From positions 17,068-81,067 of the IMG/VR virus record IMGVR_UViG_3300044910_000908: a stretch of 64,000 nucleotides of DNA. One strand, 5' to 3'. Each line of letters begins with the position of its first letter. Within the stretch, counting starts at the first letter, position 1. Positions 1-64,000 of this stretch are shown in pieces. This stretch comes from a virus. The notes beneath the pieces were generated by a model that worked only from the letters and a program-made list of their open reading frames with translations, searched no databases and had not been told where the DNA came from. Both the position numbers and the translations under genes were made by a program.

Positions 1-308
1 ATTTTTGCAAATGGTTGTAAATGTTCTTTAATCATTGCTGCAAAAGGAAAAATCAATTCATCTGATAATTCACTACATAATGCTTCAATATTATTCATTC
101 CATTTGCTAAATAATAACGAGCCATATCTTTATCTATTATAGTTGTTCTAACTTTTCCAGCATATTTCATGTGTATAGATAAAATACGATCCTGTTCATT
201 AAATTCTGTTTCAAATTCAGGTTTATATTTTTGCAAATCTGATTTTAATTGTTCATTAATTTCAAGTAAATTTTGAATATTAATATTAGCTCTTAAATCT
301 TGTTCCAT
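1..308 (-). CDS. Hypothetical protein, runs off the window edge
   Basis: ATG at 308 preceded by GGAG; frame MEQDLRANINIQ... stays open to position 1. Confidence 0.6.
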   Translation of the reverse strand, partial: MEQDLRANINIQNLLEINEQLKSDLQKYKPEFETEFNEQDRILSIHMKYAGKVRTTIIDKDMARYYLANGMNNIEALCSELSDELIFPFAAMIKEHLQPFAK

Positions 309-334
309 TTGGTAATCTCCTAATTAGTATAAAA

Positions 335-362
335 GTTCAGGGATAGTTTATTATCCCTGAAC
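335..362 (-). terminator. Intrinsic terminator-like hairpin
   Basis: GTTCAGGGATA/TATCCCTGAAC inverted repeat followed by a T run on the minus strand, downstream of ORF 381-1097. Confidence 0.65.
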
Positions 363-380
363 ATATTTATGTTTGTAAAA

Positions 381-1097
381 TTAGGCTGAAGTTTGAGAGA
401 ACATTCTGACTTCATGGCCTGATACAGAGATTAAAGCAGATGCATCACAGAATGTAATAATGACTTCTGAACCTGCTTCATTTAAAGCTGTTTTTAGCAA
501 TGGAGCAAATGTATCTAATGGAAGATAAGATGAAGATGAAGATGCATCTGAACTTAATTCTTCATAAGGAGTTGTTAATGAAGTGCTGAATACATCTTGA
601 TTGTTATCAGTAAATTCAACTACAACTTCATTCTTTTTCTTAAATAGGAAAGCAACATTTTCAGCACCCATTGCTTTACCACCATTTAATAACATTAAAG
701 CTTGTTCTTTACCAATAGTTACAGAACGAACTGGAGCATCATCAACATTTTTAGGATATTTAATTCGAGTTGGTGAAGTAGCTCTATATTGAACTGATGC
801 ATTAGAACCTTTGATATTTAGCATTGTAGCTTCATTTTTAGCATTAACATCAATATCAATAGATACATCAGAACCAAATAGTGCTAATCTAGATTTTAGC
901 ATTTTCAATCTTGTTAAACCTAATTTAGCATCTGTATCTAATTCTGGTAAATTTTTATCACTTAAAATTAGACAAGTATTATTTGTATTAATACCACTGA
1001 CTTTACCATCAGCAATAACAATAGCATCAATACCCACTAATTCGCAAACATCTAAAATAGTTTTCAACGCAGTAATATCAGTTGCACTTAATTTCAT
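381..1097 (-). CDS. Putative sliding clamp (gp45-like)
   Basis: 238 aa, two-repeat alpha/beta pattern, immediately downstream of the DNA polymerase gene; based on size and context, no diagnostic motif. Confidence 0.5.
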   Translation of the reverse strand: MKLSATDITALKTILDVCELVGIDAIVIADGKVSGINTNNTCLILSDKNLPELDTDAKLGLTRLKMLKSRLALFGSDVSIDIDVNAKNEATMLNIKGSNASVQYRATSPTRIKYPKNVDDAPVRSVTIGKEQALMLLNGGKAMGAENVAFLFKKKNEVVVEFTDNNQDVFSTSLTTPYEELSSDASSSSSYLPLDTFAPLLKTALNEAGSEVIITFCDASALISVSGHEVRMFSQTSA

Positions 1098-1145
1098 AAT
1101 TTATATCTCCTTCGACTATTAAAAATAATATTATATCACACTTTT

Positions 1146-2351
1146 TTAAAATTGAACAATAGAATTTACTCTAACTGTTTGAGGTGTAGGAACCTCTAAT
1201 CCCATTGCTTCAAATACACCTAATAATTTTGCATTAATCAATTTCTCCTCAGATACTTTCATATCTATTTCAAAATTCTCTAAAAACCATTGAGGAAATT
1301 TTGTTAAATCCGCAGGAAATGCAAGTGTTCTAAAACCAAATTCATTTTCCTTTAATTCAAATACTTTAACTTTATCACCATTCATTATTTTTGGATGAAT
1401 ACTATCTTTATATTCATCAATTAAAACATTATAATTTACTGATGCTCTAATATGTCCAGGAACTGTCATCTTTCCTTTTCCATTCTTAGATTTCATTGGT
1501 TTACCATCTAATTCTGCAAAATAAGCTGAAGTATATAATTCCAAATTATTAGCTGATTTAGATATTCCTAACAAAATTACTTCTGATGGTGAAATTTCTC
1601 CACTTGTAAATAATTCTTTTCGTTGTTCATTAATATAAGTAGATACGTCAGGATAAGACATACCATCTAATATCCTATCAACAACATTCTTTAAAAACTT
1701 CTGAATGACTTTAGGTGTATCAGACTTCTTAATTTCAGAACCCATAGCTTTCATTTTATTAGTTCTAAAACCTTCTAAATCTACAACTTTTGCCATATAT
1801 TTTTTACGAGCTTGAAATAATGCTCGTTCAGCAACAATCTCTCTTCCACAAACAATTAATTTATCATATCCTGGTTGACAACAAAATGCATCAATCATGA
1901 ATTGAGGAAAACTTTCATTTATACCATCAGCAACAGCATCAGCAATTAATACAGCTTCTTCAATATCATTTGCACCAGTAGCAAAATAGGCCGAATCGGT
2001 GTCAGAATAGATAATTGTATGATTGTTAGCATTGTAAATATTTTGTACAACTTTTTTATCTAAATTAAAACTCTTAACTAAATTGGCTTCTTCTCCTGAT
2101 ATTAAATATGCAGCAGTATTTGCCATATGAGAAGTAATAGCTCTACCTGTAAAAGTAACAGAAGCCCCAATCATCTCATCAACGCCCCATCGAAAACCTT
2201 TTGCTAGTAAAGCTCCATAAGCTGAATTTAAAGAAATCTTTTTTGTAAGTTGTAATAAATCATAATGTTCTACTTGATGTTTAGCTTCTTTAATTTGTTC
2301 AGCAATTTCAGGTGTATAAAATTTTCCATCTATTTCAATTAATTTTGACAT
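1146..2351 (-). CDS. Family B DNA polymerase, C-terminal subunit of a split gp43-like enzyme
   Basis: Motif B KISLNSAYG, motif C YSDTDS, ARKKY; lacks the exonuclease domain and motif A (DxxSLYP). Confidence 0.92.
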   Translation of the reverse strand: MSKLIEIDGKFYTPEIAEQIKEAKHQVEHYDLLQLTKKISLNSAYGALLAKGFRWGVDEMIGASVTFTGRAITSHMANTAAYLISGEEANLVKSFNLDKKVVQNIYNANNHTIIYSDTDSAYFATGANDIEEAVLIADAVADGINESFPQFMIDAFCCQPGYDKLIVCGREIVAERALFQARKKYMAKVVDLEGFRTNKMKAMGSEIKKSDTPKVIQKFLKNVVDRILDGMSYPDVSTYINEQRKELFTSGEISPSEVILLGISKSANNLELYTSAYFAELDGKPMKSKNGKGKMTVPGHIRASVNYNVLIDEYKDSIHPKIMNGDKVKVFELKENEFGFRTLAFPADLTKFPQWFLENFEIDMKVSEEKLINAKLLGVFEAMGLEVPTPQTVRVNSIVQF

Positions 2352-2378
2352 AATTCTCCCATATTTTAATATTATTCT

Positions 2379-2407
2379 ATTATATCATAATTTATTTGAT
2401 TTGTAAA
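2379..2407 (-). promoter_or_regulatory. Early (sigma70-type) promoter for the polymerase subunit
   Basis: TTTACA-N17-TATAAT on the minus strand just upstream of the ATG at 2351. Confidence 0.65.
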
Positions 2408-2496
2408 TAATTACATGTCACAGAATTACTTCATACAGTTCTAAACATATTCTCATCAATAATCTGGAATATGCATTTAAGTTCAAAGCGATTTTA

Positions 2497-3030
2497 TTAA
2501 TCTCTAACAACAATAACGTCTGGAATAGTGTGAACTAAATGATTAACAGCAACAAAATCAGTATCAACACCTGTTAAGTCATGGAGATATTTTAATGCTT
2601 TTAATAATTGTTCTTTACCATGTTCAGAGTTTACAACAATTTCATAAATTTCTAATGGTTCAGCAACTTGATAATTATATTTTTTTGAATATCGTTTTAA
2701 TCCACTAGGATATTTAATTCCTTCAAACAGTAATGTTTCAGCCCAACGAGGATACTGTTCTTCATCTAAAATAACCTGCAAAACTTGAGAAATAACATTA
2801 CTATGTGTAATTTCTTTATCAAAAAAAGTATAATTACTTTTTGATATTTGTATTGCTAAATCATGCAAAGCAAGATTATTGCCTAATTGTTTATCATATG
2901 TTTTTTCTTTTGGAGAACAGTATGAAACGCCAAAAAATAAATTACCATTTATGATTTGAGAAGCAATAGTTATTACACCATTTTTTTCAGCTTGCCGATG
3001 TCCCAATCTTGAAATTTTTACGTTACCCAT
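2497..3030 (-). CDS. Hypothetical protein
   Basis: 177 aa ORF with GAGG RBS. Confidence 0.6.
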   Translation of the reverse strand: MGNVKISRLGHRQAEKNGVITIASQIINGNLFFGVSYCSPKEKTYDKQLGNNLALHDLAIQISKSNYTFFDKEITHSNVISQVLQVILDEEQYPRWAETLLFEGIKYPSGLKRYSKKYNYQVAEPLEIYEIVVNSEHGKEQLLKALKYLHDLTGVDTDFVAVNHLVHTIPDVIVVRD

Positions 3031-3049
3031 TTTATATTTCCTCTGTTTA

Positions 3050-3553
3050 TTAATTATCTAATATTGTATCACTGCTATGTTTACAACCTTCATAATAACC
3101 ATTGCAATAATTTTCTCGTTGTATATCTTTTATTAATTGTTTTAATTCTTTTACACAATCAGTTGAATTACTAATTTTAACATTATTATCATATAAAAAT
3201 TGAATAATTTCTGCATGTGTAACAACTTTATATTCTGGTTGCGTCAATATTAAAGAAAAATCACATCCTTGCCCACCCAATCCAGCGTATTCAATCGTTA
3301 CTTCATTATCAAATATATTAAGAATATCACTGAAGAATTGATTTGCATTTTGTTCATCTAAACAACATTTTTGAACAGCAATTTCAAATGAAAATCCACT
3401 TTCCATTAAATGTAAAGTATGATAAATGCAACAAAATTTTAAAAATACTGTAGCATCATCCCAAAATTCTTTCCAAGCATCCCAATCTTCTTCTGTAATA
3501 TTAGGGTCAAATGTTAATGAATATTTTAAAGGAGTATTAATTAATAATTTCAT
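3050..3553 (-). CDS. Hypothetical protein
   Basis: 167 aa ORF in the minus-strand gene run. Confidence 0.55.
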   Translation of the reverse strand: MKLLINTPLKYSLTFDPNITEEDWDAWKEFWDDATVFLKFCCIYHTLHLMESGFSFEIAVQKCCLDEQNANQFFSDILNIFDNEVTIEYAGLGGQGCDFSLILTQPEYKVVTHAEIIQFLYDNNVKISNSTDCVKELKQLIKDIQRENYCNGYYEGCKHSSDTILDN

Positions 3554-3799
3554 CTATTTTTTAATCTTGTTAATACATCAACATTATTATTCATAATTAT
3601 AGTTAACAAATCAATACACAATTCTTCATATTCTTCTTTTTCAGAAGAAGAAATAATTTTATTATCAATTTTTTGACGAAGTTCAATATACCTGTCGACT
3701 TGTTCTTTTTGAATATTATTAATCATGTTATTGGGTTCCTTTATAAGAAAGATTAGGACTATTATAACATAATAGTCCTAAAATTGAAACAATTATTTT

Positions 3800-4885
3800 T
3801 TAGAAATTTTCCCAATAGATAACATCTGTTCCTACTGGTAGAATTCTATTAACACTGGTAGATTGAACAAAAACTTTGAAATTAGAATGGTCACCAGGTC
3901 TAACTCGAACATCAGAATATTTAGGTAATCCAATCATATCTCTAGCAACATCACCAGAATAAACATGTTTAGATGTTTTATCTTGAATAAGAATTAATTT
4001 ATTTGCTTGGATTTTATTTTCTTTTTTAACTAATTCATAAAATGAAGCTCCACGTTTCATAGAACGGCCCAATTTATGTTCTACAAAGTCTTTAATTGCG
4101 TGACCTTCTGCAGCAGTTTGAACTGTCCATTGTAGAATTTCTGAAGAAATATCAGTTAATACAGATTTAACTTCTGTAAGTGATACTTTATCAAGTGAAG
4201 TATAAAATGAAGAAGTTGAAGTTGCACCAGTTGCACGACTTCTGAAATAACCACCAATTGCTTGAGTTGTTACTTGAGAAGCTTGGTCAAGACCTTTAGT
4301 TGTTTGTTCCCATTCCTGAATATTGCCTTCAAAAATATCTAATGTTTTAGCTAATTTTTTACCATATCCTTTAGGAACTCGAAATACAAATGACCATCGA
4401 TCTGTTGCGTGTAATTGTTTGATTTTACTAGCTAAAGTTATTGCATTCCATTTAATTGAAGCATTTTCTTCACCATCTGTAATAATCATCAGAAGAAATG
4501 ATGTATTGATATCAGATGCTTCAGGTAATGCTTCAAACATTTCAATCAATTCACCAACGCTATCATAAAGTGGTGTTCCTCTACCATTAGCTTCATAGTT
4601 GCTTTCTGGAATTGGTTTTAAAACAGTGACAGATGAATTAATGATTTCTCGTTTAACAGTAGCTGACGCACCAGCACCACAATTAACAACTGATACAATA
4701 ACATCTTGGTTATGTTCTATTGCATTTTGTTTAATACTTGCTATATTGGTATTGTAATCTCTAGCTGCTGCTTTAGTGATACCTCTCATTGAGGCGCTAT
4801 GGTCCAATGAAAAGCCGATGAAAGTTTTGATATTAGGTTGATTTTCCATAAAATTCTCCAAAAAGTATAAAGTTATTTTTCTCAT
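3800..4885 (-). CDS. von Willebrand factor A (vWA) domain protein
   Basis: MIDAS-like DHSASM, GTPLYD, IITDGEENAS. Confidence 0.85.
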   Translation of the reverse strand: MRKITLYFLENFMENQPNIKTFIGFSLDHSASMRGITKAAARDYNTNIASIKQNAIEHNQDVIVSVVNCGAGASATVKREIINSSVTVLKPIPESNYEANGRGTPLYDSVGELIEMFEALPEASDINTSFLLMIITDGEENASIKWNAITLASKIKQLHATDRWSFVFRVPKGYGKKLAKTLDIFEGNIQEWEQTTKGLDQASQVTTQAIGGYFRSRATGATSTSSFYTSLDKVSLTEVKSVLTDISSEILQWTVQTAAEGHAIKDFVEHKLGRSMKRGASFYELVKKENKIQANKLILIQDKTSKHVYSGDVARDMIGLPKYSDVRVRPGDHSNFKVFVQSTSVNRILPVGTDVIYWENF

Positions 4886-4935
4886 AAAATTAGAAGGTTT
4901 TTAATCCTTCTAATTTATTTATAAAAAATATTATA

Positions 4936-5436
4936 TCACATTTTTGAAGAATGTAAATAATTTAAAATATCAAATTTAATTTTTGTCATTTCCCAATCAC
5001 CTGTATGTAAAATACCATTTCCACCCGCTTTATCCCATTCTTTAATATTCGTTTCTGCATCATCAATTAAAATATCACCTTTTGTATTAATCCAATGCTT
5101 TTTATTTCTTCCGCCTAATACAGTATGAACTTGAATATCAAAAGATAAATTTAATTTAACCCATTCTTTTTTATCATCTACTGCAGATAATAATTGTTGA
5201 GTTGGCAATGGAATAGCTGTTAAAACAAAAATATCATATTCATTTTTAAAAGACCAAATATAATCAAAGAATTCTTTAGCTCCAGGTAATACATCTAAAT
5301 GCAAAAATAAATTAGGAACTAATTCTAAACTACTCCAAGAAGTATGCGGAGAATAAGGTTGTCCAGTATGTTCTTTTACAAATTTATGGAAATCAGCAAA
5401 ACATCCATCAAGATCTAATGCAATTCTTCGTTTCAT
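4936..5436 (-). CDS. 5'(3')-deoxyribonucleotidase, HAD superfamily
   Basis: DLDGCFADF motif I, VLTA, ILIDD motif IV. Confidence 0.8.
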   Translation of the reverse strand: MKRRIALDLDGCFADFHKFVKEHTGQPYSPHTSWSSLELVPNLFLHLDVLPGAKEFFDYIWSFKNEYDIFVLTAIPLPTQQLLSAVDDKKEWVKLNLSFDIQVHTVLGGRNKKHWINTKGDILIDDAETNIKEWDKAGGNGILHTGDWEMTKIKFDILNYLHSSKM

Positions 5437-5636
5437 TTCATTTGTTCCTCTAATTTTTTATTAATTTCAGCAGCATATTCATGATAATCTGAGTATGGCA
5501 AATAATATTCTATTACTTTTAAAAATGCAGGAATATATTCTAAATCTTTATCAGCATCTCCTTTATATAAAGACAATTGTGTTTTAATATCTTTTTTTAA
5601 ATTTTCAACTATAACACCATCAATATAATTCATCAT
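5433..5636 (-). CDS. Hypothetical protein
   Basis: 67 aa ORF with GGAG RBS, 4-nt overlap with the next gene. Confidence 0.55.
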   Translation of the reverse strand: MMNYIDGVIVENLKKDIKTQLSLYKGDADKDLEYIPAFLKVIEYYLPYSDYHEYAAEINKKLEEQMK

Positions 5637-5650
5637 AAATTCTCCTATTA

Positions 5651-6190
5651 TTAAGATAATAATCCATTAAGAGAAACACAACCATTTGGCAATACATAAG
5701 TATTTGATTGTGTTACTATTTCCCATGTTTGGTGCAAAGGTTTTATTACTTCTATTTTATCAACTTTTAAATAACTTTGTATAGTTTGAATAATTTCTTC
5801 TTGATTATTTCTGATATGAGTTAAATGAACTATTTCATCACCTTCAGAAAGATTTCTAATTTTAATGAAATCATCTTCTCTTGAGGGATAATGTGCAAGT
5901 AGTTTATGGTCTCCAGTGAAACCATATTCGGAATCGTCTTCAAATACAACTTTATAGATAGTAGTTAAACCATTATAAAAAACATGTTCAACTAATTCAT
6001 CACCATCTTCTCCAATTACATAAATTGGTTGAGGTAATTCATAAATGCGTTTAGATAATTCTGAAAATTGACAATTTTGAAATTCAAAATTTAATTCTCT
6101 AAATAATTGAACAATACTAATAGCTCTACTATCAGCCAAATTTAATTTATTACAACAATCATATAAAGCACTTGTTCCACTAGCTTGCAT
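5651..6190 (-). CDS. Stand-alone Hint (intein-like) domain protein
   Basis: Block B FTGDHKLL, LSEGDEI, block F TWEIVT, block G-like YVLPNGCVSLN. Confidence 0.7.
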   Translation of the reverse strand: MQASGTSALYDCCNKLNLADSRAISIVQLFRELNFEFQNCQFSELSKRIYELPQPIYVIGEDGDELVEHVFYNGLTTIYKVVFEDDSEYGFTGDHKLLAHYPSREDDFIKIRNLSEGDEIVHLTHIRNNQEEIIQTIQSYLKVDKIEVIKPLHQTWEIVTQSNTYVLPNGCVSLNGLLS

Positions 6191-6206
6191 AAGTATCCTC
6201 TAGTTA

Positions 6207-7256
6207 TTAAAGAAATTTGGAAAAATCAATATCAGAAATGTCATTTACAATTGAATTAGATAGATAACTACTAATTTCAGTTTCTTGAGGAGCAACTTGA
6301 ACATTACTAGAATTAAAATGTTTTTCAATCCATGGTAATGGATGACTAATTTTTGCATTTTCAGAAGATAAACCGAGAGTTTTTAATTGTTTTGGTAATA
6401 GATAACCATCAATATAAGAAGTCAAAATTTCCTCATTTAAACCAATAATAGAACCATCTTTAAATAAATGTTGTGCCCAAATAATTTCTTGTTCAGCAGC
6501 GGATTTGAAAATATTTTTAGCTTTTTCTCTATTATCTCCTATAATTTGAATAAATTCTGGGTCATCTTTAGGAAGTAATTTCAATGTATGCTGAACAAAT
6601 GCTAAATGTTGAATTTCATCTCTAGCGATTAATTTTACAATTTTTCCAGAACCTTCTACTTTAGCTCTTTCAACGAATGAAAATGTTGATGCAAATGACA
6701 CATAAAAACGAATTGCTTCTAATGCATTAGCCGCTATTAATGCTAGATATAAATTTTCCTTATTAGGATTATTCACCATTTGATCATAGACTTTCGTGAC
6801 ATCATTTGCACAATCAGCTATTTCTTTTATATTAGGCATGTCATCTATAACAACTTTAGGGTCATTATAAATTGCTCTCAAAATATAAGTATAAGACATT
6901 GAATGAATACTTTCCATGAAAGACCACGTTAATAAACAATTTTCCATGGATGGATCTGTACAATGTGGCAAAAATACTAACGCTGGAGCTCTTCCTTGAA
7001 TGCTATCTAACAAAATCTGTCTTTTTAGATTTTCAGTAAAAACAAATTGTTCAACATCAGTTAATGAATTAAATGATCTTTTTTCTTGGCTCATATCTAT
7101 TTCATTTGGGCGCCAGAAAAAACTTTGCATTTTTTCATTTAATTTATCTAAAATTTCATATCTTGTAATCTCATATCGAGAAATACCATGACCACATTCT
7201 CCAAAAAATAATTTATCTGGATGAACTGACATTGTAAAAACTGAATTATTTGGCAT
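6207..7256 (-). CDS. nrdB: Ribonucleotide reductase class Ia beta subunit
   Basis: FFWRPNEI, LLDSIQG, ESIHSMSY (radical Tyr), EAIRFY, RDEIQH, VAPQETE. Confidence 0.97.
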   Translation of the reverse strand: MPNNSVFTMSVHPDKLFFGECGHGISRYEITRYEILDKLNEKMQSFFWRPNEIDMSQEKRSFNSLTDVEQFVFTENLKRQILLDSIQGRAPALVFLPHCTDPSMENCLLTWSFMESIHSMSYTYILRAIYNDPKVVIDDMPNIKEIADCANDVTKVYDQMVNNPNKENLYLALIAANALEAIRFYVSFASTFSFVERAKVEGSGKIVKLIARDEIQHLAFVQHTLKLLPKDDPEFIQIIGDNREKAKNIFKSAAEQEIIWAQHLFKDGSIIGLNEEILTSYIDGYLLPKQLKTLGLSSENAKISHPLPWIEKHFNSSNVQVAPQETEISSYLSNSIVNDISDIDFSKFL

Positions 7257-7274
7257 ATTATTTTCTCCTTATTA

Positions 7275-9533
7275 TTAAACTACACAAGCACCTGATTTAC
7301 AACCACCTTCTTCAATATTATCAGAAGAACCATCATTAACTTGATTGTAATACATAGTACACATTCCCATTTTATATGCAAATAATAAATCCTCAATCAA
7401 TCTTGACATTTTAATTTCACCTTTAGAAGGGTCATACGAAGTGTTGCATGAAATAAATTGATCATTATATTTCTGAAATACTGCAGTAGTTTTCAAGTAA
7501 TCTTTACTATCAACATTCCACAATGTTTCATATAAATGATTTAATTTGTTATATTCAGGAACAACTTGTGGTAATACTCCATCTTTAGAACCTTTAATAC
7601 TAATTAAATCTCTAGGAGGTTCAATACCATTTGTCTCATTAGAAATTTGAGATGATGTTTCACTTGGAAAAATTGTTGATAATGTTGCATTTCTAATACC
7701 ATATTTTTTCAAATCTTCTTTTAATTCATCCCATGGCATTAATGGAGCATTAACTGGAATTTTATTTAAATCTCTCGGAACAATACCATCATGATATTTT
7801 GTTCTTAATTCAATAGAACCAAATTCTTTTGCTAATTGATTAGATGCTTGAATTAAATAAAAATTCTGTTTCTCAATCATTGTTTCAGTCGCAAGTAATG
7901 CTTCATCTGTACCCCATTGTAATCTTCCTTTTGCTAACCAATGAGCATAACCAATTAAACCAATGCCTAATGGACGACATAATTTAGTAGCTCTTTCAGC
8001 AGCATCAATTGGATATTCTTGATAATCTAATAAAGCATCTAAAGCTCTAACACCCATTTCACAACAATCTTTTAAAATTCTTTCTTCTTTTTCAGATAAA
8101 TTCTTACTAAATTTACCCCAATTAGTAGCTAATAATGTACATAAATTTAATAATGAATTACCATCTCCAAGCGGAGTTGTTCGCTGTCCAATTTCCGTAC
8201 ATAAATTAGTCATATAAACTGGTTCATAATAAGGTGTTTGATAATTGACATTATCAGCATTAAAAATATAAATACGTCCAGTTTCATATCTTTCATTCAT
8301 TAATTTTGTAAAGTATTCAAATGCAGGAATAGTTTTCTTTACAACTTTATTTGAGTTTTCATATTTTTCATATAATTCTTCAAATTTTTCTAAATCTGGA
8401 GAATAAAAAGCTTCATATAAATCTGGAACTTCTTCAGGGCTAAATAATGTAATATTTCCACCTGTGATTAATCTTTTATACATTGTTCCATTAAGAGCAA
8501 CAACATAATCTAAAGTTCTAATACGAGTTTCTTCAGTTCCTTTATTGTTTTTTAATTCAATTAATTTTTCAAATTCTAAATGCCATCCAGGATAATTAAT
8601 AGAAGCTGAAGCCGACCTAATTCCACCTTGCGATACTGCTCTTAAAGAAGAATTCATTAATTTTAAATAAGGAATAACACCAGTTGTAATAGCATCTCCT
8701 TGTCTAACTTGTTGTCCTTCAGCACGTAATCTTCCAATATTTAAACCAATACCAGCTTTTCTTGAAGCATAATCAATAATAGCTGCTGATGTAGCTTTAA
8801 TAGAATTTAAGCTATCACCACAATCCATTAATGTGCAAGAAGAAAATTGTTTTACATTAGTTCTTAATCCAGCCATAATAGGTGTAGGAAGAGAAATATA
8901 ATGTTGGCTAACCAAATCATAAAATTTCTTGATGTATCCCATACGAGTAGCAATTGGGTACGCGCCAAATAATAATGCTGGAACTAAAATATAAGGGAAT
9001 TGAAATGTTTCATATACATGTTTAGTTTTTCTATTTTGAACTAAATATTTTTTACGCATTTGTTCTGAACCTGCATAACGAAATAAATCATCTCTATTAT
9101 GGTCAATCATATCATTTAAAATATTAAATTCTTCTTCATTATAAAATTCTAATAATTCTTTAGTATAAACACCTAATGCCACATTTTTCTTAACAACATC
9201 ATATAAATGAGGTGGTGTATTAGAACCAAATGCTTCTTTACGAATAGATAACCAATTTAATCTAGCAGCAACATGATCATAATTTGGAGTATCTTCATTA
9301 ATTAAATCTGCAGATGCTTTAATTAAAGTTTGGTGAATTGAAGAAGTTTTAATATTTGGAACGAAATGTGGATTAGCTGTCATTTCAATTTGAGAAACAG
9401 ATACGCCTTTAATTGGTGGAAAAATATCATCTCCATTACATGCCCAATTAATCACTTGATGAATTTTAGAAAGATCTAATAGTTCTTTTGTTCCATTTCG
9501 TTTAGTAACAAATATATTACTGGTTTGAGTCAT
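7275..9533 (-). CDS. nrdA: Ribonucleotide reductase class Ia alpha subunit
   Basis: ATP cone VTKRNG, PTPIMAG, QFSSC, TNLCTEI, PSETSS, C-terminal CKSGAC; uninterrupted. Confidence 0.97.
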   Translation of the reverse strand: MTQTSNIFVTKRNGTKELLDLSKIHQVINWACNGDDIFPPIKGVSVSQIEMTANPHFVPNIKTSSIHQTLIKASADLINEDTPNYDHVAARLNWLSIRKEAFGSNTPPHLYDVVKKNVALGVYTKELLEFYNEEEFNILNDMIDHNRDDLFRYAGSEQMRKKYLVQNRKTKHVYETFQFPYILVPALLFGAYPIATRMGYIKKFYDLVSQHYISLPTPIMAGLRTNVKQFSSCTLMDCGDSLNSIKATSAAIIDYASRKAGIGLNIGRLRAEGQQVRQGDAITTGVIPYLKLMNSSLRAVSQGGIRSASASINYPGWHLEFEKLIELKNNKGTEETRIRTLDYVVALNGTMYKRLITGGNITLFSPEEVPDLYEAFYSPDLEKFEELYEKYENSNKVVKKTIPAFEYFTKLMNERYETGRIYIFNADNVNYQTPYYEPVYMTNLCTEIGQRTTPLGDGNSLLNLCTLLATNWGKFSKNLSEKEERILKDCCEMGVRALDALLDYQEYPIDAAERATKLCRPLGIGLIGYAHWLAKGRLQWGTDEALLATETMIEKQNFYLIQASNQLAKEFGSIELRTKYHDGIVPRDLNKIPVNAPLMPWDELKEDLKKYGIRNATLSTIFPSETSSQISNETNGIEPPRDLISIKGSKDGVLPQVVPEYNKLNHLYETLWNVDSKDYLKTTAVFQKYNDQFISCNTSYDPSKGEIKMSRLIEDLLFAYKMGMCTMYYNQVNDGSSDNIEEGGCKSGACVV

Positions 9534-9559
9534 ATAAATTCCTTATAATTAAATAATTT

Positions 9560-10864
9560 TTAAAATTGAATAATTTGCTTTTGTTTGTTAATATTACAAA
9601 ATTCAGCATCGTTTGTGATTTGCGAAATAGGAGCCATGGCTCTTTTTAAAGCGGTTGTTTTATTTGTTTTATTTCTTTCAAAAACATTAAATTGGCAACA
9701 ACTTATTTCTATACCAAAGGTAGTAAAACGACCTAATTCTGAAGCTTCTTTTAAATGGATTTCAGCTTGAGTATTTCCAGCTATTTCAAAAAAATCTTCT
9801 TGATGATTTCTAATAGCTATAATATATTTCATCATTGCTTCAGTATTAATTGGCATATCAGGAAATAGTTTTTTTAATGTTGCAGTAGCACCAGGACCAG
9901 CAACAACATAATCAGCATTTTCATCTAAATTTCCATGTGTTAAACTTTTGTCTTTATTTTGTAATTTTTTAAAATCATCATAATATTCAGCATCTATTAA
10001 TTCAGAACTACCAATTCCTGGCATCCTAGCTAAGTTTGAAGAAAAATGATATCCATAATAATTTCCAATTCCTCTTTCAAGAGTTAAAAAATTAAAAGAT
10101 TGTTCCATTGTTGGTTTATTCTTAAAAAATGGCACCCATTTTTTAGATAAATATTTGACCCAATGAATCATATCAGATGGACGCATTTTTCTTTCTTGGT
10201 GTTCTTTTAATAAATTTAATTCAGTGATTAATTTATTACTGTTATTAATATTTAGTATGTCAATAGATGATGGATTTTCTCTACAATAATTTCTAGCAGC
10301 TATTTGCAAACTTGTTCTTAATTCTGTTGTTCCCCATATTTTTTCTTTATTAGCAAAAGCTTTTTCTACATTAGACATTAATGTAAATTCATAATCCATA
10401 TCTTTTTCTAATAAATCAAAATTGATATATTTTGAATTAGTTGGAATTAAATAATTTAAATCTTCAGCAGTTCCTGTAATAATATCTAAAGTTCTTGCTG
10501 GTCCATAAAATTTTACAATTGCAGAATTTATTAGTTTATCCTCAAAACTAACATTATCTTCATAATATAAATGGGAATTTAACCAAATAATTTCATCATG
10601 AAATGATCTATTTGGATGGAAGTATGGAACAGGTTTATTATCAACAACAAAACCATATCCAAATCCTTTTTGATGTTTATATAATTTTGAAATATAATCT
10701 TCAAAAGTTTTAGCTTGCTGTTTATTTATCCTTACTTCCCATTCCCGCTTATTGAATTCTTTTATAAAATTTGCTAATTGTTTTTTTACTGTTTTATCTG
10801 CAAATGACAATATTTTTTCATCAGACATATTTTTAATATCGTTGTTAGAAAGTAATGATGCCAT
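9560..10864 (-). CDS. aGPT-PPlase / amino acid:DNA transferase-like DNA base-hypermodification enzyme
   Basis: YFHPNRSFHDE, HhH-like RGIGNYYGY, YVVAGPGA and C-terminal IEISCCQF resemble the glycosylase-fold aGPT-PPlase family. Confidence 0.65.
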   Translation of the reverse strand: MASLLSNNDIKNMSDEKILSFADKTVKKQLANFIKEFNKREWEVRINKQQAKTFEDYISKLYKHQKGFGYGFVVDNKPVPYFHPNRSFHDEIIWLNSHLYYEDNVSFEDKLINSAIVKFYGPARTLDIITGTAEDLNYLIPTNSKYINFDLLEKDMDYEFTLMSNVEKAFANKEKIWGTTELRTSLQIAARNYCRENPSSIDILNINNSNKLITELNLLKEHQERKMRPSDMIHWVKYLSKKWVPFFKNKPTMEQSFNFLTLERGIGNYYGYHFSSNLARMPGIGSSELIDAEYYDDFKKLQNKDKSLTHGNLDENADYVVAGPGATATLKKLFPDMPINTEAMMKYIIAIRNHQEDFFEIAGNTQAEIHLKEASELGRFTTFGIEISCCQFNVFERNKTNKTTALKRAMAPISQITNDAEFCNINKQKQIIQF

Positions 10865-11618
10865 TTATTTTTTTTCTCCGTTTCCAAATTCTAGGTAAAC
10901 TATTAAAACCTTTATGAACGAGTTCAAATTCTTCGTTTATTATTTGTTTTGCTAATCGTTGGGTTTGTCTACCAGTTAAAATAGTAGTATCATATTTATA
11001 TTTTTCAAAATGGCCATAACACGAAGGTGAACTAAAGCTTGCAGTTTCTATTAAATAGTTAGTTGACAAATCCATACAACTTTTTATAAAATCAAATGGG
11101 TCCTCAAAATGTTCAAAGGTTTCTAAACACAATACAACATCAAACTTTTCATCTTTTGGAAATTCATAAAAATTAATATTTTTATTATCAGAATGTAAAG
11201 AACACCATTTTTCACAACAAGAAATCTGATGGTCTACATTATTGAATGTATAAACTTGTTTAAAATTTGATTGCAATAATTTTTCAGTTGTAAATCCTAA
11301 ACCATTAAAAATATCAATAATAGAATATTCAGATAAATCAATATTATTTTTCTTAAAATAATTATTGAGTGCCCAAATACTATTATTTGAAGATACAAAA
11401 AAGCACCAAATACATTCTAATAAGTAATCTGTGGTAGAATAGATAGAAAAATCTGTTCTTTTAGAATTTACCCATAATTCACCTAATTTATCTGAATTTA
11501 TTTTTAATGCATTATAAAGTTCTTTTTTTGAATTAGAATTTAATAAAATTTCATTATCTTTTAATTCCGGAACACAAGCAATAATATTATCTATAAAATT
11601 TTTATGACTAAGCTTCAT
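10845..11618 (-). CDS. Class I SAM-dependent methyltransferase
   Basis: IIDIFNGLG motif I, FDVVLCLETFEHF. Confidence 0.8.
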   Translation of the reverse strand: MKLSHKNFIDNIIACVPELKDNEILLNSNSKKELYNALKINSDKLGELWVNSKRTDFSIYSTTDYLLECIWCFFVSSNNSIWALNNYFKKNNIDLSEYSIIDIFNGLGFTTEKLLQSNFKQVYTFNNVDHQISCCEKWCSLHSDNKNINFYEFPKDEKFDVVLCLETFEHFEDPFDFIKSCMDLSTNYLIETASFSSPSCYGHFEKYKYDTTILTGRQTQRLAKQIINEEFELVHKGFNSLPRIWKRRKKINGIITF

Positions 11619-12006
11619 GTCTTACATTTTCCTTCTCAGTTAAATTATGATCTAAATGTATTACATTAAGCCAAGAACCACAATTTTGCTCAATTATATT
11701 TTTTTGAATAGGGTCATCTTCAAAATGACAATTAATTTTAATTCCAATATTTTTCAATTTATTCAAAACTTGAGCTTTATGCATTCCAGAACTTTCTCTA
11801 GTTTTTTCATGAAATTGCAAATTGTTAAAAAATACTTTATTAAAAATATTTCTTTTTTCTAGCATTGAAATTGTTTCAACGTATTCTTCAAAAGACCTAC
11901 CAGTAATAATAATATCATTAGGACCTGGATAAACTCCTTCGATAGAGTTATTAATAAAAATAACTCCATCGATATCGTAACTATTAATAGGGGAATGATT
12001 AAACAT
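11608..12006 (-). CDS. Minimal HAD-family phosphatase
   Basis: YDIDGVI, ITGR, conserved Lys (HK), HFEDD. Confidence 0.8.
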   Translation of the reverse strand: MFNHSPINSYDIDGVIFINNSIEGVYPGPNDIIITGRSFEEYVETISMLEKRNIFNKVFFNNLQFHEKTRESSGMHKAQVLNKLKNIGIKINCHFEDDPIQKNIIEQNCGSWLNVIHLDHNLTEKENVRHEA

Positions 12007-13218
12007 TTATTCTCCTATCAATCTCAAATAATCCATTCCACCGCTATTATATTCATCCCATGCAAATTTAATTGCATCTTCAGGAGTTGTTTGTTTACTA
12101 GTAATATCTGTTAATTGACGATTAGCTAATGCTTCGCATTCTTTATAAGATAAATCATAAGTTAATTGTTTAGGCGGAGATTTTTGAGTAAACGCAGAAG
12201 GTCCTCTTAAACAACCAATAATTCCCATTTCTTTTGCAACTTTAATATATCTTAAAGCATCAATTACAACACCACTAGAATTTTCTGAATCTTGAACAGA
12301 TAATTTAACATCTACAGTAATTGGAGCATCTCCAAAACCTCTAAGATGTAAATTAAAGTAAGCAATTTTATTATCTTTTAAATAAGGAATAAAAGTTGAA
12401 GGACCAGCAAATAAAGCATCGTCATCAACAGGAATTCCTCTTAAATCATTTTGTGCTCTAATAACATTTTCTTTTGATACTTTTTTATGTTTTAATCTTG
12501 TTTGAACCATCATATTATTAAAATCGGTATTACCTCCAACGTTTAATTGTTGATGATAATCAACTATCATACCTCGACTAAATGCTAGTTCTTGTAACAT
12601 TTGAGATAAAATAGAAGCTCCAAATTGAGATTTCATATCAGAACCAATATAAGGAATGCCAGCACTAATAAATTTTTCTTCCCATTTAGGATGATTTAAT
12701 GTTAATACAGGAATACAATTCAAAAATGAAATTTTATGTTCAATACATTTTTCAGCCCACCATTCAGTTGCATTTTGAGAACCTACTGGCAAGTAATTGA
12801 TAATAATTTCAACGCCTGTTTCTTTTAGAATTTTATCAATATCACAAACATCTTCATTAGAAATTCTGAAACCCATTCTTTCTGGTTGAGTTTGCATATA
12901 ATCAGAAACACCGTCTAATACTGGACCCATATTAACAATTGGGCCATCAGGAACATCTTTACAAAATACTCTAGCGCAATTAGGTTGAGCAAAAATAGCT
13001 TCGCCTACTGGACGACCAACTTTTCTTCTATCAACATCAAAAGCTGCTACTACTTGAATATCAGCAGGATGATAACCTCCAATTCTGTCAAACATAACAC
13101 CGGGAATAGAATTTCCTTCAGCATCTTCATCATGATCTTTATAATATTCAAGGCCTTGATAAAGAGAAGAAAAACAATTACCAACACCAACTACACAAAC
13201 TTTAATTTTTTTTGACAT
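12007..13218 (-). CDS. ino1: myo-inositol-1-phosphate synthase
   Basis: VGVGNCFSSLYQG NAD-binding motif, NYLPVGS, DMKSQFGA, QLNVGGNTDF, DSENS, KSPP. Confidence 0.95.
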   Translation of the reverse strand: MSKKIKVCVVGVGNCFSSLYQGLEYYKDHDEDAEGNSIPGVMFDRIGGYHPADIQVVAAFDVDRRKVGRPVGEAIFAQPNCARVFCKDVPDGPIVNMGPVLDGVSDYMQTQPERMGFRISNEDVCDIDKILKETGVEIIINYLPVGSQNATEWWAEKCIEHKISFLNCIPVLTLNHPKWEEKFISAGIPYIGSDMKSQFGASILSQMLQELAFSRGMIVDYHQQLNVGGNTDFNNMMVQTRLKHKKVSKENVIRAQNDLRGIPVDDDALFAGPSTFIPYLKDNKIAYFNLHLRGFGDAPITVDVKLSVQDSENSSGVVIDALRYIKVAKEMGIIGCLRGPSAFTQKSPPKQLTYDLSYKECEALANRQLTDITSKQTTPEDAIKFAWDEYNSGGMDYLRLIGE

Positions 13219-13256
13219 ATATAATCCTCTTTTTGTTTAAAACATTATTTACTTTT

Positions 13257-14294
13257 TTAAAATGTTACAATTTTATTAAATTGCTTAATTTCTGGTATAT
13301 TAGGTTTATTATTCCAATAATCCCATCTATGATATAGAGGTGCTAAATGAACATTTTTTGGACGTTCCATATAAGTGTTCATATAATCTATAGGTGATAT
13401 TATAAACATTTCTTGTGTTCTTGTAAACAGTTTCCAATTATTTTTTTCACATAATTGTTTTAATTTATTGTTAAAATATTCCATGATAATAGTTCTTTCT
13501 TTTTGAGAACCATAAAAAGGAGTATTTTCAAAAAATCCAGTTTTTGGAATTCTTCTAGATTCATCTTCAATAGGTAATAATTCAACTAATTCAATATTTT
13601 GAATATTTAAATCTAATAATTGGCGTTCATATTCTAATAATATTTCATCTATTTCTTTTTTTGGATCAGAATTTCTAAGTATATGATGTCTTATATCTAT
13701 ATTACCCCAATAACAAGTAATATAATTTAATTGAGTAATATCTATATTATTATCTTCTATTTCTTTTTTAATTGTTTTTCTTAAAACACCTTTTAAAGTT
13801 CTTCCATCTTTTCTCACAACCATTGCATTTGAATAAAATGTTGAAAAACTATGTGAATCACCAATTATCAATTTATCAGTATTAGGATTTAAATAATATT
13901 CTTTAACTTCTAAACATTTTTTTGAAATTGCTTCCCAATCTATAGCTTTCCAATAATCATCTGCTGTTTTTCTACTTGAACATAGAAATCCATAATCAGG
14001 CATTGGCATATCTAATGATATTAATTTTGCTGAAGTTGTTCCAATTCTTTCATAAAATTTAGCGTTTTCTATTGTAGCACCACCAAATAAATTTAAAGAA
14101 CCTTTAAATTCCATTCCATGATATAAATAAATTTCGTCATAATTATTCCAATCTTCATTATTATGTAAGACTTCAACTTGTTTATTCAATTCTTTAGATA
14201 ATTGACAAGCTCTTAAATGAGCCCATGCATTTTTATGAGAATATTTTGAATTAGTTAATTTTCCACTTACTAAATCTATAGCAATTTTAGTCAT
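13257..14294 (-). CDS. Fusion of a T4 beta-glucosyltransferase-like N-terminal domain and an SGNH/GDSL-like domain
   Basis: MTKIAI, DWNNYDEIYL, SLNLFGG and KLISLD parallel the T4 BGT N-domain as recalled; C-half has IGDSH, GNID and a late His (NVHL). Confidence 0.55.
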   Translation of the reverse strand: MTKIAIDLVSGKLTNSKYSHKNAWAHLRACQLSKELNKQVEVLHNNEDWNNYDEIYLYHGMEFKGSLNLFGGATIENAKFYERIGTTSAKLISLDMPMPDYGFLCSSRKTADDYWKAIDWEAISKKCLEVKEYYLNPNTDKLIIGDSHSFSTFYSNAMVVRKDGRTLKGVLRKTIKKEIEDNNIDITQLNYITCYWGNIDIRHHILRNSDPKKEIDEILLEYERQLLDLNIQNIELVELLPIEDESRRIPKTGFFENTPFYGSQKERTIIMEYFNNKLKQLCEKNNWKLFTRTQEMFIISPIDYMNTYMERPKNVHLAPLYHRWDYWNNKPNIPEIKQFNKIVTF

Positions 14295-14661
14295 TTAATT
14301 ATATCCAATTTTCATGATCATTGAATTGATCTATAAACAATTTTCCAATTTCAGAATAAAAACCTTCTGGGTCTTCCTTTCGTTTATCATCCAATAAAGT
14401 TTTATTATCAATAAATCCAGTAAATCGAATAATACTATCTCCTGTTGATGCATTTGCTGCATCATAAATTCCTGTTAATTCAATCATTTGGTTTAATCTC
14501 CAATTTCTCGTGCTTCTCTAATTGCTTTAAGCAAATCTTTAGCAAATTTTATATATTGTTCGCCAGAAATTGTTGTTTCATTAATAATTGAAGGTCCATA
14601 AATTTTACATAAAAATTGAGTAATATCAATATTATCAACATCTACACCTTCTTCATAATTC

Positions 14662-15426
14662 TTAATCACTGCTATCATAATTATCTCCTGTATATAATCT
14701 AACCATTGACATATTTTGTTCTTTTGAGTATTTTAAAAAAGCACTTAATATACTTTCATTAGGAGCTATTTTACAAGAAGTTCCCACAATCCCACCTTTC
14801 CATGAATTCTTTTTTGGTCCAACTTCTTTGGTATAAGTAATATCTACTTCTCGTTTAACAAAATCTTTTTTGAAATATTGTAACCAACACATTATACCAG
14901 AACCATGAGTCCAAACTCTTTCTTCCAAATAACATGTCACTATATTATCTTCACCATCATAATCTTTAAATTCTATTTTTACAGGTTTAATAGATTGTTT
15001 GATAATTTCTTTAGCACCAAAATCCCATTTTGCTCTTTTTTTAAAACAACTAAAGTCATTATAAATAATTCCTGCTAAAGAACCATCACCATGATATAAT
15101 GACCATTTTGCAAAATGCATTCGTTTCCATGGAATATCAAAAACTTTGCATTGACTTTGACCAAAGCCTTTTTCATCTTGAATTCCATAATAAATTAAAA
15201 AACTATCATCACATGTTGTAATATAATAACTACGAGGACATATTCTACCATAATACTTATTTGAATAACTATTCAATTCTTTTTCAATATGAGCTGGAAT
15301 TATCCAATTTGGAATTTTTAAAAAGTATTCTTTATTATGCCCATATTGAAAGAATATTTTTGCATATTCTCGTTCTTCAGTTCGAGATTTAATACCTATT
15401 CTAAATTCTTTCATTGAAATGACCAA
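14662..15426 (-). CDS. Hypothetical protein
   Basis: 254 aa ORF overlapping its neighbours. Confidence 0.6.
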   Translation of the reverse strand: MVISMKEFRIGIKSRTEEREYAKIFFQYGHNKEYFLKIPNWIIPAHIEKELNSYSNKYYGRICPRSYYITTCDDSFLIYYGIQDEKGFGQSQCKVFDIPWKRMHFAKWSLYHGDGSLAGIIYNDFSCFKKRAKWDFGAKEIIKQSIKPVKIEFKDYDGEDNIVTCYLEERVWTHGSGIMCWLQYFKKDFVKREVDITYTKEVGPKKNSWKGGIVGTSCKIAPNESILSAFLKYSKEQNMSMVRLYTGDNYDSSD

Positions 15427-15737
15427 GAAATATTTAATTCAGCATCTTGGTCATTTTCATAATTAACATCTGGAATTGAAAATGAACGTGCAGCTGTGTG
15501 TTCAGCTTTATAACCATTCTCTTTTAAAGTATTAATAATGCTAATTAAAGCTGAAGATGTCATTTCCCCAGTTATAACGTGTATATATGAATATTTTCCT
15601 TCTGTAGCATATTCCTGAATTTTATCTTCAATAACAGATAAATGTCTTTGAATGATTTGTTGTTCTTTATTTTGAATATGTTTATCGGCCAAATCCCTAG
15701 CAACAGTAGCTTTTAGCTCAAAAGGTTTAGTTATCAT
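15411..15737 (-). CDS. Hypothetical protein
   Basis: 108 aa ORF coupled to the upstream gene. Confidence 0.55.
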   Translation of the reverse strand: MITKPFELKATVARDLADKHIQNKEQQIIQRHLSVIEDKIQEYATEGKYSYIHVITGEMTSSALISIINTLKENGYKAEHTAARSFSIPDVNYENDQDAELNISWSFQ

Positions 15738-16063
15738 ATTTCAACATTCTCAACATTAATAGAACTCCATTTTTTTAATTTCTGGAATTTTGCATATTTA
15801 GCTTCATGTAAATCTTTATTAGATAATTCGTATTCTTGTTGAAGAAGAGAAATCATTGCTAAAGCGTCACCTAATTCTTCAACCAAATGTTGTTTATTTG
15901 TTTTACTAGGTTGATTAAAAGGATGATAAGAATCAATGCCAAATCGCTTGATTTTAGAAATCACCATAATACATTCAGCAAATTCTTCTTGAGCAATATT
16001 TAAGATTTCATTATCCATATAGTATATCCTCTTTAAATTATTTAAAAATAAATTATATACCAA
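15734..16063 (-). CDS. MazG-like nucleotide pyrophosphohydrolase
   Basis: QEEFAEC and EELGDAL acidic helices; true start probably the MDNE Met downstream of the early promoter. Confidence 0.7.
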   Translation of the reverse strand: MVYNLFLNNLKRIYYMDNEILNIAQEEFAECIMVISKIKRFGIDSYHPFNQPSKTNKQHLVEELGDALAMISLLQQEYELSNKDLHEAKYAKFQKLKKWSSINVENVEI

Positions 16064-16088
16064 TAAATGAATTTTGTAAATATTTTTA

Positions 16089-16484
16089 TTATAATAATTT
16101 TAAATGGCCTGTAATTTGATCAATTATCTCAGATGGTGCTGGACCTATAGCAAAACAAGTATATGTAGGTTCATTAAATTCAGTTAATCCTAAATCTTGA
16201 ATTAATGATTTGGGAACTAATGGATAATTATCTTCAGTAAATTTATACAATTCTAATAGTTCTTCTAATGAATCTACACCAACACATATCTTTTTATAAT
16301 TTGTTTCCATCCAAATTCTAACTTCGTTTGGGCATAATATTGTATAAACATTACTTTCAGAATTATCAAATTTTCCACAATTTAAAATTGCTTTTAAAGA
16401 AGCATGAGCTCCTTGAGCAATCATTTTACCTTTGCGCATATTTAAATCTTTACGCATTACAATCACTTGCTTAATAGAACTCAT
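16089..16484 (-). CDS. pth2: Peptidyl-tRNA hydrolase, Pth2 family
   Basis: KQVIVMRKDLNMRKGKMIAQGAHA, KKI, DLGLTE, TCFAIGP, ITGHLKLL. Confidence 0.92.
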   Translation of the reverse strand: MSSIKQVIVMRKDLNMRKGKMIAQGAHASLKAILNCGKFDNSESNVYTILCPNEVRIWMETNYKKICVGVDSLEELLELYKFTEDNYPLVPKSLIQDLGLTEFNEPTYTCFAIGPAPSEIIDQITGHLKLL

Positions 16485-16723
16485 TAATCATATCTCCAAA
16501 AATTATTATTTTTTATATTTATTTTTGAAAATATCATTAAAAATAGAAGTAAAATCAGATTTGTTTGGAGATGCTGAGTGGTAAAAATCATCTTTTATTT
16601 GAACATCTTCATTATCACAAGAAGAACAAATATATTTTAATCCTTTAATTAAGGTGGCATCCCTAATTTCACCTACATACTTATCGCATACAGAACAATA
16701 AATTTTTCGTGGGGTTGCAGACA

Positions 16724-17071
16724 TTATCTATATCCTCTTGTTGTATAATGTTCACCATATTGAACTCTTGATGCTGCACCTTCAACAACAAAATGTCCAT
16801 AACTTCCCATACATTGTTCATACAAATCTCTAAACACATATTCAGAAGCATAACCTTGATAATTAGTTTTTACTTCAGATTGAATAAAAGCTTGTTTATA
16901 ACATGATTCATAAGCTTTTCTCCAAGCTTGATAATTTACTCCAGAAGAGGAATTATGAGGATTAGGATACCAACCTGTATTATTTCCATATCTCCATTCA
17001 GGACCATACATATTTTCAGCAAAAACATTATTAACTGAAAATAATAAAATTGCTATTATTAGAGTTTTCAT
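16724..17071 (-). CDS. Secreted hypothetical protein
   Basis: Signal peptide MKTLIIAILLFSVNNVFA. Confidence 0.55.
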   Translation of the reverse strand: MKTLIIAILLFSVNNVFAENMYGPEWRYGNNTGWYPNPHNSSSGVNYQAWRKAYESCYKQAFIQSEVKTNYQGYASEYVFRDLYEQCMGSYGHFVVEGAASRVQYGEHYTTRGYR

Positions 17072-17358
17072 CTTCTTAATATCCTCAAATTATTGAATTA
17101 CTACTTGATTATCATGAACAAGAATTTGTGTTGGAAAACTTTCTACTAATTCGTATTGACCTAAATGATCATAACTAGAACAAATAGTAACCAATTCTAA
17201 TTTATTTAAATCAACACCAGCCATTTGTAATTGTAGCAAAGTGTTTAACATATCTTGAGCGTTCATCTGATATTCCTTTTTATCTTTTTCTGAATATGAT
17301 ATTATTATATTCCAATTTTTAAAAAAGTAAATAAGAAAATTAGAACTAGTTATCCTTT

Positions 17359-17868
17359 TTATCTAATAACATTAAATCCACGATTACGCATACAACTATC
17401 ATATGAACGTTTATAAGCTTCGTCAGATTTATACATTCCATATCCAGCGCCAGCAATACCTGCAGTACTTCCATACATTGCACCAGTTCCAGCATTGCCA
17501 TTAATAGCACCTATTGCTGCACCTGCTGCAGCTCCCAAAGCACCACCAACAAGAGTATCCTGAATAATTTCACCTGTTTGATTTGCAGATTGCGACGCTA
17601 ATTGCTCACATTCTGCATAAGCTCGTTGCATTTCATATGCACTATTTTGTTGTGGCTGAGGATAACCACCATATTGTTGTTGAGGATAACCTTGATTTTG
17701 ATATCCATATTGCTGCTGAGGATATCCTTGTTGTGGGTATCTATATTGTTGAGTTGGATAACCTTGAGAATAAGAATCTACAGTGGGACGATAGCCTCGT
17801 TGTTGGGCACATCCAACTAAAGAAAGTGAAATAATTGCAGTATTGATAATTAATTTTTTAGTGTTCAT
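17359..17868 (-). CDS. Glycine-zipper lipoprotein with GYPQQQY repeats
   Basis: Lipobox LVGC, tandem YPQQ repeats, GGALGAAAGAAIGA zipper, CMRNRG end. Confidence 0.8.
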   Translation of the reverse strand: MNTKKLIINTAIISLSLVGCAQQRGYRPTVDSYSQGYPTQQYRYPQQGYPQQQYGYQNQGYPQQQYGGYPQPQQNSAYEMQRAYAECEQLASQSANQTGEIIQDTLVGGALGAAAGAAIGAINGNAGTGAMYGSTAGIAGAGYGMYKSDEAYKRSYDSCMRNRGFNVIR

Positions 17869-17910
17869 TTGAGCATTCCTCTAATATAACATGTCATCTA
17901 TTATTTATTT

Positions 17911-18249
17911 TTAAATATCTAAAACATCGCTAATATACATATCTTCGTAATTAGTAGTATTAACCATGTCAGATCCTAATTCTTTTATGAAGTTTAATCC
18001 AAATTCATAAAAATCTTCATCAAAATCTTGTGTTTTATAAAAGAATTCAATACATCTTTCAATTCTAGCTGTTTCAGCTTCAAATGATAATTTAGTTCTT
18101 TTATGTAATAATCTAAGACCAGCAATAACTTCTACAGCTTTTTCTAATTGAACCATTGCTTTCTTAGTTTCAAACATCGGTTTTTCAACAAATTTTTTAG
18201 TCATTGTTTTAATCTCATCAGTTATTAAAAAATATATTTCATCGAACAA
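17911..18249 (-). CDS. Hypothetical protein
   Basis: ORF downstream of an early-type promoter. Confidence 0.5.
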   Translation of the reverse strand: MFDEIYFLITDEIKTMTKKFVEKPMFETKKAMVQLEKAVEVIAGLRLLHKRTKLSFEAETARIERCIEFFYKTQDFDEDFYEFGLNFIKELGSDMVNTTNYEDMYISDVLDI

Positions 18250-18290
18250 GGTATACTATAAACCTTTTTCCAGAAAAGTAAATCTATTTT

Positions 18291-18599
18291 TTAAACCGAG
18301 TTATCATTTTCTTCAGGAACAACAACAAATTTAATTCTATTAGGAGCAATTGTTTCAAGAAATGTCATTGTTGGTGTATTACACAAATAAGATGATGAAC
18401 ATAAAATTTGAGGGTCACCACCTACTTCCAATAAACACTCACCTAAATTTATTAATAATTCATCAAAAGGTGATTGTTTTAATACACGTTTAGTATATTT
18501 CTCAATCTCAGTTCTAAAAACACTTTTATCAATAAAACCAGTACTACTCAATACAGAATATAATTCTTCTTGCTCCTGTTGTAATATATCATCATTCAT
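18291..18599 (-). CDS. Hypothetical protein
   Basis: 102 aa ORF with GAGG RBS. Confidence 0.55.
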   Translation of the reverse strand: MNDDILQQEQEELYSVLSSTGFIDKSVFRTEIEKYTKRVLKQSPFDELLINLGECLLEVGGDPQILCSSSYLCNTPTMTFLETIAPNRIKFVVVPEENDNSV

Positions 18600-18726
18600 G
18601 CGATTCCTCTTCTTTTAAATAAATTCTGACAACTTTGCTTTACGAAGTTCTTGTTTAAGGTTTTTAATTTTATTATAATTAAAAAACCAACGTTTTAATT
18701 TTTTATATAGATTTAATAACATGACT

Positions 18727-19191
18727 TTATCTCCTATAAAATTCAACAACTGTAACATCTTCATTATTAAAAATCTTTTCAATCATTGGTTTAACAGTTC
18801 CATCCCAATCACCACCAGCTAATCCACATCCAATTTGAGGAAATCCAAATCTTAATCCAGAAAATTCCCTTCTAACATTTGATAATGCTTTATGCATTGC
18901 ATCATAATTAACAACAACTTCATTATATCTTAAAGCTGTTCTTTCTTGAATATAAGCATTAACAATAATCAATTTAGCATCAATAACAACATAAGTAAAT
19001 TGGCCATTTAATTTTTCTTCAACTGACAATTTAGAATTCAAATCCATTAAATGGGCTTTTGGCCATTTAGTTTTGATTTGTTTTGCAATACCAGCACCCA
19101 TTATTTTATTAGTATTGCAACCATGAACTAAAACATCAATTTCTTCGTTTTCAGCTAAGGTAATTAAATTACCTGTTATATACTTAATCAT
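18727..19191 (-). CDS. Macrodomain (ADP-ribose / Appr-1''-p processing) protein
   Basis: GNL, VHGCN, MGAGIA, PQIGCGLAGGDW. Confidence 0.9.
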   Translation of the reverse strand: MIKYITGNLITLAENEEIDVLVHGCNTNKIMGAGIAKQIKTKWPKAHLMDLNSKLSVEEKLNGQFTYVVIDAKLIIVNAYIQERTALRYNEVVVNYDAMHKALSNVRREFSGLRFGFPQIGCGLAGGDWDGTVKPMIEKIFNNEDVTVVEFYRR

Positions 19192-19433
19192 GTCGGCTTA
19201 TACCATCCAGTTTGTTGTTCAATTTCAGTAAATTCATAATTTTCATTCTTATCATATCTTCCTATTTCAAAAGCTCCACAATTAGTACATCTATATGGAG
19301 CTACTTGAATACAACAAGAACCATAACTTTCCCATTCTGCAAAAGAACTTGCTTTACAGTATGGACAACTCTCAGAAGGGAGAGAATTCGTTTCATGTAT
19401 TACTCTAAAGCCTTTCATAATAAATTCCCCCAC
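19188..19433 (-). CDS. Small zinc-ribbon protein
   Basis: CPYC and CTNC pairs. Confidence 0.55.
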   Translation of the reverse strand: MGEFIMKGFRVIHETNSLPSESCPYCKASSFAEWESYGSCCIQVAPYRCTNCGAFEIGRYDKNENYEFTEIEQQTGWYKPT

Positions 19434-19487
19434 TTCTGTTTTTACCTTGACTAAACTATATCACATTTTTAATTTAATTTAATTGAA

Positions 19488-20045
19488 CTACTTATCAAAT
19501 TTGAAATCAATAAATCCTATTAAATGCATACCACTACTAGAAGTGAAATCTAATTTACGGGTTTTAGAAGTAATACAATCACCATTTCTGTCTTGTTCTG
19601 CAGTTGTTGGAGCAGGAGAAGTGTTGCCTTCAATAGTTAAAAATCCGGTTTTTTTAATTTCCTTAACGATACCACAATGTCCTGTTCCACCAGTTCCTTT
19701 TTGATATAGGAAAATTGAACCAACTGTTGGTTCTTTACTAACATATTTTCTGCAATTTTTATAACTAACCATAACAGAAGGTGTTAATAATTTTTTAATA
19801 ATTGTATATGCTTCTTTATTTTCTTTATATGCTTCCATATAAACAGCTTTAGTAAAAGCTGCACAATAAGGCCATCCAGGAATCCAGCCTGTATTACCCA
19901 TAATGTCTAATAATTCATCAGATAATTCATTAGGATTTTTTAATGATTTTGATGACCATTTAGCATTAGGAATTGTTTCATATAATCCAACATATTTAGA
20001 ACCAATATTTAAAACATTTTTAATTGACATATATAATATCTCCAA
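19488..20045 (-). CDS. CHAP-domain peptidoglycan hydrolase (candidate endolysin)
   Basis: PYCAAF, GHCGIV, TIEGNT. Confidence 0.8.
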   Translation of the reverse strand: MEILYMSIKNVLNIGSKYVGLYETIPNAKWSSKSLKNPNELSDELLDIMGNTGWIPGWPYCAAFTKAVYMEAYKENKEAYTIIKKLLTPSVMVSYKNCRKYVSKEPTVGSIFLYQKGTGGTGHCGIVKEIKKTGFLTIEGNTSPAPTTAEQDRNGDCITSKTRKLDFTSSSGMHLIGFIDFKFDK

Positions 20046-20072
20046 TAATAACAGAAATATATATTTATGATG

Positions 20073-20582
20073 TTAAAAAAAATCACCTATAAATTTACCT
20101 GAGATATGTTTAAATAAATCATTAGGACCAATAACACAACATAATGGAATTTCTAATCCTGATTGAGTAAAATCTTTAGAAACTGGATGGCATAATGCAT
20201 TTGTTTTCTGTAGAATTGGATAATAAGAATAATAATCTTCTACAACATCTAGAACTTTTATTGTTGCTAATCTTGTTGTATTATCAACTGGATTCATTAA
20301 AAAAGCTGAATTTTCTACAATAGCACATTCATGAATTGGCAACCAATCTAATTGACTAGTATCATAGTCACTTACCATAATATGCCAAGTATATGGAATA
20401 AAAAATTCTAATCCATTAATTTCAATTTTAATTGCTGTTCCGTGATTTTCCTCTATAAATGTGATAGGAGATAAAGTAAAATCAAACATTGCAGCAGAAA
20501 ATGTCCAAAACCATTTTGGTAAGATTGGGGAATTATAACCATCAATAATATATGGTTTATGAAAATCTGGTAATATTAACAT
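20073..20582 (-). CDS. Hypothetical beta-rich protein downstream of uvsW
   Basis: 169 aa ORF with its own early promoter at 20611-20639. Confidence 0.6.
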   Translation of the reverse strand: MLILPDFHKPYIIDGYNSPILPKWFWTFSAAMFDFTLSPITFIEENHGTAIKIEINGLEFFIPYTWHIMVSDYDTSQLDWLPIHECAIVENSAFLMNPVDNTTRLATIKVLDVVEDYYSYYPILQKTNALCHPVSKDFTQSGLEIPLCCVIGPNDLFKHISGKFIGDFF

Positions 20583-20610
20583 ATTTTTAACATCCTCTGA
20601 ATAAAATTTT

Positions 20611-20639
20611 ATTATAATATAGTATTGTTAAAAAGTAAA
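20611..20639 (-). promoter_or_regulatory. Representative of the repeated early promoter TTTACT-N16/17-TATAAT
   Basis: Same motif in intergenic gaps at 36220-36248, 39151-39179, 41138-41165, 43472-43499, 52839-52866, 55227-55255, 63464-63492 and others; resembles T4 early promoters. Confidence 0.8.
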
Positions 20640-22034
20640 TTAAACTTTTAAACTATATTCACCAACAATTGGATATTCTGCTTCTTTATAATATTTCAAT
20701 CTATCTTTAAAATGTTTTTTACTCCATTTTAAGGATGAATATACATCGGCAACATGAGCAATATCTTTATCATCAGATTGTCGTAAACTCCTACCTATTG
20801 ATTGAATTGCGCGAACAAATGATTTTCCAGCATCAATCATCATTAAGTTCATTACTCTGTCAATAGAAATACCAGTTGAAGCAATACCAAAGGTTGCAAT
20901 AATAATTAATGAATGTTCTGTTTCAAACATATCATAATGTTCTTTCCTATCATCAGTAGAAGTTCCTCCATGTAAAAATACAGCGCCTTCTATCATATTA
21001 GCTAATTTTTCTCCAAATTGAATAGAATTTACTAACACCAAAGTATTCCCATATTTTTCACATTGATTAATAATTAAATCAGCTAATACATCTAATCTAT
21101 CATTATTTTTTGCAAGATATGATTTCTCTGCTGAATAATCAGGAAAATTTTCTTTGGCTTTTTCTTTTATTTCAAATGATTCTATTTCTACAGGAGTAAG
21201 ATAACCATTATCCATAAGCCATCTTGCAGACATTTGAGTAATAATATTTCCTATTGCTACCTTTAAAGATAAAACATCAGAGGGAGATTTAGGCATAGTT
21301 CCAGTAACACCATATTTAAATGGGATATTCTTTGCATGAGTTGTTAATAATTCTTTAGCCACATTAGCTTTTGCACCATGCGCCTCATCCCAAATGATTG
21401 CTTTAATATCTGTTATTTCTAAGACTTTCGGATTGTTTTGTAAACTTTGCCATGTAGATACAATATTTGCATGGTAAATATCTTTTTCACTTCCACAATA
21501 TTTCCCAACATCTAAACCACATTTTACATACCATTCAAATGTTTGATTAACTAAATCATTTGAAGGAACTATAGTAATAACATTATGATTTAAATTATTA
21601 AATGCCTTAGATATTGCAGCAGTAACAAGCGTTTTTCCAAAACCGGTAGATAATATTGCAAATCCATTTTGCGCTTCTAATATTTGATTGGTAGCTAATA
21701 CTTGATGTTCGCGTAATATAACACCATGTTCTGCAAATATATCTTTATTAATATTTTCAGGATATTCATAATATTTTCTTTTATCATCTAATTCAATAGT
21801 ATATCCTTCTTTTTCTAATATAGGAATAATATCAAATAATAAGTTATAATAAGTTTTATTATTTAAATCATAAAATCTTATTTTGCCATCCCATCGACCT
21901 AACTTAAATTTGGGGTGAAATTTATAACCGTCAACATAAGCCGAAAATTTGTTATTAAGTAATTGAGTAGTTTCTGTTGCTAAACCTTTTAAAGTACAGA
22001 ATACCTCATCATGTATTGTTATTTTACATATCAT
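20640..22034 (-). CDS. uvsW: SF2 DNA helicase, UvsW-like
   Basis: GRWDGKI, STGFGKT Walker A, DEAH, GVTGT, QSIGR. Confidence 0.9.
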   Translation of the reverse strand: MICKITIHDEVFCTLKGLATETTQLLNNKFSAYVDGYKFHPKFKLGRWDGKIRFYDLNNKTYYNLLFDIIPILEKEGYTIELDDKRKYYEYPENINKDIFAEHGVILREHQVLATNQILEAQNGFAILSTGFGKTLVTAAISKAFNNLNHNVITIVPSNDLVNQTFEWYVKCGLDVGKYCGSEKDIYHANIVSTWQSLQNNPKVLEITDIKAIIWDEAHGAKANVAKELLTTHAKNIPFKYGVTGTMPKSPSDVLSLKVAIGNIITQMSARWLMDNGYLTPVEIESFEIKEKAKENFPDYSAEKSYLAKNNDRLDVLADLIINQCEKYGNTLVLVNSIQFGEKLANMIEGAVFLHGGTSTDDRKEHYDMFETEHSLIIIATFGIASTGISIDRVMNLMMIDAGKSFVRAIQSIGRSLRQSDDKDIAHVADVYSSLKWSKKHFKDRLKYYKEAEYPIVGEYSLKV

Positions 22035-22489
22035 TATAGAACATCCTCTTCTAAAGAGGCAATTCTTATTTTAGTAATATTATTCATTTGCCAGTGAGCA
22101 ACATCTAATGCATCTAAAATTGCTTGAATTTTATATTTAATATGCTCAACTTCTAATAAACATTCACTAATTGTAATCCATTCTGGTTCTTGTTGAATAT
22201 ACATTTGCAAATCTTTTTTATCTAATTGTCGTTTAGAATTTTCTGTATATTTTTTCCAAAAAAAGCTTTCAGTATTTTCTTTAATTAACTTTAAACTATC
22301 GGTATAGGTTTTTAATTCATACGAAGCTTGTTTGAATTTACGAACTAATAATGGAAGTGTTTTACAAATATATTCAAGTTTTTTACCTTCCATATTAAAA
22401 AAATCTTGATGTTCTTCTATTAATAATTCATATTTTTCAATATATTTTTCAATATTGTCTAAGTTTTTTGTAATAGCTATAAATGACAT
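22034..22489 (-). CDS. uvsY: Recombination mediator, UvsY-like
   Basis: 151 aa helical protein between uvsX and uvsW, C-terminal WQMNNITKIRIA. Confidence 0.75.
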   Translation of the reverse strand: MSFIAITKNLDNIEKYIEKYELLIEEHQDFFNMEGKKLEYICKTLPLLVRKFKQASYELKTYTDSLKLIKENTESFFWKKYTENSKRQLDKKDLQMYIQQEPEWITISECLLEVEHIKYKIQAILDALDVAHWQMNNITKIRIASLEEDVL

Positions 22490-22702
22490 ATATCCTCGTT
22501 AAGAACCATAAAAACACTAATAAAATTCCAAATAAAAATTCATCACCGGTACTTGATAACAATTTAGGTAATATAATTATTGTTAAATAAAACAATATTG
22601 AAATTTTGCACAATTTAATAATCATATTATATCACATTATCTCTTAAAAGTAAATAGGCTAGAAAATTATTTATGATTCTCTAGCCTATTTCTTATTTCT
22701 GT

Positions 22703-22885
22703 TTACTCAACAACAACTTCATCAGAAGATGATGAACTACCTTCTAAAGTTTCTAAAGTTTCTTTTACTAATCTAATTGCTTTAGATTTTGAAGTCACTA
22801 CTTCTTCAACAATAGAACCAGTTTCATCAACAGCTGATACTACATAACCACCTTTTAATACATCAATACTAATTGAACCTTTCAT
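22703..22885 (-). CDS. Hypothetical protein
   Basis: 60 aa ORF with GAGG RBS, followed by a hairpin at 22652-22690. Confidence 0.55.
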   Translation of the reverse strand: MKGSISIDVLKGGYVVSAVDETGSIVEEVVTSKSKAIRLVKETLETLEGSSSSSDEVVVE

Positions 22886-22919
22886 TTGTTATTACCTCTC
22901 TTTTTATATTGTTAAAAAT

Positions 22920-23981
22920 TTATTCTTGTTCTTCATTTAATAATTCAGATAATTCTTCTTCTACTTGATTTACAACTTCTGTGTCCTGTTGTAATAACTT
23001 AGGATGACTGAATAATTTCTGAACCAATTCTTCATTCAATTGCTTACGTTGGAATTTAATATCTCCAGTTGGCAATGAACATGAATACCATGCTCCGCCT
23101 TTAGTCACAATACCATCTACTTCTAATGACTCAAGTAATCCTGAATAAGGAGACATACCAGTGGAATAAGGAACTTCAATTTCAACTTTAGAACCTAATT
23201 TAGCAAAACGAGTTTTAAAAGCTTCTACTCGCATACGAATACCAATAACTGCGCTATCTTCTCGTAATTTTAATCTTGTAATTAAACCAATAATTGAAGG
23301 GAAAAAACGTGTTGAATTAGTAATTGCCCATTCACCATCCCCTTTTAACGGGTCAGCTGGATAAACATGGTCGGTTAAAATAAAAGTAATCGGTAATCTA
23401 GCTATTCGAGATAAAATCATACGTAACATTGCTTTAGATCTTTTTGCTCTCTGACCCATGTCGCCTTTTACAACGCCTTCTTTATCATAATTAGTTTCTT
23501 CTGTTTCAGTAGAAAGCATTGCTAAACTATCTAAAAGCATTACAATTTTTGGAGCATCATAATTAAATCTTCCATATTCTTTTTCATAAGTTGAAAAGAA
23601 TTCAGAACATATAGAGTTGACATCTTCAATTGTTCCTACTTGTAAATATGTTAAATGTTCTTCATCTGTTTTTACTCCAAGTTTCCCAAGAAATTCCAAA
23701 TCAATAGCATTTTCACTATCCATTACCACAATATGTGCTCCAGCATCTTGAGCACTTTTAAGAATATTAGAAGAAAGAAATGATTTACCAGATCCACTTG
23801 GCCCAACAAAAGCAGTAATACGTCCTTCTGGAATACCTCGGAAAAAAGAACCTGATAAATTACGATTCAAAGCATAGTTACCAGTAGAATACCAGAAATT
23901 AGGCGCGCTAATTCCAACATTTACACCTTCAATTTTTTCTAAACCTTTTTTGAAATTTTTAAGAAATCCTAAACTTGCCAT
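22920..23981 (-). CDS. uvsX: RecA-like recombinase UvsX
   Basis: STGNYALN, GPSGSGKS, DSENA, LLDSLAML, GDMGQRAK, KTRF. Confidence 0.93.
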   Translation of the reverse strand: MASLGFLKNFKKGLEKIEGVNVGISAPNFWYSTGNYALNRNLSGSFFRGIPEGRITAFVGPSGSGKSFLSSNILKSAQDAGAHIVVMDSENAIDLEFLGKLGVKTDEEHLTYLQVGTIEDVNSICSEFFSTYEKEYGRFNYDAPKIVMLLDSLAMLSTETEETNYDKEGVVKGDMGQRAKRSKAMLRMILSRIARLPITFILTDHVYPADPLKGDGEWAITNSTRFFPSIIGLITRLKLREDSAVIGIRMRVEAFKTRFAKLGSKVEIEVPYSTGMSPYSGLLESLEVDGIVTKGGAWYSCSLPTGDIKFQRKQLNEELVQKLFSHPKLLQQDTEVVNQVEEELSELLNEEQE

Positions 23982-24010
23982 ATATAGCCTCCATTTTTTG
24001 AATAAAAGAT

Positions 24011-24038
24011 ATCAGGATAGAATTAATTCTATCCTGAT
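24011..24038. terminator. Perfect 28-bp palindrome, probable terminator after gp32
   Basis: ATCAGGATAGAATT/AATTCTATCCTGAT. Confidence 0.6.
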
Positions 24039-24049
24039 TTTGGGGAGAT

Positions 24050-24976
24050 TTATTCGTCTTCTGATTGAGAAGCTGTTTGAGCAGCTTTTTGTTTTGCTCT
24101 TTCTCGTAATTGTGCTAAGACGTTAGAGTTAGAAGCTGACGCTGCTGCAGGTTCTTCACTTTTTGAAGTTGTTTCTTCAGTAGTAGTTGTTGTTGAAGTA
24201 GCAGTTTTTTGCTGTTCTTGTTCAACTTGTTTAGGAGTCGCAGCTGCAACATTACCACCAGTTTTAGCAGCCAATAGAAGAGTTTCAACTTCTGACATTG
24301 ACATAGGACGTTGTCTATGAGTTTTCAAATCTAGCAATTCAATACCAGCAATTACATCTTCAGATAGAGCTGATTGTTTAGGTGCAAAGCTTGATGTTGT
24401 ATAGCTATTGTTTTCACCAGATTTTGTTTTCTTAAATCTGAAATGATAACCTTCGAAAAAGTCATAAGGTTCTTTTTCCAAATCACCAGATTGGAATGCT
24501 GCTTGAATGATTTTGTAAATTTGTGGACCAAAATCTACTAATTTTACCAATTGTTCTTGGTCATGTTCTACAGGTGATTCGATTACAATACCTTGACCAA
24601 TATATGATACTTTTTTGTAGAATTTTTTACCTTCTGCTTCCCATTTAGCTTTTCCTACTAAATCTCCAGCGGCTTCACATTCTTTTGCTTTAGCATAAAG
24701 TTCTGCAGAATGCGTACAACATGGGCAAGAGCTTTCGCCATACATTTTAAGACATGGAATACGTTTCTTTTCGCCATTAACCCATAGTTCATGGATAACG
24801 TTTTCAACTAAGAAACCCATTGGGTTGTTTTCATCAGCGTCAGGAAGGAAACGGAAGATTGAGGTAGAGTCCTCAGGTGCAGACCAGAAACGAAAATAAC
24901 GAGAAGATGAATTGTTTTCATTGCCAGTTGTTTTTTGAGCAAATGCTGCTTTTAATGCTTCTAATTTTGTTGTCAT
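24050..24976 (-). CDS. Single-stranded DNA-binding protein, gp32-like
   Basis: IFRFLPD, His/Cys zinc ligands (PCLKMYGESSCPCC), YTTSSF, low-complexity acidic tail; next to uvsX. Confidence 0.88.
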   Translation of the reverse strand: MTTKLEALKAAFAQKTTGNENNSSSRYFRFWSAPEDSTSIFRFLPDADENNPMGFLVENVIHELWVNGEKKRIPCLKMYGESSCPCCTHSAELYAKAKECEAAGDLVGKAKWEAEGKKFYKKVSYIGQGIVIESPVEHDQEQLVKLVDFGPQIYKIIQAAFQSGDLEKEPYDFFEGYHFRFKKTKSGENNSYTTSSFAPKQSALSEDVIAGIELLDLKTHRQRPMSMSEVETLLLAAKTGGNVAAATPKQVEQEQQKTATSTTTTTEETTSKSEEPAAASASNSNVLAQLRERAKQKAAQTASQSEDE

Positions 24977-25035
24977 AAATTTTATATCCTATAAAGTTGT
25001 TTAAAATCGTAAAGTTGTTTTCTTAAAATACAAGT

Positions 25036-25066
25036 TATTTATAAAAAACTTGTATATCTATTTATA
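25036..25066 (-). promoter_or_regulatory. Two tandem T4-type late promoter motifs (TATAAATA)
   Basis: Exact TATAAATA on the minus strand at 25036-25043 and 25059-25066, upstream of gp32. Confidence 0.55.
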
Positions 25067-25159
25067 TGAAATTTACATGGCCGTCACTCGCCTCCATTAA
25101 AATTAAATTTATATCATCAATTGAATTTACATTATATCACAAATTGATGTAAATGTAAA

Positions 25160-25600
25160 TTAAAATTTTGCAAAATGTCTATATTTTTTTGTGATGAGTT
25201 CTTCTTGACATTCTAGAACATCACGTTCTAATGATAAATGATTATCAACAATTGTGAATGGCTCTACAATTCCGGTGCATCTAGAATATTTTATTTTTTC
25301 ACTTACTATTATTTTATTTAATTTTTTAACTAATAATAAACCTAATATATTACTTCTAATTGCAGTATTAATGGTAATACAATCATCAATAACTTTAAAG
25401 TATTCTTTTCCAATACCTTGTAATGTTGTAATATTTGCATGTATAAAATTAACATATCCATGACTTTCTTGAATATTAGATAATTTGTTTATATGCCCAA
25501 TATAAATGTCATCTAAAAAGGAAATACCCTCAAGTATTTCAGGTAAAGTTTTAAAATCAACTTTTCTACCATGAATAAAATGATGACGCGGACTTATCAT
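25160..25600 (-). CDS. Hypothetical protein, paralog of the upstream gene
   Basis: Shares IRSNILGLL and DVLECQEELI with 25600-26028. Confidence 0.65.
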   Translation of the reverse strand: MISPRHHFIHGRKVDFKTLPEILEGISFLDDIYIGHINKLSNIQESHGYVNFIHANITTLQGIGKEYFKVIDDCITINTAIRSNILGLLLVKKLNKIIVSEKIKYSRCTGIVEPFTIVDNHLSLERDVLECQEELITKKYRHFAKF

Positions 25601-26028
25601 TATCTTGCTTGATGTTTATAACCATTAATAATTAATTCTTCCTGACATTCTAATATATCAAAAGTTGTTTGATATTTTTTAAGAATATTCATGGGTTTTT
25701 CATCAATAGGATTAGGTTTCCAAAATGAACGAGATATAAAATAAAAGCCATGTAAATATCTAACTTTTAGAATACTTAACATATGAGATTTAATATTATA
25801 TGGCAATTCTAAAGTTCCATGAATAGTTTTAAAATATCTAGAACCCATACCTTCAAGTGTTTGTAAATTTTGCAATCTAGATAAATCAACATTACCACGA
25901 ACTATTTTTGTTTTAAGACCTTTAAGATGAGTAATGATTTGATTTCTTTCACCGAAATCAAATACTAATCCTTCATGAATTTCCTCAGGAAGATTTTTTA
26001 ATTCAGATAATTTAGTTACGTAAATCAT
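25600..26028 (-). CDS. Hypothetical LRR-like protein, paralog of the downstream gene
   Basis: LQTLEGMG repeat-like units, IKSHMLSIL, DILECQEELI. Confidence 0.65.
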   Translation of the reverse strand: MIYVTKLSELKNLPEEIHEGLVFDFGERNQIITHLKGLKTKIVRGNVDLSRLQNLQTLEGMGSRYFKTIHGTLELPYNIKSHMLSILKVRYLHGFYFISRSFWKPNPIDEKPMNILKKYQTTFDILECQEELIINGYKHQAR

Positions 26029-26199
26029 ACTTTTATAATATAACCTAATTCAAATAATAAGAAAAATGCAGAAAGCAATGACATAACAATCATTAATATT
26101 TTTATACTGGTATCAAGACTACAATCACTTCTCCAAAATACAGCAAATACTACATAAATTATTAAGTTTAAAATTAAATATAAAAATAACATTTTTTAA

Positions 26200-27297
26200 T
26201 TAACCTCTTGTATTATTAATAATTCTAATACTATCTACTTCTGAATATCTAATACTTTGGGTAGAATAGTATTGATTAGTTACTACTTCTAGAGACATAG
26301 TTTTATCTTCACGTTGATGGATACGTTGTTCAAGCAAATATAATGGAGACATAAATTCAAATCCAATAATGTAATAATTATGTTGTCTCAAAATAGTAAC
26401 CCATTGTCTTCTAGATTTTGGGCTTAGATTTGTATTGTCAATAATAATATTTTTATTTTGTTTAATAAATTCATTGAATTTTTTTCTAGTATATTCATTG
26501 AATTTTTCTGCATGTTCATTACAATAATTCCAAGCTTGTTTATATAGTTCTTTTATATTTGTTGTATGTTCTGGAAATATGTTAGAATAATATTCAATTC
26601 TATAATTATCAAAACTAAAGATAACAGTATTAGCATCTTGCATTAATTTTTCAGAAACTGTGCTTTTTCCAGAACCAGAAGGACCAACCAAAATATAAGC
26701 AGTTAGACCTGAATTATGTTTTTGATCTTGTTCTTGGAGATATAGAGTTTCATTAACCCAATTAGTAACAAATGGAATTTTACTATCTTCAGTAATTCTC
26801 CCACCAGCATCTGATAATAGAACATCAGCAAACATTTGAAGATTTCCAGTCAATGCTCTTGTACTATCAATTCTAAAATCATTATAACATTTTCTACCAT
26901 AAGGCAAATGATTTTCAATCATCCATCTTACTTGACGAATTTGCAAATCAGTTAAACCAAAATTGTTATTAGATAATACATAATCTTCAAATATTCTAGC
27001 AGATACTAGTTCATGTCCAGCATATGATTTATGCTGACCACGTTTTTCTGTAAATTTTTCTACTTCACATTTTGGTTTACCAACATCATGAAATAGAAGA
27101 GCCAATTGAGAAAGTAGTCTTTCATTTTCACTTCTATTTAGAAAGAAGTGTTCTTTATAAAAACGAAGTGTCATTTGTGTATGGACGGCAGTATTTTCTT
27201 CTCTATGATAAGGAGAATTTTCCTGAGTCATGAGCATGTGATGCCAGTATGATGTTTTAGTAAAGTTATGATAGATGTCTTCAAATTGTGTAGTCAT
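26200..27297 (-). CDS. HD-domain phosphoesterase fused to polynucleotide kinase (HD-Pnk RNA end-healing enzyme)
   Basis: YHRE..VHT, FHDVGKP, GHE in the N-half; GPSGSGKS and IIIDNTN in the C-half. Confidence 0.85.
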   Translation of the reverse strand: MTTQFEDIYHNFTKTSYWHHMLMTQENSPYHREENTAVHTQMTLRFYKEHFFLNRSENERLLSQLALLFHDVGKPKCEVEKFTEKRGQHKSYAGHELVSARIFEDYVLSNNNFGLTDLQIRQVRWMIENHLPYGRKCYNDFRIDSTRALTGNLQMFADVLLSDAGGRITEDSKIPFVTNWVNETLYLQEQDQKHNSGLTAYILVGPSGSGKSTVSEKLMQDANTVIFSFDNYRIEYYSNIFPEHTTNIKELYKQAWNYCNEHAEKFNEYTRKKFNEFIKQNKNIIIDNTNLSPKSRRQWVTILRQHNYYIIGFEFMSPLYLLEQRIHQREDKTMSLEVVTNQYYSTQSIRYSEVDSIRIINNTRG

Positions 27298-27340
27298 TTT
27301 ATGTCCTCTGGTGAAATCATAAATACATCATATCACAACT

Positions 27341-27799
27341 ATGGAGAAAAGTAAAATGAAAAATTATTCAATTGATGCATCAGTTCCTAATAGATTATGT
27401 CTTCCTATTCTTGAACAATTTCCTGATGTTCCTATTATGGGTGAAATTGTTTTTTTTAATCAATACCCTAGAGAAGGCATTTATATTTTTGTTGGTGATG
27501 GTTGGAAGCCGTTATTTTCAACAGAAAATAACATTTGGGCAGCTCCAATTGTTGCAGAACCTGAACAAGTCATTTTTGAATTGAATGTTGAGTATAATAC
27601 TGATGGCAAATCGATTGTTGTATATAAGGATAGGGTAAGATTACTCCCTACAGAATTTGCTGAAGTTGCTAATAATCTCATTGCATGGAAAGGAGATGAC
27701 CTTATTGGTGGAGAAGTTTTTGAATTCCAAATCTTTAATAAAAAAATACATTCGGTATTTGACATTAAAGCCTTTAATAGACGCAAGGGTATATGCTAG
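27341..27799 (+). CDS. Hypothetical protein, only credible plus-strand gene
   Basis: 152 aa non-overlapping ORF, GGAG RBS before the second Met, CATAAATA upstream. Confidence 0.7.
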   Translation: MEKSKMKNYSIDASVPNRLCLPILEQFPDVPIMGEIVFFNQYPREGIYIFVGDGWKPLFSTENNIWAAPIVAEPEQVIFELNVEYNTDGKSIVVYKDRVRLLPTEFAEVANNLIAWKGDDLIGGEVFEFQIFNKKIHSVFDIKAFNRRKGIC

Positions 27800-27890
27800 A
27801 GTCACTGGTTTTGTGTAACCTATTATAACATATTGGTGACTTTTATAAAGGTCGCCATGATAATCTCTGTTCTTATTCATTCTTCTAATT

Positions 27891-27928
27891 AAAATGGCTT
27901 ATTCTTTTATTTAAAGATAAGCCATTTT
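27891..27928. terminator. Terminator-like hairpin
   Basis: AAAATGGCTTAT/ATAAGCCATTTT inverted repeat followed by Ts. Confidence 0.6.
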
Positions 27929-27953
27929 TGTTTTTAAAGTCTTCTCTTACGAA

Positions 27954-28134
27954 AAAGTACACAACTATATTACGGCCTTGTTTTTTGATAAAATTTTTCT
28001 GATTTGCCGGAGCTCATGTTATTGATTTAATTCCTGTTATCCAAGAAAGTACACAACTAATGCTATCCCCTGTATTTTTATTTAAAATGATATTTTTCGT
28101 AAAATTTTTTGGCGAGATTTTTTCGTAAAATTTT
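27954..28134. repeat. Paired direct repeats in a long non-coding gap
   Basis: AAAGTACACAACTA at 27954 and 28046; TTTTTCGTAAAATTTT at 28093 and 28119. Confidence 0.85.
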
Positions 28135-28435
28135 ATAAGCAGAGGAAAAATTCTTTTTTATAAATTACTTGAAAAAGACATGTTATGCGAAATTCGTTAT
28201 CTTTATGTCATGTGATAAATTATATCAATTTTAAAAACCTGGTATTCATGGCGTTATTTCTAGAAGAATAGGTATAATAACTATAAGGTCGATTTCTGCA
28301 TGTATAGCCATGATTATCTGACAGGAGTTTTTATTTTTATGTATAGAATAGTGTCTTTTTTAATATTTTTTAGATAAAAATAAAGGAGAGATTTTTTAGG
28401 TCTCTCCTTATTTACATGTTATAAAAGATTAAATG

Positions 28436-31147
28436 TTATTTAAGTTCATCTTCTACTATTCCAACAATTACTTCAGCTATACCAGCAAATTTATTTGTGA
28501 TTTCACCTAGTAATTCAGGATCCATTTTTTCTTTCATTTGTTGTCTAAAAGATTTCATACCTGCATTAATACTAATATAAACTGCATTAATTTTTTCATT
28601 ACTAAATTGATTAATCCATAATGCAAATACAATTTCTCTCATAAAGTTTTCTAATAAACTTACTTTAGAAGATGGGTCAGCTACAATTTTATCATCTTTT
28701 AAAATTTTAACATTATAATCATCTTTAAGAATATATTTGTCAGCACTTTCTTGGTCAACAATTTTATGCATAATTAAATCAGTTAAATCTTCTCTAAATT
28801 TACTCAAATCTACATTGTTTATGAAATTAATGAAATCACTATTTTCAGCAGCTGAAGTTGTGGCAGCTGCATCAAAATGTTCTTCAACAATATCCATTAA
28901 ACTTGAAGAGCGAGTATTAACTGCTTTTTTATAGAAAATATTTTCACCAATATCAATATCGGAACTATTCATAATCCAAGCTTTTAAATCATTCATAAAT
29001 TCATCAGATTCTAAACCGCCATGTTTAACAAAAATAAATGATAAATTACGTTTAAAATTTTTAAATATTTTATCTCTAACTCCATCTTCAACTTTTGCTA
29101 ATTCTTTTGCTGATAAATTATCTAATTGTTTTCTTCTTATAGAATTTATTGCTCTTTGTAAAGATTTGCTAAGCCCATAATAGAACATTGTGTATTCACG
29201 TGGAGATATCCAGACATCAGTTCCTAAATCTATATGGAATGGACGTTCTTTTAATGGAATAGTATGTTGTTTAGATTGAAATTTATTAGCAAATTTCTTA
29301 ATAATATCTAATGATATTTCTTGAGTAATATCTTCAGTTTTTGGAACTTTTTTATCTTTTAAATATTCCATTGTTGCATTCCAATCTGCACCTGCATCAA
29401 CAATATCTAATACATCACGCATATGTTTAGTTAATTCTTGAGCACCAACATCATGAGGATTAATCGCAGCTATCATCATTGCTTCTTCTGGCAATTTTAA
29501 TAATTCACCATGTTCTGAACTAGGACCAAAATTCTTTTCTAATAATACTCTACGAATTGCATTAAAAACTTTTGGACTATTTCTATTTAATTCATCAAAG
29601 AAAATTAAGTATTTAACTTTACGTTTTTTATATTCTTCAATTTTTTCCTGATAATCATCTGGATTATCTTGTTTTAATGTATAAAAATAAACTTTATCTT
29701 CTTCATGAATTTTTTCTAGTATTTGTTGATATAAACTAGGAATAGAAAAAGAAGTTTCAATTTTACCTGAACCATCTTTTTTTGGTATTGGCAAACCAAC
29801 AACATCTTCTGCGTTAATAGTAGATACATCTATATCAATAAATCTTAAATTCATTTTTTTTGCTATTGAAGTAGCTTGAGCTGTTTTACCAATACCTGGA
29901 GGACCAGCTATAACTGGAACATAAGTTCGATATTTAGAACCAAGTTTTTCGCGCATTTCAATTTGATGTTTTAAAGTATCTTTCCATTCAGTAATATCAT
30001 TAACAGCACTATGACTAACTTCAATATTAGAAGTTTGTTTAATCAATTCAGCAGTTGCTTTTAATACTTTGTTAACAAGTTCAGAATGACTTCCAGATAA
30101 ATAATTTCTAAAATTTAATTTCACATTTGATAATAAATTTTTAGCATCTTTTTCATCCTTAACAGGTAATGCTTCATTAATATAAAGCAATAATTGTTCC
30201 CATCTACGAGGAGATGTTCTAACTTCACTTTCAATATCTTCATGACTAATATCTTCATCTTCTAAAATATGATGAAATTTATTAATAATTTGAGGTTTTA
30301 ATTTAATATGTTCATCCTTCTCAAATTTATATACTAACCAAGAAAACCATTCACCTTTTTTAGGAGCTTCCATTTCAACATGTTCAAATTGTGTATTTGT
30401 AGGAATTTCATCAACACCTTGATCACCTAAATTAGTAGCATATACAATATATGTATTTTTTGGAATAGTATGAGCACCTATTTTACCATTTAATATTCCA
30501 CGTAACATATTACGAATACGCATAGATGTTTGTCTAAAAAATTCATCTAAAAATAAAATAACATTGTAAGAATTTCTAACTTCTTTAAATTCATCAGGTA
30601 TTGTTGTTTCATTACCACCAAAATATTCAAACAATTCAATAATATCTTTACCAGATCTATAAATTGCTGATAAATATTCACTATCTGGAATTTTACGAGC
30701 ATGCTTAATTAATGAATATAAATTACTATCAGCTAATTCAACTTTATATTCATCACCAGTTAATTGAGTATTTCCACCCTTCTTATTATCTGACAAACCA
30801 TCAAAAACAATAAATGGGATATTAATAATATGTTCTTCAACAATATGTGGAGCTTCAATAACAATTAATTCAATACCTAATAATCTTGAAAATAAAGTGA
30901 TACGCTGAGTTTTTCCAGTTCCAGGCTCCCCACTTAAAAGAATTCCATGATATTGATCAAATGCTTGATTATTATCCATACTATCAAAAATATTTTCAAA
31001 TAATTCTATAGTTTGTTCCATTCCAACAGTTGATGGAACAAATTCTTGTATATCTTCTTGTTTACTCATATCATCATTTTCCTGTGTTTTTTTAGGACGG
31101 GCCATTTCGTTAAGCAATTGTTGTTTTAAATTTGATTTTTTTTCCAT
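28436..31147 (-). CDS. Tandem (two-module) MoxR-like AAA+ ATPase
   Basis: GEPGTGKT/LFLDEFFR and GPPGIGKT/IFFDELNR, each followed by an SPR sensor motif. Confidence 0.85.
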   Translation of the reverse strand: MEKKSNLKQQLLNEMARPKKTQENDDMSKQEDIQEFVPSTVGMEQTIELFENIFDSMDNNQAFDQYHGILLSGEPGTGKTQRITLFSRLLGIELIVIEAPHIVEEHIINIPFIVFDGLSDNKKGGNTQLTGDEYKVELADSNLYSLIKHARKIPDSEYLSAIYRSGKDIIELFEYFGGNETTIPDEFKEVRNSYNVILFLDEFFRQTSMRIRNMLRGILNGKIGAHTIPKNTYIVYATNLGDQGVDEIPTNTQFEHVEMEAPKKGEWFSWLVYKFEKDEHIKLKPQIINKFHHILEDEDISHEDIESEVRTSPRRWEQLLLYINEALPVKDEKDAKNLLSNVKLNFRNYLSGSHSELVNKVLKATAELIKQTSNIEVSHSAVNDITEWKDTLKHQIEMREKLGSKYRTYVPVIAGPPGIGKTAQATSIAKKMNLRFIDIDVSTINAEDVVGLPIPKKDGSGKIETSFSIPSLYQQILEKIHEEDKVYFYTLKQDNPDDYQEKIEEYKKRKVKYLIFFDELNRNSPKVFNAIRRVLLEKNFGPSSEHGELLKLPEEAMMIAAINPHDVGAQELTKHMRDVLDIVDAGADWNATMEYLKDKKVPKTEDITQEISLDIIKKFANKFQSKQHTIPLKERPFHIDLGTDVWISPREYTMFYYGLSKSLQRAINSIRRKQLDNLSAKELAKVEDGVRDKIFKNFKRNLSFIFVKHGGLESDEFMNDLKAWIMNSSDIDIGENIFYKKAVNTRSSSLMDIVEEHFDAAATTSAAENSDFINFINNVDLSKFREDLTDLIMHKIVDQESADKYILKDDYNVKILKDDKIVADPSSKVSLLENFMREIVFALWINQFSNEKINAVYISINAGMKSFRQQMKEKMDPELLGEITNKFAGIAEVIVGIVEDELK

Positions 31148-31178
31148 TATAACACCTAATAAGTCCTTTGTAAAATTT

Positions 31179-31376
31179 TTAATTACCTTTTTTAATTTTA
31201 TGATATAGCTTAGGATTTCTAGAACGAATATCCTTTAAATGTTCTATAAACTCTGGCGTCCAGTCTTCTTTCGAAATGCCGATTGGTCTTTCAATATCAT
31301 CAGAAGAACTATCTTCTTCAAATAATACACTCTCATTTGCTAATTTGTTTTGATTATGAAAAAAATTCAATTTCAT
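31179..31376 (-). CDS. Hypothetical protein
   Basis: 65 aa ORF with AAGGA RBS. Confidence 0.5.
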   Translation of the reverse strand: MKLNFFHNQNKLANESVLFEEDSSSDDIERPIGISKEDWTPEFIEHLKDIRSRNPKLYHKIKKGN

Positions 31377-31485
31377 TGTCTACTTCCTTTAAAAATTATG
31401 TTTATTTTTTATTTATCTTATTCCAAACTTTAAACAAAAAAATAGGGAATTAAATTAATTCCCTATTTCATTTAAAAAATTTTTA

Positions 31486-31728
31486 TTACTCTGTTTTTGC
31501 GATTTCTTCACCAACAACTTCTTCAACAGTTTTAACTTCAACAATTGGTTCCTCTACTTTAACTTCTTCTTTAACAATAACAACTTCTTCTTTTTTCTCA
31601 ACTTTAGGTTGTTTTTCTTTCTTTTCAGATTTAACTTCACCTAATTTTGCTTGTAATTGTTCAGCAACTCCAGCTAAAGTTTCATTATCTTTTACAACTT
31701 TTAATAATTTTTCATAATCTTGTGACAT
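31486..31728 (-). CDS. Glu/Lys/Val-rich hypothetical protein
   Basis: 80 aa ORF with GGAG RBS, followed by a hairpin at 31440-31468. Confidence 0.55.
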   Translation of the reverse strand: MSQDYEKLLKVVKDNETLAGVAEQLQAKLGEVKSEKKEKQPKVEKKEEVVIVKEEVKVEEPIVEVKTVEEVVGEEIAKTE

Positions 31729-31770
31729 TATATAATCTCCATATTAAATTTTTATTAACCAAAAATATAT

Positions 31771-32496
31771 TTATAAAATTACTAAACTAGTTCCACAATT
31801 TGGACAGAATTTAGAGCTTTGTTTATTTTTTCTACCACATGTTGAGCATATAGGATTATCTTTTACAGTGATAGGTTTTTCAATTTTTGTATTATGAATT
31901 GATTGACCTTTTAATTTTAGTATAATACTATCAGTATTTAATTCATATTGTTTAATATTTGTCACAACTGAAAACTCTTGATTAGAAATTCCACCTGGAA
32001 CAGTTATACCATCATTAGAATTACTGGAATAACTAACAGCACGCAAAATTGGATTGCTATGATAGTTGTTGCAAGTAATTGGCGGAATGTAATATGGTTG
32101 TGGTCCATATAATGGTGCTGGAACATGAAGAGGATATGTTATTTTTTCAAATTGGTAATCAATTTTTATTAAACCATCTTCTAATTGATTACCTCTAAAA
32201 TTTTCTATTTCAGAAGTTTTTTCAATAAATTTGAATTTATTTCCTTGATTTAAATTATTATTTTTTATAAATCTTTCTATTTCAATAGTTTCATTGGCAT
32301 TAATTATTAATTCATGATTATCTAATACAGAATTTCCATCAATAAATATTTTTACTTTACAAGAAACAGAATTCAGATTTTTTAATATGATTGAATAAGT
32401 AGAACCAAATGGTAAATAAACTTCTTCACCATTATATTCTCTTAAAATATTTCCATTGCATTTTAAAGACACAACAAATTTTTTATGATATACCAT
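31771..32496 (-). CDS. Hypothetical protein with C-terminal zinc ribbon
   Basis: CSTCG...FCPNCGT. Confidence 0.75.
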   Translation of the reverse strand: MVYHKKFVVSLKCNGNILREYNGEEVYLPFGSTYSIILKNLNSVSCKVKIFIDGNSVLDNHELIINANETIEIERFIKNNNLNQGNKFKFIEKTSEIENFRGNQLEDGLIKIDYQFEKITYPLHVPAPLYGPQPYYIPPITCNNYHSNPILRAVSYSSNSNDGITVPGGISNQEFSVVTNIKQYELNTDSIILKLKGQSIHNTKIEKPITVKDNPICSTCGRKNKQSSKFCPNCGTSLVIL

Positions 32497-32795
32497 GTTA
32501 TTTCTCCTTTTTGAAACGGCATACAGAGTAAATGCCCAAAATGTTTAAAACTCTGTTAAAAAATTAAGACCTTCGATATAATGAAGGTCTTAATTAAAAT
32601 ATATTTATAAAATTAATAATAAAACAATAATAGAAATTACAGCGCTTGTCAATAATGTTCCTACATCAAATGAAGCTGGAGCTTGTTGAATATTAACAAT
32701 ACTTGATTTAGTTTCAACAATTGGCAAATCTTGATATTCTCTAGCAATTAACGCCTTCTTTTCTTTCTTTAATTTATCAAATTCCTTTTTCAACA

Positions 32796-33095
32796 TTATT
32801 TAATCTCCGTTGTTAATTGTTCTTGTTTCATTTTTGTTACTGCTAATTCCACAGCTAAAGCCACAACAGACATACCAACGCTCATTTGGGCTGCACCTAA
32901 TTCTGCTAAAATTGTAGCAATAACAACTTCACGTTTAGCGGAACCAGTAATTAAATTTGGGTCTGCAGCTACTTGAGCAACTAATCTTTTAGCAATAGGA
33001 AGAACAACTTTTAATTCTTCATTTAAAGCTTTGTTAAATAGAACTGCTAAAAATTCACCCAAATCTCCAAAAAATTTTAATAACCATGCTTTCAT
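32796..33095 (-). CDS. Possible holin-like (LL-H type) protein
   Basis: GSAKR...VELAVTKMK pattern resembles the C-domain of LL-H family holins. Confidence 0.4.
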   Translation of the reverse strand: MKAWLLKFFGDLGEFLAVLFNKALNEELKVVLPIAKRLVAQVAADPNLITGSAKREVVIATILAELGAAQMSVGMSVVALAVELAVTKMKQEQLTTEIK

Positions 33096-33189
33096 GAGTA
33101 TTCTCCTAATGTATTATAAAATAGTATTTATTAAACAAAAAAGGACAATCTTTTTCAAGACTGTCCTTTTTGAGGTTTATAAGGAGATT

Positions 33190-35049
33190 TTATTTTTTAA
33201 AACCTTTTAGAGAAGTTGCATTTTCAGCATTATTGTGATTTGCTGATTTACCAGGTGCTGCTTGGTCGCCGTTACCATGGCCGTTATTATCATGTTTTGA
33301 GTCATGGTCATTATCATGATGATTTTTATATTCATGATGATTTTCTTTATGACCACCAGTACTTACTGAAGGTTGATTAACATAAACTATTTTTTCGATT
33401 ACTCTATCTACTGGAACTTCGATATATGTTTCAACAATTCTATCTACTGGAACTTCAACCAAAACTTCTTTAATAACCACTTTCATTTGAGCTTCAATTA
33501 ATGCTGCTTGTGTATCACTCAATGTTGTTTGACTAGATACCAAATCAGTTGAACACATTTTCAAATTAGTTGAAAGATTGCCATTATTAAATTCACTATT
33601 TACCAAATCACTTGATACTTTAGCTAATGAAGTTTCTGTTGTTGTTAATTGATTTTGCAATGCAGCTAATTGTGCTTTCAATGCTGCATTTTCTGCATTC
33701 AAATCAGTTTCAACTTGTCTTAAACTTGCAAGTTGAGTATCTTCTGCACCAACTTCACAACTATAAGGATCAGCAGCTGTATCAATACATTGTTTGATTT
33801 TCAGAACTACTGGGTCTACCCAACTTAGCAAGCTAATATCATTAGAAAGTTGATATTCTACTGAAGCAATTGTTCCATTATTTACTAGTGAAGCATTAGG
33901 GAAAGCATGTTTTTCAACAAAGCTATCATCACCTAATTGACCAGAAGAAGCAGCTCCAATACTATGATAACCACGACTACTTACAACAGTGAATGTTTCA
34001 TTACTAGCACCTACATATTGAACATTAGTTCCAGCTTCTTGGACTGGTGTAGCATAATCAGTTCTAAGATAACCACCTGAACCGATATAATTATGCCATC
34101 CCCAAGCACTTACAGAACCATTATTGTTGATTGCGAATGCTCCATTATTTGAACCAACTACAAAATCAACTCCAAATGCTCCTTGAACTTTAACTAATGA
34201 AGGATTACCAGCTTTACCAACATCAACATTAATCCAACCTGATTGATAAACATCTCCATTAGTTGTAACAATGTAACCCATACTTGCACCAACTGCAACA
34301 GCTTTAGCAACAACATTTGGTACTTTTACTGGTGTAACAACATCATCAAAGTTTCCTAAACCTAATTGACCTTTATCATTATGACCCCAAACATAAACAG
34401 AACCATCTGAACTTAAAGCTCTGAAATGTTCAAGATTAACTAGTGGATTAGTTGTTTGACCTTTGCCTGCAAATCTATAACCAGCCGCGATTGATGTGAT
34501 ATTTTCTGGAAGATTTGCAACAACTGTTGGAGTATGAGATGTGTTAAAATCCCATTCATAAACAACTCCTGAACCTTTAACATCACCTTCTTTCAGCATT
34601 AACATTTTAGTGCCACCAACTGCAACATCAATAACACCAGAGATGTTAACAGCTTGTGGAACAGTTGAAACATAGCTATCAGTTGGAGTGCCTTGAACTA
34701 GATTAGATACTGCACCCCAGAAGTAGACTGAACCATCTTCTTTTAATGCAACTGAGCGATTACCTGCAGCTGCAACATATTTTACACCAACCAGACCAGT
34801 ATGAACTGGAACTTTATATTTCACGTCTCTGTTCATTAAGAATGAACCACCTGAGTAGATAGGTTCTCTTGAAGCCATCGCACCTACTTGATTTAGTCTA
34901 TTATTACCTGCGGCATAGACATCGCCACTATCATTTACAAATACGTTATGATTAAATCCACCTGCAACTTTTGTTTGAATTGCTTGTGCATTCATTGAGA
35001 AGGTAGCAACGATTGCAGCTACCAATACTTTATTATATGTTGTTTTCAT
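33190..35049 (-). CDS. Secreted RCC1/BLIP-II repeat beta-propeller protein with coiled coil and His/Asn-rich tail
   Basis: Signal peptide; repeats such as DGSVYVWGHNDKGQLGLG; heptad region; EVPVDR twice; HDNNGHGNG tail. Confidence 0.85.
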   Translation of the reverse strand: MKTTYNKVLVAAIVATFSMNAQAIQTKVAGGFNHNVFVNDSGDVYAAGNNRLNQVGAMASREPIYSGGSFLMNRDVKYKVPVHTGLVGVKYVAAAGNRSVALKEDGSVYFWGAVSNLVQGTPTDSYVSTVPQAVNISGVIDVAVGGTKMLMLKEGDVKGSGVVYEWDFNTSHTPTVVANLPENITSIAAGYRFAGKGQTTNPLVNLEHFRALSSDGSVYVWGHNDKGQLGLGNFDDVVTPVKVPNVVAKAVAVGASMGYIVTTNGDVYQSGWINVDVGKAGNPSLVKVQGAFGVDFVVGSNNGAFAINNNGSVSAWGWHNYIGSGGYLRTDYATPVQEAGTNVQYVGASNETFTVVSSRGYHSIGAASSGQLGDDSFVEKHAFPNASLVNNGTIASVEYQLSNDISLLSWVDPVVLKIKQCIDTAADPYSCEVGAEDTQLASLRQVETDLNAENAALKAQLAALQNQLTTTETSLAKVSSDLVNSEFNNGNLSTNLKMCSTDLVSSQTTLSDTQAALIEAQMKVVIKEVLVEVPVDRIVETYIEVPVDRVIEKIVYVNQPSVSTGGHKENHHEYKNHHDNDHDSKHDNNGHGNGDQAAPGKSANHNNAENATSLKGFKK

Positions 35050-35539
35050 GGTATTTCTCCTCGGTTAATCTCATCGGATTTATATTCGTTCTTTCTGAAT
35101 ATGGTTATACTATATACCTTTTGGACAAAATGTAAACAGAAATTTATGTTAACTACATTACACTTTAATACATTCAAAACTAGCTGAAATATCCGAATTA
35201 CTTTTCTTAATTAATTCAACAATTTGAGTTCCACCAACTTGACATAATTCATTTGAATGAAATTCTTGCTGCATTAAATCAACATTGGTATTAAATTTTC
35301 CAGCTAATACATAAAAGACAATTAATACATACATTTTTTATTACTCCTCAGCATAACACTTATAACCAAACCATTTACATGTAAATGATATGGGATCTTT
35401 TTCTTGGATAACTGATTGATTATCAGATGATGGTTCTTTTTCTGATAATAAGAAATGACTAATTAATGGAGGACCTAACACAAATCCTAATAAAAAAATA
35501 ATCATATATTTCATAAAACTATCCATATTTAATTCTCCT

Positions 35540-35752
35540 TTATATGTTAGAGCATTTAACGCCAACTCCTTGGTCACTAATAATTTGTTGATCTATTCCA
35601 TTTGGTTCATAAGAAAATAAATAACCACCTTTGCAAACAGTATTATTTGCTTGACCAGGAACTGTTATTCCAAACATTGGTAATGCAATTGAAGTTAAAA
35701 TTCCTACAATAGCAATAACAATCATCAATTCTATTAATGTAAAACCTTTCAT
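35540..35752 (-). CDS. Short type IV prepilin-like protein
   Basis: MKG/FTLIELMIVIAIVGIL class III signal with Glu5; only 70 aa. Confidence 0.85.
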   Translation of the reverse strand: MKGFTLIELMIVIAIVGILTSIALPMFGITVPGQANNTVCKGGYLFSYEPNGIDQQIISDQGVGVKCSNI

Positions 35753-36248
35753 TATTTAACTTCCTCTAATTGTAATCTATCAAAAAATAAAATCCATATT
35801 CTAATAAAACCTATTAGATAAGGAACAACAATAAAACATCCAACTGAAAATATACTGTTAACAAAAATTAAATATATCATCCATAAAACTGTTAACAAAA
35901 ATGTCATTGTTAAACTATCATGTAATAAAGTTTTCATGACTATTCCCCAAATCTGTTTTTCTTCTGAATATGGTAATATCATAATACTTTATTTCTGAAA
36001 AGTAAATAATTAAAAAAGTATCTACTTATCAGATTTTTTATATTGTTTACACTCTTCTTTAGGTTTATCTTCAAACATATAACACCAATTACGTGTTGAA
36101 TAATTTAATTTATAATATTCACAATTAGAACATTGTTCTGGAACTTCTTCAAATAACGAAAAAGATAATTCTTCAAAAACTTTATTGCTCATATCATCAT
36201 CTCCAAATACTATAAATTTATTATATCATAAAAAGATAAAAAAGTAAA

Positions 36249-37058
36249 TTAAATTTTTTCAATTTTTTCAATAGATTGTGGTCTTATATTGGTTAGTGTA
36301 TATATTCCATTATCATAATTAGGGTCTCTAAAGAACCTCTGAACTTGTGGTAAATCTTTTACTGAAATTGTAATTAAGAACCACTCAACTTCTTTCCCTG
36401 TCCTAATGTCAATATCTTGTTTATTTTTATTTGCTGCATATTTTAATTGTTTAATTAAAATATTTCTAACAACTTCTTCTGAAATAGCTAAATATATACG
36501 TTCAGGATGATTTGCTAATTTAGAATGTGTTTTAGGAACTAATCCAATTGTTCTAATTTTTTCAATATATTTGGAATTAGTAATATGATATAAAAATTCA
36601 GGAGCAAATTTCATATCTAATTCTATATCATATTTTGCTTCAAGATTGATCTCAATGTACTTAACTTTATCAAATTCTTTCAATGAATTCAATATTTTTT
36701 CAACAGAAATTGTTTTTCCTAATTGAAAAATTTCTCTTTTATTTTTATCATAAGCTTCATATAAAGAAATAAACCAACCATAATAGTTAGCTAATTTAAA
36801 AATTCCAGAAATTAAATCTTCATCTATCTTATTACTTTCGCATATAATACAAATTGTATTAGCTTCTCCAAATTTAGAATATTGCTTTTTGAATTTAAGA
36901 AAATCCCATTTTCGTAATAATCCAGAAATTGTAGAACTAATTGGATATGTTCTTATTAAACTTTCATTTAATAAAAGCTCCTCCTTATAAAATTCTTTAA
37001 ATTTTTTAAAGTGTTTAATACCTTCATCTTCATTAATAGTTATAGTTGGCCATTCCAT
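36249..37058 (-). CDS. ADP-ribosyltransferase-fold protein (Tpt1/KptA-like C-domain)
   Basis: LYHIT, IRTIGLVPK, RIYLA, IRPQSI. Confidence 0.6.
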   Translation of the reverse strand: MEWPTITINEDEGIKHFKKFKEFYKEELLLNESLIRTYPISSTISGLLRKWDFLKFKKQYSKFGEANTICIICESNKIDEDLISGIFKLANYYGWFISLYEAYDKNKREIFQLGKTISVEKILNSLKEFDKVKYIEINLEAKYDIELDMKFAPEFLYHITNSKYIEKIRTIGLVPKTHSKLANHPERIYLAISEEVVRNILIKQLKYAANKNKQDIDIRTGKEVEWFLITISVKDLPQVQRFFRDPNYDNGIYTLTNIRPQSIEKIEKI

Positions 37059-37081
37059 AATATGTTTAATCTCTATTTGCG

Positions 37082-37585
37082 TTAAGTTAATATATGAGCT
37101 GATCCTGCGTTAAAATAAAGATATTCTATTTCAATATTATTAAGATGTCTAGACATTTCTCCAGTAAATCTTTTAATTAATAATACATCATATGGACCAA
37201 AATCAGATAATTCCCAAGAACGAAAATTAGCAATAGCATTCAATTTATTATTTCTAATTAAAAATTGTAATGATGATAAACATGAAGGAGAGTAAGCATT
37301 TCCTAAAAATTGAATAATCGCTCTTCTAGAAAAATTATCTTTTAATAATTCTACTGTGCATTTTGGTAATCCTTTAGACCACCAAAAACTATAATTATTA
37401 TATCTTTCAGTATCTTTGTATTCTAAAACTTGATTTATTTCTTGATAATGTTTATCTTCCCAATCAAAATAATAATTAATACTTTCATATCTAAAAGCAA
37501 TAGAAAAATTAATTATTTCTGAATAATTAGGATTTAATATTGAAGGTTCTAATGAATTAAATTGCTCAATTAAAATATTTGTCAT
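37082..37585 (-). CDS. Minimal thymidylate synthase / dNMP-modifying enzyme-like protein
   Basis: SRRAII, PSC, LQFLIR, FRSWE, GPYD, GSAHI. Confidence 0.75.
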   Translation of the reverse strand: MTNILIEQFNSLEPSILNPNYSEIINFSIAFRYESINYYFDWEDKHYQEINQVLEYKDTERYNNYSFWWSKGLPKCTVELLKDNFSRRAIIQFLGNAYSPSCLSSLQFLIRNNKLNAIANFRSWELSDFGPYDVLLIKRFTGEMSRHLNNIEIEYLYFNAGSAHILT

Positions 37586-37735
37586 TATTATAAAATTTTA
37601 TCAAAAAAATATTTATTCTTCCCTTTATGTAAGTAGATGATTTCCTCAATCACTCTAATCTCAAGGCCTTGATAGCATGAGGTGTTTTTCCAAAACAGGT
37701 TTTTAGAACTTAAAAAAGAGAAGAATAAATCAAAA

Positions 37736-38245
37736 CTAAAGTAAATTATAAGTCATATTAAATTCAGATCTTGCGATTCGATATACTTCATCATCAGTTA
37801 CTATGAGAGCATCACCTTCTTTTACTGTCATCGGTTCATTCCATACCGCCATAAACATAATGCTAATAGGTTTATTATTTACTCCAACTTTAGTAAGTAT
37901 AATTTCACCAACACTTGCAGCTTTTGCTAAAACTGTTAAATGCTTTTGACACAAAACTGTTTGCTGATTTTTTGCAAATTCAAAAAATTCCTGCTGTGAA
38001 TAAATTCCTCGTGGTTCCAATTGAGATTTAAGTTCTTCAGTCCAAAAGAAAACATTTCTAGCTTCAGGTTTAACTTTATAAACTGTCCATTCACCTAAAT
38101 TTTCAACAGGAATTTCATCGTATAATTTAGGAAATTTATTTGCTTTTACCAAATATTGTTCAGCTGGTGTATTATTATCATTACGAGCAACAACCATATC
38201 ACCTTCTTCTGCAGGACTTGATTTTGTTTCAATTTCTGTATTCAT
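37736..38245 (-). CDS. Hypothetical protein (PGDYG-like)
   Basis: EEGDMVV and KEGDALI..VYRIARSEFNMTY motifs. Confidence 0.45.
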   Translation of the reverse strand: MNTEIETKSSPAEEGDMVVARNDNNTPAEQYLVKANKFPKLYDEIPVENLGEWTVYKVKPEARNVFFWTEELKSQLEPRGIYSQQEFFEFAKNQQTVLCQKHLTVLAKAASVGEIILTKVGVNNKPISIMFMAVWNEPMTVKEGDALIVTDDEVYRIARSEFNMTYNLL

Positions 38246-38260
38246 GTTTTATCCTAAAAA

Positions 38261-38743
38261 TTATTTAGCTAGTGAAAATTGTTTCAATGCAATTAAAAAT
38301 TGTTTTTCTTCATTTGACAATTCCGTATCTTCTATAATTCCAATAATTTCATCATGTCCATATAACCTTTCAGGAACAATGACTCCAATACTTGTTAATG
38401 CATTACCAATTCCAGGTTCGTTAAATGTATCAAATGGCAAACCTGATTTTTTCACAAGTTCGAGAAAACTTACTAAATGTTCTGTCATACCACCATTCAA
38501 AACAATCATAGTTTTGAAATTATCAGCCCAATCATGTAATGCATATTGAAGTGCATCTTGTTTTTGATATTTTCTAAACAATTCATGAACAACATGAGCT
38601 GCTTGAATACCGTTTTGAATGCTTGATAGATACATGTTATTGATAAAATATGCTCTCATTGTTTTTATTCTCCAAAAATATTTAAATCGTTTGCTATTTC
38701 TAATAATATATCTCCATGACACCTTTGAGGTGCGCAAAAACAT
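38261..38743 (-). CDS. Phage Pth2-like protein
   Basis: YLSSIQNGIQAAH, KTMIVLNGG, FNEP, LTSIG; true start probably MRAYF. Confidence 0.55.
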   Translation of the reverse strand: MFLRTSKVSWRYIIRNSKRFKYFWRIKTMRAYFINNMYLSSIQNGIQAAHVVHELFRKYQKQDALQYALHDWADNFKTMIVLNGGMTEHLVSFLELVKKSGLPFDTFNEPGIGNALTSIGVIVPERLYGHDEIIGIIEDTELSNEEKQFLIALKQFSLAK

Positions 38744-38946
38744 ACTAAGTTCTTATTCTTTAATTCTTTCATTGCAAGCGTTATTAGTTCAGGATGTTCA
38801 TTTAAATAATTTTCATATTTTTCTATCACTTCATCTCGTGAACCATCTTTCCCAATAACAAAAGGATTTCCAAATTTACTTCCTCTCCCAATATAAACAT
38901 CATCTTTAGAAATGACATCTTTATGTTTGTTTAAAACTCTACACAT
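38665..38946 (-). CDS. DUF4326 family protein
   Basis: VYIGRGSKFGNPF, LVCFCAPQRCHGDIL. Confidence 0.85.
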   Translation of the reverse strand: MCRVLNKHKDVISKDDVYIGRGSKFGNPFVIGKDGSRDEVIEKYENYLNEHPELITLAMKELKNKNLVCFCAPQRCHGDILLEIANDLNIFGE

Positions 38947-39286
38947 TTTCTATTAATTGTTTAATCTCTTTACGAGAAATTTCTTTTCCATTTAATCTGA
39001 ATTCATCTGAGGCCATACCCCATTTTCCATGAGAAGTGTATAAAAACATACCAGTAAATTCGTCAATAAAAAGATTATGGGTTTCAAAATATTGTTTTAA
39101 TTCAGTAAGTGAATGCATCGTAATATCTCCAAGTCATCAAATTTAGAATAATTATATATTAGTTTGTTAAAAAAGTAAAATTTATTTTCATCACTCCGCT
39201 ATTCTTTTCAAAAATCGTAATGGGCTTGATGAATGAAAGTGAATAGCGGTTTTTCTTCTTTATTTAAAATTCTTGCAGCTTCTTTT

Positions 39287-40021
39287 TTACTTAGAAAACT
39301 TAGCCATTATTTGAGCTACTGCAATAGGAACAGTTGCTGAACCTCTTCCTCTAAAACAAGTATAAAGTTCTTCAAATTTATATCTTAAATCAGTATATGC
39401 TGGAGTTGGATTACATTCATAAATTTTAGCCATATTTGAAGCAGCATTTCTAACTAAATTAGCGGCTGGCCATACTTGACCACTAGTCCCAACTACTAAC
39501 ATAACTAATGAATTATCAGCTGCAGTTTCTGCTAATTTAAAATCTTGCTCATTTAAATCTTCTCCAAACCAAACCACATTAACTCGCATATTAGCACCAC
39601 AACAAGAACATATAGGAACTTCTGCTAATTCCCAATATTCTGCTTCATTAGTAGTATATTCGCAAGTTTGACATCTTAATGCTTTTAAATCTCCATGTAA
39701 TTCAATTACATTTTTTGAACCTGCTTGTTGATGAAGTCCATCAATATTTTGGGTAATTAAAAGAAAATCATGTCCTTGTTTTTCTGCCCATTCTTCTAAT
39801 TTTACTAATTCTTCATGGGCTCTATTAGGTTTAATTGTTTTAAGATTATCATATCTTTGTTTATAAAAATCCCAAACTAATTGTGGATTTTTTTGAAATC
39901 CTCTTGGAGAAGCAACATCTTCCACTCTATGATTTTCCCATAAACCATTATTATCCCTAAACGTTGGAACACCACTTTCTGCTGATACTCCTGCACCAGT
40001 AAATACTGTTATATATGACAT
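39287..40021 (-). CDS. cobB: Sir2/CobB NAD-dependent deacylase
   Basis: TGAGVSAESGVPTFR, TQNIDGLH, ELHG, zinc Cys pairs, VVWFGE, VGTS. Confidence 0.93.
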   Translation of the reverse strand: MSYITVFTGAGVSAESGVPTFRDNNGLWENHRVEDVASPRGFQKNPQLVWDFYKQRYDNLKTIKPNRAHEELVKLEEWAEKQGHDFLLITQNIDGLHQQAGSKNVIELHGDLKALRCQTCEYTTNEAEYWELAEVPICSCCGANMRVNVVWFGEDLNEQDFKLAETAADNSLVMLVVGTSGQVWPAANLVRNAASNMAKIYECNPTPAYTDLRYKFEELYTCFRGRGSATVPIAVAQIMAKFSK

Positions 40022-40519
40022 TTTTCTTATAACTCCTTATCTAATTCAAAACATTCATTTATTGCTTTACATATAATAGGGAAAGCTCGAGGAATATATT
40101 CTATTAAAAACATTATTGAAACAAAAACATTTACTCCTGGAATGAGCGCCAAAAAAGCATTCCACATTAAATCTCTACGAGTTCTAATTGCTATACTAAG
40201 AGCAAATGCTTTATCTGTCAAAATCACCCAAATTGCTATGATGTTAATCAAGTAAGATAATGCCATTATGAAATTCATTTTACACCTTCAAAATTAATTG
40301 AGAATGGAGCATAATGGAACAATAGATACCAACAATAAACAACAAATACGTAAAATATAAGTGTCCAAAACTTAGTAGCAAAAGTATTTGGAACTCCTCC
40401 AATATTATACTGCCCAAGATTATTGACAGCAGCCAAATATCCTGCAACTACCAAATAAAGACAAATTGCCAAACAAAACAACCAACCTAATATCTGGAAA
40501 AACATTATTTATACTCCAA

Positions 40520-41101
40520 TTATTTTTTTCTAAAATCTAAAATTTGTATCTCTTTTTCTAACACTAAACAATTTTCCATTATTGGAGCATTGACAACTTT
40601 AAAGTTTTCCGAATTATCATCTTCCTGAATAACTTGTCTAACAACCATATGTAAATGACCTAATGCATTAAACCCAACTAATTCACTCCCATCTTCATTT
40701 GGTTTGGCGCCCCAAAAATCATCCTTCTTTGAAATCTCCACAATATCTCTTGTTCCAGTTTCAATTAATGCATCACGATATTTTTTATGCTGAGCAGCTT
40801 TGAGACGTAAACACCAATACATAATTTGAACTCTATCGTCATCAAAACCTCTATACGTATGCGTTTTCCGATACTTTTTGGATACCATCTTAGCACCCAT
40901 ACCACTTTTCTGTTCTAATATCTCTTGCTGAATTTCAGGATGAAACACAAATCTCATCATTTGATAAAGATTTTCTGTTGATGGAACTAAAATGTCTTTA
41001 GACAATCTTATCGGAAATCCTCCAGTCATATTACCGAATTCACCCCATTTATCTTTTGCTCTAGAAAAAGCACATACCTCTTCAACTTTATAAGTATTCA
41101 T
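40520..41101 (-). CDS. NADAR family protein
   Basis: FGNM, STENLYQ, LIETG, IVE, DDFWG, GFNALG. Confidence 0.88.
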   Translation of the reverse strand: MNTYKVEEVCAFSRAKDKWGEFGNMTGGFPIRLSKDILVPSTENLYQMMRFVFHPEIQQEILEQKSGMGAKMVSKKYRKTHTYRGFDDDRVQIMYWCLRLKAAQHKKYRDALIETGTRDIVEISKKDDFWGAKPNEDGSELVGFNALGHLHMVVRQVIQEDDNSENFKVVNAPIMENCLVLEKEIQILDFRKK

Positions 41102-41179
41102 CTTTTTATCTCCACTTTCAATTTTTTATAAAGTTTTATTATAACATATTTTTAGAAAAAGTAAATACTTCCACTTTAG

Positions 41180-41560
41180 TTATTGAATTCCCAATACTTT
41201 TTTATCTTCTGCTGATAGTTTTTCTAAAACTTTTTCTAATTTTTGTTTTTCTTCAGATACATTTTCAATGGTTTCATTTAATTGTTTAATTTTAACAATT
41301 GCATTTGCATAAGATGATTTTCCACTAGAATACAAAGTATTTACTGTAGTAGCTCCTTTACAATCTACATATACAACTGGAACGTTTCTTGTCTTTATAT
41401 CTAACTCTCCAGCATAGCCAAGATAACAGCCTTCTGGTAATTTTTGAGAAACAAAATCAGCAGAAGCTTTAATTTGCGCTTCTTTTTGTGCAACTTGTTC
41501 AGGAGTAAGGGGATCACAACCTATCAACAACAGTAATGATAAAAGTGTTAGTATTTTCAT
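41180..41560 (-). CDS. Lipoprotein
   Basis: Lipobox LLIGC. Confidence 0.6.
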   Translation of the reverse strand: MKILTLLSLLLLIGCDPLTPEQVAQKEAQIKASADFVSQKLPEGCYLGYAGELDIKTRNVPVVYVDCKGATTVNTLYSSGKSSYANAIVKIKQLNETIENVSEEKQKLEKVLEKLSAEDKKVLGIQ

Positions 41561-41750
41561 TTTTTAACCTCCAAACATTGTCCCCAATCATATTTTTTTA
41601 ATTCTTTGCTAAATTGTTCATTTGCACTTCTACATAATTCTGCAGATGAAAAACCATCAATAGTTAATGGCCCACCAGTTGCTGATTGAGCAAAACCAGT
41701 TGAAAGATACAGCACTAAAACCCAAGTAGTCATTTTTTTCTCCGTATTGA

Positions 41751-42410
41751 TTATTCTTTAATTTCTTCAATTCTTATAAACTCATTTCTGGCTAAATTAC
41801 TTTTAAATTTTTCAGCTTTCTCAAGTGTATCAAAATTTCTAATTTCAACCTGATCACGATTTTTAAATAAAACAATAAATGTAGATGCTGTATATTCACC
41901 AATAATATCATATTCTTTTACTTTATCATGTGATAATACCCTACCAGTTACATCAAATCTGATAGTAGCAAGTTCATTTTTATTTTTTGGGCTTGAATAA
42001 ACACCAATCCATTGAGCAGTAGTAGAAAATCTTGAGTCATTAACAAATTCAATAATTTTTACTTTAAAACCATTTCTCAATTTATACAATTTATTTCTTT
42101 CTATTTGTTCTAAATCATTAGGCCTTTGTTCATCATCATCAATAATTTTCATTAATGAACCATAATCAAAATCAAGTCGATATTTTATAGTAGATCCAAC
42201 TGATACTCCATAAACTTTGTTTTTTACAGGTGCATATCTACCAACTGTAACACCATTAAGTGAATACCAAAGAGTTTGGGAATGTTTGTTATAAAAAATC
42301 TGTCTAGAACTTTCAATAGGAAGTCCATTGATTTTAATCACTTGATGAGTAACATAAGAATTGAAATCAGTTTTTTTAATTGTTATTGAATTTGCTGTTA
42401 TCTTTTTCAT
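41751..42410 (-). CDS. Hypothetical protein
   Basis: 219 aa ORF with RBS and early promoter. Confidence 0.6.
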   Translation of the reverse strand: MKKITANSITIKKTDFNSYVTHQVIKINGLPIESSRQIFYNKHSQTLWYSLNGVTVGRYAPVKNKVYGVSVGSTIKYRLDFDYGSLMKIIDDDEQRPNDLEQIERNKLYKLRNGFKVKIIEFVNDSRFSTTAQWIGVYSSPKNKNELATIRFDVTGRVLSHDKVKEYDIIGEYTASTFIVLFKNRDQVEIRNFDTLEKAEKFKSNLARNEFIRIEEIKE

Positions 42411-42479
42411 TTTACTATCTCCATCATCATTTTTAATATAGATAAATTATATAATATTTTTAATCAATCGTAAATAAAT

Positions 42480-42947
42480 TTAATTTCTATCTTCAAATTC
42501 AGCTTTAAGTTTTAAGTATTCTTGGTATTTTTTATTGCGTCTGAGTTCTGCTGCTTTTTTTACTTTTTCCTGTTCAATTCTTTCTCGTTCTTCTTCTTGC
42601 TTTCTAAACTTTTCGGTATTTTGCAAGGCAAGAGTTACAATTGTTTTGCTGGAGTCAATCAGAAATTGTTCTAAAATTTCTAATGGAACCAAAACATATT
42701 CGTTATAGTCTTCATAACTTCCATAACTGCCAATCTGATATGACCATTTTAATGAAACGTAATCACCTTCATCATCTAAATACTCTACCGAAACTTCATC
42801 TTCAAAATATGAATAGTGGGATACACTATCATACCCTTTGATTTTTCGCAACTTAGCAAATTGGAAAAAATATTGTTGGCCAAATAACAATCCGAGGTCA
42901 TTTACTTCACGAGCCGCTTTAATTTTTTCTTTTAATGTAATAGTCAT
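42480..42947 (-). CDS. Hypothetical protein
   Basis: 155 aa ORF with coiled-coil C-terminus. Confidence 0.6.
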   Translation of the reverse strand: MTITLKEKIKAAREVNDLGLLFGQQYFFQFAKLRKIKGYDSVSHYSYFEDEVSVEYLDDEGDYVSLKWSYQIGSYGSYEDYNEYVLVPLEILEQFLIDSSKTIVTLALQNTEKFRKQEEERERIEQEKVKKAAELRRNKKYQEYLKLKAEFEDRN

Positions 42948-42968
42948 ATTATTTTCTCTTTATTTAAT

Positions 42969-43460
42969 TTATAATCCCACGAACCTCATATTACACACAG
43001 TAGAACAAAATGTATATCGACCTTCAATTCTCGCATCTTCTTCTTTTATTTTCGTACCACATTCGGCACACTCGCACATCCCATCAAACTCTTCATAAAA
43101 TAATTCTGGACTAGTAGATGCCAGTTTCCAACTTGGAAACTGTTTAACAGTTGGGTCAACAACTCTACCATCAGGATATTCACACCACCAATGTTCCTGT
43201 TTTCCCCACATTGGACAATGATAATATCCTCTAACCAATCTTAACTCGTCATCCTCTGTACATAACTGTTCGGAATACTCTCTACACTTCCCTCTATACA
43301 TCAAATAATAATTTTCTGTAGTTGGGCCAATATTTTTTTCCATAGAATTATGTAATTCTAAAAATTCTTCATTGGGCATATTGTTCAACAATTCTTTTAT
43401 TATATCAAGATTATGTGTCATACATCTACTCCAAACTGGTATTTTTATCACTCTCGTCAA
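42969..43460 (-). CDS. Transglutaminase/papain-like triad protein with C-terminal zinc finger
   Basis: GKC, EHWW and VVDPT (Cys-His-Asp), then CAEC..FCSTVC. Confidence 0.5.
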   Translation of the reverse strand: MTRVIKIPVWSRCMTHNLDIIKELLNNMPNEEFLELHNSMEKNIGPTTENYYLMYRGKCREYSEQLCTEDDELRLVRGYYHCPMWGKQEHWWCEYPDGRVVDPTVKQFPSWKLASTSPELFYEEFDGMCECAECGTKIKEEDARIEGRYTFCSTVCNMRFVGL

Positions 43461-44564
43461 TTTTTGTAATAATTATATACTAATTCTAGCCAAAGTAAAT
43501 ATTAAAATTAGACATATTTAACATTTTTGCAATGCTCATTTAATATTAAGTTCTTCCTCAATTTTGTGTAAGAATAAACATGCTGTAGCATGTAAATCAC
43601 GTAGTTCTTTTTCTATTTCGCTTGCTTTTTTGAATGTGTATTGGTATTCTTTATTATCCGTATCAGCGTACATATTAGCATAAGTACTTGCAATTTGCCG
43701 ATGATAATTTGCTCGTTCAATGATATGATCAGCTAGTTTATTGCAGGTATCAAGTTTCATTTACCTACTCCAAAATGTTCTTGAATGTTGTTTTCATATG
43801 GTGTAGGAGCAAATGGATCACTATTCTGCGCAATAACACTAATACATTCTTTTATTATTAAATCAGCAAATTCTTCAAGATTTTGCTTATCTTGCTCTGT
43901 TTGAGCGCACCATTCCAATCCTGCCTCTGCTATTAAAGTAGTTACTATCTGGTTCATTCTAAATCCTCTATTAATTTAAGAGCAATATCATATCGATATT
44001 CATATTGTAAATTTCTCATCTCGCAACCGCAAAATAAATCTCCATCTTGAGGACCCATACATCCACAAGCTCTAGAAAACGGTTTTTCAAATAGTTCATC
44101 AGGGTTATTAAAGAACTCTAATCCTCTAATAAAATTATCGCATAAATTAACTAATAATTCTGGAGTCAGCTGTTTAACATTAGGCTTTTCAAGTTGTCTA
44201 AGTTTATCTGTGAGTTCTTTAGCTTGAAGTAATTCAACATTTGTAAATTTTAAAAACATTTTTTATTCCTCAACTTTTTTAAATAAATCAATATCCATAA
44301 TTTTTACTAGTTTAAATTCTAGTAATTCACGTTTTAGATCTGGAATTGGAGTATAATAGCCATGATCATAATTTGGATTTCCATCGTATATTGTATATCT
44401 AGACAAAATTTTAGTTAAGAAAATAAGTTGATTTGTTTCATCAATATGAAATTCAGAAGCATCATAACTATTTCCATCTTCATAAAGAAAATAACCTTCA
44501 TTTAAATATTTTTGAACATTTTTAGCCCAATTTAAAACAAAAGCCCAACGTTTATCATGCTTGT

Positions 44565-45104
44565 TCATTTTGATCTCTTCTTATTAGTGATTAAAAATTG
44601 TTGTTTATTTTTTTCCCAGTGACTTGGCCAGAAGTAGTTACAGTGTGAACAACATCTCATATTCTCAGCAGGTTCCAAAAACCTTTCATACCTGGCATAA
44701 TGAACTGGATTTTTGACATATAATCTGGCGCGATGGGTAACAACAACTCGTTCCTTCAGAACCTCATCTTCCCACCATTCTGGCATACTTGAATTAGTGA
44801 GAGGATTATCAGACATAATCTGAAAATGTTTTTGAAGTTGCAGAGTATTTTTTTCTACATTAAATCCACGTTCAATACATTCTTCACGAATACGCTTTGT
44901 ATATAACCATAAAGCATATTCATGACCTTTCCACATTAGAACTGCGGGATGATTTCGCCAACGTGCATTAGGATTAATTAACAAAATGTCTAAAATTTGG
45001 CGACTTTCAGTCAACTGCTTATTAAGTCGTTTATTATCCAAATACTCAGCGGTAGCAGAAAAACTATATTCGTTTAAAAACGTTTGCATCGTAAAAATCT
45101 CCAA
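44565..45104 (-). CDS. Pyrimidine-dimer DNA glycosylase / endonuclease V-like protein
   Basis: MQTFL, LDNKRLNKQLTE, WRNHPAVLMWKG. Confidence 0.8.
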   Translation of the reverse strand: MEIFTMQTFLNEYSFSATAEYLDNKRLNKQLTESRQILDILLINPNARWRNHPAVLMWKGHEYALWLYTKRIREECIERGFNVEKNTLQLQKHFQIMSDNPLTNSSMPEWWEDEVLKERVVVTHRARLYVKNPVHYARYERFLEPAENMRCCSHCNYFWPSHWEKNKQQFLITNKKRSK

Positions 45105-45158
45105 TTCATCTTTTTTAAATTATGAAATATTATAATACAATTTACCGTAAATGTAAAA

Positions 45159-45878
45159 TTATTTTTCCAATTCTTCTTTTAGAATTCTATTGACTTCAGC
45201 AGGAATAAATTTACCTTGACCAGCTTTCATAATTCTACCAACAAAAAATCCAATAACCTTTTGATTACCTTCTTTATATTGTTGAACTTCTTTTGGATTT
45301 TCAGACATTAATTGATTTACTACACTAACAATAACAGAACTATTATCCTGTTGTTCTAATCCTAATTTTTCTAAAATTAAATAAACATATTCATCATTTA
45401 TTTTCATTTCATCTAGCATTGGCCTAATGTCTTTTACAACTAATAGTTTATTAGAAATTAATGATAATAATTCAAACAATTTATGTGGTTCAAATTGATA
45501 TTGGCTAATAACTAATTCTACAAATAATGAAGCTAATATTTTTCTTTCAACTTGTATCCATTTATCTAATACAATAAACAAGTTAAGATAATAAGCATAA
45601 AGTTCAAATAGCGTATTTTTCTTATCTAATGGAGTCAATTCAGAATAATCTGGAAGATAATCAACAATTAATCCACCAATTCTAATAAGTTCATCTTTAG
45701 AAGCTTCTGGCAATAATTCAGCATACACTTGTAATAAAGTGCTCATTGTTTGTAATTGCTTGTAATTATCAACAACATTAAATGCTGCTGAACAACTATT
45801 AACAGAAGTCAATTGCTGAGAAAAAGATAATTGAGTATCTGATTTGTTAGATAAAATTTCTTGTTTTAAACTAGTCAT
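45159..45878 (-). CDS. GatB/YqeY C-terminal domain protein
   Basis: ENPKEVQQYKEGNQKVIGFFVGRIMKAGQGK..PAEVNRIL matches the GatB tail; no GatB catalytic domain. Confidence 0.8.
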   Translation of the reverse strand: MTSLKQEILSNKSDTQLSFSQQLTSVNSCSAAFNVVDNYKQLQTMSTLLQVYAELLPEASKDELIRIGGLIVDYLPDYSELTPLDKKNTLFELYAYYLNLFIVLDKWIQVERKILASLFVELVISQYQFEPHKLFELLSLISNKLLVVKDIRPMLDEMKINDEYVYLILEKLGLEQQDNSSVIVSVVNQLMSENPKEVQQYKEGNQKVIGFFVGRIMKAGQGKFIPAEVNRILKEELEK

Positions 45879-46653
45879 CTTCAGGTATATAATCTAAATT
45901 GTTTGAAATTTCAGTTCCAATAACTTCCTGAATGTTAATTTCAGCAATTTGTTTGAAACATTTTTGTGCATCTTTTCTCGACGTAAAAGAACTAACAACT
46001 AATCTTGAAGTATTTTCATCAATTTCACTCCAAATTACTTTATCATTGTTCTCAATATCAGCAAGAACTTTATTACCATATCTAATGTAGTAAGGCATTT
46101 TATTTTCCTTATATTTTAATTTTGTTGTCTTCAAATTTTAATAAAATTGGAGAATGTCGTACAGGAGTAGAACTATAACTTGTTGAAATAATGTCAATAT
46201 AATCAACATTTGATCCGTATATTGCAGGATGAGAACAGAAATTATTAACAGGTCCATATTTTTGTACAAACAAAAATACAGGTTCATGGTAATTAGAATG
46301 AAATTTACATTCTACCTGTTCGCCTTCCTCAAGGTTTCCAGCTAAGAAAAAATCTTCTCCTAAATACAGGATACTTTCATCTTGTTCAAAAGCCGGCTGT
46401 GATCTAACCTTTGATAATTTTGAATTCAACACTTTCACTAGCATCTTTATTCTCCAACTTTTTTAATTTCCATTAATTCTTGTTGAACTTGAGGTTTTTC
46501 TATTTCTCCAGGAATTTCAATAATATTATGATTTTTAATATTATATTCTGAAAATATAAAAGCTGCGAGTAACATAAACACTGTAGCAATTACCATAATA
46601 ATACTTGTGATGAAAACTTCTTTTAAACTATTTTTATTTTGCTGTTGCATATC

Positions 46654-47472
46654 TTAAACTCCTTCAAAAATTTGACCTTCATTATTTAAAAAATAAGTAA
46701 CACCTGTTTTATGATTAATGATTGACAATAGAGCATCATCTTTATATCTATTATGTTTCATAAAACATGCTCCTGTATCCATATAAACATGTTTTTCCAA
46801 TCGTAATACTTTCATATCTTCTTTATCTAAGAAATGAGGAGTATGTCCTACATAAGTAGTGGATAATTCAGAAGAATGATATCTAAAAGGATTATCATTA
46901 ATGAAATAATCACTTTCATAATCTTTGTAAATATTTCTACCCCATATTATTTCTTCTTCTTCGGTTGAAGTAAAATTCCAAGTATCAACATCTTTATTAC
47001 TAACTCCAAAAATACTTTTAAAATTCAATAATTCAGCATGACAGACATTGAACCGATTTTCATTTTCACCAACAACCATTATAGTCGGAATATTTTCAGA
47101 CATCCAAATAGCAATTTCTGTTAATTCATCATCATTTTCAGAAAAAATCCAATTGCCACCATTTGATAACCATAAATCGTAATCATTAGGACTTTTAAAA
47201 ACAATTGAATTAATCATCATATCCTCATGATTTCCTTTTACAAAATACCAATTATCTCGAATTCGAAATTCTCTTAAAAGTTCAATTGACTTTGGTCCTC
47301 TATCAACCAAATCACCAACTGAAAATAGTCTGTCATTAGAATTAAAACCAATATGATCTAATAATACCAGTAATTCGTCAAACATACCATGCAAATCACC
47401 AACAATATAATCATTGCCTAATGAATTAGATGGTAAATATAAAAGTTTAGGAGATACTTTAAGACCGTTCAT
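46654..47472 (-). CDS. Ser/Thr protein phosphatase-like metallophosphoesterase (NinI/PphA type)
   Basis: GDLHG, GDLVDRGP, GNHE, GHTP, DTGA. Confidence 0.92.
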   Translation of the reverse strand: MNGLKVSPKLLYLPSNSLGNDYIVGDLHGMFDELLVLLDHIGFNSNDRLFSVGDLVDRGPKSIELLREFRIRDNWYFVKGNHEDMMINSIVFKSPNDYDLWLSNGGNWIFSENDDELTEIAIWMSENIPTIMVVGENENRFNVCHAELLNFKSIFGVSNKDVDTWNFTSTEEEEIIWGRNIYKDYESDYFINDNPFRYHSSELSTTYVGHTPHFLDKEDMKVLRLEKHVYMDTGACFMKHNRYKDDALLSIINHKTGVTYFLNNEGQIFEGV

Positions 47473-47861
47473 TTTATTCCTCTCAATATTTCAATTTCTT
47501 GTTCTGATAACCCTAGTTGAACTGCTTTTAATAAGACTTTTTCTTGTCGTTCTTTTAATTCAGCTTCTTCTTTTATTTTTTTCTCTTGTAATTTATCTTC
47601 ATTAGAAGGTAATATTGGGCTACAACGATAATACCAATTGTTTTTAATTAAATACCCTTTGAGTGGAATAACATCAGCATCGCAACCTTGAATACCAGCT
47701 CTTTTTGCTAATCTTAATGCTGTTGCTTTACAATCACAAACATATTGAACATACATCCTGCCTCGTCCTTCAGATAAATCTGTATTATTCCATACTCCCC
47801 AAACATCTTGTTCAGCTTCAATTTTGGGAAATTGATCGTTTTCAACCATTATATTATCCAT
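47469..47861 (-). CDS. Hypothetical protein
   Basis: 130 aa, NTDLSEGRG motif. Confidence 0.6.
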   Translation of the reverse strand: MDNIMVENDQFPKIEAEQDVWGVWNNTDLSEGRGRMYVQYVCDCKATALRLAKRAGIQGCDADVIPLKGYLIKNNWYYRCSPILPSNEDKLQEKKIKEEAELKERQEKVLLKAVQLGLSEQEIEILRGIK

Positions 47862-47870
47862 TTCAATATC

Positions 47871-48578
47871 CTAGATTTTATAAAAAATACAGCAATAAAT
47901 TTTTGATGTTAAATCTAATCTCCCATCTTTCAAATAAAGACTTGAACTTATAGATGGAGTAACTAATATGATTGAATTTAAATCATAATTTTTCTCAACT
48001 TGTTCAGAATACATATCAAAGAATTGTTCTTTATTTTTCTTAATTATTCGTTTAACATATACTCCTGAAATTCTTTCAACACTTTTTGAATAGTAATTCA
48101 ATAATGTAATATTATTAAAATCAAGTTGTCCAGAAGTATCAGATTTATCTAAAACAATATCATCAATACATGTATAAAAGAATACACTCATAACATCTAT
48201 ATTCAAATCATCATGTCTTTTGTTTATATCTTTAAGAAAATCAACATTACCTTTAGCTGTTTGACCATTACTATAATGCTTGAATTCAACTGATAAATCA
48301 GGAAATTGTTGTTTATCTACATTATCATTTTCAAATATTGCTAAATCAATACTACCCTGTAATGAACTATAAAAGGGTTTAAACTCACGAATATATTGAT
48401 GTTCATTAACATTGTTCATATCGAGATAATGTGTTAAATTATCAGCCAAATATAATTCAGCTTTAGAACGCATCAGATTAGTTATTTCTCGTTTACCTAT
48501 TCTGGTATTGAGATTGGTTTTAATATTTTCTATTAATTCTTCTTTTAAATGTGAGTTCATCTTCTTAATTGTATCCAT
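47871..48578 (-). CDS. Putative PD-(D/E)xK nuclease
   Basis: REF...IDLAI...SVEFK...DFLKDINK. Confidence 0.5.
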   Translation of the reverse strand: MDTIKKMNSHLKEELIENIKTNLNTRIGKREITNLMRSKAELYLADNLTHYLDMNNVNEHQYIREFKPFYSSLQGSIDLAIFENDNVDKQQFPDLSVEFKHYSNGQTAKGNVDFLKDINKRHDDLNIDVMSVFFYTCIDDIVLDKSDTSGQLDFNNITLLNYYSKSVERISGVYVKRIIKKNKEQFFDMYSEQVEKNYDLNSIILVTPSISSSLYLKDGRLDLTSKIYCCIFYKI

Positions 48579-48701
48579 ATCTTCTAATGTATGGATAAAT
48601 TATAAATCAATTTTGAGGAAAAGTAAATACTTATTTTTGATATGTTGATAACAAAAAAGAGGAATTTTAAAATTCCTCTTTTAATGTCTTTTTCTTAAAG
48701 A

Positions 48702-48974
48702 TTATTTATGTTGCTGTTTTTTAAATAATCTATCTAATTTTTCGTTAACGTCTGCGGAATATTGAGCAGCACGATTTGCTGCTTGTTCAGCTCTACTTGC
48801 TTTAACTTGAGCATCTTGAGCTGCCATTTTAGCATCATTTGCACTCAAATTAGCTGCATCAACACGACCACTTACACTATCAATTTGACTTTGTAAATTT
48901 TCAATATCACTAGTTGATGCACAACCAAACATAACAATTGACATTACTAAAATCATTAAACTTTTTACTACCAT
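48702..48974 (-). CDS. Lpp/OprI-family alanine-zipper outer-membrane lipoprotein
   Basis: Lipobox MFGC, Ala heptads, NEKLDRLFKK and terminal Lys. Confidence 0.88.
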   Translation of the reverse strand: MVVKSLMILVMSIVMFGCASTSDIENLQSQIDSVSGRVDAANLSANDAKMAAQDAQVKASRAEQAANRAAQYSADVNEKLDRLFKKQQHK

Positions 48975-48998
48975 TCTATTTCTCCTAAAAATATAAAA

Positions 48999-49439
48999 TT
49001 ATTTAGCTTCTGCTCTCGCATAAAGCATTTTTGGTGCTTTTTCAAAATACAAAAATAAAGCAGGACATAACCATCCAGGAATATTAGGCAATTCAATATT
49101 TGGATGGTTCCAAACATACCAATTACCAACAATATCTCCTAAATACATTTTTCCTTCTTTAACCCATTTTCCTTCTAATTGATAACCTTCAAAAGGTTTA
49201 TCACTAAAAATTAATTTAAAACCTTTATCAGCATCTTTAATTGGTTGAGTAATATAATCAGTCACTAAATCAGTTCCAGATACTAATGCTTCATACTTCA
49301 AACCTACTCGTTCATCGTCAAATACCCAAACATCTTGTCCTTCTATCTGATTTCCTTCACCATCATCCATAACATAAGCTGTTCCAGATAATCGATAAGG
49401 ATAAATTTCTAACATCTTTGTTTTCTTTCTTCCAAACAT
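48999..49439 (-). CDS. Conserved hypothetical protein (DUF6717-like)
   Basis: WVFDDERVGL, GWLCPALFLYF. Confidence 0.6.
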   Translation of the reverse strand: MFGRKKTKMLEIYPYRLSGTAYVMDDGEGNQIEGQDVWVFDDERVGLKYEALVSGTDLVTDYITQPIKDADKGFKLIFSDKPFEGYQLEGKWVKEGKMYLGDIVGNWYVWNHPNIELPNIPGWLCPALFLYFEKAPKMLYARAEAK

Positions 49440-49455
49440 ATAATGACTCTATTAT

Positions 49456-49559
49456 TGGAGCTCGAGAGAGGATTTGAACCTCCGACCGGCTGATTGTTCA
49501 ATACTCTCTTTAGAAAGCATTCAACAAATCAGCTGCTCTACCAACTGAGCTACTCGAGC
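49456..49559 (-). tRNA. tRNA-Thr(UGU) interrupted by a 28-nt insert after the anticodon
   Basis: GCTCGAG/CTCGAGC acceptor, D arm GCTC-AGTTGGTA-GAGC, GCTGA/TCAGC anticodon stem, T loop TTCAAAT, encoded CCA; removing 49496-49523 gives a canonical 76-nt tRNA. Confidence 0.9.
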
Positions 49560-50292
49560 AATATTTTTTATTTATAATATTTTAAAAGTAATGTAATAAC
49601 CATTAACTTTCATTTACTCCACGTTTAGTTAATTCTTTTTTAATCAACGCGTTTCTTTTCTTTTTATTGCCGTAAGCTGCTTGCAATTTATCAATTTTCA
49701 TTGTTGCTAATACTTGACCATGTTTTGAAACTTTTGCTGACATTAACTTCTCCTCTTTGTTGTAATAAAATATTTCTTAATATTCTTTATATAGCAGAAA
49801 ACATTAAGAAATATTCTACATATTTCCTGTTGAAGTGTTTAACTTTTCTTTTATAAGAAGTTTTATCTTCTTCAACTTTTGGTTTATTAAATTGATGACA
49901 ATGTTTTGCCACAAAATTATTTATTATTGGTTTGTTTTTCTTTTTCATATTTAATTTCTCCTATTATAACAATCTGATTGCCAATGACCATTATTATTTA
50001 TATGACATATTTTTTCACTTGACATATTAGGTAATTTTACATCCATAACATAACCAAGTGATACTATCAATATCAATAATGTAAGTAGTATTAATTTTAT
50101 TGTAAATTTATCCATCTTTGCATTCTCTTTGCCAAACAACGTGATTACTATTATTTCCTTTAACATATACAACACACTGTTGTAATCCTGCTTTTGCCAT
50201 TTGTTCATTTTCTGTTTTGCTTATATTGTCTGATATAAGCAAATAAATTAGAAAGAAAATTATACAAAAAATTAAATAATTATTTTTATCCA

Positions 50293-50727
50293 TTAAACAA
50301 TTCTCGCTTCTTCAAATTTAACTAATAATTTGCCAATACTATCATTATTCTGTTTAACTAAATAATATCCATAATAATAATCGCATATACCATCAATAAT
50401 TCCTTTATCTAATTGTGTTCCTATTTCATAGGGTGGTTCAACATTATTTTCTTCAAACCATTTTTTTCGTTCTTTTTGTAAATAATCATTAGCTATATAA
50501 TCTAAATCATCCAATGCGTTTACAAATTGTAAATCTACATCCCAACCATAATGGGTATCTAAATATTTCCCAATTTCATATCCATCGGATATTGAAGAAT
50601 ATCGATAACCATCTATCAGTATAGATAAATCGCATCCATGCTCTTTTGAAAAAGGTTCAAATGCTTTTTGTAGTAATTCAATTGTTTCTGTTGGTGCTTT
50701 AGGATATTTATCCATTGGATGTGTCAT
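50293..50727 (-). CDS. Hypothetical protein
   Basis: 144 aa ORF. Confidence 0.55.
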   Translation of the reverse strand: MTHPMDKYPKAPTETIELLQKAFEPFSKEHGCDLSILIDGYRYSSISDGYEIGKYLDTHYGWDVDLQFVNALDDLDYIANDYLQKERKKWFEENNVEPPYEIGTQLDKGIIDGICDYYYGYYLVKQNNDSIGKLLVKFEEARIV

Positions 50728-50938
50728 ATTTATTTCCTCGTTTTAACTTTAAATAAGGTTGGACCTTCAATTAATACTTTTTCACATTTAAAATTTATCT
50801 GACTTGACGATAAATTAGTAAATACAACTTTTTCGTCTGATAAACATTTACTTTGGCTAATTGTAATTTCTTCTTCTGTTGGTTTTCTTTCAACAGAGGA
50901 ACATCCAACAACTAATAAAATTAATATTAAATATCTCA

Positions 50939-51448
50939 TTATAAATATTTTTTAATAAATTCAAATTTTACTTCATTGCTATTAACATCAATATAAGAAC
51001 AATTAAATTTATTTAAAATACTTTTAATTTCTTCAGATAATTCTTGTGATTGAGCTTCATCTTGATTTCTACCAATTTGCTGATATTCATGTGTTCTATG
51101 TAAAAAGAAATTAATGTTCTCATAAGAATTAAAAATTTCAGAAGTTAATTCAGCAAGTAAAGGATAATAAGATAATTCCTTTGATTGATAAGCAATATTC
51201 ATAATTAAAGGACTATCAGTAATTACATAATCCACCTTACCTTGCAATCTTAATAATCTTCTATGTTGCTTAGCAAAAATATATAACTGGTCAGAAAATA
51301 AATTCTGACGTTCTTCCCATACTGCATCCTTAGCATATTCAGTAATCTCCTCTACATTATATCCTGCTATTTTCATATCAGCAAAAATGCGAGCTCTTAA
51401 AGTTGATTTACCACTACCAGGAGCCCCGATTAGATTAATGATTTTCAT
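50939..51448 (-). CDS. P-loop nucleotide kinase (NadR/Ttd14 AAA-like)
   Basis: INLIGAPGSGKST, EYAK, VITDSPL, GRNQ. Confidence 0.75.
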   Translation of the reverse strand: MKIINLIGAPGSGKSTLRARIFADMKIAGYNVEEITEYAKDAVWEERQNLFSDQLYIFAKQHRRLLRLQGKVDYVITDSPLIMNIAYQSKELSYYPLLAELTSEIFNSYENINFFLHRTHEYQQIGRNQDEAQSQELSEEIKSILNKFNCSYIDVNSNEVKFEFIKKYL

Positions 51449-52873
51449 ATACTACCCTAATATGCTTGTTAAAATATTTTCAGGAATACTGCTGTCATCA
51501 ACAGAACAAACTCCTTCATAATTAAAATGAACTGGAGTATTATCATTGTAATAATATTCTCCGCCTTTCCATCCTTCAAAGTGATGATTAACAGCATCTT
51601 TAAGATAATCTAACATTTGTTGGATAGTAATATCATTTTCATTTGGTGGAAAACTTACATGATCATAATATCCTCTATGAGCATGTGGATAACCAAATCC
51701 AAAAGCACAAACTTTATCTTTTGGCTGAGTTTCTAAAAGCATTCTTAATTCTTTTATAGTCATTTAATCATCCTCTCCTCTATCCCAATTCAAATTAAGT
51801 GCCTCTTGATAACCATCCATAAATATTCCATTTCTCCATTCATCAAATTGGGCAAAATCGATTTTGCGCTGTTTAACTAATTCAAACACCGTTTCAGGAG
51901 TCATTTGTTTAATTTCAAAATCATAAAATGAACCATCTGATAATGTTATTTGTATACAACTCATTTCTATATCCTCTTATTAATCTATGAGTATATAATA
52001 TACCAAAACTATTAAAAAGTAAATATTTAAATTTGATATTTGAATTTACTTAACAATTTATTTGCTTCTTCTTTATTATTTTCCAATACTGCTTTTAGAT
52101 CTTGCTCATGTTTTGCTTCTAAAATATTTAATTGTTCTTTAAGCTTTAATCCAGCTTCTTCAGGAATAATGAATTGAGGTCTAAATAACGCATTTCCATA
52201 ACTTCCGATTTTTACTAAACCATCATCTCTCACTTCATCAATAACACCGCATAATAAATATGGAAATCTATCATACTTCCAAAATGCCATTAAATTTTTA
52301 TCCATTAGATTTTACCTCTTCAAAATAAAAATGCAACGTTTGTTCTTTAGAAATTTGTTTATAACATCTTGCAATGTCACAACGAAAACTATCCATTCTG
52401 AATAAACATAATTGACATTTTTCATTTAAAGTAGATGAAACCATTTTTACTAATGGTCCACCACCTACGTAGTGTGCTTCACCAATTTTGAAACCATTAA
52501 CTGTTATATCTTCTGACATGTTATATTCTCTTCATCTGTTTGTGTAAATAAAAAAGCTTCTGATTTACTATCATTATACATCACAATCTCGTAAAAGTAA
52601 ATATCTTTTTTATTTAAAACACCTCTAAAAGACTTATCAATATTCAGCATTTGCGGTAAATTTGCAACTTGATTAAAGAATTTTACAACTCTATCTCTAT
52701 AAGTTTCTGAACTATCTTGAGCTAATTTGATTGTTACTCTGGTGGGAGTAATAGTCAATTTAAATCGACTATTACCTTTATCTTGAATTTCTAATGTTTT
52801 CATCTTTTTATATACTCTTTTTTCATCGAATTTGAAATATTATACACTAAATCCCAAAAAAGTAAAACTATTT

Positions 52874-54064
52874 TTAATAAAATCTCAAAATTGTTTTATA
52901 GGTATTGGCTAATGGAGCAGGCATAGTCATTAAAACTTTATTAACCGTTTCTACTTTTACATTATTATCCTGTAAATATTGTAGAACTTGTTCATATTGA
53001 ATTAATGGATAATTTTCATCAGTTGTAGTTTCAGGGTAAAATGAATGAAAATTTAATATTAACCATTCATTATTGGCTATGGCATTGTCAATCCACTTCT
53101 CAATCAACCCTACTGGTGTCCATTTATCAACACTAATTCTATTGATATTGGTTCTATCCACTATTGGTAAAATATTATTCATTCCATCAATATTTAACAT
53201 TGCTAAATAATTACTTTTTACAACATTAGCAACTCTATCATTATGAATACCATTAGGATAAGCGAATACTGAATTCCCCTTAGTATTGTTAGATGTTAAG
53301 TAATTTTTAGTAGTGGAAATAATAGAACTTAATTTAGTAGCTGATACAGTTTTAAGATTGTATTTTACTGAATGTCCGCCAATTTCCCAATTTGAACTAT
53401 TAATCTGATTGAATTCTGTAGTTGATATAAATGGAGATGTATTAAAAACATTCTCATCAATATAAATACTTGTGTCAATATTATAACTTTGAGATAATTG
53501 TAAAGCATCCATTATTGTTTCATTGCCATCATCTATAGTTATTGAAACAATTGGATTAGTTCCTGTGCTAGGAATAATTTCTAAATTTGAAATTTGTGCT
53601 GAAATTCTGGATCCGCCTCTATCTCGCAATCTCCACATAAATGAATTAATTTGAGATGCATTAGGAGAACCGTATTTGTATAATTCACTAAAAGGAATAA
53701 CCACATTTATCCATTGATTATTAGTAGGAGATTGAATATGCCAACTTAAATCAATTTCATATGTATTATTAAAATCAGTTCCAGAACTTGAAAACATTAA
53801 AGAAAATTCATCTAATTGGGACCAATCAGAAACTTTAATTCTTGCTCTAATACCTGATTTTTCGATAGAAATAGGAGTATCATAATAAGAAAAAACTCCA
53901 GAATATTCCATCCATCCTGTAGTGTTTAAAGAAATAATATTAGAAGTTGTATTAACTGAATACGACGTGTAATCATAATATTGATATAATTCCTGTTTTA
54001 CAATTTTACTATATGTTAATGTTGGCAATAACATTAACATAATAAATACTATTTTTTTAATCAT
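52874..54064 (-). CDS. Secreted polysaccharide deacetylase (CE4/NodB) with N-terminal beta domain
   Basis: Signal peptide; SITIDDG, EIGGHS, FAYPNG, LNFH. Confidence 0.85.
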   Translation of the reverse strand: MIKKIVFIMLMLLPTLTYSKIVKQELYQYYDYTSYSVNTTSNIISLNTTGWMEYSGVFSYYDTPISIEKSGIRARIKVSDWSQLDEFSLMFSSSGTDFNNTYEIDLSWHIQSPTNNQWINVVIPFSELYKYGSPNASQINSFMWRLRDRGGSRISAQISNLEIIPSTGTNPIVSITIDDGNETIMDALQLSQSYNIDTSIYIDENVFNTSPFISTTEFNQINSSNWEIGGHSVKYNLKTVSATKLSSIISTTKNYLTSNNTKGNSVFAYPNGIHNDRVANVVKSNYLAMLNIDGMNNILPIVDRTNINRISVDKWTPVGLIEKWIDNAIANNEWLILNFHSFYPETTTDENYPLIQYEQVLQYLQDNNVKVETVNKVLMTMPAPLANTYKTILRFY

Positions 54065-54165
54065 ATATTCTAATCTCCTTTATTAATATCTCGTAAAATT
54101 AATCTTCTAAATTTCTTATCAACATCATGAGACCAAACTCTATGATTTAAAATAAGAATGCTCTG

Positions 54166-54271
54166 CTGACACGGAGGGACTCGAACCCCCAACCCTCTGA
54201 TTAAGTGAAGAACTCTCTATCCATGAAAGTTCTTGGGTCAGTCAGATGCACTGCCATTGTGCTACATGTCA
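54166..54271 (-). tRNA. tRNA, most likely Asn(GUU) (alternative Lys-CUU), interrupted by a 34-nt insert; no encoded CCA
   Basis: TGACATG/CGTGTCA acceptor (U1-A72, G73), GCAC/GTGC D stem, TCTGA/TCAGA anticodon stem, T loop TTCGAGT; removing 54205-54238 gives loop CU-GUU-AA. Confidence 0.85.
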
Positions 54272-55258
54272 GCAGAGCATTCTTTATATACTTTTATTTA
54301 TTAAAAATCCGGGGACTCCAGTTTGAGCATTGTTAAGAGGCTTGAAGTCCAATTGTTATTTTATTTATTCAATAAAATTAATCTTAAAACAAACTCTGCC
54401 TTTAAATGATTTCCACCAAGTAATAACAAAACTATCAGCTTTTTCAATTTGCTCTTTTTCAGATTAAGCTCTATGCTTAAACTTATCAACAAAAATGTCA
54501 ATACCTTTAAGAAATAAAAATACACTGAAAAGACCAATATATGTTCCTATACATATCAACCCTAGACCCAAACTAGTAACTTCTGGCCATATTTGTTCTG
54601 GATGATACCCACCTATTACTATAATTCCAAGACAAATGATGGGCCAAATTAACAAACAAAATACGAATACAGATAAAAGTGATAGTTTAAAAGCTCCAAC
54701 GAAAACTTGTCTAACATATTTACAAAAATTTTCACTAGGATAGACATGATCAAAACTAGCTAATTTATAATGTAAGGAAGATTTTTTAAAATTTAAAGTT
54801 TTCATTTTATATTACTCATTTTGTAAAAGGTTTTTTCAGTTATTGTAAAACTGCCATTCGTCAATAACTTTTTTTGCATTCCATATTTTTTCATCAACTC
54901 ATAAACATTTATTGTTGTATCAGTTTCTGCTTGATTGCCAAATTCTTTTAACTTAAACCAACTAATATGAACAACTTTCCAAGCATAATAGAAAAAATGA
55001 TTAATATAAATTATATCCTTTTCTCTTTCAGTCAACTCCAAATCTTCTAATAAAGATTGATATTGAATATCAACTTCACCATAAGGGAATCCAACTGAAT
55101 CAGAATTATTCATTATATAATAACTTCTAGCAACTGAAATAATTTTTGATAATTTTGTTTCTTCAGTAGCAGCAATTTTAAAAGCAGTCTCAACGTTCAT
55201 CACTTATCTCCAATTTGTTAAGATAAATTATATAATACTTCTCGTTAAAAGTAAACAA

Positions 55259-55585
55259 TTATTTTTCTTTACCTGCATTTAAATTAAATACATCTTCAAT
55301 TCTACTATCAACAAAAGCTTCTTCAAGTTTATATCTCCAAACAGCAAAACCAGCCTCTTTTAAATCTTCAACTAATTTAATTGTTCTTACACTTAAATCA
55401 TCTCTATCTTGAGAATGACCTGTCATGAATGTATCATATTTAGAACGTTCTTCAGTATCATTTTCTCGTTTCTTCATTAATAAATCAGCTACTTTGAAAT
55501 TATGTTTCTTTGCAAGTTGTGAAGCTTCTTGCAATCTTTCATCAAAAACTGGTTCAATTGTAATATGACATTCTAGATACAGCAT
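55259..55585 (-). CDS. Hypothetical protein
   Basis: 108 aa, ECHITIEP and RYKLEE motifs. Confidence 0.6.
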   Translation of the reverse strand: MLYLECHITIEPVFDERLQEASQLAKKHNFKVADLLMKKRENDTEERSKYDTFMTGHSQDRDDLSVRTIKLVEDLKEAGFAVWRYKLEEAFVDSRIEDVFNLNAGKEK

Positions 55586-57459
55586 TTAATTCTCCTCTTA
55601 TTTCCATTGATGTTTTCTTTTAGATTGAGTTTTCCAGCTTTTATCATTATAACTATGTTTTTCTCTATCCCAGCTATCAGGTGGAATAGCTTTATTTCTG
55701 TATTTCACATTTAAATCTAAATCAATAATATCAATATCTTTAATAGCTTCTTTATTGCTTCTAAATGTTTTGATATTAATATAATGACCCCATGTTTTTT
55801 TCTTTCTACCATGGCGACGATTATGATGTTTTTTATTATCTTGTTTTTTACGTTCTTTCAAGAATTCCAAATATTGGATATCGATATATTCTTTAGGGAA
55901 CCAATTTCCATCTTCATCATGAACAGAATAATAAGTTCTATAAATGAAAGAATTTAATGGTTGTTCATGAGTTCTATAAATCCAATCCCAATCTTTAAAA
56001 TCATTTTTTATATAATAATAATTATATTGGAAATGTTTAAAAAATTGTTTCCAGTTTTCAAAATAATAAAATTTAATATGATTACTAACAGTATAATAAA
56101 CATAAATGCCATTTTGATTTTGAATTTTCATTGTAAGGGTCTCCATATTGTTAAGTAAAATTACCTAACGGAAACCTTCATTTTTTAGATGTAATATTTT
56201 TTTCATATTTTATTTAATTCCGAATTCTTCTTCAATCATTTTTCTATTATAAACAAATTTTCTATTTTCAGCAATATGCATTTTATCTCGATTTAATTCT
56301 AATTCTTCTTCATTATCAAAATTAAACGAAAACCAAGTTGTTGTATCATCTTCTTCTTTATTATCTGTTTTGTTTAATGCTATCATGATAAATTCCTTAA
56401 TAATTTAAATTCTTAAATAAATTTTATCACAAATTTTTAAAAAATAAAATTATTAATGTTAAAACTGTTTGTTATTTAACGTTAAATTAGCAGCAATTAT
56501 TGCTAATTCTTGCGGAGAAATAGTTTCTGCCCAATGGATAAAATCTGCAAGTGAATGAATCCATAACAACCATCTATGGTTAATTTCATCTACTTGCGAT
56601 AAGGTTGGTGTTAATTGATGTCTAATTACATCACACCGCTTAAAGATACCATCTTCAGCAATTTCTCCTTCTGTATCTTCTGATAAAGCAATCCAATCGC
56701 CTCTTTTAAAATATTTAAATAATCCAGTAGATGTTTCAATTTCTTGACCAGATAACAATGCTTTCAAAACCATAGCCACTGTTGCAGGTGATGTTTCAGA
56801 TTGTTTATTCAACATAACATTTCTCCAATATTTTCAACATGGATAATATTATAAACAGTTTTTCTGCAAAAGTAAATAACTATTTAAAATAATCTGGAAC
56901 TTTATTTTCCTGTATTTCTTCATTACAAAATCTATAGATATCGTCATGAGAATTTGGATAAAAATTTCTAATCAATTTATCTTCTAAATGTTTAATAGCA
57001 TGGTTCCAAATAAATTTTGCTTGATGTTCTGAAACGGTAGAACCTTCTAAATATTTTGAATAAACTTCTTCAAATTTCATGCTAATATCCTCGTTTTTCC
57101 CAACCATTTTCTACCCGTTTTTTCATCAATCAAAATTTCAGTCTCTGTACCCACCAATTGTCTAGACTTACGGTCAAAAACCATCCCATACTGCACACTA
57201 TACTTCACACTCCTTGCATAACTCCTTGTCTCCGCTACTATCACCCACCCAACAACAATAATCAACAACCACATTACAATCATAATAACATCAATCATAC
57301 AAATGCAGCAAATACGCCAAACATTTGGAAAATGCCTACTAAAATTTCAACAGAACCTTCACATCTATGTCCTTGATTATATCTAAAATTACCAATATAA
57401 ATTAACATAAATCCTAATAAAACTAATCCTAAAAATAAATAAAGCATAAAAATTTCTCG

Positions 57460-57729
57460 CTAGTCGTGATAATGGTGATGTCTATGATAATCGTGATGGT
57501 GGTCCCAATCTCTTCTTCTACGATGAGGTCTCGTATCTCTATATACATCATATCGTTCTACATAATGAGGAGTAGTATAATATGGTTGAGGAGTATATTG
57601 GAAATAAGCATAAGGATTTACAACAACAGGAGGTCGATAATAAGGATTACCAAAACCTAAATAAACATCAACATCTGCTAATAATGAAGGAGATATTGAC
57701 AATAGTAATAACATTAATATTTTTTTCAT
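57460..57729 (-). CDS. Secreted Pro/Tyr-rich protein with His-rich tail
   Basis: Signal peptide and low-complexity body. Confidence 0.6.
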   Translation of the reverse strand: MKKILMLLLLSISPSLLADVDVYLGFGNPYYRPPVVVNPYAYFQYTPQPYYTTPHYVERYDVYRDTRPHRRRRDWDHHHDYHRHHHYHD

Positions 57730-57730
57730 T

Positions 57731-58318
57731 TTATAAATCCTTCAAAATTAATCGTAAGTGAGCTTTATCATTTCCATATGACCAAATCCTATCATCAAAA
57801 TCTGCATCATAAGAACCATGATGTAATTTAACAGATTTTTCAACAATTGTTTTATTTTTTAAATCAATAATATCAACAATAATATCAGTATCTTTACTTA
57901 AAGATGTCCATAATTTTCTTGCTCCAAAAAATTGTTCTAAATCGCCTAAAATATTAAATTTTAATTTTTTAACAAAATATCGATATAACTGTTTAGCAAT
58001 TCCTTTACCTTGTTGTGTATTAATAACTTGAATTAAATCAACATTTTTTAAATTATTTACATTAGGAAAATGTTCATCTGATAAATCACATTCAACAATA
58101 ATTTTATAGTTAGTATCTTCTTGTTCTTGAATAATTTTATAATGATTTTCCATTTGGATTAATTCAAAAACAAAATCTCCAACTTTAAAATCATCTAATT
58201 TTAAATATTTGTTTTGTTTAACAAAATTAGATAATATTCCTAATGATGATTGGGAAATATAATCTCCCTCTCGTGCTATAGACATTTCTGTTAAATTGAA
58301 GATTTCTTTAACAAGCAT
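57731..58318 (-). CDS. GNAT-like acetyltransferase
   Basis: VINTQQGKGIAKQLY acetyl-CoA motif A, GARKLW. Confidence 0.6.
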   Translation of the reverse strand: MLVKEIFNLTEMSIAREGDYISQSSLGILSNFVKQNKYLKLDDFKVGDFVFELIQMENHYKIIQEQEDTNYKIIVECDLSDEHFPNVNNLKNVDLIQVINTQQGKGIAKQLYRYFVKKLKFNILGDLEQFFGARKLWTSLSKDTDIIVDIIDLKNKTIVEKSVKLHHGSYDADFDDRIWSYGNDKAHLRLILKDL

Positions 58319-59173
58319 TTATTTTAAAGCAGCAATCATTTCATTAACTTCTTTTAAATCTTCATCATAAAAACGTGACCAAACTTTAACTACTTTCATT
58401 GCATGTTTAGCAATCGCTTTAATTTCTTTAGCCCATTCTTTAATACCTTCTTTTAAGGTTGTTCTTAAAGCTGGAGATTTTTCTGTAATAGAAATTTTAG
58501 TATGTTCTTCAACTAATTGTTTTACTTGTTCTTCTAATTCAGGAACCATTTCAACTAACTTTTCTAAAATTGCGCTATAATCAACTTTTTCTGATTTAAC
58601 AGTAGTTTTTTTAGCTAATGTTAATGTTGCAGAAACAGTATCAACAATACGAGTTAATACTTCATCATCTGCATTAAACAATTCAACAACTTCTTCTTTA
58701 ATATTTTCATTCAATTCACCTTGAACTTTTTGCAATTGTTCAATACTTTTTTGTAATTTCTTATATTTAGAAATCAATTTAGTAAATTTACCACTTGTAT
58801 TACCAGTTAATGTCACAATGACTTTTTCAACTTGTCCTTTTGTTTTCTTTTCTTCATATTCTAACTCAGTTTTTCTGCTTTCAGAAATTGTTGCAGAATC
58901 AAAAAGCTTTTTAATTTTTTTTGCTTCAGGTAGCCAAGATTCCACATTAACTCTACCATCATATTTATAAAACTCATTATTCAACGGAGTTATAATTTCT
59001 TGTTGAAATTTTCTATAATAAGGATTGTTCTTATTCTTTTTAACTTCATTATAAATCAATGTCATTTCTGATTGTGGATTCTTTTTTACCCACTCTGACA
59101 TCGTCATGTTTTTTGATAACTTTCTTGTTTGTGATGGAAAAATTTCACGTAATAACATTTTATTATACTCCAA
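58319..59173 (-). CDS. Coiled-coil hypothetical protein
   Basis: 284 aa ORF with AATAAATA upstream. Confidence 0.6.
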   Translation of the reverse strand: MEYNKMLLREIFPSQTRKLSKNMTMSEWVKKNPQSEMTLIYNEVKKNKNNPYYRKFQQEIITPLNNEFYKYDGRVNVESWLPEAKKIKKLFDSATISESRKTELEYEEKKTKGQVEKVIVTLTGNTSGKFTKLISKYKKLQKSIEQLQKVQGELNENIKEEVVELFNADDEVLTRIVDTVSATLTLAKKTTVKSEKVDYSAILEKLVEMVPELEEQVKQLVEEHTKISITEKSPALRTTLKEGIKEWAKEIKAIAKHAMKVVKVWSRFYDEDLKEVNEMIAALK

Positions 59174-59894
59174 ATACTATTTAAATAATTATTTATTCTA
59201 TTCAGAGATAATTAATGGTTTTTTATCACACTCTTCTTGCCAAACTTTAAAATACTCTCCTCGTCCTGGAACTAAAAAAGAACATTCTTTTAAACCTTTT
59301 TCATATCTAAACATATCATAATCATAATCTTGTTTAATCCATAAACCTACAAATATTGCTATTATAAAAACAATAATTATTATTGTTTTTTCAGTTGGAC
59401 CTAATTTATTAAAATCATTACTATTTGACATTTATTTCTCCCATAAGTTTTTCCACCATTGATTAGTTTCAACATTTAAAGTTGCTTGATGTTGTATTTG
59501 AAAATCAAACCAAAAATCTTTAATTCTACAACAATCTTCTAATGATAATCTATTATGATCTATCATATCATGAAATAACCAACAATGTTTAAATACATTT
59601 AATTCTTCAGGATTTATACCAATCTCATTATGAATACATTCTCCACCAATATATCCTAAACCATTTGAAAGATATTGTGTTGAACAATACAAAATAATAT
59701 CATCTTCTTTATGTTCTTCTACATCATTCTCGTTAATTAATCCATAAATTTTTACAGATAATTCAAAATCATCCAAAGGATTATCATTATCATTTAATTG
59801 ATTTAATAATTGTGATTTATAAAATTCAAAAACTTTAACAATAGTTTGTTCTATTTTTATTAATCTTTCGTTTAAAGTTTCTAAATACTTATAA

Positions 59895-60533
59895 TCAATT
59901 GTCATTTTTTAACCTATTAGGTATTATTGGTTTATTCATCCAATGATCGTCTGTGACAACGTGGTTCTTTCTAACATATTTGGCAACACTATGTTTAAAT
60001 GCTGATATATGAAAAATATCTTTTAATCTAATTACAAATCCTTCTTGTTTTTCAAAATTCATTGTATTAATTAATTCATTTATAATATCTTCATTATACA
60101 TTCCATCATATAATACTGGAACTGTTGTTAATCCTAAGTTTCTACATTCTTCAACAGTATCATCCCAATGACAACATAAATCATTAGAATACGTTGAAAA
60201 TACTTCAAAATAAGAAGTTAAATTATCGTAAGGAATACTGTGTTGAGCATAAAGATTTTCACCACAAAATCTTAAACTTTCATGAACTTGATATGCAATT
60301 AAAGGAACAACATTGCCTTTAATCCAATTTCGAGAAGGATGATTATTACTATCAATAGAACGAGCGTGAAGATAACCATCAGCATAAATCGTGGTATTTT
60401 CGCCATCTCGTTTTTCAGAAATGATAATATGTTTATTTTTAAAATGGTCCATATTCCTCAGAACTTTATCATCTGATGTAGCACCAGGTGATTGAGGAAT
60501 ATGGAATGTTCTTTGATATTTAATTCTGTCCAT
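59895..60533 (-). CDS. ATP-dependent RNA ligase (Rnl2-like nucleotidyltransferase domain)
   Basis: EKRDGEN motif I, GEN, FEVF, EGFV, AKYVR. Confidence 0.85.
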   Translation of the reverse strand: MDRIKYQRTFHIPQSPGATSDDKVLRNMDHFKNKHIIISEKRDGENTTIYADGYLHARSIDSNNHPSRNWIKGNVVPLIAYQVHESLRFCGENLYAQHSIPYDNLTSYFEVFSTYSNDLCCHWDDTVEECRNLGLTTVPVLYDGMYNEDIINELINTMNFEKQEGFVIRLKDIFHISAFKHSVAKYVRKNHVVTDDHWMNKPIIPNRLKNDN

Positions 60534-61000
60534 TACAAACTTTTCAACAAATTTTCAGGTTTAACCATTTCTTTATTGATATAAAAATGGCCGTGGGAAA
60601 ATACAACTTTTTTATCATTTACTTCAAGCATAATTCCACGATTTTTAAAAGGAATATGCTTTGTATTCAAGACATCTTTCAAAGATTTCAAATCAGTGAA
60701 TGATAATTTTTTAGAAGAATCACCTCTTCTTTTACCAGAAGAAACTTCTTCATGTTCTCCATTTTTACGCATTTCTTTTAATTCTTTATTAAGAGCAATT
60801 AATTTTTCATCCATCGCTCTATGGGTTTCTTTAACAAGTTTATAAGTTGAAATTGCTACTTCATCATTTGGATTATCTTTTTTATATGCTCTAGCAACTT
60901 CTAATTCTTTATTAACAACTAGTTTTTGTTTAGCAAATTCTGCTTTTGCTGCCAATTTTTCTTTGTATGTTTGAGTTTTCATCTTAATTCTCCAATTCAT
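60533..61000 (-). CDS. Basic hypothetical protein
   Basis: 155 aa Lys-rich ORF downstream of an early-type promoter. Confidence 0.55.
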   Translation of the reverse strand: MNWRIKMKTQTYKEKLAAKAEFAKQKLVVNKELEVARAYKKDNPNDEVAISTYKLVKETHRAMDEKLIALNKELKEMRKNGEHEEVSSGKRRGDSSKKLSFTDLKSLKDVLNTKHIPFKNRGIMLEVNDKKVVFSHGHFYINKEMVKPENLLKSL

Positions 61001-61110
61001 CTTTTTGAGGGGTTTTTAATTCAGTATTTTCTGAACTTGGATATATAATATACTATCTATCGGAAAAGTAAACAATTATTTTCAAAAAAGTGTTAATTAC
61101 TTAACAAAAT

Positions 61111-61184
61111 TGGAGCAGATTGTGAGAATCAAACTCACTTCTCTTGGGCGGAAACCAAGGGCACAATCAATATACCAAATCTGC
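61111..61184 (-). tRNA. tRNA-Gly(UCC) with atypical D and T loops
   Basis: GCAGATT/AATCTGC acceptor, U73, CCA, CTTGG/CCAAG stem with TT-TCC-GC loop. Confidence 0.8.
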
Positions 61185-61226
61185 ATATTTAAAATTAATT
61201 GTAGCATATTTTTACTATTTATAAAT

Positions 61227-61261
61227 GAATCTCGGCGCTCTACCAATTGAGCTACACCTGC
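61227..61261 (-). pseudogene. Isolated 5' half of a tRNA (Gly-like)
   Basis: GCAGGTG TA GCTC AATTGGTA GAGC G CCGAG ATTC, then sequence breaks into TATAAATA; no matching 3' half seen. Confidence 0.75.
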
Positions 61262-62180
61262 ATTATTATTTTAAAGTTAATTCATATCCTCTAATATAAC
61301 TTTTAATTTTTCTTTCACGCCATTCTAATAAAACATAAGGTAAATCAAAATACTCATTGTTTTGATTATTTATAACAATAATTCTACCATACCAATATTT
61401 ATTAGTAAATAATCTTGTTATTTTCCAAATAGCAATATCAAATAATGCATTCATTATTCCCATTAACGTCCAAATTAAACATGGAATTGCTATTAAACAA
61501 GTTAAAAACCAATAATACAGTTTCAGATATTTCATTATTAATTTACTTGGTATAATCTAATAGCAGTAGTTTTTGAGGCACTAATACCTGCACTATCAAA
61601 TACTGATACAACTTGTTTTTCGTGTGTAATAATCGAAGTATAAGCTTCATTTGCTTCTGCATAAGAATCAAATTCTACAACATCTTGCGCAACAGAAGTA
61701 TGACCAGTTTCAGATACAGCAACAGTTTTTACTAAAATTTTATGTTTCATTTCTTCTTCCTCATTATGTTTTTTGAATATGTGTTAATTATAAAGAACTA
61801 GTTATCAAAATTTATAGAAATTTGGCTATATCAAGCTCAATCATAATTTCATACTCATACCATCTATGACGAGAAAAATTATGTTCTTTAAACTCTTTAA
61901 AATGATTAATGACTTTAGGACTATATTTCAACTCCTCTAACTTAACCAAAAGCGCATCAAGATATGTGATGATATTATTCTTAGCCCAAGAACTCAATAT
62001 CTCTCGTTGAGATTTTTGAACCTCTTCTTCAATAGTAAAATCAGAATTATAAATCCCTTCAGGAGTAATAATACCAGCTTTTACTAGAAGTCGTCTTTTA
62101 TCTTCAACTGTTAATTTATTTATTTGCTCAATAATCAAATCTATTTTGTTATCATCAATCATATTATTTCCTATCAAAAA

Positions 62181-62257
62181 TGGTACTACCGGTCAGAGTC
62201 GAACTGACACTGTCTGGAATCTAAATCCAGTGCCTCTGCCAATTGGGCTACGGTAGC
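62181..62257 (-). tRNA. tRNA-Leu(UAG) with short variable loop
   Basis: GCTACCG/CGGTAGT acceptor, A73, CCA, CTGGA/TCCAG stem with TT-TAG-AT loop, T loop TTCGACT. Confidence 0.9.
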
Positions 62258-63114
62258 ATTTTAATCTTCAATTTCTATTAAATCTAATTCCCAATTTTCA
62301 TAGGAACTTCCATCTGCATTCCAAACATATTCCCAATCTTCAGCATAAAAACAAGATTCTAAACAAACATCTTGAAAAGAAACATTTATCCAATGCCCAT
62401 TTCTCATTCTAACTTTTACAGGTTGTTTAGAATTTAATATTCTATTCAAAAGTGTATATGTAAAAAAACTAAATTCGTTTTTATCTCTCAACAATTTTTC
62501 ATTTAACATATTATAGAATCCTTAAATTCTTCATATAGATAATTGTCTTCAATAGCTTCAATTAATGTATGACCATTACAAATAATTCTATCACCTTGAC
62601 AATTATTCATAATAAATTCTGAATATTCTTCATAATATTCATCATTATCAAACTTTGTTTCAAATTCTTCTGTTGTCATATTAAATTGTCCTATTGAACT
62701 ATTTCACATTCACCATGAACTTCAACAAATTTATCTATGATGGTCGTTAATTCAGGACTGAATCCATAATCTTTGCCCATACCAATATACAACTCTTTGT
62801 ATTTAGCTTCATAAAATGGAACAAATCGATCTTTTTCCATTATTGTAATAGATTCATTATATCCATAACCTATCTCTTCTGCAAAAACTGCTAAATCACC
62901 AATGTCATACATTTATTTAACTCCTATATTTGTTTATTAAAATTTTGGAAATATTAACAATTCATGAGGTATTGTTAATAATATTGTTATTATATTAATA
63001 ACTGTAAATATTATTCTGCTTGATTGGGACATTGAAGACATAGATACTCCTATCAAACTTATGAATCCCCACCAAAATAAAACATTTCCCATTTTCTGTT
63101 TTCCTAAATTTATT

Positions 63115-63441
63115 TTAAAGACTTTTAACAATTTTAAATATTCGTATTCCATCTGAAACACTTAACCCATCTTTATGCATTTTATTTTTCAATTTTACTG
63201 CTTTTTTCAAATACTCGCAATGGGCATGCCCGTTCCAATCATGGGTATTATTTTTTATTTCATATTCCCAACTGCATCCATCAACATGGTTCCAAGTGCA
63301 AAGCATTCCGTGTAACTGAATTGCAAGTTTTTCGTCATCTGAAAGAGCTTGTTCATGCTTCAACTGCTCTTTCAATAAAGCAATCTCATTTTCTTTTTCT
63401 AATATTTTTTGCTCTATGCTAGTCATCGTCTTAATCCTCAA
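63115..63441 (-). CDS. Hypothetical protein
   Basis: LH..LC..NH.DGC.W.YE motif; early promoter upstream. Confidence 0.6.
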   Translation of the reverse strand: MRIKTMTSIEQKILEKENEIALLKEQLKHEQALSDDEKLAIQLHGMLCTWNHVDGCSWEYEIKNNTHDWNGHAHCEYLKKAVKLKNKMHKDGLSVSDGIRIFKIVKSL

Positions 63442-63510
63442 GTGGTTTTTAAATTATGATTAAATTATAATACTGTTCTCTTCAAAAGTAAACTTAATTT
63501 TAAAAACTAC

Positions 63511-63837
63511 TTAACATTTTTCAACATCAAACTTATAACCTAATTTCTTTGCTATAATTTGTTTTGTTTCTTCATTCCCTTCCTTTATAGCTAGTTCCAA
63601 ATTATAAGATGGGAATGCTGAAATACCACCACATTTTATACATTCTCCTGCGATAAAGGTAGTATGATATCCCCCACCTAATTGCATATAACTATATTCT
63701 TTATCACCGTTAGTTCTAATTTCTCCATAACAATCGCAAAGTTTGCCAACATTCGGCTTGCTTACTAATTCTTTTGCTTTTTTGAAAAATTTACTAAACC
63801 ACATTTTATTCTCCATATTTCTGATATCAATGTTCAT
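63511..63837 (-). CDS. Hypothetical zinc-binding protein
   Basis: CDC and CIKC pairs. Confidence 0.5.
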   Translation of the reverse strand: MNIDIRNMENKMWFSKFFKKAKELVSKPNVGKLCDCYGEIRTNGDKEYSYMQLGGGYHTTFIAGECIKCGGISAFPSYNLELAIKEGNEETKQIIAKKLGYKFDVEKC

Positions 63838-64000
63838 TTCTTCACTTCAAAAACAATTTCACATCCACAACCAAACCATTTCCAGTTATCTAAATAGCTG
63901 AAATTAATTAAATCTCGTCTTCGCACTTCATATATTTCATATGCCAATTTTTCACTTCTATGAACATTCAACTTTCTAGCAAGATATACTTTCACCTTAA

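What the first reader, a model, noticed from the sequence alone, without database searches (positions are those of the whole stretch)
49456..54271. Two different tRNAs share one mini-intron architecture: a possible phage tRNA-splicing system
Seen: both inserts contain the stem CUUUC-(4 or 7 nt loop)-GAGAGU, both end in AC, and in both the inferred 3' junction lies exactly 8 nt after GAGAG (UAUUGAAC; UUCUUCAC), although the host tRNAs and insertion positions differ. The window also encodes HD-Pnk (26200), an RNA ligase (59895), a Tpt1/ART-fold protein (36249) and a macrodomain (18727). Known: fungal-type tRNA splicing uses end healing, ligation, Tpt1 and Appr-1''-p turnover. Inference: a common nuclease recognises the stem and measures to the cut, and phage enzymes reseal the exons; masking the anticodon could protect precursors from host anticodon nucleases or time their release. 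Caveats: these repair genes are common in large phages without introns, only two examples support the motif, and no endonuclease was identified.
Basis: partly seen in the sequence, partly recalled or inferred. Interest (0 to 1): 0.86.

Follow-up and report, generated by a model that had tools for sequence, protein, structure and literature searches.

The report
RNase III-shaped mini-introns in phage tRNAs
Two tRNA genes of this lake phage are split inside the anticodon by small hairpins that recur in other phages and look like the cut-out product of the bacterial enzyme RNase III, which suggests an untested cut-and-rejoin way of making tRNA.

Summary
tRNA-Thr(UGU) (49456-49559, minus) carries a 28-nt hairpin between nt 36|37. 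tRNA-Asn(GUU) (54166-54271, minus) carries a 34-nt hairpin between nt 34|35. Both share CUUUC-loop-GAGAGU, with the 3' junction 8 nt after GAGAG.

The design recurs: 14 genes at 11 loci in the window, Aeromonas phages (Aeh1, Ah1, PX29, AsFcp4) and uncultured phages, in tRNAs Thr, Asn, Trp, Arg, Lys and Leu. Phage phiAS5 has the same tRNA-Arg locus without the insert, which fixes the junctions.

In 11 of 14 genes the cuts are staggered by 2 nt (3' overhang) around a 10-11-bp hairpin. The hairpin carries an invariant U.G wobble beside a U-A pair, and only A/U pairs at the third pair from the cut. These match the published rules for a minimal E. coli RNase III site.

My reading, unproven, is that host RNase III excises the hairpin and a phage RNA ligase reseals the anticodon loop. 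The fungal-type Pnk/Tpt1/macro route is not supported.

The window's Asn intron has 3 extra 5' nucleotides that this model does not remove.

No RNA evidence of splicing was obtained.

The scan reached the same reading on other DNA (e1-5831446, e1-5831797, e1-5831810).

The parts
49456..49559 (-). tRNA-Thr(UGU) gene with encoded CCA. 5' exon 49524-49559 (nt 1-36), intron 49496-49523, 3' exon 49456-49495.
   Evidence: Rfam 59.5 bits. ARAGORN -i finds a 28-nt intron. BLAST to annotated phage tRNA-Thr genes covers query nt 1-36 or 8-36.
49496..49523 (-). 28-nt hairpin mini-intron between nt 36|37. It has 6 nt, CUUUC, a UAAA loop, GAGAG, then 8 nt. Its last two nt (AC) pair with G35 and U36.
   Evidence: The fold of the anticodon arm is one continuous helix of -21.4 kcal/mol, z = -7.0. 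It scores 58.7 bits with model R1, of whose ten training rows it is one, so the score is partly by construction. Covariation is shown in alignment A1.
54166..54271 (-). tRNA-Asn(GUU) gene, no encoded CCA. 5' exon 54239-54271, intron 54205-54238, 3' exon 54166-54204.
   Evidence: Rfam 54.2 bits. ARAGORN -i calls Asn(GUU) with a 34-nt intron. U1-A72 and G73 are shared with 6 of 6 intron-less tRNA-Asn genes of relatives, and the spliced arm TCTGACTGTTAATCAGA is identical to G003's. Ortholog L272 shows compensatory stem changes.
54205..54238 (-). 34-nt variant intron between nt 34|35. It has the same hairpin and the same 3' distance (8 nt after GAGAG), but 9 nt precede CUUUC (3 extra: ACC), there is a 3x3 internal loop, and the loop is 7 nt.
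   Evidence: Fold -15.9 kcal/mol, z = -2.95. R1 gives only 15.4 bits. It is 31 of 34 identical in L272.
54272..54278 (-). Leader GCUCUGC, which pairs with G73 plus the trailer (54160-54166) and lengthens the acceptor helix to 14 bp.
   Evidence: Read from the sequence. L272 has UUUUC/GAAAA at the same places.
59895..60533 (-). RNA ligase of the Rnl2/PF09414 type (212 aa), a candidate sealing enzyme. It is context only and is not shown to act on these tRNAs.
   Evidence: Pfam E = 7.3e-24; found again.
26200..27297 (-). HD domain plus P-loop polynucleotide-kinase-like protein. It is context only and is not needed if the ends are 5'-P and 3'-OH.
   Evidence: Pfam AAA_33 E = 4.7e-19, HD E = 0.0012. 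NCBIfam gives a partial Pnkp hit.

Best explanation
The two inserts belong to a family of 26-34-nt hairpin mini-introns that split the anticodon of phage tRNAs. In the precursor, the anticodon stem continues through the anticodon into a helix of about 20 bp capped by the intron hairpin. The hairpin is built like a minimal bacterial RNase III site. It has 10-11 bp between the cut and the loop, a U.G wobble next to a U-A pair near the top, and only A/U pairs at the third pair from the cut. The two junctions are offset by 2 nt, giving a 3' overhang. The most likely course is as follows. The host's RNase III cuts both strands and releases the hairpin. The two tRNA halves, still held together by the tRNA body, are left with 3'-OH and 5'-phosphate ends in a 7-nt anticodon loop. 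A phage RNA ligase (Rnl1 type or Rnl2 type) seals that nick. Shown here: the inserts, their recurrence in several tRNAs and phages, an empty-site ortholog, covariation of the helix, and the match to published RNase III determinants. Inferred: the cleavage, the enzyme, the end chemistry and the ligation. Not explained: the window's tRNA-Asn intron and one other have 3-4 extra nucleotides at their 5' end, which a plain staggered cut would leave on the 5' exon.
For: Recurrence. A motif-plus-T-loop pattern scan of IMG/VR gave 48 loci, 7 of them tRNAs with the insert. RF00005 and the covariance model R1 added more. The total is 14 genes at 11 loci, in tRNA Thr, Asn, Trp, Arg, Lys and Leu.

Empty site. 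phiAS5 has an intron-less tRNA-Arg(UCU) with loop CTTCTAA at the locus where 6 other Aeromonas phages in the same alignment carry a 26-28-nt hairpin exactly between nt 36|37.

Junction rule. Removing the insert by the junction rule (11 genes) or at the junctions the tRNA's identity requires (the 3 34-nt genes) restores a 7-nt loop with A37 in 14 of 14, and U33 in 13 of 14.

Helix. In alignment A1 (10 genes) both cuts fall in the same columns. Pairing is 89.4% against 68.9% in shuffles (0 of 500 reach it). 14 of 20 pairs show changes on both sides. Slid controls give 44-54%. The two exon-intron pairs change with the anticodon. All 12 folded arms give one continuous hairpin, z from -2.95 to -7.97.

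RNase III match. Passages of PMC1540722 and PMC3867540 give these rules: 11 bp from the cleavage site to the tetraloop is the minimum; the distal box is UA plus UG, with a stringent UG; proximal-box position 2 must be AU or UA; the loop sequence is irrelevant; products are 11-15 bp. The 2-nt 3' overhang of bacterial RNase III is established knowledge; the passages I read state it for Drosha and Dicer. In A1, pair 9 from the cut is U.G in 10 of 10, pair 10 is U-A in 9 of 10, pair 7 is C-G in 9 of 10, and pair 3 is A-U or U-A in 10 of 10. The U.G is also present in the other 4 genes.

Enzymes. No RNase III (PF14622, PF00636) or EndA (PF01974) gene was found in 5 intron-bearing records, 2 of them complete. 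This leaves a host enzyme. Rnl1-type and PF09414 ligases are in the complete intron-bearing phages G002 and Aeh1, and PF09414 is in the window.

Phage restriction. A strict pattern scan of 185,579 cellular genomes gave 17 hits. Only 1 was an intron tRNA, on a 2.2-kb contig holding 4 tRNAs that looks like phage DNA.
Against: There is no RNA evidence. Contigs of 3 metatranscriptome runs and 1 DNA run showed no joint that skips either insert, and one RNA-library contig carries the Thr gene unspliced. Contigs cannot show rare or modified tRNAs.

3 of 14 genes do not fit the 2-nt stagger on the 5' side: window Asn, its ortholog L272, and G010 Leu.

The pair next to the 5' cut is C-G in 3 of 10 genes. 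In E. coli this lowers cleavage 7-14-fold.

The helix below the cut is only about 9 bp and has a bulged nt 32.

The exact base-pair numbers of the distal box are in a figure I could not see. Placing it at pairs 9-10 rests on my recall of the substrate, so the match may be off by one pair.

The hosts of the uncultured phages are unknown.

The ligases are equally present in the intron-free relatives G001 and G003, so they are no specific support.

G008's Arg-like gene would have C33 after excision.
Confidence: 0.55

Rival explanations
1. [quoted passage not shown] The phage HD-Pnk heals them and the RNA ligase seals them. Tpt1 and the macrodomain remove a junction 2'-phosphate and its product.
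For: The HD/P-loop kinase and a PF09414 ligase are in the window. The 8-nt rule on the 3' side also holds in the three 34-nt introns, where the RNase III stagger fails on the 5' side. This leaves room for a nuclease with its own rules. The window holds many ORFs of unknown function.
Against: There is no nuclease candidate. The ten ORFs scanned around the two tRNAs gave no nuclease domain. The Tpt1 assignment rests on a 38-residue NCBIfam stretch (19.7 bits against a cut-off of 239) and a structural TM of 0.42. The macro domain is below its Pfam cut-off. By established knowledge, T4-type Rnl1 and Rnl2 ligases make ordinary 3'-5' bonds without a 2'-phosphate, so Tpt1 has no role with them. The staggered cuts and the conserved pairs are those of RNase III. 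The complete relatives G001 and G003 carry the ligases but no such intron.
Confidence: 0.2
2. The inserts are not spliced. These are tRNA-shaped RNAs with a long closed anticodon arm that act as decoys or regulators, or RNase III simply cuts them into halves as a way of switching them off.
For: No spliced form was seen, and one RNA-library contig carries the Thr gene unspliced. The scan has noted other anticodon-less tRNA-shaped phage RNAs (unchecked notes).
Against: Excision at the rule-based or identity-required junctions restores a normal 7-nt loop whose anticodon fits the tRNA's other identity marks. These marks are Thr by BLAST, Arg by the phiAS5 ortholog, Asn by U1-A72 and G73, and Leu by its long variable arm. 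The tRNA stems evolve by compensatory changes, as in window Asn against L272 and in the Aeromonas Arg genes. In Aeh1 the intron gene is the only candidate for tRNA-Arg(UCU): the published tRNA table lists 'Glu UUC' and no Arg UCU.
Confidence: 0.12
3. The hairpin is first of all a selfish or protective DNA element, such as a small palindromic insert that spreads between tRNA genes or shields the site from a homing endonuclease. Its removal from the RNA is only what makes it tolerable.
For: Its presence is patchy: 9 of 36 records, then 0 of 23 further relatives, with and without the insert at one locus. The introns of window tRNA-Thr and G008 tRNA-Lys are 23 of 28 identical although the tRNAs are unrelated. 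Aeh1 and Ah1 share the anticodon arm plus intron while the rest of the tRNA differs. L423 has an intron-bearing and an intron-less tRNA-Arg(UCU) side by side.
Against: No endonuclease or transposase gene lies beside the window's two tRNAs. The invariant U.G wobble and the covariation are constraints at the RNA level. This reading concerns origin and is compatible with the RNase III and ligase route.
Confidence: 0.08

Closest known systems
Minimal E. coli RNase III processing signal (phage T7 R1.1 and its 34-nt derivative; Pertzev and Nicholson 2006, PMC1540722; review PMC3867540)
   Same: A hairpin with about 11 bp between the cut and a 4-nt loop of free sequence. A UA plus UG box near the top with a strict U.G wobble. 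Only A/U pairs at proximal-box position 2. Cuts on both strands offset by 2 nt. A released hairpin of 26-29 nt.
   Different: Here the signal sits inside a tRNA anticodon, so the flanking pieces must be rejoined. Known RNase III sites separate RNAs and are not religated. No cleavage has been shown. 3 of 14 members carry 3-4 extra 5' nucleotides.
T4 tRNA repair: anticodon-loop breaks healed by Pnkp and sealed by RNA ligase 1 (established knowledge, recalled; review listed)
   Same: The proposed last step is the same reaction: sealing a nick with 3'-OH and 5'-phosphate ends in a tRNA anticodon loop by a phage ligase. Rnl1-type genes are present in G002 and Aeh1.
   Different: In T4 the break is damage inflicted by a host anticodon nuclease and needs end healing. 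Here it would be a programmed step of maturation with ends that need no healing.
'Enigmatic' tRNA introns of Lak megaphages (Devoto et al. 2019, PMC6784885; passages read, supplement closed)
   Same: They are introns in phage tRNAs, conserved in sequence, present or absent between related genomes, and of unknown splicing route. One lies in tRNA-Thr(UGU).
   Different: The main text describes an insert that may itself encode a tRNA. It mentions no short RNase III-like hairpin and no mechanism. Their intron sequences are in a supplement I could not open.
Archaeal and eukaryal tRNA introns cut by the EndA/Sen endonuclease at a bulge-helix-bulge
   Same: Short introns without catalytic RNA in the anticodon loop, removed by a protein nuclease plus a ligase.
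   Different: There is no bulge-helix-bulge. The positions are 34|35 to 36|37 rather than 37|38. No EndA gene was found in 5 intron-bearing phage records. The expected end chemistry differs.
Group I introns in bacterial and phage tRNA anticodon loops
   Same: An interrupted anticodon loop in a bacterial-type tRNA.
   Different: At 26-34 nt the inserts are far too small for a group I catalytic core. Rfam finds only the tRNA.

Membership tests
RNase III processing signal (T7 R1.1 type) | [quoted passage not shown] | tested here: met
   There are 10-11 intron-intron pairs in 11 of 11 canonical members. The rule comes from PMC1540722.
RNase III processing signal (T7 R1.1 type) | Cuts on both strands offset by 2 nt, giving a 3' overhang | tested here: inconclusive
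   The inferred junctions give this offset in 11 of 14 genes. Window Asn, L272 Asn and G010 Leu do not. The junctions are inferred from tRNA logic and one empty site, not from mapped RNA ends.
RNase III processing signal (T7 R1.1 type) | Distal box of UA plus UG with a strict U.G wobble | tested here: met
   U.G in 10 of 10 and U-A in 9 of 10 at adjacent pairs. The U.G is also in the other 4 genes. The exact pair number in the published substrate was not visible to me, so the register may be off by one.
RNase III processing signal (T7 R1.1 type) | Proximal box: AU or UA at position 2, and no GC or CG next to the scissile bond | tested here: inconclusive
   Position 2 is A/U only in 10 of 10. 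The pair next to the cut is C-G in 3 of 10 and unpaired in 2 of 10.
RNase III processing signal (T7 R1.1 type) | Cleavage by RNase III | not testable with these tools
   This needs an enzyme assay or an rnc mutant host.
Bulge-helix-bulge tRNA intron (EndA/Sen) | Two 3-nt bulges separated by a 4-bp helix at the splice sites | tested here: not met
   All 12 folded arms are continuous helices with at most single mismatches or a symmetric internal loop.
Bulge-helix-bulge tRNA intron (EndA/Sen) | A splicing endonuclease of the EndA family is available | tested here: not met
   PF01974 is found in 0 of 5 intron-bearing phage records, while the control rings in 4 archaea. That bacteria lack EndA is established knowledge.
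Group I self-splicing intron | A catalytic core (P3-P9) of roughly 200 nt or more | tested here: not met
   The inserts are 26-34 nt, and Rfam matches only RF00005.
Fungal-type tRNA splicing (Trl1 healing and sealing, plus Tpt1) | A Tpt1/KptA 2'-phosphotransferase is present | tested here: inconclusive
   36249-37058 has no Pfam hit. NCBIfam gives 19.7 bits against a cut-off of 239 over 38 residues. The Atlas structure search gives TM 0.42 to a Tpt1 cluster, and other leads point to Arr/DarT.
Lak megaphage tRNA introns | Sequence or structure of the published introns | not testable with these tools
   The sequences are in Supplementary Table 6 of PMC6784885, and supplements are closed. Only main-text passages were read.

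The most novel reading that the evidence does not exclude
This is a third route of tRNA splicing. Phage tRNA genes carry mobile, R1.1-like RNase III signals inside the anticodon. The host's own RNase III excises them and a phage RNA ligase reseals the anticodon loop. These tRNAs therefore become functional only in cells where the phage ligase is made, which would explain why the design is found in phages and hardly ever in cellular genomes. The 34-nt variant in the window's tRNA-Asn would need one further, still unknown trimming or cutting step.
Probability: 0.45. Interest if true: 0.9.

Novelty: new variant of a known kind. Interest (0 to 1): 0.8.

Why it matters
tRNA introns removed by proteins are textbook features of archaea and eukaryotes. 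In bacteria and their viruses only self-splicing introns are established, and the tRNA introns of Lak megaphages were left as 'enigmatic'. If this reading holds, two long-known activities form a splicing pathway: RNase III processing and the phage RNA ligases, whose known natural role is tRNA repair. That would give those ligases a housekeeping role.

It would also correct annotations. Aeh1's 'tRNA-Glu' and PX29's 'tRNA-Lys' are tRNA-Arg(UCU).

The question is directly testable, because cultured Aeromonas phages (Aeh1, Ah1, PX29) carry the intron and phiAS5 lacks it.

Tried and rejected
The first pattern scan, which tied the motif to a TCAG stem, gave 49 IMG/VR loci and none was in a tRNA.

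The flanking proteins 52874-54064 and 48999-49439 had no relatives in IMG/VR. DNA of 49000-55000 had no match among 50,697 phage records.

Of 119 loci, 1 was a true member, L272.

RNA evidence: 4 runs were laid (3 metatranscriptome contig sets and 1 DNA set). No joint skips either insert. The joints listed between the two genes are other organisms' tRNAs. Contigs only, so there is no verdict.

Gene 57B, next to the Aeh1 intron tRNA, is labelled 'RNA ligase' in RefSeq but matches Acb1 (PF23474, E = 9.8e-36). I dropped it as a lead.

Weak R1 hits outside tRNAs are ordinary hairpins.

A second alignment of the hairpin alone (A3) was misaligned in the stem, so I did not build a model from it.

BLAST of the Asn gene gave only chance-level matches. 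The S-CAM9 tRNA-Arg hit is 74 nt with no insert.

Bulge-helix-bulge and group I readings were rejected (see the membership tests). I considered an RNase P/Z minihelix mimic and dropped it, because the loops are not T-loop-like and the overhang is 2 nt.

Paper searches for a prior description found only Devoto 2019. What I saw of each paper:
- Passages: PMC1524935, PMC3014915, PMC6784885, PMC3867540 and PMC1540722.
- Search listing only: all others.
- Supplements were closed. Table S6 of PMC6784885 may hold similar introns.

Full report
THE OBSERVATION

The window is part of an 81-kb fragment (about 23% complete) of an AT-rich (28% G+C), T4-like large phage from lake water. Default ARAGORN sees two tRNAs, Gly and Leu. 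Rfam's tRNA model also scores 49459-49559 and 54166-54271 (minus strand) as full-length tRNAs, at 59.5 and 54.2 bits. With introns allowed, ARAGORN reports inserts of 28 and 34 nt in their anticodon loops. CTTTC-N4-7-GAGAGT occurs only at these two places in the window, against 0.04 expected by chance.

WHICH tRNAs AND WHERE THE JUNCTIONS ARE

ARAGORN's intron placement is arbitrary: it called the first gene Val-AAC.

- The first gene's nt 1-36 or 8-36 match many annotated phage tRNA-Thr genes, and the matches stop at nt 36. Removing 28 nt gives the loop UUUGUAA, so the gene is Thr(UGU) with the insert at 36|37.
- The second gene has U1-A72 and G73, like 6 of 6 intron-less tRNA-Asn genes of related phages. 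Its arm without the 34 nt (TCTGACTGTTAATCAGA) is identical to that of a G003 tRNA-Asn. The gene is Asn(GUU) with the insert at 34|35.
- A metagenome ortholog, L272, keeps the 34-nt insert (31 of 34 identical) while its acceptor and anticodon stems changed by compensatory pairs. The gene is therefore under selection as a tRNA.

RECURRENCE

Relatives found through the UvsW helicase include three complete phages of 343-368 kb with 53-55 tRNAs each. One of them, G002, has a tRNA-Trp(CCA) with a 29-nt insert holding CTTTC-CTAAA-GAGAGT.

A scan of IMG/VR for the motif followed by a T-loop gave 48 loci, 7 of them tRNAs with the insert. tRNA searches and a covariance model of the arm (R1) added more.

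The total is 14 genes at 11 loci, tabulated:
- window Thr and Asn;
- L272 Asn;
- G002 Trp;
- tRNA-Arg(UCU) of Aeromonas phages Aeh1, Ah1, PX29 and AsFcp4;
- G008 Asn, Lys, Leu and an Arg-like gene;
- G010 Thr and Leu.

A further copy of the Trp intron (G030), of the Asn intron (G009), the same intron in avDM12-TAAL and AsFcp_2, and tRNA-Arg in L423 are not counted in these 14.

The design is patchy. R1 hit 9 of 36 records, and not the complete relatives G001 and G003. It hit 0 tRNAs in 23 further UvsW-related records, though most of those are fragments.

A strict pattern over 185,579 cellular genomes gave 17 hits. One was real, on a 2.2-kb contig with four tRNAs from a Lake Erken bin, which looks like phage DNA.

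EMPTY SITE AND COVARIATION

In Aeromonas phages the gene lies after gene 57B. phiAS5 has an ordinary tRNA-Arg(UCU) with loop CTTCTAA there. Six relatives have 26-28 extra nt exactly between nt 36 and 37.

GenBank calls the Aeh1 gene tRNA-Glu(UUC) and the PX29 gene tRNA-Lys in two pieces. The 2006 genome paper lists 'Glu UUC' and no Arg UCU for Aeh1, and its text mentions no tRNA intron (passages).

In a MAFFT alignment of ten arms, both junctions fall in the same columns. On that alignment:
- pairing is 89.4% against 68.9% in shuffles (0 of 500 reach it), and 44-54% when the partner is slid;
- 14 of 20 pairs show changes on both sides;
- the two pairs between the last two exon nucleotides and the last two intron nucleotides change with the anticodon.

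All 12 arms that I folded give one continuous hairpin of about 20 bp.

GEOMETRY AND THE RNase III MATCH

In 11 of 14 genes the 5' junction is 6 nt before the CUUUC-equivalent and the 3' junction is 8 nt after the GAGAG-equivalent. This gives a hairpin of 10-11 pairs with a 2-nt 3' overhang, and the same overhang on the tRNA side.

Passages of the RNase III literature state the following:
- E. coli RNase III yields 11-15-bp products.
- The idealized substrate is 22 bp.
- The loop sequence does not matter.
- The distal box is a UA and a UG pair, with a stringent need for the UG. UG to GU costs 50-fold and UG to AU more than 30-fold.
- Proximal-box position 2 must be AU or UA.
- A GC or CG pair next to the scissile bond lowers cleavage.

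That bacterial RNase III leaves 2-nt 3' overhangs is established knowledge; the passages I read state it only for Drosha and Dicer.

In the alignment:
- pair 9 from the cut is U.G in 10 of 10, and also in the other four genes;
- pair 10 is U-A in 9 of 10;
- pair 7 is C-G in 9 of 10;
- pair 3 is A-U or U-A in 10 of 10.

Against the match, the pair next to the cut is C-G in 3 of 10. The exact pair numbers of the published distal box are in a figure I could not see. I place it at pairs 9-10 from recall, which agrees with the numbered middle-box pairs given in the text, but it may be off by one.

ENZYMES

None of five intron-bearing records, two of them complete, encodes an RNase III domain or an EndA-type splicing endonuclease, while the controls ring. 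The nuclease would therefore be the host's, or an unrecognised phage protein.

Rnl1-type ligase genes are in G001, G002, G003 and Aeh1. PF09414 ligases are in all five records searched, including the window's 59895-60533. The ligases are available, but they do not distinguish intron-bearing from intron-free phages.

By established knowledge, RNase III leaves 5'-phosphate and 3'-OH ends, and T4 Rnl1 seals exactly such nicks in anticodon loops.

THE WINDOW'S ASN INTRON

Three genes (window Asn, L272 Asn and G010 Leu) have 34-nt inserts at 34|35. They keep the hairpin, the U.G wobble and the 8-nt 3' distance. They differ in having 9-10 nt before CUUUC and an internal loop below the hairpin.

They read as a canonical hairpin plus 3-4 extra nucleotides at the intron's 5' end: ACC in the two Asn genes and UUCA in G010 Leu. 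A plain staggered cut would leave these on the 5' exon. Either they bulge out at the cleavage site, or they are trimmed, or another activity makes the 5' cut. I could not decide between these. It is the main gap in the model for this window.

The HD/P-loop kinase and the ligase are real. The macro domain is below threshold. With RNase III ends, none of the healing or 2'-phosphate steps is needed. The idea of a nuclease that measures from the stem is right in spirit and extends to both junctions.

RNA EVIDENCE

Twenty public runs hold the stretch, four of them lake metatranscriptomes. Contigs of three RNA runs and one DNA run show no joint across either insert, and one RNA-library contig carries the Thr gene unspliced. 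These are contigs, DNA can be present in such libraries, and mature tRNAs are poorly captured. This gives no verdict.

PRIOR WORK

Searches of the paper library found one report of phage tRNA introns. Lak megaphages carry 'enigmatic' introns 'not reported previously', with no mechanism (passages; supplement closed). I found no description of RNase III-like hairpin introns.

Within this scan, other agents reached the same reading on other phage DNA (e1-5831446, e1-5831797, e1-5831810). I saw these notes after forming my reading. They are not independent evidence.

VERDICT

It is a real, recurrent class of tRNA mini-intron in T4-like and jumbo phages.
- That the inserts are excised and the exons rejoined is likely (about 0.8).
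- That RNase III makes the cuts and a phage ligase does the sealing is the best-supported mechanism (about 0.55).
- All of this is inferred from sequence.

Noticed in passing
Loci of relatives: G001 357151-357277 and 309621-309743; G002 109626-109748 and 107788-107910; G006 (Aeh1) 96387-96505; G007 (Ah1) 84975-85093 and 85245-85361; G010 195734-195886; G003 86793-86904: Other, longer inserts (about 46-80 nt) sit in tRNA anticodon loops of related phages. One 51-54-nt type shares the blocks AAACATCG, GTTGCGCAAGCAAC and ATGGTTATC across three tRNAs of two phages. They are not simple hairpins and may belong to the 'tRNA-shaped intron' class noted elsewhere in this scan.
   Followed up: no
window 54272-54278 with 54160-54166; L272; L166 (Aeh1) around 5020-5160 and 8720-8825: Leader and trailer of the intron-bearing tRNA-Asn pair with each other, extending the acceptor helix to 14 bp. 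L272 keeps this with different letters (UUUUC/GAAAA). Aeh1's tRNA-Arg (ACACATTG/CAATGTGT) and its long-armed tRNA-Asn (TCATTATT/AATAATGA) have the same feature. The window's tRNA-Gly and tRNA-Leu do not. These may be further double-strand processing sites.
   Followed up: partly
L166 (NC_005260 Aeh1) 5034-5138; L167 (NC_023688 PX29) 3035-3134: The public records name the intron-bearing gene tRNA-Glu(UUC) in Aeh1 and tRNA-Lys, joined from two pieces, in PX29. By the intron-less phiAS5 ortholog it is tRNA-Arg(UCU).
   Followed up: yes
L164 3852-4346 (Aeh1 gene 57B): RefSeq names gp57B 'RNA ligase'. It matches the anti-CBASS phosphodiesterase family Acb1 (PF23474, E = 9.8e-36) and only faintly the 2'-5' RNA ligase superfamily.
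   Followed up: yes
L423 (Lake Erken MAG bin, 2262-nt contig): The contig holds four tRNAs: Leu-UAA, Arg-UCU with a 28-nt hairpin intron, an intron-less Arg-UCU, and Leu-CAA. The content resembles the Aeromonas phage locus, so it is probably phage DNA binned with a bacterium.
   Followed up: partly
L408 1912-1962 and 2280-2330; L418 40-90 (Colwellia echini): A repeated element carries CTTTC-N5-GAGAGTA and a T-loop-like end and begins like a tRNA, but ARAGORN does not call it a tRNA. There are three copies.
   Followed up: no
L302 1603-1647 (G008 50917-50961): An Arg-like tRNA with a canonical 28-nt hairpin intron would have C at position 33 after excision (loop CCUCUAA), where U is nearly universal. 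RF00005 did not list it.
   Followed up: partly
window 36249-37058: This 269-aa protein has no family assignment. Its nearest leads are ADP-ribosyltransferase-fold families (Arr, DarT/PARP-like, and Tpt1 at TM 0.42), all below the level of evidence.
   Followed up: partly

Follow-up and report, generated by a model that had tools for sequence, protein, structure and literature searches.

A hairpin mini-intron splitting the anticodon of a tRNA-Asn gene in a large lake phage, and its possible removal by host RNase III and a phage RNA ligase

How could a phage tRNA whose anticodon is split by a short hairpin ever come to decode? The only tRNA introns known from bacteria and their viruses, to our knowledge, splice themselves, and the splicing of tRNA by proteins is characteristic of archaea and eukaryotes. 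A gene on the minus strand of a 64,000-nucleotide stretch of phage DNA (hereafter, the window) raises this question.

Window positions 54166 to 54271 were confirmed to be a genuine tRNA gene of a jumbo phage from a lake, with its anticodon split by a 34-nt hairpin. On the minus strand, this region aligned with the whole of the Rfam tRNA model (RF00005, model positions 1 to 71) at 54.2 bits (E = 7.1e-9), against a gathering threshold of 29 bits, and formed a full cloverleaf, with which a search of the small region agreed; its anticodon loop held 37 letters where the model has 3, a surplus of 34 nt. ARAGORN made no call of this gene at 54166 to 54271 in default mode; its intron option identified the gene as tRNA-Asn(gtt), placing an intron of 34 nt at position 34. 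The anticodon stem reads UCUGA/UCAGA and closes a 41-nt loop, consisting of CUG, 34 nt, and UUAA. In the register that yields tRNA-Asn, the Rfam alignment, the ARAGORN intron option, and the sequence place the 5' exon at 54239 to 54271 (minus strand; 33 nt from U1 to G34, with a short D loop), followed by the insert at 54205 to 54238 and by the 3' exon at 54166 to 54204 (U35 to G73, CCA not being encoded). The insert is made up of 4 unpaired nucleotides, a 10-bp hairpin with a 7-nt loop (54208 to 54234), and 3 unpaired nucleotides with an AC end; the five loop-proximal pairs are C-G, U-A, U-G, U-A, and C-G, and their two strands, CUUUC (54225 to 54229) and GAGAG (54213 to 54217), were located by sequence pattern. 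Folded alone, the insert reached -10.5 kcal/mol (z = -3.43), with 1 of 200 shuffles as stable. The initial annotation, which had described a split-anticodon tRNA with a 34-nt insert, a loop of CUG, insert, and UUAA, and a 10-bp hairpin, is thus borne out by the Rfam score and loop surplus, by the minus-strand sequence, and by the fold, respectively, and its view that the precursor has no usable anticodon is supported.

The gene sits within a larger precursor unit (54154 to 54284, minus strand), comprising a 13-nt leader, the tRNA with its insert, and a 12-nt trailer. Leader and trailer pair in a 13-bp helix (54272 to 54284 with 54154 to 54166, C-1:G73 included) that is continuous with the acceptor stem, giving 20 uninterrupted pairs, and the fold of 54150 to 54290 (-62.5 kcal/mol, z = -7.51) was matched by 0 of 200 shuffles. 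A comparable contiguous extension of the acceptor stem was not seen at the other three tRNAs of the window (Gly, Leu, and Thr). The sequence at the base of the insert hairpin, AAGAA/UUCUU, recurs at the start of the leader-trailer helix. The same DNA, without a single difference over 54015 to 54450, was present in a contig from another lake metagenome run (X2 record 16). A sub-threshold abiF-motif RNA lies 44 nt upstream of the gene.

By sequence, the insert falls into a family of mini-introns that interrupt phage tRNAs and share a CUUU(C)-loop-(G)AGAG core; this core was found in at least 10 other distinct anticodon arms. One of these is in the window itself, where tRNA-Thr(UGU) (49459 to 49559, minus strand; 59.5 bits with Rfam) carries the core in its anticodon loop, within a canonical 28-nt insert (49496 to 49523) between positions 36 and 37; in contigs of other organisms that share the 5' half of this tRNA, UGU continues directly into AAUCAG. 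The core also occupies the tRNA-Arg(UCU) arms of cultured T4-like Aeromonas phages (Aeh1; Ah1/avDM12; PX29/AsFcp2), the Arg, Lys, and Asn tRNAs of one metagenomic phage (G007), and, in further metagenomic phages, a tRNA-Arg (L071), a tRNA-Trp (L119), and a CAU tRNA (L208). In all ten other arms listed, 6 nt separate the 5' junction from the core and 8 nt separate the core from the 3' junction, for introns at 36/37 as well as at 35/36, and the letters from anticodon stem to core number 11+10 or 10+11 (sum, 21). In the same ten, this spacing gives a helix of 11 bp closed by a loop, with 2 nt overhanging at the 3' end, and the first nucleotide of the insert pairs with its third-last. Across the family, inserts are 26 to 34 nt long and end in A followed by C or G, with GG and GU also occurring. 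In most members, the final two bases of the exon and of the insert pair with each other, and the anticodon is buried in a continuous helix. The anticodon arm of a typical precursor extends into a helix of ~20 bp; the junctions face each other across it, 11 bp away from the loop and with a 2-nt 3' stagger. The distal pairs C-G, U-A, U-G, and U-A (plus a closing C-G), a loop of 4 to 8 nt, and a location in the anticodon loop were found in 7 of 7 arms, the Asn copy included; helix pairs 7 to 11 were invariant across the 7 tabulated arms, except for a U-G at the loop-closing pair of PX29, and pairs 1 and 3 from the cut were never G-C or C-G in any of the 7. No sequence consensus was visible at the 5' junctions of the arms compared. 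Within the window, the core pattern matched just twice, both times in a tRNA anticodon loop (0.33 matches expected by chance; two or more in 6 of 100 shuffles), and with only these two copies there, a dispersed repeat was rejected.

The Aeromonas phages allowed the intron tRNA to be compared between genomes. In that alignment, 95.2% of 230 pair cells were paired, and both sides had changed in 9 of 46 pairs, compared to 0 to 3 in slid controls; by this measure the Aeromonas-phage copy is maintained, with compensatory changes, across three phage genera, contrary to decay. Existing annotation gives the Aeh1 copy as tRNA-Glu and the PX29 copy as tRNA-Lys, and other copies are unannotated. HNH genes adjoin intron tRNAs in two metagenomic phages, L025 (a weak match, below cut-off) and L071; none was found by Pfam or PHROGs beside the two intron tRNAs of the window.

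Relatives of the Asn gene itself were scarce. A blastn search of the region against GenBank phages returned just three 31-nt T-arm matches, an exact 24-nt pattern from the 5' exon matched a single IMG/VR contig (L001, discussed below), and no relative was found for the deacetylase encoded next to the gene. Family members were sought by pattern scans of viral contigs (22 loci, of which 5 were real, and 8 loci in a further scan), by a viral-contig scan of 99 stretches (87 new loci parsed, of which 2 represented one new member, a tRNA-Trp), by another of at least 117 stretches (106 loci parsed, with at least one new member under a strict cloverleaf filter), and by a metagenome-contig scan (31 loci, 2 real); a scan of bacterial and archaeal genomes gave 13 loci, none of them real. 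Since the patterns demand a particular T-loop and core, the family is under-sampled. Comparison of 49300 to 54450 with three metatranscriptome runs from lakes, along with one DNA run, turned up no contigs joined across the Asn or Thr insert, assembled contigs being uninformative on splicing either way. Apparent joints in lake contigs were rejected as tRNAs of other organisms that share tRNA halves.

What might remove such an insert is suggested by its geometry. As set out by Pertzev and Nicholson 2006 (PMC1540722), a minimal RNase III substrate has at least 11 bp from cut to tetraloop, and the upper stem-loop that is excised measures 28 nt; UA/UG is the canonical form of the distal box, its U-G being strict, G-C pairs adjoining the cut and at position 2 of the proximal box inhibit cleavage, and the loop sequence is unconstrained. 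The products carry 5'-phosphate and 3'-OH ends with 2-nt 3' overhangs, and an internal loop may confine the cut to a single strand (PMC1540722). The layout of the mini-intron family (11 bp, a 2-nt 3' stagger, and a distal U-A/U-G step) is that of a minimal bacterial RNase III site. Compared with these rules, which come from E. coli and also require about two helical turns and no G-C at positions 2 and 4 of the proximal box, the Asn hairpin has C.C at pair 1, A-U at pair 3, and the U-A/U-G step, but its cut site is an internal loop. No RNase III gene was found in the 81-kb fragment that contains the window, a weak result given that the fragment covers ~23% of the genome, or in five other intron-bearing phage records, and the enzyme would therefore have to be the host's. 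Host RNase III would excise the hairpin, leaving 5'-phosphate and 3'-OH ends, after which a phage ATP-dependent RNA ligase would seal the nicked anticodon loop. A candidate for the latter is encoded in the window (59895 to 60533, minus strand), where a nucleotidyltransferase domain matched Pfam PF09414 (E = 7.3e-24) and PHROG 24030, "RNA ligase" (E = 9.5e-63, profile positions 133 to 341 only); a sequence search of solved structures gave no match for it. Of five further phage records with such introns, all had PF09414 (above cut-off in 3) and 3 had PF09511, a co-occurrence that is weak evidence because T4-like phages carry such ligases anyway. Relatives of the window ligase were found at six loci (46 to 54% identity) with many tRNAs, none of which had this type of insert. 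The reading that we rate highest, and to which we give about an even chance, is that a large freshwater phage here encodes a tRNA-Asn(GUU) in which G34 is followed by a divergent hairpin mini-intron, likely cut by host RNase III and sealed by a phage ligase. More tentative, and on balance doubtful, is the wider proposal that large phages, cultured T4-like phages of Aeromonas included, splice their own tRNAs by a protein-only RNase III and RNA ligase route new for bacteria, with a functional Asn copy in which the three extra bases and the internal loop require an added step (a shifted cut or trimming) or gate maturation.

Intervening sequences of bacterial 23S rRNA are reportedly excised by RNase III (Salmonella, Burgin et al. 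1990). Such bacterial sequences resemble the mini-introns as hairpin extensions in a stable RNA that are removed by host RNase III (for the mini-introns, as proposed here), but the 23S rRNA pieces stay unligated and functional, whereas a nick in the anticodon loop of a tRNA has to be sealed. Closer in detail are the T7 substrates R1.1[WC] and uR1.1 (PMC1540722), which share with the phage mini-introns the 11-bp helix from cut to loop, the 28-nt excised stem-loop, the 2-nt 3' overhang, the distal U-A/U-G element, the absence of G-C at two sensitive proximal positions, and the free loop. T7 R1.1 sites differ in lying in mRNA leaders and spacers and in never being rejoined; the mini-introns lie in the tRNA anticodon loop, their flanks need ligation, and their cutting by RNase III is only predicted. 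A natural T7-type site with an internal loop at the cut undergoes one-strand cleavage (PMC1540722), and it is this form that the Asn copy resembles.

Indeed, the Asn copy is the outlier of its family. It has 12+12 letters around the core, the only such spacing among the 11 arms listed. Its 3' junction, at +8 and with an AC end, follows the family rule, whereas its 5' junction does not, the Asn register needing 9 nt before the core instead of 6. Letter counts from stem to core place the surplus, ACC (54236 to 54238, minus strand), between G34 and the family-rule 5' cut site. Cuts by the family rule are predicted between 54236 and 54235 and between 54205 and 54204, and would leave a 10-nt loop, CUGACC+UUAA. 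In the predicted fold of the precursor, a 3-bp helix (U33-A37, G34-U36, and insert nucleotide 1 with U35) lies beneath a 3x3 internal loop at the junction, and the last exon bases mismatch the AC end of the insert in either register, in place of the continuous helix that buries the anticodon in most members. GUU would arise only by exact removal of 54205 to 54238; as the 5' arm is 3 nt too long, a correct GUU tRNA would require either trimming or a 5' cut displaced three bases upstream from where the family rule puts it. Two earlier statements have to be revised in this light: the proposed match of the Asn register to the Thr insert holds for the 3' AC end, 8 nt after GAGAG, which is common to the whole family, and fails for the 5' arm (9 nt against 6), and the precise excision that had been assumed is not predicted by family geometry for this copy. 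Even within our preferred explanation, then, we lean somewhat against mature tRNA-Asn(GUU) being made, the remainder being poor or aberrant splicing of the Asn copy. Three rearrangements of the precursor were rejected: a pseudoknot between CCC of the insert and GG of the loop (its linker is too short across the 10-bp stem), a shifted anticodon stem using a second CUGA (the loop shrinks to 6 nt and position 26 gains four bases), and a 3-nt bulge placing G34 at the scissile position (the 3-bp lower helix is lost).

The same irregularity gives rise to the alternative that survives best, in which the Asn copy is defective or non-decoding: the 3-nt change would shift the register, with a one-strand cut or a tRNA with a 10-nt loop as outcome, and the gene would be decaying or else act through stable tRNA halves or as a decoy for anticodon nucleases. 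We consider this unlikely, albeit a serious contender. Besides the 12+12 spacing, seen in just 1 of the 11 family arms listed, and the placement of the junction within the 3x3 internal loop, it draws on the observation, in PMC1540722, that internal loops can confine RNase III to one phosphodiester, leaving a protective 3' hairpin. The 34-nt form is kept by no relative among the matches listed, hence there is no sign of selection on the Asn copy, which also counts against the RNase III route, and the surroundings, with the abiF-motif RNA 44 nt upstream, resemble a counter-defence spot. Yet the body of this tRNA is intact (54.2 bits, with every stem paired), its hairpin has all 10 pairs matched, no damage is seen in the elaborate leader-trailer helix, and the identical sequence occurs in another lake sample; moreover, it is the sole Asn tRNA in the 81-kb fragment, and the genome makes heavy use of Asn codons.

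A different enzymology could also account for the family. A dedicated phage endonuclease that recognises the conserved hairpin might cut both junctions, leaving 2',3'-cyclic phosphate and 5'-OH ends that a kinase/phosphoesterase would heal and an RNA ligase would seal, in the manner of T4 Pnkp/Rnl1, and its rule for the 5' cut could admit a 9-nt arm; we regard this as quite improbable. The window does encode, besides the RNA ligase, a P-loop polynucleotide-kinase-like protein (26200 to 27297, minus strand; Pfam AAA_33, E = 4.7e-19; PHROG 505, "polynucleotide kinase," E = 4.8e-19). Its N terminus matches HD weakly (19.6 bits, below the cut-off of 22), and it is a candidate end-healing enzyme, required only were the cuts to produce 5'-OH and cyclic phosphate. 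Gene 57B, the translation of which has two H-x-T motifs of the 2H phosphoesterase type, is followed immediately by the intron tRNA in five Aeromonas phages. Kinase and 57B fit cyclic-phosphate/5'-OH chemistry better than they fit the RNase III route, and the invariant five-pair core exceeds the sequence conservation known to be needed by RNase III. On the other hand, no candidate nuclease emerged: the tRNA-intron endonuclease (PF01974) is absent from the 81-kb fragment (~23% of the genome), and Pfam and PHROGs were blank for the open reading frames adjoining the tRNA. A relative of 57B is likewise missing from that fragment, as is Tpt1 (PF01885), an absence that at ~23% of the genome means little. 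Gene 57B lies near the tRNA region in intron-free T4 too, and a layout of 11 bp, a 2-nt stagger, and U-A/U-G is difficult to account for unless RNase III is involved. According to PMC7824862 and PMC3400036, phage ligases of the T4 Pnkp/Rnl1 system reseal anticodon-loop nicks, and the same enzyme families occur in the intron-bearing phages; that system answers host anticodon nucleases, whereas here sealing would be routine maturation of the phage's own tRNAs.

Returning to the preferred reading, its assignment to Asn depends on the register. Removal of 54205 to 54238 gives GUU (Asn) and removal of 54206 to 54239 gives CUU (Lys), as the initial annotation had it; two further registers that restore a CU-NNN-AA loop, GAU (Ile) and GAC (Val), had gone unlisted. 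G73 is an identity element of tRNA-Asn, accompanied in many bacteria by U1-A72, and the window gene has both; G73 was present in 4 of 4 phage tRNA-Asn examined. An unrelated viral contig (L001, 3851 to 3922) encodes a near-identical, intron-less tRNA with U1-A72 and G73, in which the D arm, anticodon stem, variable loop, and a 24-nt stretch of the 5' exon are identical to those of the window gene, and because this tRNA carries GUU, Asn is the favoured identity for the split tRNA as well. The earlier preference for Asn is thus supported by comparison with other tRNAs. With the 3' junction at the family position, UUAA would start the 3' exon and the Asn register would be fixed. That the true register differs, giving tRNA-Lys(CUU), tRNA-Ile(GAU), or tRNA-Val(GAC), is very improbable. 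All four registers restore a CU-NNN-AA loop, and contigs of two RNA runs contain a tRNA with a CUCUUAA loop and a 3' half at least 90% like the Asn 3' exon; the 5' half of that tRNA, however, comes from a different tRNA, the L001 homologue has GUU, and G73 with U1-A72 is the Asn pattern among the phage tRNAs examined. The Ile and Val registers are excluded by the family 3' junction (A followed by C or G, 8 nt past the core), which gives UUAA, and the Lys register violates both junction rules. Moreover, AAG, the sole codon for a tRNA-Lys(CUU), is rare, making up 0.75% of 15,509 codons in 68 open reading frames of the window, compared to 6.7% for Asn codons, for which this is the only tRNA within the 81-kb fragment.

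Finally, a self-splicing or self-cleaving insert, be it a ribozyme or a group I-type intron, has a negligible chance of being correct: while published tRNA introns of bacteria and phages are of the self-splicing group I type (PMC3984707), 34 nt is far below the size required, the insert folds as a plain hairpin, and a search of 54000 to 54450 at E values up to 1 gave no ribozyme or intron family, only the tRNA, the sub-threshold abiF motif, and three chance-level rows. Group I tRNA introns (PMC3984707) also interrupt the anticodon loop of a bacterial-type tRNA, but they are ribozymes with lengths in the hundreds of nucleotides, and the 34-nt Asn hairpin has no ribozyme match. The bulge-helix-bulge (BHB) introns of archaea and eukaryotes are more alike in outline, being short anticodon-loop introns (PMC4090602) with protein-dependent excision (here, proposed), an intron 3' end that pairs with the anticodon, and a 3' cut nearer the tRNA body than the 5' cut. 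They have two 3-nt bulges on opposite strands, a 4-bp helix, and an EndA-type enzyme, however, whereas the Asn precursor has a symmetric 3x3 internal loop, an intron not at 37/38, a bacterial host, and no EndA-type gene in the 81-kb fragment (~23% of the genome). Also found in tRNA genes of very large, AT-rich phages are the "enigmatic" introns of the Lak megaphages (Devoto et al. 2019, PMC6784885), which came to notice through over-long tRNAs and have an unexplained mechanism. The Lak intron described in the text differs from a mini-intron in being large enough for a tRNA-like fold, and the passages covered give no RNase III reading. The literature searched, including passages of PMC1524935, PMC3014915, PMC13282480, PMC7824862, PMC3185647, and PMC3468402, nowhere describes phage tRNA introns that are short hairpins or of RNase III type.

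If the preferred reading is true, hairpin introns resembling RNase III sites, in phages that carry RNA ligases, would constitute a third way of tRNA splicing, and T4-type phage RNA ligases would gain a routine physiological substrate beyond repair. The occurrence of the same design in the cultured phages Aeh1, Ah1, and PX29 makes this directly testable. Standard bacterial tRNA finders miss such genes or assign them a wrong anticodon. The Asn copy, as an informative outlier, would either reveal an extra processing step or show how such introns fail.

The IMG/VR record from which the window was taken (bases 17068 to 81067) is 81 kb long and, according to CheckV, 23% complete. Within the window, G+C content is 26 to 31%, nearly all ORFs lie on the minus strand, and TAA is the stop codon in 55 of 68 ORFs (TGA in 8, TAG in 5). 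The DNA runs containing it are lake and freshwater metagenomes, and its words are present at 65 to 75% in four metatranscriptome runs. The host may be Gram-negative, to judge from a gene at 48702-48974 (minus strand) with a strong match to PF11839 (E 5.2e-18), a family of alanine-zipper outer-membrane lipoproteins. Rfam reports four tRNAs, all on the minus strand: normal Gly(UCC) and Leu(UAG) tRNAs and two over-long ones, at 54166-54271 (54.2 bits; 34 surplus nucleotides in the anticodon loop) and at 49459-49559 (59.5 bits; 28 surplus nucleotides). Both were missed by ARAGORN in default mode and found once introns were allowed, the former as Asn(gtt) with a 34-nt intron.

The initial annotation described the anticodon loop of the 54166-54271 gene correctly and also gave two genuine splice registers, CUU and GUU; however, these are not the only ones, since GAU and GAC likewise restore a CU-NNN-AA loop, bringing the total to four. 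Its preference for Asn was borne out. A 24-nt stretch of the 5' exon has an exact match in a single other viral contig (L001), which differs in composition and context. There it forms part of a 72-nt intron-less tRNA that has anticodon GUU, U1-A72 and G73 and agrees with the window's gene in D arm, anticodon stem and variable loop. With G73 also found in the other phage tRNA-Asn genes examined (G001 and L025), and with Asn making up 6.7% of the 15,509 codons in the window against 0.75% for AAG, the sole codon of a CUU tRNA, the Asn identity is well supported by sequence comparison. U is near-universal at tRNA position 33; the L001 tRNA-Asn (3851-3922) carries C there (loop CCGUUAA). For the sister gene, Val, as guessed by ARAGORN, was ruled out: it shares G1-C72, C2-G71, U73 and CCA with the L001 tRNA-Thr(UGU), and in tRNA contigs of other organisms containing its 5' half, UGU is directly joined to AAUCAG. 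Judged by these likenesses, it is a tRNA-Thr(UGU).

Both inserts share the pattern CUUUC-loop-GAGAG, which has only these two matches in the 64 kb, both on the tRNA strand and within anticodon loops. Pattern scans anchored on a T-loop revealed family inserts elsewhere: in tRNA-Arg(UCU) of the Aeromonas phages Aeh1, Ah1, avDM12-TAAL, AsFcp_1/2 and PX29 (nine GenBank records, three genera of Straboviridae); in Asn(GUU), Lys(UUU) and Arg(UCU) tRNAs of a single 109-kb viral record; in Arg(UCU) of a 173-kb metagenome contig; in Trp(CCA) of a complete 368-kb phage; and, judged solely by our script's cloverleaf filter, in a CAU tRNA at locus L208. In 185,579 bacterial and archaeal genomes, none of 13 pattern matches was of the hairpin mini-intron kind. 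GenBank labels the Aeh1 gene tRNA-Glu and the PX29 gene a two-piece tRNA-Lys, and the other Aeromonas-phage copies are unannotated. Counted by eye, 23 of 28 aligned positions are identical between the Thr insert and the insert of tRNA-Lys in the 109-kb record, which is unrelated. Homing-endonuclease genes of the HNH type (a weak match at L025 4599-5273, a clear HNH_3 in L071) and also of the LAGLIDADG type adjoin intron-bearing tRNAs (in L071 at 11656-12252 and 8709-9497; all on the minus strand); in the DNA itself, the inserts might in addition interrupt the targets of nucleases.

To compare geometry, the anticodon stem was taken from each gene's cloverleaf and the letters between stem and core were counted. 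In all ten other arms (the members besides the window's Asn gene) this number is 21 (11+10 or 10+11), and only junctions placed 6 nt upstream and 8 nt downstream of the core yield a 7-nt loop. Introns at 36/37 (Thr, Arg, Lys, CAU) and at 35/36 (Asn of L025, Trp) both obey this rule, and at 35/36 the anticodon so derived fits the tRNA body; the cuts thus appear tied to the hairpin rather than to tRNA position. Insert nucleotide 1 is paired with the third-last, which leaves the final two overhanging; in most members these pair with the two exon bases nearest the junction. A single helix of about 20 bp is then built from the anticodon stem, four pairs between exon and intron, and the 10- to 11-bp hairpin. 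In the seven arms tabulated, pairs 7 to 11 from the cut are invariant, except for a U-G closing pair in PX29, and neither pair 1 nor pair 3 is ever G-C or C-G. In the sections of Pertzev and Nicholson (2006; PMC1540722) drawn on here, the minimal RNase III substrate has 11 bp from cut to tetraloop, a 28-nt excised stem-loop and a distal box of canonical UA/UG with a strict U-G; G-C is inhibitory beside the scissile bond or at position 2 of the proximal box (in that paper's numbering, the third pair counted from the cut), there is no loop requirement, and products bear 5'-P/3'-OH ends and 2-nt 3' overhangs. Read from sequence, the family is in keeping with every one of these features. We conclude that these are probably RNase III-shaped mini-introns, removed by cutting and rejoining.

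An ATP-dependent RNA ligase is able to join 5'-P/3'-OH ends directly. In the proposed scheme, host RNase III would cut out the hairpin and such a ligase would rejoin the exon ends. The nuclease would be the host's because no RNase III gene was found in the 81-kb fragment or in five other intron-bearing records; Tpt1 and an archaeal-type endonuclease were not found in the 81-kb fragment, at its 23% completeness. The window encodes an RNA ligase (PF09414, E 7.3e-24; PHROG "RNA ligase," E 9.5e-63) and a polynucleotide-kinase-like protein (HD match under Pfam's cut-off). PF09414 matches occur in all five other intron-bearing records searched (three above cut-off) and Rnl1-type ligases in the three Aeromonas records, a co-occurrence that is weak evidence, since T4-like phages carry such ligases regardless. 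The ligase ORF (59895-60533, minus strand) covers only positions 133 to 341 of the 342-position PHROG profile; an ORF abutting it upstream (60533-61000), without family match, may be its detached N-terminal part. Gene 57B (NC_005260.1 115033-115527), annotated as "RNA ligase" or hypothetical, precedes the intron-bearing tRNA-Arg of Aeh1 by about 25 nt and is found at the same place in PX29, AsFcp_2 and avDM12; its translation contains two 2H phosphoesterase-type H-x-T motifs.

Of 230 pair cells in the five distinct sequences from Aeromonas phages, 95.2% hold standard pairs. Two-sided changes affect 9 of 46 pairs, one of them in the intron helix and the others in the stems of the acceptor, D, anticodon and T arms (0 to 3 in six slid controls; value reached by 10 of 500 shuffles). 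This pattern indicates that an intron-bearing tRNA has been kept by structural selection across three genera.

The Asn copy departs from its family. Folded alone, its insert forms the 10-bp hairpin initially annotated, whose loop has 7 nt (z -3.43), but 12+12 letters surround the core. The proposed Asn register, excising 54205-54238, proved right at one end: its 3' junction falls exactly at +8, with the AC end of the Thr insert, so that the 3' exon begins UUAA and the anticodon is xUU, consistent with an Asn body, whereas GUU demands a 5' junction 9 rather than 6 nt from the core. With family-type cuts (54236|54235 and 54205|54204), the 5' exon would retain ACC, and ligation would produce a loop of 10 nt. 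The last exon bases are unpaired with the insert's end; instead, a 3-bp helix (U33-A37, G34-U36, insert nucleotide 1-U35) lies beneath a symmetric 3x3 internal loop, above which the hairpin sits. The introduction of PMC1540722 notes that internal loops can restrict RNase III to one phosphodiester, and we found no structure or known nuclease rule that would place a cut after G34. By its sequence, then, this copy is three bases out of register, which leaves its maturation to a working tRNA-Asn rather doubtful. It may simply be out of order, as no relative of this form is among the matches listed; yet the tRNA body is intact, the hairpin is perfect, the leader-trailer helix is intact and this is the sole Asn tRNA of the fragment, all of which speak for continued use. 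That helix, not part of the initial annotation and absent from the other three window tRNAs, is 13 bp long, prolongs the acceptor stem to 20 pairs (z -7.51) and starts with the same five pairs as the insert hairpin. Otherwise, the copy would require an extra processing step or an enzyme with another rule. The gene sequence is identical in a DNA contig of another lake sample; assembled contigs from three metatranscriptome runs, which cannot show absence, contain no joined form of the Asn or Thr gene.

Other unusual RNAs were encountered. At 54315-54347 (minus strand, like the tRNA-Asn, and 44 nt upstream of that gene) lies a near match to the abiF motif RNA (RF03085; 31.9 bits against a threshold of 37, E 0.00026 in a 199-nt search), with an almost consensus central conserved loop and a shortened outer stem. 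No AbiF gene follows the element, which may be a phage-borne version of an antitoxin-like RNA of abortive infection. Multi-hairpin anticodon-loop inserts of 47 to 52 nt, differing in design from the hairpin family, occur in over-long tRNAs of cultured phage Aeh1 (NC_005260.1 96387-96505; L173) and of record G010 (109626-109748 and 107788-107910; L177 and L178). Hairpin inserts of 24 to 30 nt in the D loop are found in G010 (143552-143648; L180), G011 (23494-23590 and 23766-23856; L182 and L183) and metagenome loci L056/L057. Among phages akin by RNA ligase, the 279-kb G001 (L008/L009) has 44 tRNA matches, with long variable arms frequent in normally arm-less isotypes (Met, Ile, His, Gly) and, in the gene at L009 10030-10331, an insert of ~215 nt that may be a group I intron; G005, G006 and G003 (L012, L013 and L014) carry tRNAs with the CUA anticodon of amber suppressors, among them one whose variable arm is long, and this suggests stop-codon recoding in those phages.

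The part of the Lak megaphage report consulted (Devoto et al. 2019, PMC6784885) calls the tRNA introns of those phages "enigmatic," its authors knowing of no earlier report of phage tRNA introns. In the literature searched, we found neither hairpin nor RNase III-type introns described for phage tRNAs, nor the cut-and-rejoin design of an RNase III-shaped mini-intron in print. Since this design occurs in cultured phages, it is open to direct testing.
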